Assembly: GCF_033153115.1 (NCBI RefSeq)
Contig: NW_026889830.1
Coordinates: 2,294,001 to 2,358,000, forward strand
Direction: 5' to 3'
Origin: Saccostrea echinata
Taxonomy: Eukaryota
DNA: 64,000 nt
Shown here: piece after piece, positions 1-64,000 of the stretch
Layout of the letters: each line of letters starts with the position of its first letter
Position numbering within the stretch: position 1 is the stretch's first letter
Made by a program: the position numbers and the translations under genes
Notes under the pieces: generated by a model
The model's input: the letters and a program-made list of their open reading frames with translations, nothing else
Told to the model about the DNA's origin: nothing
Database searches by the model: none

Positions 1-11502: not shown

Positions 11503-14500
11503 GTATTCTTTATTATAATTTTTTTGGTAATTAATTTATTATTGATGACTTATAAGAGTATGAACTGTGGAGTGAGTTTAGAAAACTAGGGTGATCGATG
11601 TTAATAATGTGAGAATGAAACGTACAGAACTTCCTGCACATTACACATTTTTATATGAAAGTTTAACTTTATATTAGAAAGGACACACGAAATTATCATC
11701 AGCAATCTTAATTACAATGTTAAAGTTTCTAAAATGATTTTTTAAAGTAATTTTTTCTCTGAAAAAGAAGTTGGTTTGTCAAAGATATTGAAACAATATT
11801 TGGTGTAACAATGTCATGTCACAAGGAAAATAACTTAAATGCCTCTAGAACAGTGTCAATTCAGTACCAACCATTTTTATTGGCATGTTATATCTTATGT
11901 TTATTCAAGTAACAGAAGAGAATAATTTTTTCAAAAAGTGTACATGTGAAATCATTTACATGCAAGTCAATTTTCTGCTACACTTAGCAGTCAGATTACA
12001 ATCTTTGAAATGTATGGTTTGGTTGTGATAACTAAATGGACATATTAGATAATGTGTGCATAAGCTTCATTCTAAATCACAGATTGATGGAGGCTGCAAA
12101 GTATTTAAGCAAATATTGTACTTCACATGCTTAATGCTGAAAACTCATACTCTGTGACACTAATGCTTAATTGACAACCTTATGTAGACTTAATTGCCTC
12201 CATGGATTTGTGGTTGTACTAACTTACTGCAGAGAACATATCAAATGAGACATGTTCTGAGTCTTGTAATTGAGCTTAAAATTAGAGTGAAGGCTGATAA
12301 AGACTATAGTAATTTTTTTTCAGCATACCTGTATCAGTTACATGTGCATTTTTTTTAATAATAGTTTCTTAGATCAAAATGTAAAGGTCCATTACCAGCA
12401 GCAGAATACATAGACCTATCAAATTCTGAAATAGGTAAGTTAAATCTAAATATAGCGAGTGTTATTAAACTTTAATTTATATTTATATTTCTACTTACTT
12501 ATGCAGCTATTTAATATCTATAGGGTATAATATAATTATTCAGTGATGATATCCTGTAAACAATTATTGAAATCTTTGGAACTGAGATTACTGTAAACCA
12601 ACTAATATTCGTGTCATCTTTTATTCGTGATTCGTCAGTTTGAAATCAATCCGTGACGATTAATTTTCGCGACTTAGTAAACATTCTCTATAAATAGAAA
12701 GCAAAATAGATGGTTCGCTGCGATTAATATTTGCAAGTAAAAGTAGGTTTCGAAACTCGCAGATATTTCTCGCACGTGAATAAAAGTTGGTTTACAATAA
12801 TTTAGTGAAGGAAGTAAATCATGCAAATGATTATACAGTGATACACGTGTATATTATACCTAACAAATTTGCATTCATAAAGCTGTAAGCAAAATATCCT
12901 CTTCATCAGACTCTAATCTCTTTTTGAGATGTCAACAATTTACACTTACACTTGGAAAGCATAAAATGCTCATAAAAATATTAAAAAGTACAAGAATTTT
13001 GTGATTTGTCTTGGAAAATTGAGCAAGAAGTTGATAATTGAAAAGCTAGTACAGGTACAAATGATGACATATTTTAAATTATATGTTGCTCATTTCAGTT
13101 GTAATAGAGAAGTTAAGTAACTGTCCAAAGTTGCAAACACTTACTTTAAGAGGAAATAAGATTTACGAAGTAACAAATTTGGAATGCTGCCCTCAATTGT
13201 GGAATATAGATCTTAGTAGTAATGAGGTAAGTATCAAATGCCATCATCACAAATATCCAGTTATGCCTGAAAATTAATAACCTGATACTGTTTTTAAGAT
13301 GATAAAGGAACTATGTTTACTCGTGGCTAAGGTCATTACTGAACTCTAATAAATGCATCAGTCTCAAATCATAAATGTAAGGTATATAAGCTCAAAAGAT
13401 TGTTGTTCATTTCTGTGTTTAACAAACTGACTTAATGACCTTAAGTAAACTAGTATTTTATTTTGCTAGATTTTACTATGTTGAAGTTTTTATCCATAAT
13501 ATAAGACACTGGAAGGTTGCATAAAGAACACAAGTTTAACATAAAGGTTTTGACTTTTTGAAACATTGTAGATTAAGAGTTTGGATGGACTATCTCGTTT
13601 TGTTGCAATAGGAACATTAAATCTTTCTAACAATGACTTGACATGGCATGAACTTGGGAAAATTCGACACATTCACATTCTGAACCTCAGTCTCCATGGC
13701 AACAGTCAAATGGAAAAAGATCCATACTGTAAGTATGCATGCATTAATTTGAAATGTACATAAGATCAGACATGCACTAGTCTCTGAATATAGATGAAGG
13801 GTTAAGTTGAAAACATTTTGGTTAGGAATAAAATGATGATAGACCCATTAGTAAACACCATGTGACCTTCTACCGATACCCAGGTACTGCTAATTGATCA
13901 TTTGTTTGATTTATTGTAAACTTTCTGTTTTATCATAATTGTAAACATACACTAGGAAGATTTATTCAGCATACCTGTATAGGTCTTTGTCTCAGAATTG
14001 TTACAATGTACCAGTAGATATATTTGACAAGTGCTCCACATTATTGCGATGTTTGAATTACCAAACGAAACCCACAAAATAGATTTATTTTCCAGGTGTC
14101 TTTATAAAAAAAACTGCAAGTTTTCAGGTGGCATATGTAAATTAGCTTACAGTGGCACAGACATCCAGGGGAATAGAGTTATAATGTTTTTCTTTGTGGA
14201 ACTTAAGATTAAGAATCTTTTTCCTGGTAGTTATAGTAGACATGTATGCCAAGAGGTGTAACTAACAGTGTATACATGTTGTTGCCTGAGTTTATCTTTT
14301 ACTGCTACAAATGTCCCTTTACAGTGATAAAATATCAGAGTTTTTTCCAGATATAGAGTCTTTTTTGACACATCCAATGTATTATCCATCAGTCATTTGG
14401 AGTAAAGACGTGGTCTTTGGCACATTGCTTTAAATTTTATCTGAAAATGTACAATAAATAGCTTTAAAGCTTTGTGTCAATGAGTTTAGATCATTTAGAA

Positions 14501-17500
14501 CTATTGTTTGATTAGATCAGAAAGATGTAATCACAACGAGTGTTTAAAAGGATTTGTATCAACAGTTTATGCAGACTGGGATATTTAGCAAAAACTGAAA
14601 GAAAAACGGGTATTTTTATGTATCCCCAGCATGTTTTGTTTGTAGTTTGTTCTCAGACAAGAAAAATTGCAAGCACAACAATTAACGTTCCAACAGTTGA
14701 AACTTTTTACCCTGATTTTGAATTTTGAAACTATAAAGGATATTCAGGTTTACAAATGACCAAGTGTCCATTTGGAAGGCATAACAATGACATTGTTTAT
14801 TAATCATAGGGTTGAGCATGAATTTACATTCAATTAAAGAGAATCTTTTTCCAGTTTTGTTCTTGCTGGTAATTTGATTAAAACTTGCGTAGGAAGCTCC
14901 TCGCTGGGAATGCATTGTCAAAAGCTAATCAAACACACGAGTATAGATTTGTGTACATACTGTTTAAAGTAACTATAGACAATTCCACTTTTATTTACAG
15001 GGAAATGATACCACATGAGTTTTATACACAAAAGAAAGATGATTGGTTTTCACCCAAATATAGGCTCTTTCAACTGAGCATATGATAATGATTATAGCAA
15101 ATTATAATACTTAGGATCTGTCATTTAAACAAATTATAAGTCAGTTACCTTAAGAAAACTTTTTTTTAATATACTCTGAAAAAATTATTTTAATAGTTTA
15201 CATTTGTTCTTCTTTTAGTGTTTTATTACAGTGTACCCATCATTTAAAACCTATGATGTATAATCAGAGAGCTTGCTCAAATATTAATAATAATGAGTCA
15301 CACTTATCTCAACATATGATTAGAACTGCATATGTGATTATGGATTATAACATAATGTTTGATAAATTCTCCCCTTCAAAAGTTAGTTTGTCCATTTTTT
15401 TAATGTAATTAAAAGTTGAAAATTGGTAGAGATTGATATAGAAAATTTCTACTGATATTGCTTGATTGAAGTATGAAGGATTTTGTTGAAATTACAGTAA
15501 TTTCAGGCTTGGAGTCATTACTTTATGGTACATGTATTTTGTTTTTAGATCGGATTCACCTGATAGACTGTCTGCCAAATGTGTGGATGCTGGATGGCCG
15601 TATAATTACATGTAAGGTTATTAATCAATGTTTAATAAAAGCAAAGTAAATTTAAACGTTGTTTAGGTATATATTCTTAGTACTCTATTCAAATATTTTT
15701 ATTTCAATAGAAGGTAGCACTTAATGATTACCATTGCTTTAGTATCTTCTTTACTGATGATACCAATCCACTACTCTTGATTTTACCTGTGTTGAAGAAT
15801 TTAAACACATGCAGTGTGGATTCTTTTGAAATTCATTTTGATCCAATAATTGTATGCTCTATTTACCTTTAAATATTGATTTGTTCTTTATCAGATTTTT
15901 AGCATGCTTAAGGCCCAATGATGAAATTAGAATGGTAGTAATGAGATTTACACTACATTTATCTGAACCAATATTTACATCTCACTCAAACAAACTAAGT
16001 TGTGGACAGGATAGAATTTATCAATAGAGAAATTATGTTTGCTTTGAAACACCATGCAGATGACATATTTTTGGGGGAAAAATGTGTTTCTTCCTTTCCC
16101 TTTTTTACAAAAGCATTAAATCAATACTTTCTTTTTCAAGGATTTTTAAATGTTCACCAGTTGTGAAGAATTTCAAAAGAATGATTTCAGCAGGACACAG
16201 AGTTTCAAATCTCTTTGATATTTAAAGCAACACAACATTACACTATATTTACTGGAAAAATTATCACATCAATATGATGTCATATGATTTATATGATTTA
16301 TATGATTTTATATCATTTATATATGATTTATATTTATATGATTTATCATATAAATGATAATATAAATTATCACTTAAGAAAAAGCCTTAATAAACGCCTG
16401 TCTTCAGATGGTACATAGTTTTCCCTTAATACCCTTTTTGATCTTTATTTAAGTGATGGTTGAAGTTCTGATAATTCTTTCTCTATTATTGTGTCTTAAT
16501 GATGTATTTTTAAAAAAAAATCTCTGTCTGAAGAACTTTTGACAGATGAAAATGATAATATAAAGCCATTTAAGGATGTTTATCTGAATTGCATCTCAAT
16601 AGTCTTTCTGTCTAACAACCCACATGGTACACTCTTTTGAACAGACTAGATTTGAATTGTATTTAATCATTATCCATGTTAGAGCATTGAATTATTAAAA
16701 AAAACAATTTTGATATCATTAAAGCTGCAGAGAGACTACAAGTCAAGCACTTTTTTCAAGATTCAGCATTAACGTCAAAACCAATAGTAAGTAACTATAT
16801 GTGAAGTGTTATATTACAGCCAAATCTGATGTTTTAAAAAGAGAGAGTTATTTATTTCACTGACTATTTGAATTTGCTATTTTACCTTCGAAATTTACTT
16901 CAATATGCTATCAATTGTAACTTTTCAGAGACACAAATTGTCCAAAGAATGGTTCATACCCACAGCCAGAAAAAGAGTAGATGTCAATGGTATCTATGGA
17001 CCAAAGGTAAGTATCACAGATATTCAACTATATTATACTTTCATGTAAATTAGTTGAATCTGATTTGTCGAGAAACATTTGTTAAAAGACACTACTACCC
17101 GCTGAATAATAAAGCACGCCCTCCAGCGTAGCAACAGTCCACATTGCTTGACGATGGGTGTTATTCCAAAAAATACTGACTGAATTTATGTGCGCAAGGT
17201 TCACTTTAATATGTGTTTGTGTAAAACATTCAGTATAATATAATAAATATTGCATGTAGGTGAGTGTAATATTGAAAATGTTCACCCCAAGAAAACCATT
17301 GTCAACCAAGGTGCTTGTTACAGTCAACTACATGCAATATTTATATAATATTACACTCATTTATAACAAACTATAACTTTCTTTTAAAGGTTATAGCCGG
17401 ATTGAAATGATAAATGCTTGGTAGAGGTGCATTAAAAACAAGGTCACAGCAAATATGCTTATAATGAATTCACATTAACAGCAAAGTGATTTTCATTCCC

Positions 17501-20500
17501 TGAAGTAACTTTCAAGCATATTATAAACTTATTGGAAATCATGAATTACATTTATAATGAATCAAATTTTTCATCCCTAGCACTTCATTATAAGCATTTT
17601 AACTTTATTGATGATGTGGATATAATTTGAGAAAGTTTTTCAGTCCTAGATTTCAACCATCACTTTGAGGTTTTGAAAGGTTTTGCTTAATTCTGAATAT
17701 GAAATGTTCATGAATTCTCAGAATACAGCCTTGTTGTTTTATTCAAATATACTGTGGGTATGTTTGTGTTAAGTACATTTTATGACATTGTAGGCCACCA
17801 AAGTCATGACCAGTTTCCCAGCAAATGGTGTGCACAATATAGGTAAGTTTGACTTTGGGAAATACAAAGTCTGTGTGACATATTTATATATATATATTGG
17901 TTGTACAATGCAGAAAACATTTTTTTTTTGGGGGGGGGGGGGGGGGGAGGATGTGTCCTATCTAGAAATTTAAGGAAAATGTAAATATCATCTAAATAAT
18001 TGATTGTTTCACTGAATGTGTGATTTCATCTTCAGAGATTGACAAGAAAAGACTGAAATACCTTGGCTACAATATTCAGGAGGACTTGATAATAGACAAA
18101 AAGTACACAAATAGGTATACATTTTAATCCCCAGTATCTCAAATCAACAAACAGGTAGTTGTAAATACAGTTTTGATTTTCATTCACCTCCTCAGATTTG
18201 TTAAGCTCAATGAGGAACAGAGTTATCTGACATCAAGTCTGCAAAGACACAGTACAAAACATCAGTATTTCATTGACATAAATATTTTTACAGAGAGTTC
18301 CAGGTGATGAAATACAGAAGTAACTTTATTGAGGATCTGTTAGAAGCTCGTCCTGATGACAGAGAGAGATGTAACATGCTCCTGTTATTTTTGGTGGTAA
18401 GTTGTCTATTTGTTTTGTTTGCACATACACTTAATTTTGTGCAAATGAACATGCTGGTTAGAATATTTTGTTGAATCATAAAATGGTGTCATGTTTGTAT
18501 ATACATATATATACATGTATGATTCATATTTTTGATAGTCGCTATGAAATTAAAAGTATCACATGAACTCTGTATAAAAATTGCCCTAATTTGAATCACA
18601 AGAAAAGAAGAACACATGATAGTAATATATTTGGCATGTATAAGTTGTAGGGTCAATTCAGCAGATTAAAATCATCACAAGATATCATAAAAGCACAGTG
18701 ATGACATAAATAATAAATACTTTGTTTATACATGTGTAACTATATATAAATTATTGTCATGACAGGCTTCCCTGGAATTTGTTTTACCGACACATCTTGT
18801 GAAGGAAACATTGGACACAGCCAAACTAAACAAGATTGGGTAAGTCAGAGATTAACCAGGGATCCGACAGTTGTCCAATTGCCCGGGGCAAGTAAATTCT
18901 CAATTTGGGCAAGTTAAACTTCAATGTACTTGTCCCATCGGGTAAATGAATATCTATGATAAAAACATATATTTTTTAAATCTCACATTAGTTTATAAAC
19001 AAAACAATCAATACATGTACTTTTAATACTTGATTTCCACCAGAAACATGACATTCTTTTTGCATTCGAATTCCCTTGGTAGAAAATGGGTTCTTTATTC
19101 TGTTTTCTTTCATGGTAGTTGACAAAAATACATAGTCCGTCTGACAACTTTATTTACATTCCGATTATGAAATTAGATATTGTAGAATATTTTATTTATT
19201 CACTCACAGAATATAAAGACCACCAGTTATTCTCAGTGCACGATGTATTCTGATCATAATATGTATGTTTTGAAACATGGCAACTGTTTTCCTTTAGAAT
19301 GGCTTCAGTTTTTCAAAGGGGGGGGGGGGGGGTTGAAACACAAAAAAAGATTGTACAGAAAATATTTTTAAAAATATGAATTTGATTTTAAGGAAATATT
19401 TCTGCAGAGCAGTGTGAGTTTAAAGGATATTAAGTGACAGGGATGTGGTATACATGTATTTAAAAATGACGCATTGTCAGAACATCAACTTTTTTTTATG
19501 CCCTCCTTCGAAGAAGGGAGGGCATATTGCTTTGCTGCTGTCTGTCGGTCCACCAACAGTTTCTGTTCATTTTCTTCACAGAGGTTGCACATACTGAAAT
19601 GAAATTTGGTGTACAGATTTATCATAAGAATATCTAAGTCAAGTTCTGTTTTGGGTACGATTGACCACTTTTTGACAGAGTTATGCCCCTTGGACTTAGA
19701 AAAATTCCAATTATTTGAACTTTCCGTTCATTTTCTTCACAGAGGTTGCACATACTGAAATGAAATTTAATATACAGATTTATCATAAAAATATCTAGGT
19801 CAAGTTCTGTTTTGGATACAATCGAGCAATTTTTGACAGAGTTATGCCTCTTGGACTTAGAAAAATTCCAATTATTTGGAATTGGGGGGAAGGGCATAAG
19901 TGTTTCACGAACATCTCTTTGCAGTTAACTTGCCAAATAGAAAGTAATGTGACATACTTTCTTTACAATGATGAAATTAAGTTATAAGTGTTTTCTTCTT
20001 TCTAAATTTTTTGGCAACCAAGTTTTGCATTCAGACAAGTCTCAGTTTGAGTGAATCTGAAAGTTAATGTCTATAGGCTATAACTCTTGTATAACTCAAA
20101 AGTCTCAAGAATTCCTTTATTCAAATGGATGTTTAAAGCTTTCTTGTAATTTTGACATTTTTGGGTCAGATTACAAAGCAAAGCTGGTTTAATTTATTTG
20201 ATTGACAATGTCTGTCCATTATTCTGAATACATTATATCATTAATGTCATTCTTCTTTAATAGTGCTCTCTTGCAGTACAATTATTGCATTTTTCTGCTC
20301 ATAAGGTTGCTAATACATGTAATTACATAAGATGTGCATATGAATGATCATTTGATAAATAATAAGCTAGAGATGAATGTTTGTATAAAATTTAAGGAAA
20401 TATATGTACAGTAAAACCTGTAGTCCAGATACTGCTAGTTCCATAGAAATTTATCAGACAACATTCTGGATTAGAGAACATATTTTAAATAGTCAAATTG

Positions 20501-23500
20501 ACTGAATGGGGCTGAAAGTTTTCATGTCAGGCAAAATTTCAGAATACGCAATATCTGGATTAGACAAGTTTAACTGTGTTATTTTAATGGTAAATCAAAT
20601 AAAAATTCTGTTATCAACAGTTTAACAAACCATCTTTGTACTATTTTCTCCAGACAAGTGTACTCCATGGATCTTTTCCTGTTACCAAGAGATGTGAGGT
20701 GTCTATTAGTGTGTATTTTACTGGGAGCTGTCAAGATTGATAAAGATGTCAAAGAGGTAACATGGCCCTATCTATAATGCATATAATTATTATATTATTT
20801 AAATTTGTAAATGAGCCTGATTGAGTATCTAAGTTTCTCTCTTGACTTATTTTTGGACCAGTAAAAGAGCATTTGAAATCTCAAATGGCCGAGGTTGATA
20901 CAGGAAACATATTTTGTTCATAATTCGGTGGAATCACAATTTCTGTTCAATCCGCAGGTAGAAAATTATGCAGTTTTCTTGGATTGCCGTTGTATGTCTT
21001 AAATGCACTTTAAGTATGCTGCGACAAATTTTTGCTGAAAATTTGTGTACATAGCGTAAATTAATCCCATGTGGAAAAATGTACATCTTCAGTATTTAAG
21101 TGCTGATACTGCTGTAATGCTGCAAGCTATAATAATAATGTTTTTGATTAGATTGTCTATTTACAATATTGTACCATATGTGAAATTTCTAGGTAGTATA
21201 ATTGTACATACGAAGTCATGTCATATTTTCCCTTTTGCTACAGGATGGAGGGTTGTATGACAAATTGTACCTGTGTCTTTTCTACACTGTCAGTGAGCTT
21301 GTCAAACTTAGCCATGCCTCCAATACCAAACACTCTGCTGTCAAATATAAACTCAACACACTGTGAGTTACATTGAATTAATAAATAAATTGTTTGCAAG
21401 AATATTGTTTTTGACATTCCTGAAATGGTTTCATCTTTTAGAATATTTGATTTTTTTTTTTTATCAGATACTATGATTACAAAACTCTACTAGCATCAGA
21501 AGTGGTCCAGCTACTGTGTATTGTTCCAGCCTTTTTCCAGTATGTTGCCAAAGATGTGGGTAAGTACTGTCTGGAAAATTGACATTATTTTATCTATGAA
21601 TGAATTCTTTTCAAAGGATCTGAAGACTAAAAACTAATGCTTTTCTTTGCATACATTTATATGATGTATCTAGAGTGTGGGGAGTTTTCAGTTTCAAAAT
21701 TCATAAATAAAATATCAAGACCAAATTATTGAACTTACTAAAATGGTGTCTTGCATTTCTTTAAATTTCTTTATATTCTACAACCAATCAATCATCCTTT
21801 CTGAAACTCAACAAGTTCTGTATGTTAATTGTGATAGCAAAGATCTTTTATAAATGCAAAGCTTAGACTTTATTCCAAAAATATTCTGCAGGTTGTTTTT
21901 CTAAACTTTTACAGGTGTGATGAACTTAGTGGTTACTGCTACTGGGGATCATGACATCAAGCAAAAAATCACAGCTGTATCTACCACAGTGTCACAAGAA
22001 GGGGTAAGAATTATAAATACAAAAAAATATGATACCATTTTCCTTTAGAAAACTTCACATGTTGGAAAGGTTCAAAATATCATAAGAATCAGGAAAGGAA
22101 AAATTAATGATAAGAAAAAAAACTTTTTTTTAAACAGGGGGAGGTAAGGAGATTGTATGAAGAGTTATCTGAGCTCCTTCTACAGAAAGTCCAGGAACAG
22201 TCTCTGAATATCAGTAACAAAGCTCCAAAGATGTCCAAGTGTGACGAGATCCTCACAGTAAGCTTGAGGATTAAATGGTTTTTGTTTTTGTTTTGCTTTT
22301 GCTTTTAATCTTATTTTAAAATGTTTGACTACATTATATTTTTATAAAACCAGTCCAGAAAAGCCTTGCCAATAAGGAATTCTGGGTCAGTAGAAATGGC
22401 TGAGTTCCATGCTAAAGGGATAACCAGTCCAGAAAAGGATCCTCCCAGAGTACTCAGTGCCAAGAGGAGTGCTGAAAGAAATCAAAAGAAATTTCCCCGT
22501 AAGAAATATAGTAGAATTATGTGTGTGTGAAGGGAGATTACTTTCAATATAGAATGTCAGTTTTCTAAACTGAAAGTAACTACTTGTGTACAGAAGAAAT
22601 TTCTGGAAAAAAATATATAAGATTAGATGTTCTTAATATCATGACCATAATTTTGTGTCTTTAACATATGTGATAAGATATAATTATCTTTTCTTCAGAT
22701 CTTGGGGACCCTTTGCTTCTTGGACCCCAGGTAGAGTAATTTTCCTCTATAAACATGTATCTATGTGCAAATCTACTGCTATCCACTTTCATCTTTTAAA
22801 GTGTTTAAAATCTCCAAATCTAGTGTGCATTGAAACTTTACATAACTATATATGGATTTATTTATGTACAGTAGGTCTTGTTCTATTAGTCTAGCTAATA
22901 GATTTGTCCTTTTACTTATTCAGGAGGGTGTTTGATTTAATTTGGAGGAGGGCAGAGTTGTAGTTGCATTTTGGACATGTGATTGCTTGTAATGATTTTA
23001 TTTCTATGATTTCTTTTTTTTTTTTTCCCAGACCCTTGGAAAGATTGTGTCTCTGCCACAACCATTTGTTGCATTAGTGGCTATGGATTCTGTGCCAGGT
23101 ATCTGTGTAACTGTGTTGTCAAAAACTACTGTATGAATTTATCATTAAATTCTTTTAACTCAATGTGTATGCAAAAGTGATATTGTAAAGACATTAAACT
23201 AAAAAAAAAAAAAAAGAAATGTTAAGTATTACCAGAATATTTCTCCAAGAAGAACAAATTTAAAATATATCTGATCAGATACGAAAATTTATGGCTTAGA
23301 TTGTTTTATAATTGCTATAAGTGGACTATAATTTGATCTCACTCTATCTGAAATGCCAGTATTAATGTGCATTTGTAATTCTACTGTAAATGTTACCCAG
23401 TTGCTAACGGAGCAATGGAGAGTAAACTGAAGGTCAGTGAGGATCATTATACCTACGTAAATATGGATCAGCTGATGTGGGATGAAGCTCTATCATTCTG

Positions 23501-26500
23501 GAAACCAAAGGGTGCTATTGGAGACAGGTAAACACATACAGGGATTTTGTTTGAGGTTAAATTAATGGGTAACAGTTTTTAGCCGGGCTTATTGCTCGAA
23601 GAGCAATAGCCGGCTTTTGTTACGGTGTTCAACCGGAAATGCTGCTTCCTCACTGCCAAATCTTCTTATTGAGATGTAAAAAAAAAAAAAAACAATGCCT
23701 TTGTGTTGCAAAAATAAATTCACCTACAAAGTATAAATGATTTATAATGATTGATATATGATTTTATTGATAAAACAGGGATGATAAACCCCGAGATTTT
23801 CAGATAACAGAATGTGTGTCTGTCTCATTAGCGATTAGTGTAAATAGTAGCACCTTTTAAATCAGAATGACTGTCTTTTATAACAAGTTTAGATGAATTG
23901 CTTTCATTACTATATCTCTTCATAAAAGCTATATTCATATGTGGTAAAAATTCTCCCTCAAATATTGTCTGAACAGTGATACAACTAGAATACATGTATT
24001 GGTATCTTAGATTTAGAAGGTGCCACAATGTTCTGCTGATATCCATCATTAAAGAAGTTTTTATGAATATGTTTACATTTTAATACCTTATACCTTTTGT
24101 ATTTTTTATTTGATAGAAAAGTATGGGTTTTATGAAGAATTGAGGGCAGTACTGTAAACCTATTATTTGTGCAACAACTTCTGTTCACAATTCTTCATGT
24201 TTGAAATCCACCTACGATTTTTATTTTGATGACTGAGGAAATGTTCCACTAAGTACACAATTAAGAGTTTCACAGCAAGAAATGTCCATGAGTGAAAAAA
24301 AGGTTGCAAAACTTGTAGATATTTCTTGCACGCAAAAGAAAGTTGGTGTACAGTATTTGCATTCAATTCCTAAAAAAGTGTCTCCCAACATTTTATCGAT
24401 CATTTTCAACCAGCTATTGTAAATATTCCACCTTATATTTCAGTATACTCTTGGAATTTATTGCTACATTTAAGTATAAAAACAGGTATTGGTACACACA
24501 TTTCATTTTAGTTCAATCTTCCTTTTTTCATGTTTTCTTCACTTTTATCTTTAGTCTTGACTTTTAGTAAATCTGCCAATTATAGCTATCTATTACATTA
24601 TGTATACCATCACTTATCTTTAGCTGAAAGGGGAATCTGGCACAGATTATTTTGTGCTATTTTAAGTACTTGTTTTCAGTAATCCTTGAAATCATATCTA
24701 AAATTGTTACAGAAAAGGGAAGTCCTTCAAAGTGCCGACATGAAATTTCATGATGATCTTGTTTTATTTTTTTCTTTTACTTATCCATTTGAAAGAAAAT
24801 AATAGTAGAGACTTGTATACTGTAAAATCGCATATTTTCATGGGTCTAATTTTCATGGTTGGAAGAAGAAATATTGGTTTGTGGGGATTTGTTATGATTT
24901 TGTAATTGAAGAATTGCTAAGTTGTTATCGATTTTAAATTTTACATTTCATGGAGGACATGAATATGTGGATCTCTTAATGCCATGAAAACAATGAAAAT
25001 TAATACCCTCATGAAAATTAGTAATTTCACAGTAAACAAAAAGTATTTGTAAAATAATTTTCAAAAACCCTAATAAGCTGCCAACTGGCATCAATTATTG
25101 GCCCAATAATCCATCTGTGTGTGCACCAATTAAGTTTTCTTTATGAAAGTCAAAGATTGGCTCACTTGCTTCTTGTATTTTGTAAAGTAAAAAAAAAACA
25201 TCCCAAATATTATACAATTCAATATGTACACCAAAAATGTTCAGAAAATTGAAATTCATAACTAACACTGAGTTTGATCCAGACTTCCATATTCTTAATA
25301 GAAACTTTCACCATTCTAATTGTTCCACATTGACTTGAAATCTGAAAAAGAAAGTTAATAATTCTACTGGTCAAAGACCATAAGAGCTTTCATATGGATA
25401 TGGTGTCCATCTATCTTTCTAGCTGTTTCCCTGTATCCCTTTTCATCTGTAAGCATTTTTCAAAACAGTGCAGTGGTATTATTTTTTTAATCAAGATGCA
25501 TTTCTGTAAATTATAAAATTCAAAAGGAATTGATTCAAGTATAAAATCTGAAGTTTTTTCTTAGAATATAATGAAAGAAAATTTGTAGAGCTATAGTCTC
25601 ACCAGAAATTTCTTTTAAAAACTCCTCTCTTTATAGATGAATCAGTAAAAGTTATTTAAAGGTTCATGTTTATAAAGCACTTTTAATGTGATTTGAAAAA
25701 AATAATGATCCATAAATAATGTATTTAAGGTGGTGGATCTGGGGGACTGGAATGTTAATATCAGTTAATTTACATTTTGAGATTTGCTAACTGATATGCA
25801 TTTATGACAAAAGAAAACTCAAATTTAATGTATTTAAACTGCATGAAAATGTATATTTATCTTAGTATACATGTATATAGTATCTTATAAGAAATGTGAT
25901 TGAATGTGAGAGTTAAAAAGAAGGAAGATTTTTTTTCCACAGTTGTAGTCAGTCTGTCTGATGATTTATTGTACAAGATTATGTATTACACATAGTTTTT
26001 TTCACAGCTTGCTTGGCTGTACCAAGTTTTGCACATGTCAATGTTCTCATTTTCAAATTTATTTGATGTATCTGCATGACAGTCTTAATTATATATAGGC
26101 ATAGTTTTCAGCAATTTATGATATAGTAACAATATAAAATATTAATATTTAGGAAGCATACATGCTACAGATCATAAATAAATAATTGAGGGAAAAATTA
26201 AATTCTGCGAACTTTCCATCTGCAAGTGATAGAAACATGTTTGCAAAGCACTTAAATGTGATTTGAAAAAATAATGCTCAATGATACATAAGTAAGTTTA
26301 AAGGTAAGTTCAGATGCTGAAAATAAGACTAGTAAAAGGAAATGTCACTGGAGCTAAGGGTTCATTAATATGAAACAGTATAATAATACTTAAAACAGTA
26401 TGTGCTCCAGTAATTTTGAATACTGATTTTAAGTCCATTTTGCAGACTGACACTACACACTGTAGAAGACTTGCAACGAGAGCTAGAATTAAAAGCAAAC

Positions 26501-40712: not shown

Positions 40713-43700
40713 TGTTGTCTGTTGTCATCGTTGTTGTTGCGGTCAAAACTTTTTACAATTTCATCTTCTTCTCCAGAACCACTAAGCCAATTTTGACCAA
40801 ACTTGGCACAGCCTAGCCTTGGGTTATAGGGATTCAAATTTGTTAAAATAAAGGGCCATACCTTTTTCCAAGGGGAGAAAATTAAGAAAAAGTAAAAATT
40901 GGATGGGGTCATTAAAAAATTTTCTTCTCAAGAACCACTGGGCCAGAAAAGATGAAATTTATGTGAAAGCTTTCTGAATAGTGAAAATTCAAGTTTGTTC
41001 AAATCATGACCCCCAGGGTAGGGTGGGGCCACTATGGGCAATCAAAGTTTTACATGGGTATATAGGAAAAATCTTCTCAAGAACAGCAAAGTCATGATCA
41101 GTCATGTTTATAATGGAAACATCCATAGGTAGTGTAGATTCAAATTTGTTCAAATCATGAGCTGAGGGGTTGGGTGGGGCCACTATGGGCAATCGAAGTT
41201 TTACCTGGGTATACTTTAAAAATATTCTTCTCAAGAATAGAAAAGCCATGATCAGTCATATTGATATGGAAGTATCTTCAGATAGACTTAGTGTAGATTA
41301 AAATTTGTGCAAGTCATGACCCCAGAGGGTAGTGGGGCAACTATGGTGAGCAAACTTTTACTTGGATATAAATAGGAAGAATCTTTAAAATATTCTTCTC
41401 AAGAATAAGGAAGTCATGATTAATCATTTTAATATGGAAATATACTCAGATAGTTTAGATTTAAATTAGTACAAATCATGACCTCCTGGTGGTTGGATGG
41501 GGCTACAATGAGGTCAAAGTTTTCCATAAGAATGCATAGGGGAAATATTTAAAAAATCTGATGAAGAACAGCAAAGCTGTGATCAGTCATATTTATGTCT
41601 TAGCATCCATAATTAGTGTAGATTCAAGTTTGTTCAAATCATGACCCCCAGGGTTAGGGTGGGGCCACAATGGACGATCAAAGTTTTACATAAATCTGAA
41701 TTATAAATAGGAAAAATCTGTAAAAATCTTCTTCTCAGCCAGTCATATTTATATGGAAGCATCCATAGGTAGTGTATATTCAAGTTTGTTCAAATCATGA
41801 CTGCAGGGGTAGTGTGGGGCCGCAGTAGGAGATCAAAGTTTTACATAGGAATATATAAAAAAAATCTTTTTTCCAGGAACAGCAAAAAAATGTTTAGTCA
41901 TATTTATTAGGAAGCATCCTCAGATAGTGTAGATTCAAGTTTGCTCAAATCATGATCCACAAGGATAGGGTGGGGCTTTAAAGATTGATCAATTTTAATG
42001 GGAATATATAGGGGAAAAAATCTGTTGATGAAGAACAAGAAGTCATAGTTACTCAGGTGAGCATTGTGGCCCATGGACCTCTTGTTGAGAAAAGGACTAT
42101 ATTGAACCTGAAAGTCTGTTAAATTGTGGACATTTTTTGCTTATTAGTGTAGGCCCATATACAATGGTAGTGGTTCTATAAAGTTTTCCTATTTTGCCGA
42201 TAATGGAAGACTATCTAGAATATCCCTCTATTAAAGTGATTTTATGTTGTATTTTATGGCTTGGTATTGTAAAGTTGAATCTTTGTGAGAGTTTTATGCC
42301 ATTTTTATGTTATATTACATCAGGTAGTCATTATATTCTTCATTTTCAGGTCTTTACTTCCTTAGTAACTTATTGTTAATGGCTTAACTGTTGGTCATAT
42401 ACCAAGTATTTCATTTTTGTAGTCTCTTGCATGACTACCTGTACAGCAGTTTATTGTGGTATATCCACAGCAGAAAAACTATGGCCCTGGCTCCAGTTTT
42501 ACTTTTATACACTGATCTGTCATTATAGCTGAAAATCTATGTCGCACTATTGTGCACATGAAATACAGCAGTATATATTATACTAGAAGGGACTTTAATT
42601 ATTTAAGTCATTTAATTACTGCATTAAATAACTGTTTTATCAATGTTATTTCCACTGTGTCCCTTCATGGAAAACGTGCCAATACTTGAGCATGACCAAT
42701 ATTTTATCATTTTTGACTGGGCTCTAAATGACAGCCAAAGATATACACTACCCAAAGAATGTGTCATGTTGGCCTATCAGACTTTGAGTTCTCTGTGAAG
42801 AATAGCCAATGATTGATGGGTACTAACTCTTGTACTTTTCCTATTGTAGGACAATGAACAAGCTCCTTCTGCAGAGGGAGGACAAGAGGAGGCCAAGGAA
42901 CACATTCAAAGGTAAGAGAGACAGATTTACACTGTAATTGAGGACCCTCTGTCCATGCTTGTTTGTCAAACCAGCAATCAAACTGATGAAGTGGTACCAA
43001 GGAGGCTCTGTCATCTCCACAGTGACATATTGCTGTAATATTCCAAAAGTACACAGTCGTATCAAGTTAACACTCTTTGCAGAGTGATAAAGCACCATAA
43101 TACTTAAGGGTTTCAAGGTATTTATGTCCTCTCCACCTTGATATTTTTCGGAATCCTTATTGTTTATCGGTTCTTTTGCCTAAAGTGTCAAATTAATAAA
43201 TGTTTAACTGTGAGGATCATTAAGAAGTGATTTGTACTGAAATCTTCCAGGCTGTAAGGTAGTACAGAATATCCCTGTGAGATAACAGGTGTTAAAGAGG
43301 TTCAGAAAGGGCAAATTTAGACATTAAAACTGTGAACAGACTAACTTTGCACTCTGGTGTGCATGAGTTAAATTTATCTGTTCTTTAGGTTCAATTTAGA
43401 GATTTTGTCAATGCACTCAAGAATAAAGACCTGGGATTCATATTCAAACCCAGAAATATTCTACACCTAATGCTAATACCCCTGCCCATGTTGATATATG
43501 GATACCAAGTTTATTAATGATAAGCAGTTATGAGCAGAAATTCAGTAATAAAATAATGGTGATAAAACTATACAGTATTTATGTTCATGTTGAAACATGG
43601 CACATTCAATGTATCTTAAATTCTATATATGCTTGCTAAAAAATAAAGAGTTTGCCACCATCACATAATGGAGGTTTTCATTTTATGTGGCTAGTTTTTT

Positions 43701-46700
43701 AACTTTTTGATCAATCATGCATACTGCTTCTTTTTTTTTTTTTTTAATATATTTTTCCATTAACAAAATATAATTGCTTCTTGTCCATTCACATCACATG
43801 GAATTAATTCTGTTAAGTTTTACTCTACACTGCAACTATAATTTTTTCCTCTCAAAAAACAATAATTCCATTCCACTATATTTCTTTGTCAAGTACATGT
43901 AATAAAAGTACTGGATTGTATCTTTACTGCTTTATAAGTTTTTGATTCATTTTTCTATGTCTGCAATCACATCATCCATTGCAGGGGTGTAGATTCACTT
44001 AATAAAAATACATTGTAGTTACATTGTTTAAAGGACACTCTATTAAATATTTTTTTTATGTACACATACCTTTATTTGACATTAATGCACATTTTATGAA
44101 TGTTAAAGCATCCATGGCATATTCTTTGAGTGACTTATTCTAATTTAGTGGAAAAGAAGTGGATACCAGTGCAGAGGAACAGGTGTCCAAAACTGAAGTA
44201 AAATCAGAGGAATCTTCTGGACACCCCCATCCCAGAGACCCAGATATCCCACCAGAGGGAGCAGTGAAAAGAAAAACCTCAGAGGAAGCCCTGACTGTCA
44301 CAGGCTTGACCCTGAAGATGCAGAATTCTGGGGATGACCTAGAGACAGCCAAAACCAGTGGCGAGACATCAAGTCGTAATGAGGTCAAAGGATCAGGAGG
44401 TCAAGGGTCAAATACCAGCCGACAGACCACACCTAGGAGTGGACAGAGACCTTCTTCAGGGTTTGTTATAGGCAAAAGTAATTGATGCTATGAATTCATG
44501 TTGCTACAGTGCATGACATAGACAAAATGTTAAGGTATTAAGAAGAATCACTGCAGTGCTTAATTTTATTATATATATCTGAAAAGAAATAATTTAAAGT
44601 GTATCATTTTTCAACAAAAGTGAAGAATCATGCAACAAGTCCAGCAGTTTTCAGTGCTACCAGGTTATGAACAGTTCCTAGGAAATTAATTTCTCTGTGT
44701 GTATTACAGAAAGAAGAATGTGAACACCCGACCATACAGTGCGGTGGATGCTTACAGGTATATTGTAGCTCACCCCAAGAAACCAAGTGTGGAGACTGGC
44801 TACAACACATCATACCAAAGACAGAGAACAGAGGCCTGGAAACAGACAACGGGAAAACAATCAACAAGTAATGCCATTAAAACATTTCTTATTATTGCAA
44901 TATTGCTAAGGCAGTAATGTGCACTTGTACAAATGTGATATGCTTGGGTTTTAGTCATTTTATCAGTTTTGTTTTTAAATCAATGTTAGAGAACTCTTTT
45001 TTACCATGTTTCATGAATTGAAATGTACAGGTATTAAACATACATTGATAAGCCTCAGAACAATTATGCCTACTCATGTATATTGAGATTGCTTATTTTG
45101 AAACAAAATTAAAGAGGCTGGGGGGTTGTGGCCATTTTTAGACTATATTGATCTCCTTTAGAAGAAGAGCTCCATATGAAGTTATAGAAAATGATCAAAT
45201 TTTAAAACTAAATTTTTGAAATTTTTCTTTGCCAAATGATAGTTGACAGCTTAAGATATCATATATAAAAAATTAAGTTAAATCTGGTGGTTAATTTGTG
45301 GTTAATTTGTTGACCCCCCAGCCTCCTTAAATCCCTGTAAAAAAAAAAATATTGGTTTAATTGAAATTGCTTATATTGAATTATTTCTTATTTTGAAGTA
45401 AATTATCAGTCTGCTGAGTTGATAATAAGTTGCTTTTATAATGGTTATATTTAAGTTCTCGTGGCCAGTTGTCATCACTGATGGTGACATTGGATGACGC
45501 TAAAGTGTCAGTAGATATATTTTCACGTAGTATTTTTTTCATTGTGTGTTTTATAATAAAGGGGTATTTCATTCTCTCTGATCACATATTGACAGTGATT
45601 TTAATGCTTCTGTAAACGAGTAAATCACAAAAAAAGCATAATTGTCTTTAGATAATTAAAATAAATTAATGTCTGCCTAAGGTAAAACTGTGAAATCTAA
45701 ATCCAAATTAGCAAAAGATAAAAACAAGCACACTAGCATTAATATTCGAACAGCGTACCACTATTTTTGAAGCCTTCGAGTCTGGCACCTTTTCCCTTAA
45801 ACGAAAAAGATCAGGAATAAATACCAATGTTGAAAAATATTGGACTTTTTCAAATAAATTGTTAAGAGGGCTGGGTGGTCGTGGCTGTTTTTAGACTATA
45901 TTGATCTCCTTTAGAAGAAGAGCTCCATATAAAGATATACAAAAATGATCAAATTTTAAAACTAAAATGTATGAATTTTTTCTTTGCCAAATGATAGTTG
46001 ACAGCTTAAGATATCATATCTAAAAAAATAAGTTATATCTGATGTTTAATTTTTTGACCCCCCAGCCTCCTTAAAGAACACACTACCTGTATTGCATTTC
46101 ACAATTTATGTGTCATATATTTTGAAATGATGAACTGTGTAATTGATTCAGGTATGTGATCGTGTTTAAGAATGGGATCAGGATTTGAAAATGTCTTCAT
46201 ATGGCCAATTTGTTAATTTTGAACTTTGGTTAATACTTATATTGAAAAAAAAAAGTGTTGGTCCCTTGAATTTCGGTATATCAGGAGTAGACTGTATGCT
46301 GCATTGTTCCCCTGTAGATTTACATTTCAATGACCTGTTTGAAGAACTAATACACCCTCTATAGATTAACTTTATGAAGAGGGTGTCTTAATAAAACAAA
46401 TGTCAATCTAAATCATGTTAAAGGGAAGAGATGTATTTTGTATTTTACACAGTGGAGGACGTTATTAAAGTTTCTGTGGTACCTGTTGTTTCTAAAACAG
46501 AAGGTAAGCTCACTCCTGTGGGCGTGGCTCTCCTCCTTCTTGGAGGTCAACTTTAACTTTGCAGATTTTCTCTTAATACACAAGAGTCAGTTGCTTATTT
46601 CTCTTATTTAATGAATTTACCAATATATATGTTTATATTTATATTTGCACAGCTTGTGTATTCAGTTTTAAGAAGTTTTTAAGAAACTGATTTTCATTTC

Positions 46701-49700
46701 ACATATACTTGTCACTAGTATTCACATAATTATAAACAACATAATATTAAAATCACTGCTTGCCTAAAATAATTCATTATACAAAATTACGCTTCAATTT
46801 TTTTCTTTATTTTAATTAAGTTTGTGTGCATTTTTGTGACACCTGTTCTTTTTAAGACATCAGCACAGAACTTAGCAATCCTATGGATATGATGATGATG
46901 CAGAGAAAAGGTGACCATAATGTCTCCATGATACAGTTTTCTCTCAGTCTTTTTTTTTAATTTTTCACTGTTTTGACCAGACTTTTATCGCTTCACTTTA
47001 ATACCATATTAAAGGTCATTCTCAGTCCATTCATATTTATAACAAATTATCCAAGAAATTAAATGTGTATAAGTGCTCTTTCTTTTCCAGTTCTTATGTG
47101 TGAGGTTTTCTTTATTTACCAATCTGATCTTTAAAGGCTTTTCTTTGTCAGTTTAGTTTTTTCTACAATATACAATACTGTGAACGAGGATATTTACGCA
47201 TGTTGTTAGCTACACAAATTAGAAGCAATCATGGGTTTATTTCCATGATACCAGGATTATGTATTGTTGAAATTGAATAAAAATATGTTTAAATGTATTG
47301 GTATGTGGGGAAAAATTTATCTTATGGCATATCTAGCTTAAATTATCCCCATACGTTAATTTCCACGTTTACAGTACATCTTTCAATTTTTATGTACATT
47401 GTGACATTATAGTATGTTGCTCACTGTTGAGTTGCTTGGCATTTTAATAAACAAAGCAAATGAAGGCCAGAAACATGGTCAAAATATTTCAATGTCATTT
47501 TTTTCCTTGTATCTGTTTTATTTGACAATGTACAATAGGATACAACTGAGTCTTTTGTTATTAACTTGAACTTTGAGTTTGGAATTGTGATGACAGATTT
47601 TTTATTTCCCTTCCACAATTTTCTGAATTAATTCAAACAAAATCTTTTGATTTTGCAGGAAGGAGAAAGTCTCCCCCACCCCAGAGACCATCCTCTCCTG
47701 CTGCCATTATTAGAATCCAGTCATCCAATCAGGATGGACCTACTAAAAGACCATCCAGTGCACTTCATGTCAAGGTGGGTTCTGATTGGCTGGCTGGAGG
47801 TCGTGACCTCTTCTGGGAAAATGTTCAAAGGAGGCCAAGATCAGGTCATGTCCCAGGGTGGAAAGAAGGACTTCCTGAAAGCATGAAAAGACCACGATCA
47901 GCTGTTGCTAACAGAACTCTGAGGTAAATAAAAAGCACTACACTTATTCATTTATGAATGTTTTGTTTAATCAAAATTTGTCTTTGAAAAATGAAATGTT
48001 CATAATTTGTTTACTTTCATTAATCAGTCATTCTACAATAAATGGACCAATTCAGGGTATAAAACATCAAAAAATAATTGAATTTGACTAATTTTTTGTT
48101 TCTGATGTTCAGTATAGAACGCTTAAGTATGATTCATGAAGTCTCGCGTGAATCTGAAATTAAGTTAAAATTTTGGGAAAAATATTGTTACAAAAGTTAA
48201 TTCCCAGCAATAAAAGTTAAAATTCTCGGCAATAGTTAAAATTAAAGTTTATTTTAGGATATTAAACAAAAGTATGAAGCATTTTGCTCCCAAAATATTA
48301 AAAATCTTTATACCTTTAATGCAAAAACTTTCCTGAATTACCATTACGGAAGTTAAATTTTTAAGAGAGACAACTGTTTTTGTCTAATTCAATTTGTTAT
48401 GTTGAAAATGCAATTGTCTAAAACAGCTGAGTAGTTTCCATGGTCACTTTCAGATAAGTTTAAGTTTTTTTTTAAATCGGCATCCTGTATGTGCAATTTA
48501 AAACAAAATCGTTACGGAATTTAATCAATTTTTAGCGACAAGCTATAATTTTGCATGAAAGAAGATCCATGCATTTCTTTGCAAGAAGTGGTTTGATTTC
48601 TTTTTATATTGGATAAAAAACTTTTTTTTTAAAAAATTCACTTCAATCTATTCGGAACACTTTTACGGCTGAAAATTTCATTTTGAAATTTGTAAATAAA
48701 TGAAGCAACATTAAGAATTGCAGTGGAATACGGTTTTTTCAACATTACATTATGTTCATATCAAAACTGTAACTGCATATATATCAGTATAATTACAAAA
48801 CCGAGTGTGTATGTTAAGTATTTGAGTTGAAATTGATCTTTAAATTTATAGTTTAGATATTAAAACGGTAAATTTGTAAGCAAATAAAAATTTCTTAATT
48901 GGTCATGTTTTTGTAGAATGACTGTAATATGTTCAATATCTTTGTTTAATACATGTTTATTGTCTGTTTAATACTTGTTTTTTTTGTTTAATATGTTTGT
49001 TTAATATATTTATTTAATCAGAATAGATTGGGAAACAGAATTTGATGAGCAATCCTCAAAAGTTAATGCTTGTTCAAAATTATACAGGCTTGCACTTCAT
49101 ATTTGGAAACTACTACAACGTGCCATTTCTAAACATAAAATATTCTGTTCATTCTTTGTCTGATTTTTTGTAGGAGATCCAGAACCTCCACCCCAGTCAC
49201 TCCATCCTCCCTGTTGTATGAAAGCATGCTTCACGGTTGGTATTAAATTCTATGGAATCAATTTCAGTCATTTTTCAGATTTCACTAATTATATTAAAAT
49301 GTTTACATGGACGTATTTACTAGCAACCCTTGAAGATTACAGAGTTGTGCCAATTCCTTTCCGTGCGGGTATATATAGAACTATTATGTAGTATTTTTTG
49401 CACAGAAATGTTTTTCCCAAATCACAGCTTTGTCTGGTGTGTTGCACAAAATGTGCATGAACAAGCAGGGGAATAGAATTGATTTTCATCAAAGAATATT
49501 TTTATGGCTGGGTAATGATAAAAGTCCCAGTAAAATTGCTGCTAAATGTCTTAATTTTTAATGTAAAATTTTTTAAATGGAATATCTTTGGCAGATTTGT
49601 CTAACCTTGAAATTTATTTATCTGTCAGAGTACCGGTATATGGCTTAAAATAAATCTTATAACTTTTTCATCAGAACAATTAAGTGTAAATATGCTATTT

Positions 49701-51651
49701 TCAACCAAACTGTGAAGATGTTAGGCTGCTACAGTTAAATATTTTAATAGCAAATCAATGAAAACTCACACAAATATGTAAAATTAAAAAAAACTTTGAA
49801 AATCCTGAGAACTAAATGTATAACTTAAAAACTGTCAAATTAATATGCAATCTAAAGTTTAGACTGAACTTACAAAGATTTGGTTTTGTCACTGTGTTTT
49901 GTATACTGTGTGTTTATCATAATACATGTATAATCAAAATTTAGGAAGTCTATAGGTTATGGACTATAGTTAGATCAATCAAGAATTAATTGGCACCATG
50001 TGTGTTTACATCAAAATCATGCATACACGTGAATGTATTGTAATGGCAGGGATCATAAATTAATTTAGTACACTAAAAATGGCATAAAAGTGCTGATTGA
50101 AATATTAATCCTTCTGAAATAAATGCACATAATGTTGAATTTAAATGAAATTTTTGGTTTCTTAGGTTACCCAACTCCCAATGGATCTCTCCCAGAATTA
50201 ACTGACCTCTCTGACTACCCCCATCCATCGGGCAGTCACCGTTTACGCATGCTTGGTACCCCACAAGGGGGACAAGCGGACTTTTACACAATTCCACCAC
50301 ACGATACTGTATATAGGTAGAGCTAGACCCAGATGCTAGCTTTGAGATTTAACATGTGAATGCTCTGAGTATGTGTGACTGTATACAATGTATATGTATA
50401 ATCTGCATGGTCTTAATTTTATACATTGTTGAACTAAACTGTTGTCTTGTATTGAGGTGAATAATGTATTTCTGTATATCTAGTCATGGTAGTGTCCTAT
50501 ATACTTGTATGTCCCCAATGTTGCTCAACTAACTATATACTGATGTGATATTCCACAAGGTGCATTTTGATTAGTGCCAAAAAATCTCAACAGCAAAGTC
50601 ATCAATATTTTTAGTACAATTCCTGTTATGAACTTCTACTTTACTGTGATAATACTTTGGGAAAAATTGATATATTTATCATATATTTCATACTAACTTA
50701 TGATCAGTTTATTCCACTTTTTAATACACCTTTGTAGAGGAATAGTAAGTCTTTTGTGTTTGTTCTTTAAAATCTTTACTTGTTATTGTTAATAGAACCC
50801 TCAGTGAAGAAAGTAAGACCTATAAAAAAGTAGAAAAATATAGAAATTTAGAAGCTACAAGATAGAGAAATGTTGTAGTGAGGCTTAGCAGTTTTACATA
50901 GAATTAAAACTAGCCAATTGCAAATGCTGTTATGTTGTTGTCAGGCAGAAATAGTGTCCAATCAGATTCAGGGTCACATTTCACTGACAGCATCATGTGA
51001 CTGTTTCTTGAGAGCTGTCATAGTGGGTAGCTATTTTATGCATGAGTTGAGCTTGTGTGAATTTATCCTTTCTGATGAGAGTTCTTCCGTATACTTGCTA
51101 TTGTGTGATGGTTTTGTGGATGGCTGCCTGGAACCTGTTTCCTGGGTGATGGAAAACTAGCATAATTTTTTCTCTGAACTTTCACTTTAACCTGAAATCC
51201 TCACTTATGGTTGCTTTGGGATGTGTGTTCTTGGAAAGGTAATATATCTCTAATTATTTTGATCTAATTTCCCATTTTTTAACATAACTGATTTTTTCCG
51301 ATGTACCAAATTTTCCCAAATTAACTGAATATTCTTTAATGTAAAGTTCTTTATTTCCCACAGTATAACCAAAAATTATTTCACAAATTTGAATTTTCTA
51401 TATCTTTTTCTAAATTTTTTGTTATTTTCATTCCCCCTGCCTCCCAGAACTAATACAAAATAATATAAATTATAAAAAAGTTTTAATATATATATATATG
51501 TGTTTTGTATATTTTTAGCTACAGCAACCCACCCTGCACACCTATGTCCACTAGTGCTAAGCTAAGCTTCATCAGTATGCAGTGTATTCCTGAATCATGG
51601 CCAGAGGAACAGGTGGCTGGATACATCAATAGACTGGAAGTCCACCAGTAA
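11485..51651 (+). CDS. Gene 2 (whole model): uncharacterised ~1165-aa protein with N-terminal SDS22-like leucine-rich repeats, LRRcap, helical middle domain and disordered RPxS/T-rich tail; 32 coding exons
   Basis: All 32 exons are bounded by AG/GT and join in consistent phase (3498 nt including stop). LRRs IDLSNSEI, LTLRGNKI, IDLSSNEI, LNLSNNDL, LSLHGN; cap YRIHLIDCLPNVWMLDG. Confidence 0.85.
12365..12434 (+). CDS. Gene 2 exon 2 (FLRSKCKG...IDLSNSEI)
   Basis: AG / GTAAGT, phase 0-1. Confidence 0.8.
12591..12797. mobile_element. Tc1/mariner-type MITE (TA target)
   Basis: TA|CTGTAAACCAACT ... AGTTGGTTTACAA|TA. Confidence 0.75.
13099..13226 (+). CDS. Gene 2 exon 3 (LRRs)
   Basis: tttcAG / GTAAGT, phase 1-0. 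Confidence 0.9.
13572..13728 (+). CDS. Gene 2 exon 4 (LRRs)
   Basis: tgtAG / GTAAGT, phase 0-1. Confidence 0.9.
15549..15611 (+). CDS. Gene 2 exon 5 (LRRcap)
   Basis: ttttAG / GTAAGG, phase 1-1. Confidence 0.9.
16725..16786 (+). CDS. Gene 2 exon 6
   Basis: AAG acceptor / GTAAGT, phase 1-0; SAERLQVKHFF. Confidence 0.8.
16929..17006 (+). CDS. Gene 2 exon 7
   Basis: tttcAG / GTAAGT, phase 0-0. Confidence 0.85.
17794..17842 (+). CDS. Gene 2 exon 8
   Basis: tgtAG / GTAAGT, phase 0-1. Confidence 0.85.
18036..18114 (+). CDS. Gene 2 exon 9
   Basis: ttcAG / GTATAC, phase 1-2. Confidence 0.85.
18294..18396 (+). CDS. Gene 2 exon 10
   Basis: ttacAG / GTAAGT, phase 2-0. Confidence 0.85.
18766..18839 (+). 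CDS. Gene 2 exon 11
   Basis: gacAG / GTAAGT, phase 0-2. Confidence 0.85.
19496..19918 (+). mobile_element. HINE-like element with two ~161-bp tandem units
   Basis: 5' hairpin ATGCCCTCCTTC-GAA-GAAGGGAGGGCAT after a T-run, short TGTC tract, repeats at 19565 and 19726, 3' subTIR GGAAGGGCAT. Confidence 0.8.
20409..20576. mobile_element. Decayed Tc1/mariner-type MITE
   Basis: TA|CAGTAAAACCTGT...TCCAGATA with TATCTGGA...ACAAGTTTAACTG as imperfect TIRs. Confidence 0.5.
20654..20756 (+). CDS. Gene 2 exon 12
   Basis: ctccAG / GTAACA, phase 2-0. Confidence 0.85.
21244..21362 (+). CDS. Gene 2 exon 13
   Basis: tacAG / GTGAGT, phase 0-2. Confidence 0.85.
21468..21559 (+). CDS. Gene 2 exon 14
   Basis: tatcAG / GTAAGT, phase 2-1. 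Confidence 0.85.
21915..22003 (+). CDS. Gene 2 exon 15
   Basis: ttacAG / GTAAGA, phase 1-0. Confidence 0.85.
22138..22257 (+). CDS. Gene 2 exon 16
   Basis: aacAG / GTAAGC, phase 0-0. Confidence 0.8.
22354..22498 (+). CDS. Gene 2 exon 17
   Basis: accAG / GTAAGA, phase 0-1. Confidence 0.8.
22699..22730 (+). CDS. Gene 2 exon 18
   Basis: cttcAG / GTAGAG, phase 1-0. Confidence 0.8.
23032..23098 (+). CDS. Gene 2 exon 19
   Basis: cccAG / GTATCT, phase 0-1. Confidence 0.85.
23401..23527 (+). CDS. Gene 2 exon 20
   Basis: cccAG / GTAAAC, phase 1-2. Confidence 0.85.
23578..23660 (+). mobile_element. 5' end of another HINE-like family
   Basis: T-run followed by hairpin AGCCGGGCTTATTGCTC-GAA-GAGCAATAGCCGGCT. 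3' end not located. Confidence 0.5.
24820..25032. mobile_element. Tc1/mariner-type MITE (TA target)
   Basis: TA|CTGTAAAAT...TTTTCATG with CATGAAAA...ATTTCACAG|TA. Confidence 0.65.
26446..26623 (+). CDS. Gene 2 exon 21
   Basis: tttgcAG / GTAAAA, phase 2-0. Confidence 0.85.
28094..28273 (+). CDS. Gene 2 exon 22
   Basis: aacAG / GTACCA, phase 0-0. Confidence 0.8.
28660..28776 (+). CDS. Gene 2 exon 23
   Basis: ttacAG / GTCAGG, phase 0-0. Confidence 0.8.
30180..31117 (-). mobile_element. Helentron-associated non-autonomous element carrying ~4 Cg170-like satellite units
   Basis: Minus-strand ends TTAGCTCACCTGAGCCGAAGGCTCAAGTG ... CAGGTGAGCGATGTGGTCCCTGGGCCTCTTG. Units ATGATTTGAACAA near 30312, 30432, 30598 and 30774. 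Confidence 0.85.
34310..35635 (-). CDS. Gene 3: intronless ankyrin-repeat protein (441 aa, ~12 ANK repeats) nested antisense in intron 23 of gene 2
   Basis: Uninterrupted ORF with G-x-TPLH-x-A...GA(D/N)xN repeats every ~33 aa. AAAACAATG start context. Minus-strand AATAAA at 33976-33981. Confidence 0.93.
   Translation of the reverse strand: MTFRMKNFKLLEKAASELVKAITLGDIEEIQKVLNKYKKLRPDISTTITSDGTTVLHFIARWHRQTILEMILEPGIEINVHDNDGATPLQTAFLHNNLDTAKYFIQYGADVNESSSIKTGAKIIHKMVTTGRLNAANILIECGASINSADKMGRTPLHLAMIRNDLNMAKLLLEKGAEIDGCDHNGINSLHLSIIYQHPEITKLLIQRGADISFKDKSGMLPLHLSVSAGFLDITKQILKKSNAHINTKERLMGRTPLHLACAINHLPITKLLIETGADINLTTNFRKSPLHIAATNKAPEIVTLLLRNEANVNIMSIGNKTALHNAIEAGQVSITYSLLQYGANLNLRDLHGHTPLHYAARMGSSDCVNALLRFGVNVNSYDNTQKTALHFAVINNHIDTAMCLIRGGINFSTRDEENKTAMDYDESGRLNEILTKMFKV
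37810..38900 (+). mobile_element. HINE-like element with a (GTCA)n tract and ~180-bp tandem units
   Basis: subTIR ATACCCCACGC / GCGTGGGGTAT, 5' hairpin CACGCAAC-AA-GTTGCGTG, repeats at 37911 and 38091, 3' hairpin TGAGCTTGCTCA. Confidence 0.8.
39130..39693 (+). mobile_element. HINE-like element with ~148-bp tandem units
   Basis: 16-bp subTIR AGCTCACCTCAACGAA / TTCGTTGAGGTGAGCT, units at 39183, 39330 and 39478, 3' hairpin GTAATC-TCT-GATTAC. Confidence 0.8.
40661..42085 (+). mobile_element. Helentron-associated element with ~7 Cg170-like satellite units (same family as 30180-31117)
   Basis: TTAGCTCACATGAGCTGAAAACTCAAGTGAGC ... CAGGTGAGCATTGTGGCCCATGGACCTCTTGT. The AAATCATGA marker recurs every ~150-165 bp from 41001 to 41947. 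Confidence 0.85.
42850..42911 (+). CDS. Gene 2 exon 24
   Basis: tgtAG / GTAAGA, phase 0-2. Needed to keep frame between exons 23 and 25. Confidence 0.75.
44149..44460 (+). CDS. Gene 2 exon 25
   Basis: tttAG / GTTTGT, phase 2-2; overlaps ORF 44159-44485. Confidence 0.8.
44710..44867 (+). CDS. Gene 2 exon 26
   Basis: ttacAG / GTAATG (weak donor), phase 2-1. Confidence 0.7.
45113..45326. mobile_element. Kolobok-like TTAA MITE, copy 1
   Basis: TTAA|AGAGGCTGGGGGGT ... ACCCCCCAGCCTCC|TTAA. Confidence 0.8.
45866..46070. mobile_element. Kolobok-like TTAA MITE, copy 2 (same orientation)
   Basis: TTAA|GAGGGCTGGGTGGTC ... GACCCCCCAGCCTCC|TTAA. The interior closely matches copy 1. Confidence 0.8.
46453..46503 (+). 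CDS. Gene 2 exon 27 (possible cassette exon)
   Basis: cacAG / GTAAGC, 51 nt, phase 1-1. Confidence 0.65.
46857..46910 (+). CDS. Gene 2 exon 28 (possible cassette exon)
   Basis: tttaAG / GTGACC, 54 nt, phase 1-1; alternative in-frame acceptor at 46868. Confidence 0.5.
47178..47374. mobile_element. Tc1/mariner-type MITE (TA target)
   Basis: TA|CTGTGAACGAGGATATT ... AATTTCCACGTTTACAG|TA. Confidence 0.65.
47659..47923 (+). CDS. Gene 2 exon 29
   Basis: tttgcAG / GTAAAT, phase 1-2; RPSSP, RPSSA, WLAGGRDLFWE, RPRSA. Confidence 0.85.
48025..48924. mobile_element. 900-bp non-autonomous TIR element
   Basis: TAAT|CAGTCATTCTACAATAAATGGACCAATT ... AATTGGTCATGTTTTTGTAGAATGACTG|TAAT. Confidence 0.8.
49174..49235 (+). 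CDS. Gene 2 exon 30
   Basis: tttgtAG / GTTGGT, phase 2-1. Confidence 0.75.
50166..50316 (+). CDS. Gene 2 exon 31
   Basis: cttAG / GTAGAG, phase 1-2. Confidence 0.8.
51519..51651 (+). CDS. Gene 2 exon 32 (terminal, ...INRLEVHQ*)
   Basis: ttttAG, phase 2, TAA at 51649-51651 followed by TGA. Confidence 0.75.
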
Positions 51652-53439
51652 TGACTAAGATCCATAGATACAGATCTAGGACTGACTTGTAGACAATGCA
51701 GTCACAATTCACCATCGATGTAAAATAATTTGATCAAAGGACTATATTCTGTAATGACTAATATCTGCCCCAAAAATCAAACTTTAATAGTGAAATCTAT
51801 ATTTTTGTTCTACACCAGGGGGATGTCTGCAGACTTCAAAGCATTACCTATTTTCATCAGCTATGACACTATATGTAAAGTATGATGTCAAGAAGATGAT
51901 GTGAATTCAAAATTTAAGTGATTCTAAGAGTAAAGAGTTTATTTTATGTGGATATTTTTATTAAAAGTTCAGTGCAAGACTGTTCCAACCCAATCTTTTG
52001 ATTTAATGTGTGGAATTATAATATCAAAGAAATATTTGAATATTGTAAAGAGCTGGTTTGTGCTCTGTAAATTCTATTGTCAGATTTGAACAAATTTTGT
52101 CCTCTAGCTTTCTTGAAAATAAGAGAAAATTCAAATAGTTTGTGACATCTCAGAAACAAGAATTGCTATTACTTTACTTCCAAACCGTTTTTTTTATAAT
52201 TCAAATTTTTCAAACAATATATACAATTGTTTACTTTTTTAGACATCTTCAAAATTGGGCTTTCATGTGGGCAAAAATATGCTTTTACCTTATATAGTTC
52301 TTTGCATTAAAAAATAGCTTACTTTTAAGATAGTGTTTAAGGTAGATATGTACAGGTACATATACAAATTTAATACATGTAAATTTGTACAACTTACATA
52401 AACATCTTATATAAAATCTACATAAAAATTATAAATAATCAATTATGTTAAATTTTCTCTTCATGTGAAGTACATGTAATGTATGAAGATTGAAAACCTG
52501 TGATATATAAGTTACTTGTGATAATTTATATTGTACAATTTATGGGTAAATTATACACAAACTATTCTTTATTTTTTAATTGGCTAATACATGTATATAC
52601 ATGTACTTGTCTGGTATGTTTATTGTAGATTATGTTTGGAGCTGTTACAGTGAAAATGAATATTTTGTCTATGAATTATTTCTAGTAAGCAAATCAGATA
52701 TTGTAAGCAAAGGAAATATGTTAGGGTTGTTGGTTCTCTAATTAAAATATGAGGATTAAAATATATATTTCCATAAAGGTTTGAACAATTCATTTTACCA
52801 GAGACATAAATAACAACTCCGCCATTACTCTTCATTGGTCTTGTATTTTTATCTAAAGTAAATTTAGTATGAATTCTATTATATATGGGTGTATGATTTG
52901 TAAAGTTTTATTGATTTTTGAAATCAAACTAGGCAAATTAAAGAGGTCAATGATCACTGATGATCGAAAGTCGGCAAAATCGCGGCGATATAGCCAACCA
53001 AGAGTCATCTGTTGCAATTTCAGATTTTTCCTTTGTTATTGTTTTAGATAAAGAAACTACGAACATATAACATCCTGAATAATTTGTTAATATGAATTAA
53101 ATTTTTTTACAATAGGGAACATAAGATCATGCGATACTTCAAAGAGTTGCGAATCTGTTTTTATGTCTCTCCGATTTTACCATTTTTGTTCAGAAAATTC
53201 AGTTTGCTGATATACTGTTTTAGCATCAGTGAACTGTGCATTTGTACATATATTCTTCAAGTAATAGGGGTATAATATGCATGAAGATCGTGGGATTTGC
53301 TTAGAAAAGAGATTTTTGTAGAAATTTGAATTTTTTTTTATAAATAAATTGTGAAATTCCTTGATTTCTTACAGACTTTGAATGTGCTTTGAGGATAATC
53401 ATGTTGCAACACAATTGGTACTGGAATACAGCTCTTTAT

Positions 53440-53976
53440 CATAGGATCTAGAACCCCCCACCCCCACCCCCCGATTACATATTGATGTGAGCTTTTCAAC
53501 TTCATGATTTTTTTTACCTTGACATTTCCTTTGACCTTGATCTCACTTTTCATTTATTAGTGATAAGTTCAGTTTAAAGAAACTATATATAAACAAGATA
53601 TCTTTACAAACCTTATATGCTGATACGTATTGATGAGAGCTATCTAACTTCATGAACATTTTTTGACCTGGAACGTTTATTTGACCTTAATCTCACCTTT
53701 TTTAAACGTGTTAATTTTAGTTTCAAAGAATTATTCAAGATATTTTTATATAAGCTTATGCACTGATATATAATTTGGTGAGAACTTATCAAATTTCTTT
53801 TACCTTGACCCTCCCATTGACTTTTGACTTTTTATGAATAGAGTATAAAACCCAGTTTTAAAGAAACCAATATATGAAATTTTCATCAAACGTCATAAAC
53901 TTATTCAGGTTTTCATGGTGCATTACTAAATGAGCCCTGGACAGGGCATTCATGTCCTATGGGCATATTCCTAGTT
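53440..53976 (+). repeat. Decayed tandem-repeat element (TTGACCTTGA-type units), probably HINE-like
   Basis: Three similar units near 53516, 53680 and 53801. Ends GGGCATTCATGTCCTATGGGCATATTCCTAGTT. Confidence 0.45.
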
Positions 53977-54189
53977 TTCCAAAATATTTCCATATAAAAA
54001 TGTGATCCCCTAATGGAATCCCACACTACTCTAGGGAAACATACATGAACTTGAATCGTCCCCACCCCTCCTTGCTGCAGTATGCATGATTGAACCTCTC
54101 AACTTTGGTCACCCCCTTTTTGCAAGCCCCCCCCCCCTTCAAAAAAAAAAAAAATGAAATTTGGCTATTTTAAAATCCCCAACCAATTT

Positions 54190-54930
54190 GGTTCTATTGA
54201 TGAGAGTAACAATTGTTTTATTTCCCACATCAAATCAATGATTTCTCTCATTCATTCAATTGATGCGCCCATCAATTTTTTTTGTTGAGCTCCTCAATAT
54301 TGTGCAATTAATGCTTGTAAAAATAAAATTTAAGTTCGATATAAATGATTTGTTGATCTCTTAAAATCTTTTATTAATTTCACAACAAGTCTGTTATTAG
54401 AATTTATGTGCGCATTAGTATTTTCAAGGAGAGCAACAATACAAATTAAGGATCATTATTATGCATATTCGAACTACAGATAACACCTCATGAAATAGTT
54501 ACCCTATCTAAAAGTATTGTTGCGCCCAATGATTGAATTAATGATTTCATTAATTCAATAGAAGAGAGCAATAATTCAATTGTGCATGTGAAATCGTTAA
54601 TTTAACCGAAGAAAGCATTTTTTTTTTCAATTATTAGCGGCATTTTTATTGATTATTATTGATCTCTTCAGTTGTATTGTTGCGCGCATTGATTGATTAC
54701 TGTATTCAATTGAATTATTCATTTGGAAGGAGCAATAATGTACTAATGTACATGTAATTGTTGCGTACACCATTCCGCAAATTGATTAATGCTTTCAGTT
54801 GTTGAAGTAATGCGTGGAATAGTGTAGAAATGAAGATCGTTTTATATTAAAGAGATCTTTAATAGAATTGTTTCGTGCATCAAATGAATTGATATCCTCA
54901 AATAAGTTGAAATGATTTTTTTTTCGCGTA
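54190..54930. repeat. Degenerate short-period repeat region (ATTGATGCGCNCATCAATT-like units)
   Basis: Repeated TTG(A/T)TGCGC..A and GAGAGCAAT motifs in both orientations. Confidence 0.55.
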
Positions 54931-55825
54931 TGGCTCAGGTGAGCTATAAATGGAACAAGGAAAGCCAAACTTTGAAAACTGCTTAAAATTATATACATGT
55001 ATCAGTATTATTTCCATGACATAAATAAAGGTTTAAATGCTGTCATAAGAAAGCAATACTTGATTTTGTAAGGAAAAAAACAAACATTGTTTTTCGGTCC
55101 CAATTCCAAAAGATGACACGGCTTAAAAACTATGTACGTTTCTATGCTCTTCCTGCATATGGCAAAGACTTGGAAGTAACTTGTATGAAGACAAGAAATG
55201 TCTTCCTCCGTTCTTTAAACCTTTTTTGGTATCCTACACTATAAAAATGGTCATGATAGGTACTAGTACATGTGCAAAGTTATGGAAGAATCTTGTTGAG
55301 GTGTAATATGGTTCACAGTGGTGTAGCTAGGAAAATATTTAGTGTATTCAAAAAGGCAAGGGGTCTGGGGGCCGCCTTGAGGCTCATGGATTTTCAGTGT
55401 TTTAAACCAGAAAATTACCTTAAAATATTTTATTTTTTACCACTGTTCTACTTAATATGAAGAAAAATTGTTGAGCTTTGACAATACTTACAGCTCCACA
55501 AAATCCCTTTCTTCAAAAGCATTTCTTGTTACATCTATCATGAATAAAGACATTTAAGGAATGAAGCTTATTTTAACCTATGTTACAAGATATATAAATT
55601 AACTTGGGGCAGTTTACGCTTTATAAACCGCGAAGTACCCTTACAAACACACCCACACCCTCACTTACACACAAACACACACATCCTCAAATAACACTAC
55701 TGAGGTCCGTTAGGACCGAAAACAGTCTGATAGTCATATTTTTCCATGCAGAATTTTTTGAGCATGTATCGTATTTAAAAGATTGCCTTTTTGTTTACCT
55801 TAGACAGTCCGATATTAGTTACAAC

Positions 55826-56173
55826 TGTAACACGAAAGGAGAAAATATATGGTTGGACCGGGAATCGAACCCAGGACCCCTGCATCACTAGTCAGGTGCT
55901 CTACCGACTTCACTACCCAGGCCGATATCCACGGCCCAAACCCATTACATTCCTCCCTTCTTAAAAATTGTCTTCCCTCTCTAAGACACAACCCAGTTCT
56001 TATTTGCCCCTGGCAGGACTTTCACCTGCAAGCCCAGGGATGGTCAACATCACCAAATTATGTAACAGGAAAGGAGACAATGTATGGCCGAACCCGGGAC
56101 CCCTGCATCACTATAGTCATGTGCTCTACCGACTGAGCTACCCAGGCCGATATCCACGGCCAAAACCATTCCA
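55826..56173 (-). mobile_element. Miniature non-autonomous LTR element (TRIM) with tRNA-derived sequence inside each LTR (Ajax-like)
   Basis: Direct repeats 55826-55949 (TG...CA) and 56061-56173. Minus-strand PBS-like TGGTGATGTTGACC after the 5' LTR and PPT AAGAAGGGAGGAA before the 3' LTR. The LTR contains TAGCTCAGTCGG (A box) and GGTTCGATTCC (B box). Confidence 0.85.
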
Positions 56174-57710
56174 TAACAAAAAACAAAATGCTAATGACCA
56201 CTGAAGCAATTCTTTAAAGAATGCAGGTTTGAATGAAAAGTACTCGTCAAATTGAATTTCAAATTAAGTATTTTTAAAAATATTGTCATATACATGTACT
56301 ACATGTACCTTAATTTTGCAAAGGCACATCTTAGTACATCTTTCTACGAGAAAAACAGAATAATGATATCAAATTGTTTGAATGTTGTTCTTTATTCATC
56401 TCTAAACTTTGTGTTTTATTTTTTGGCTTCTATGTTAATTGTTGTTGTTTTTTTAATAGGTAGATAGGGTTTTGAATGATAGGTTGTCGCTAAACAGAGA
56501 AAAAATATGGAGATGACATATATATGTGTGTGATTAATAATTTTGTAATGTAATCAACAGTAAAACTTTTCTATAATAAAAATGAGAGATTTACCGGCCA
56601 ACTCTGCTTATAGTAGTAAGTACTTCTGATAATAATTATTCAACCCAGATAAGGGAATTTGTTATCTATGGTTAGCACTACATGATTGTTTGATTGTTTA
56701 TTGCTTATTGCAGATCGCTAATCTGCAGTATTTCGGCCACATTTCGGTGGTAAAGATTATTTCTTATGACCGGTTTTTGGAAGTTTTTGGGTTTCCAGTG
56801 AGCCTACTCTTTTTCGAAAACCTGAGAAATGATCTGTTGCATGCCAAGGGGGTTGAAACATTTCTTTAATAATTATTTTACAAGTTTAGGGACCCGTTTT
56901 TGCATTATCTAGTCCGTCATATTTTCTTCAGTATATTCAGTTTAACTGGAAGTTTTTATATTTTCCAATTCTGTATGATCAATATTCTGTTTCAAAATCA
57001 TAATTGTATTTATGAAAATTTAAAAAAAAAAATGCTGTTTGCTAATGATCACACTTTTTAATTATTCTCATGTTCAGTGACTGTCCAATTTTGAAGGATA
57101 CCAGACTGCTCACTAATATCGGACTGCCACAGGTAAAATTTTAGACTGCAAGAACAAAGGAACGGCATCACAGCAATGTTTTAAAAGTATGATCAAATTT
57201 TAAAACCGATACATGCTACTAACAAATAATTTTATGTTACAGTGGTTTCAACAGTCTCGTTAAATGTCAGTATTTTTGCAAATTCTAAATGGTAGTAATA
57301 ATGACCTCGTTTGCAAATACAACCTATCTTGGGTTGAATTGTGACTGACATGTTTTCCCGCCGAAAGTCAATATCTTGATTTTGTAATTTTCTACGCACC
57401 TATCAATTAACTTTTAAAAGTTTTCTCCTCATTATGGTTGACGGTGGATGGTCTCATTTGTTAGGATATTGTTTCCAAACTCAGTAATTTATGACTACGC
57501 ATCGGACTCGAGGCGCGTGTGACGACTACTGTATAAGGGATGCTTACTCCAGCTAGACGCTTGATCCCATCTCTGATATGTCCATCGGTCTGTGTTTGTT
57601 AATAGGGCATGATCTTGAGGGAAAGAGGGAGAGAAAAAAAAATAAGGGATATTTCTAGACCCCAAACCCCCGAAAAAAATGCTGATCATGTTTATTGTGT
57701 TTCTACTCTT

Positions 57711-58194
57711 TATTAGTCCCCTACCGGTGAAACCGGAGGGGACTATAGGTTTCCTCTGAGTCTGTCCGTCCGTCTGTCTGTCTGTCCGTCTGTCTGTCCG
57801 TCTGTCTGTCCGTCTGTCCCTCTGTCTGTCTGTCAGTCTGTCCCACTTGGTTTTCCGCACTTTTTCCCTAAACGCTTGCAGATATTGAGCTGATTTTTGG
57901 TATGTGAGTGTATCTTGATGAGTTACAGACCAAGTTTGCATTTCGTTCCGCTTCATTGATTTTTGACGGAATTACGGCCTTTTCAATTTTTACGGGTTTT
58001 CCGCAATTTTCTTCTAAACGCTTGTAGATATTGAGCTGATTTTTGGTATGTGGCTTTACCTTGATTAGTTATAGATCAAGTTTGCATGCATTTCGTCCCG
58101 CTTCATTAATTTTTGACGGAATTATGGCATTTTCAATTCTTAACGGGAACGGAACCAGATTACACTTGCCGGTAGGGAACTAGTATTGCTAATG
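57711..58194 (+). mobile_element. HINE-like element with (GTCT/GTCC)n and two ~146-bp units; 3' end cut by the assembly gap
   Basis: 5' hairpin TAGTCCCCTACCGGT-GAA-ACCGGAGGGGACTA; 3' subTIR CCGGTAGGGAACTA. Confidence 0.8.
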
Positions 58195-58335
58195 NNNNNN
58201 NNNNNNNNNNNNNNNNNNNNNNNNNNNNNNNNNNNNNNNNNNNNNNNNNNNNNNNNNNNNNNNNNNNNNNNNNNNNNNNNNNNNNNNNNNNNNNNNNNNN
58301 NNNNNNNNNNNNNNNNNNNNNNNNNNNNNNNNNNN
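58195..58335. other. Assembly gap (141 N)
   Basis: Read directly from the sequence. Confidence 1.
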
Positions 58336-58447
58336 ATTGAAGTGGTATTTAAGGTCAGACGACACGTTCCTCAATAATATATAATTTTCCCAAGAATAAG
58401 TATGTGTGCATTACTACGAGGCGCCGTTTTAGTATTTAATGCCATTT

Positions 58448-58822
58448 CGTGATATCACCTATACGAATAGGTGATACACATGTACCACTCTTTCATATTG
58501 AATAGGTGACATCACTTATTCGAATTAATTTTTGAGTTAGTGATATAACCTATTCGAAATAAATAGGGGATGTTACCTATTCGAAAAGACACTACCACCT
58601 ATTCGATTTGAATTAGTAATATCACCTATTTGAATAAGCAATCTGATTAAAAATCGGATCTTTGTTACGCTCCGAAATTCTGATGGTCGCTGTACAAATC
58701 CATCAGAGTTCGGAGCGTAACAAAGGTCTGATTTTAATCAGATAGTTGAATAAGTGATATCTCTTATTCGAATTGGTGAAATAACCTTTTCGTTTTGAAT
58801 TGGTGATATCACTTATTCGAAT
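58448..58822. repeat. Short-period array of GATATCACCTATTCGAA / TTCGAATAGGTGAT units
   Basis: About ten degenerate copies in alternating orientation. Confidence 0.75.
58639..58745. mobile_element. 107-bp palindromic mini-transposon with a perfect 9-bp TSD
   Basis: TTGAATAAG on both sides (58630-58638 and 58746-58754); ~47-bp arms around a 13-nt loop. Confidence 0.85.
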
Positions 58823-59489
58823 TTAAAAGGCTTTCTAAGAACAAGTTTATTTTCTTAGCACTGATTCAAAATCAAGATCTTGATTTCGTTACTTTTAAAC
58901 AAAGTTTTTAAAATAAAGATGATAAAAGATTCTCTGGAGTTGTTAAACTTAATAATGAGCCACATCCTCTACTATTTCTGATTAGAAAGCAGAAGGATAA
59001 CAATTATTTTTTATATACATGTATTACAAAGAAATGCAAAAAAACAGATATTCGAGGAATATATATCGTCTGATCTTAAATGGAAAAAGAGTATACTATG
59101 ATCTTTGTCTGTAGACTTCTCTAAATTTCGAGGGAAATTGTGTGTTGGGTGCGATGTCATCCCCTAGCTCTCCCATTTAAAACACACGAGAACTTATTTC
59201 TGAAACAATTCATTTTTTTTAAACAGAGACAATACATGCAAAAATAATTGTTAATTATTTATGTTTCTGGTTTAAAGTAATGCCGCTAGATATAGTTTAT
59301 TTAATATTTGAAAGGTATGACTTCACCAGACCCACCAAAATGGTACTCGTGCCCATTTTGGGGACAATCATTTGATTCTGAAAGGAGGGCTGACAGATTT
59401 CACAAATAAATAATCTGTCGTCAAAAATGTTGAGAATAAAGAATCTGTCTTCCTCTGATAAGAAAATAAATATTCTGTCCTGCGAGGAA

Positions 59490-60011
59490 ATGGAAATTGA
59501 AATATAAGATACCACAGAGTCTGACACATCTGTTTCATATTTGGATGTTTTACTTGAAAAAGAATATAATGGTTACCTAACAACAACGCTTCATGATAAA
59601 AGTGATGACTTCAATTTTACCATCGTCAACTTCCCTTACTTATGTAGCAAGATACCCTTATCACCTTCATATGGGGGTTTTGTCTCGCAGTTGATTCGAT
59701 ACGCAAGAACATGCTCTACGTATGAACAATTTCTAAAACGAGGCAAGTTATTGACAAACAATTTGATGAAACAAAGATATCAACAGTTTCGTTTGTGAAG
59801 TCATCATTTCGCAAGTTTAACGGTCGATACAATAACCTATCATTAAGTCAAATGCTGACAGATCCTTTTATACTAATTGTTAGGCCATTATTTACACACT
59901 GAATTGTCTACGGATTTTTCCGTTTTTCCAGATGATGACAAGGAGCACACGGCGGGTGTGACCGGTCGGCAGGGGATGCTCACTCCTTCGTGCCACCTGA
60001 TCCCACCTCTG
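59490..60011 (+). mobile_element. 3' fragment of the same Naiad-like Penelope family, including its 3' non-coding motif
   Basis: DTTESDTSVSYLDVLL...LHDKSDDFNFTIVNFPYLCSKIP...SQLIRYARTCS; visibly colinear with the reverse complement of 9290-9790. Confidence 0.85.
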
Positions 60012-60048
60012 AAGTCCATGTTGCTCTGCTCCCGATTTATATTGTTTA

Positions 60049-60261
60049 CAAAGGCAGATCCAGCGCCGGCGTTTTTATTATCCTAAAATCAAGGGGAAAC
60101 ACCTCTGATTTGTTAGAATTCGTCAGTTTCAGCGGGCTTCGCCCCCGGACTCCAACTAGGGCTTTGCCCTGGACCCGCTGGGGGCTTCAATGCAGCCCCC
60201 AGACCCCTTGCCTTCTACTGCAGCCCCTCCCCCCGTTATGAAATTCCTGGATCTGCCTCTG
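60049..60261. mobile_element. hAT-like MITE
   Basis: CAAAGGCAGATCCAG ... CTGGATCTGCCTCTG; GTTTA on both flanks (an 8-bp TSD is not evident). Confidence 0.65.
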
Positions 60262-61937
60262 GTTTAAATGTACTTTTAGCTTGTATACTGTTCGTTATCT
60301 CCATATTTCATTTTATCTCATTCCCCCCTTTTTTTAACAATAAGTTTGATCAAAACAAAATCTGCACAATCTATTTATTGCCAATGATTTGTCTGGCATT
60401 GGAACCGAGTGGCGGATCTAAAATTTACGAAAGCGTATTAGTGCCAAGTAATATGTGTTTTTGTTTTTTTAAGTTGGAATTTCCAACTTACAGTTGGCTT
60501 TTCCGACTTAAAGTTGACTTTTCAAACATTGAAGTTGGCTTTTCTAACTTAAAAGTTGATAATTCTAACTTCAATCTTGGTTTTTCCAACTTTAATCTTC
60601 TTTTTTTCCAACTTTTCCTCAGCGGGAGTGACCGATCGACAGGGGATGCTTACTCCTCCATGGCACCTGATCCCACCCCTACTTATACTTTATATGATAT
60701 AAATGGACTTTTAATAGTGATTCTGTTCGAATTATCTTAAATTCACATTTCATCAACAATATTTATATAAACACAGTTACCAATTTTCAGCTCACAACTT
60801 AATTGGAATATTAAGATCAGATGATACCCTAGTTAGATTAATCTAACTGTGTCTCGGGACAAGCCCTCACCACAGTTAGAATACGTCCCATATACTTGCA
60901 ATGTAGCAAATCGGAGTGGATCCACTCCAAAATGATTTTGAATTTAATACAAAAGGAAATTACCAAATTAATCATAACAAACCTTTTTGAGATGGTATAT
61001 GTGATAATGTCTTTTAACCTAAAAAATAATCCATATAAATACGAAAACTCAACTCATTTTCTTAACGTTTTTTCCTCGCTTCAAATTTAACGCCATGTTG
61101 ACATTCGGAACTGTCCGGATTGTTCATAGAAAATGCACAGAGTACGAGTTATCGCCCGTGTTTATTTTGCAACATTGCCAATACACGGAACGAATTCTAT
61201 CGTTAAACCGGGTCTGTAGGACAATATCATTTTAACGATAGAACGTTCTATCTAGTGATACCCAAAAGCCAGGGTTATTATCCTAGGTTCTCAGGCCTGT
61301 AGAAACGCGGGGGGGGGGGGCTTTTTCAGAAGTATAGTTTTTGCTATAATAAAGTTTTCTTTAGATGCTGCCCCCCCCCCCCCACTTATTGATGTTGTTA
61401 GGTTGAGCACAGACAAATTCCAGAATTTGGTCAATAGTTTAGTTTTTTCTTGTCAGATAATTTTTAGACCCCCCCCCCCACTTTTGGTCAGTGTATTTTT
61501 TTTCTTTTCTTTTTTTGCTTGTCAATTTTTTTTGTTGCCCCCCCCCCCCCACTTTTGAAACCTAGCTTGTATTTCGTTGTTTTTACATTCAAATTGAGTT
61601 GTTACATAGCATTATATAAGGAGTAAATTTGCATTTATGTAGAATTTCATGTTTTTCATGCTCAATATAGATATAAAGAAAATATTTTGGAGAATGCAAA
61701 ATAAGACTGGTTTGCTTAAAAAAAAATCGTGAGAAATATGTGCTTTAGCAATATTAAAATCTGTACTAACTGTTTTCTATCAAAAAAACTTATTCATATC
61801 ACATTTTTTTAGCATTCCATGTTCTTATCATCACTCTATATAATTATGTTTTCTTCCAAATAAGATGTACCGCACTGATCACCATACTTATTATTTGATC
61901 TCGCCGTATCTCGTTGTTATTATTGACTTTTAGCGGA

Positions 61938-61949
61938 TGTCACGTGACA
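61938..61949. promoter_or_regulatory. Palindromic E-box/CLEAR-type site TGTCACGTGACA in the putative promoter of gene 4
   Basis: Perfect 12-bp palindrome in a CpG-richer patch, ~85 nt before a GTATGT donor at 62033. Confidence 0.55.
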
Positions 61950-63202
61950 GGTGCGAGATTTTCGAGTTGACAACTGCAAGTTCCATGCCGATAGATGGAT
62001 GAGAAGTCGCAGGGATTTTTCTGATTTTTGATGTATGTAGAGTTGTTCGATGAGTGGTTTGAAAGAAATTAAACAGAATTTTTACAAATGTGATACCGTG
62101 CAGGAAATATATTTGGTGATACCAATGTTAGTTTCAGTATACATTGTCAAAGAAAGAAAAAGAAACATGATGTTGCACTTTACTATACTACGTAGTTTCC
62201 TATGAATGTTCTTGAAGAAATTTATTTTGGACAGTAAGAACACTAAGGCGATTTTGACTCTTTATGAAAAGAATCATAAAACGAAAATTCCGTGCATCGT
62301 GTAAATACAGTTTTGTGTGCTTGCAAAACGGTAAATAGCAATATGCATGAAGATGTATGGGCAGAATTTACATTGTTATTAGAAACAGGTCTCAGCAGAA
62401 AATAAGTTTAGCTAAGTGTATATGTAAAGAAGAAATGATTGATAATTAATTTAAGGTCTCTTAGCTGGAGTTCTGTAGCTTAACTGTCAGAAATTTGTGT
62501 CATGAATGATCAGAAAGTTTCATTGCCACCTTCGCATAAAGTTTAATTTAGACACATGAGTGTGTTCAGTTTGAAACTGTCACAAGCATACCTAGAGATG
62601 TATTGGCATACATATATATACTTTATATGCATTGATGATGTTTAGTAAGTACATGTAGTAACATTAAGTGTGGATGCATGACACTACCACGGCTGTGTTC
62701 TCCTTTTTAAAGCTTAAATCATTATAGCATTCAGACTTTCAAAAAAAAAAAAAGAATCATGCAGCTTACACCTCAATTTTGAGTAGCCAGTCAGTTCAGT
62801 ATCATTTTTAACATCGGTCTAATGCATGCATGGTAAGTAAGTCTTCATGTGTTTTAGTAGTTTTAAAGTTTTGAGCAGTTTTTCTTCATTGACTGATAAA
62901 TCAGAAGTTGGGAAAAATGAGTCAGTTAACGTAAACATAAAGTCACTTTTAAGTATTGAATAAGACTGATTATGGAATGATTTTAGCCATTGGTGGGCCA
63001 CACAATGATATTTATAGATATCCAACTTGTACATGTGAATTTCCAGCTATTATATTGTCTTTCTCAGTACCTGTGGTCAGATGATATCAGGGACATTGGT
63101 ATATTTGTCTCTGATGATATGTAACAATTGATGAATCAATATTTCATTCTAATTATTTTTTTTTCATTCATGTAATACAGAAAGTCCATGGGGATTTAAT
63201 CA

Positions 63203-64000
63203 ATGGCTGAATCACAATCCAGAAAAGACCAGCACACAACATCTGATGGCATCCACTTCATGGATAGAAGCAGAAGACCAATGGGAGATGACCTGAATAA
63301 TACAAGTCCCATGTACAGCACCTGGACCCAATTCAGCGGTATGCCAACACAAACCATGACAGACACTACAGCACCTCAGATCCATTGGGATACATTTAGT
63401 CCCTCAAGCAGTCCTTCTTTTGATCCAGTTTATACTAACCTGGATCCAAATGCAGAGTATCTCAGCCAAATTTTGACCAACATCAGGAACAACCCCAGTG
63501 GAATTGAGACAGACCCCCGGTTGGCTGATCATAGTTTACATGGGAGTTCAAGCTTTCATGAGGCAGGTTTGGAAGGACAGTCCATGTATGCTGAAACCCT
63601 GAATAGCTGGAATAATGTGAACAACTATGATCCTTTTGGAACAGGCGATGTGTTGAAAACCTCTCAAGAAACTGCTGAAAATGCTCAGATTAGATCCAAA
63701 CCCTCGTACTCAGATATTGCTAAGTCTCTCAAATCTAAACCAATTCAGAGCAAAGAGAAGGAGGAAGTTGACACTTCAAAGAAGAAAAGCACTGAGGCTC
63801 CTGTTGGAAAGCATTACAAAGGGTTTGGTCGTAGAGGTTCCCATTTACAGAAACAACATTCTAAGGGACATTCTACTGTAGCTGATGACATGGAATCCAA
63901 AGTGAAACCAAATTCTAAATATGGTTTGGACAATTTTGATGATGTAGGTAATAATGAGGCAGGTAATCTCAAAAGTGAAAGTCTTGAGAGCATTCCTGTG
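63203..64000 (+). CDS. Gene 4: first coding exon, disordered N-terminus (MAESQSRKDQH...KPSYSDIAK...KYGLDNFDD...), runs off the window
   Basis: Acceptor tacAG at 63180, then 266 stop-free codons from ATG 63203 to the end. It is absent from the ORF track, probably because it has no stop in the window. Family not recognised. Confidence 0.85.
   Translation, partial: MAESQSRKDQHTTSDGIHFMDRSRRPMGDDLNNTSPMYSTWTQFSGMPTQTMTDTTAPQIHWDTFSPSSSPSFDPVYTNLDPNAEYLSQILTNIRNNPSGIETDPRLADHSLHGSSSFHEAGLEGQSMYAETLNSWNNVNNYDPFGTGDVLKTSQETAENAQIRSKPSYSDIAKSLKSKPIQSKEKEEVDTSKKKSTEAPVGKHYKGFGRRGSHLQKQHSKGHSTVADDMESKVKPNSKYGLDNFDDVGNNEAGNLKSESLESIPV

Follow-up and report, generated by a model that had tools for sequence, protein, structure and literature searches.

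A conserved 3′UTR block of oyster Naiad retroelements as a candidate recognition module for the element's own protein

The DNA analysed here is a 64,000-nucleotide stretch of the Saccostrea echinata assembly GCF_033153115.1 (contig NW_026889830.1, positions 2,294,001 to 2,358,000), which we refer to as the window. Three remnants of Naiad-type Penelope-like retroelements that share a short conserved block lie towards its far end, and are named below after the first position of the invariant core that each of them carries (57537, 59973 and 60643). The features of this region are as follows:

57216..57341, plus strand: C-terminal reverse transcriptase (RT) remnant of the 57537 copy (tblastn)
57494..57622, plus strand: divergent-family block (covariance-model match, 76.9 bits; alignment A3)
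59487..59883, plus strand: C-terminal RT remnant of a 5′-truncated, frameshifted main-family Naiad (translations match intact RT ends; tblastn)
59884..59939, plus strand: poorly conserved linker from the RT stop to the block (inter-family identity 0.45-0.77 per 10-nt bin)
59940..60029, plus strand: conserved 3′UTR block of the 59973 copy (covariance-model match 59933-60047, 92.7 bits)
60030..60049, plus strand: Naiad tail up to the insertion point (alignment with intact copies)
about 60050-60262: foreign insertion of ~210 bp that splits the Naiad tail (11-bp inverted ends, GGCAGATCCAG ... CTGGATCTGCC)
60260..60311, plus strand: remainder of the 59973 copy's Naiad tail (comparison with intact copies)
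60618..60753, plus strand: 5′-truncated 'solo' copy, block and tail, ~136 nt (covariance-model match 60603-60724, 67.5 bits)

In the 59973 copy, the RT remnant stops at a TAG (59881-59883) and is followed by a linker whose length differs among families and whose inter-family identity is mostly 0.5-0.65. The block itself, which is also supported by the conservation profile, by pair counts and by the energies of cognate versus swapped helix arms, opens with the 5′ arm of an outer helix (AGGAGC-A-CACGG, 59941-59952); a conserved joining stretch (CGGGTGTGACCGGTCGGCAG) then leads into the invariant core (59973-60005), after which come the remnant of a downstream hairpin, mostly deleted in this copy, and the 3′ arm of the outer helix. 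The motif quoted in a first-pass annotation of the window is found at 59945-60011 and, as that annotation stated, sits just after the RT end, with its core starting 89 nt past the TAG (90 nt in intact copies). It had also been placed at the 3′ end of the element, and here the annotation needs correction: the element continues for ~105 nt more, to ...CTGTTCGTTATCTCCATATATTTCAT, and the 59973 copy ends in ...CTGTTCGTTATCTCCATATTTCAT at 60311. The insertion that interrupts this tail has the look of a small MITE, with a short duplicated GTTTA-like site on either side.

Recurrence of the motif within the window is borne out by pattern searches. The string GGGATGCTNACTCC-N11-TGATCCCA has three exact matches, at 57537, 59973 and 60643, all on the plus strand, and none in 100 dinucleotide shuffles of the window; a covariance model of the block returns the same three places (57494-57622, 59933-60047 and 60603-60724) and no others. 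The core reads GGGAUGCUNACUCC / UGAUCCCA. The copy at ~60621 does lack an RT, as noted at first reading, and proves to be a 5′-truncated copy (about 60618-60753) that adjoins an unrelated tandem repeat; its homology begins 25 nt 5′ of the core, other sequence takes the place of its hairpin region, and the copy ends in ...CACATTTCAT. The copy at ~57514, previously listed as a more decayed unit free of RT, belongs to a divergent family in which the core is intact and the flanks differ, with a 3-nt insertion, but an RT C-terminal remnant does exist upstream of it (57216-57341; 50% identity by tblastn to residues 61-101 of a 110-aa RT C-terminal query). A further main-family Naiad RT remnant is present on the minus strand at 9291-9708, and its homology ends at the 5′ edge of the conserved block (...GGAGCACACA|AATCG). 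The repeat at 60425-60615 is an array of ~20-nt units (AAGTTGGCTTTTCCAACTT), each of them internally palindromic, for which a genome search returned 112 matches on both strands and which is independent of the adjoining Naiad copy. A composite non-autonomous element made of this tandem repeat plus the tail (60400-60770) was considered and rejected, as the genome matches end before the tail, although masking of very common words might conceal a continuation.

Across the 923-Mb genome, the same pattern returns 9,245 + 9,283 matches at up to one mismatch, or ~18,500 copies, and the reversed pattern, used as a control, returns none. A genome search for divergent variants of the motif recovered point-mutated copies only, a search of viral contigs gave no match, and a search of prokaryotic genome contigs gave one chance-level match in a GC-rich bacterial gene. 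Of 83 RT-end fragments, 78 have the block downstream, and three of the five fragments without it were examined and are truncated, decayed or misjoined matches.

[quoted passage not shown] Copy L032 carries a GIY-YIG ORF (1062-1616; PF01541, E 1.7e-4, 22.2 bits against a cut-off of 22.6) and an RT ORF (2544-3737) in the same frame, with the stretch between them broken by frameshifts. Naiad/Chlamys Penelope-like elements are defined by this order of domains, with GIY-YIG at the N-terminus and RT at the C-terminus, and Naiads number in the tens of thousands in oysters (PMC8557442). In better-preserved copies, the RT ORF ends in ...SLSQMLTDVFHTNC followed by TAG, the motif lies 90 nt from this stop, and the shared element end is reached ~105 nt past the motif, beyond which the flanks differ (30 copies, aligned by eye). 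At least four families in the genome carry the motif. The main family has CCATGG in the spacer and is split into a younger and an older subfamily by a single base of the downstream hairpin; the second (~2,500 copies) has CCTAGG and the hairpin CCTCTGGAATTTCCAGGGG; the third is recognised by GGTGTTTCCAGGGGG; and the fourth is the 57537 type. A further family is found on ten metagenome contigs (OBLZ01..., OCZB01...), and these ten loci constitute the cross-species DNA used for comparison.

The proposal that the motif also spreads as a solo unit did not hold up, and short copies such as that at 60643 are instead accounted for by plain 5′ truncation of the retroelement, with no tRNA-like or other common head on the truncated copies. 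Naiad copies are 5′-truncated and often tandem or inverted (PMC8557442). In line with what is typical of such elements, two or three blocks occur together within 3 kb, either direct or inverted, at 12 of 95 loci. ARAGORN detected no tRNA-like head beside the copies examined. A separate SINE with a tRNA-Ser-like head (GGGACGTAAAACAAC...(CAAA)n body) does lie beside or inside Naiad tails at three unrelated loci (L059 1808-1898, L040 about 1380-1410 and L034 about 1610-1680); it may prefer Naiad-tail sites, or it may merely be abundant.

Comparison of the families indicates that the block is an island of conservation. Measured per column over all pairs of copies from different families, identity is 0.7-0.9 across the block (about -30 to +60), a value that in the core columns reflects ascertainment in part, given that copies and foreign loci alike were found via the motif or its encoded peptide. 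The corresponding values are 0.5-0.69 for the last 250 nt of the RT ORF and 0.4-0.68 for the tail outside the block, within which a small second peak of about 0.68 occurs at CTGTTCGTTATCT near the 3′ end. Two stretches of the block that were not used in the searches, CGGGTGTGAC and TCCGTGTTTG, show inter-family identities of 0.76-0.82 and 0.76-0.84, respectively. The contrast is also seen against the metagenome family, represented in this comparison by one contig, which aligns with the genome at 77% over ~280 nt of the RT core and at 89% over 57 nt of the block and has no match to the genome outside these two regions. Since the matches are so limited, we regard this family as foreign to the genome and the block as its best-conserved part. 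Base composition sets the block apart as well, its GC content being about 0.5-0.56 within an AT-rich element.

Inspection of the families side by side revealed a candidate outer helix, CACGG/CCGUG, that is continued past a small internal loop by distal arms whose sequence depends on the family: AGGAGC/GCUCCU in the main family, AGGGC/GCCCU in the second and third, and UGGC/GCCA in the foreign family. Three columns of this helix change on both sides. The cognate distal arms are the most stable combination in their own row (-7.0, -6.6 and -3.0 kcal/mol), as opposed to -1.6 to -4.5 kcal/mol when arms are swapped between distinct families and -6.2 kcal/mol for the closely related third subfamily. 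In alignment A3, 86% of cells pair, compared with 35-55% when the partners are slid, and 14 cells are changed on both sides against 7.0 in shuffles (1/500), although the structure tested was derived from the same sequences. When 117 copies were aligned to the covariance model, 84% of cells pair, both-side changes number 73 against 41.5 (0/500), and the score, 0.180, exceeds that of every slid version (0.104 at most), all of these being values from an alignment that was itself fitted to the structure. The covariation comes from three or four lineages, and one C-G to U-A double change in CACGG/CCGUG is expected by chance from CpG decay on both arms. Taken with these limits, the outer helix is moderately supported. 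The downstream hairpin is present in every family, with loops that differ and stems that partly differ, and is plausible.

The evidence on covariation divides in two: the outer helix shows some covariation, whereas in the hairpin the changes are one-sided only and RNAalifold awards no covariation bonus. The latter program, run on a MAFFT alignment of 23 representatives, gives a weak consensus of -6.7 kcal/mol, and on the gappy model-fitted alignment it predicts nothing. The helices originally proposed within the motif, CAGG/CCTG and GGGAT/ATCCC, are essentially invariant across copies; a candidate core stem, GGGAU/AUCCC, would surround a 22-nt loop that contains all of the family-variable positions. 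Folding energy is ordinary, with z-scores against shuffled sequence of -0.32, -1.70, -0.14, +0.34, -0.90 and -0.96 for the module in six copies and of -0.76 for the whole tail.

One function suggested for the motif was self-cleavage, by a new and perhaps protein-assisted ribozyme standing in for the hammerhead found in canonical Penelope-like elements. Several observations lend this idea some appeal: canonical hammerheads are absent from Naiads (PMC8557442), the long invariant core lies inside a helix-bounded domain, as in small ribozymes, and 15 of 97 sampled copies start within 40 nt upstream of the core. Some of these 15 are internal deletions, however, and the starts are scattered (at 2, 5, 7, 8 and 25-39 nt), with no 5′ truncation hot spot at a single nucleotide. 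The reported lack of a hammerhead is confirmed, CUGANGA...GAAA being absent from both strands of the tail. Rfam scans at E values up to 10, run on a 5.5-kb part of the window and on intact tails from two families, and thus on three different copies, returned no hammerhead, HDV-like, twister, twister-sister, pistol, hatchet, hairpin, VS or SECIS RNA; the only matches were chance-level, snoRNA-like ones (E 0.44-8.3, far below the gathering scores). To these points can be added the ordinary folding energy noted above. For RNA, three raw oligo-dT RNA-seq runs bearing the same species label, together with the contigs of one metatranscriptome run, were used, and reads were aligned to the last 800 nt of L032. 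Both orientations are equally covered and depth follows copy number, a pattern that fits passive co-transcription; depth peaks over the block because reads of all families align there. No pile-up of read beginnings or ends is seen at any discrete site in the three oligo-dT runs, which are libraries insensitive to cleavage, and this absence is weak evidence, since the Penelope-like hammerhead that has been studied is protein-dependent and likewise leaves no ends in RNA-seq (PMC11167929). On balance, we consider a ribozyme very unlikely. The same low standing applies to two bolder variants, namely a new class of catalytic RNA that cuts tandem Naiad transcripts to unit-length templates, and a dimerisation hairpin built on the CCWWGG palindrome, after the manner of retroviral dimer-initiation sites, which present palindromes in hairpins. 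A selenoprotein Naiad with a SECIS element was also considered and set aside: the scans gave no Rfam SECIS match, and the in-frame breaks are a mixture of TAA, TAG and TGA that arises from frameshifts and, in the copies examined, does not place TGA at cysteine positions.

A second possibility is that the block encodes a peptide (...TAGVTGRQGMLTPPWHLIPPL...), translated either from a small second ORF or as an RT extension when ribosomes read through the TAG. Members of the young main subfamily have no further stop in the RT frame for 77 codons beyond the TAG, up to the element end (L021 1411-1641; L028, minus strand), which by a rough estimate has a probability of roughly 1-3% by chance; the TAG has become a sense codon in L024 and L028 (TAT in L028), and several variable positions are synonymous in the RT frame (CTC/CTT, CCT/CCA, CTG/TTG). 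The 77-aa tail peptide moreover recurs in 236 clusters among 1.84 billion database representatives. The nature of these matches nevertheless tells against a protein. The best 150 of the 236 are all 46-256 aa long, and none of the 20 that were read joins an intact RT to the tail; two (P0080 and P0011) have an RT remnant upstream that is joined to the tail through a frameshift. Ten matches were traced to metagenome or run assemblies, and any name given to them is 'hypothetical protein'. A Pfam search with the peptide gave no family, between species the third codon positions show the same degree of conservation as the other two, and an in-frame TAG lies inside the hairpin of the older main subfamily, which is abundant. 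Nor is the frame itself kept: the stop-to-motif distance is 90 nt in the main family only and falls in all three frames in the second, and three subfamilies read the conserved GGTCCGTGTTT differently, as GGT-CCG-TGT, G-GTC-CGT-GTT or GG-TCC-GTG. The inconsistent frames, the in-frame TAG and the short-ORF matches together indicate that conservation acts at the nucleotide level. The database matches look like spurious ORF calls over element tails, and the block would account for short, spurious 'proteins' (...GVTGRQGMLTPP.HLIPPL...) that gene prediction on assemblies and metagenomes yields repeatedly. Judged from sequence, a coding role for the block is unlikely, and a read-through extension, if there is one, may be confined to the segment before the hairpin.

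What reading, then, best fits an abundant, sharply bounded, conserved RNA segment of this kind? With moderate confidence, we propose that the motif is the invariant core of a cis-acting 3′UTR module of ~90-115 nt that serves as a candidate recognition site for the Naiad RT/endonuclease. A cis role in RT recognition or template definition, one of the options raised in the first-pass annotation, is the best reading because the motif is more conserved than its surroundings and the outer helix shows some covariation; binding by the protein and the part played in template choice are the conjectural steps. In the RNA, the outer helix (NNGC-N-CACGG / CCGUG-U-rich-GCNN) would enclose the joining strand, the core and a short hairpin, and the core may form the GGGAU/AUCCC stem around its 22-nt loop. 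The Naiad RT/GIY-YIG protein would recognise this module in its own transcript, binding would select that RNA as template, and it would set the start of reverse transcription ~100 nt downstream, at the shared ...UUUCAU end. Were this so, it would explain both why the module is kept in every retrotransposed copy, however 5′-truncated, and why active lineages cannot alter it. Support for such a scheme comes from analogy, combined with the anatomy described here: a purified Penelope-like protein requires a specific segment of its own RNA, and its reverse transcription starts internally at a stem-loop, with the hammerhead dispensable for insertion in vitro (PMC11167929).

Conservation alone would be explained equally well if the block acted as DNA, whether as a promoter or set of transcription-factor sites that serve the downstream copy in tandem arrays or as a site where the element's dimeric endonuclease directs insertion into copies already present. 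The GC-rich character of the block within its AT-rich element would suit such a role, as would its palindromes: one is GACCGGTC, and another reads CCATGG in the main family and CCTAGG in the remaining ones, a two-base swap that preserves the palindrome. Head-to-tail and inverted neighbours are also frequent, and in Penelope the pseudo-LTR bears a promoter while the endonuclease recognises an element fragment (PMC8557442, PMC11167929). The compensatory changes of the outer helix, by contrast, point to pairing in RNA; full-length L032 has no second block in the ~1 kb upstream of its GIY-YIG ORF, and the RNA-seq data show no start-site pile-up, albeit in oligo-dT libraries that display starts poorly. 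We therefore regard a DNA-level element as unlikely. About as improbable is that the block has no function at all and that its similarity arises from recent amplification, from recombination between families or from the way in which copies were found. Most copies do belong to two large families, every sequence was ascertained via the motif or its peptide, and thermodynamic stability is unexceptional. Recency or tail swapping is nonetheless disfavoured because far more diverged sequence flanks the block on both sides, within the genome and against the foreign family alike, and the conservation of stretches outside the search pattern, along with the 89% versus 77% identity of block and RT core in the foreign family, speaks against a lack of function as well.

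A recognition module of the type we favour has counterparts in other retroelements. One parallel is with stringent-type non-LTR elements (R2, and the 3′ stem-loops of LINE/SINE pairs), which likewise carry a short conserved RNA near the 3′ end, retained in all 5′-truncated copies and more conserved than the ORF. These R2/LINE-type 3′UTR elements are presumed to be bound by the element's own RT for target-primed reverse transcription. Unlike them, the Naiad block belongs to a Penelope-like host with a telomerase-like RT and a GIY-YIG nuclease and lies ~100 nt inside the 3′ end, and its RT-binding role is that of a candidate; unlike in LINE/SINE pairs, no partner SINE sharing the Naiad block was seen. 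Within the same element superfamily, the Poseidon element PAc of Anolis requires for insertion in vitro an RNA segment located at the pseudo-LTR/ORF junction, inside the first 172 nt of the ORF and beside a hammerhead, with initiation at an AC-rich stem-loop (PMC11167929). By description, the Naiad block is set apart from this segment: it follows the ORF, lacks a hammerhead and is not AC-rich. The pseudo-LTR hammerheads of canonical Penelope-like elements resemble it as small conserved RNA motifs in a non-coding part of the repeat, but the Naiad block has no CUGANGA...GAAA, no Rfam match and no sign of cleavage. A structured 3′UTR element shortly after the stop codon is known from selenoprotein-encoding Naiads of clams and spiders, which have a SECIS just past the stop (PMC8557442); the oyster block differs from it in having no Rfam SECIS match and in the mixed TAA/TAG/TGA identity of the in-frame stops.

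Such a block goes unmentioned both in the paper describing Naiads (PMC8557442) and in a 2026 preprint about Penelope-like elements and retrozymes, and a literature text search for the block's sequence strings returned unrelated primers only. The block is necessarily contained within published Naiad consensus sequences, although no account of it as an element came to light. Naiads rank among the most abundant retroelements of bivalves and of several other invertebrate phyla. With its sharp boundaries, a length of ~100 nt and conservation above that of the RT core, the block offers a concrete candidate for a protein-recognised RNA in these elements, and makes template choice by Naiads testable with the in vitro system established for one Penelope-like element. 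The 33-nt pattern is also of practical use as a marker, tagging ~18,500 copies in this genome.

Two further repeat features lie between the 57537 and 59973 copies. The segment at 58631-58753 (within 58440-58830) forms a near-perfect hairpin of ~120 nt in an array of CCTATTCGAAT-type repeats; against Rfam it gave only a sub-threshold, plant microRNA-like score (41.9 bits versus a gathering score of 117), and it is probably a palindromic transposon remnant. At 57760-58190, two tandem units of ~150 bp (GGTTTTCCGCA...TTTTGACGGAATTA...) come after a (GTCT/GTCC)n microsatellite, and these repeats directly precede an assembly gap at 58196-58336.
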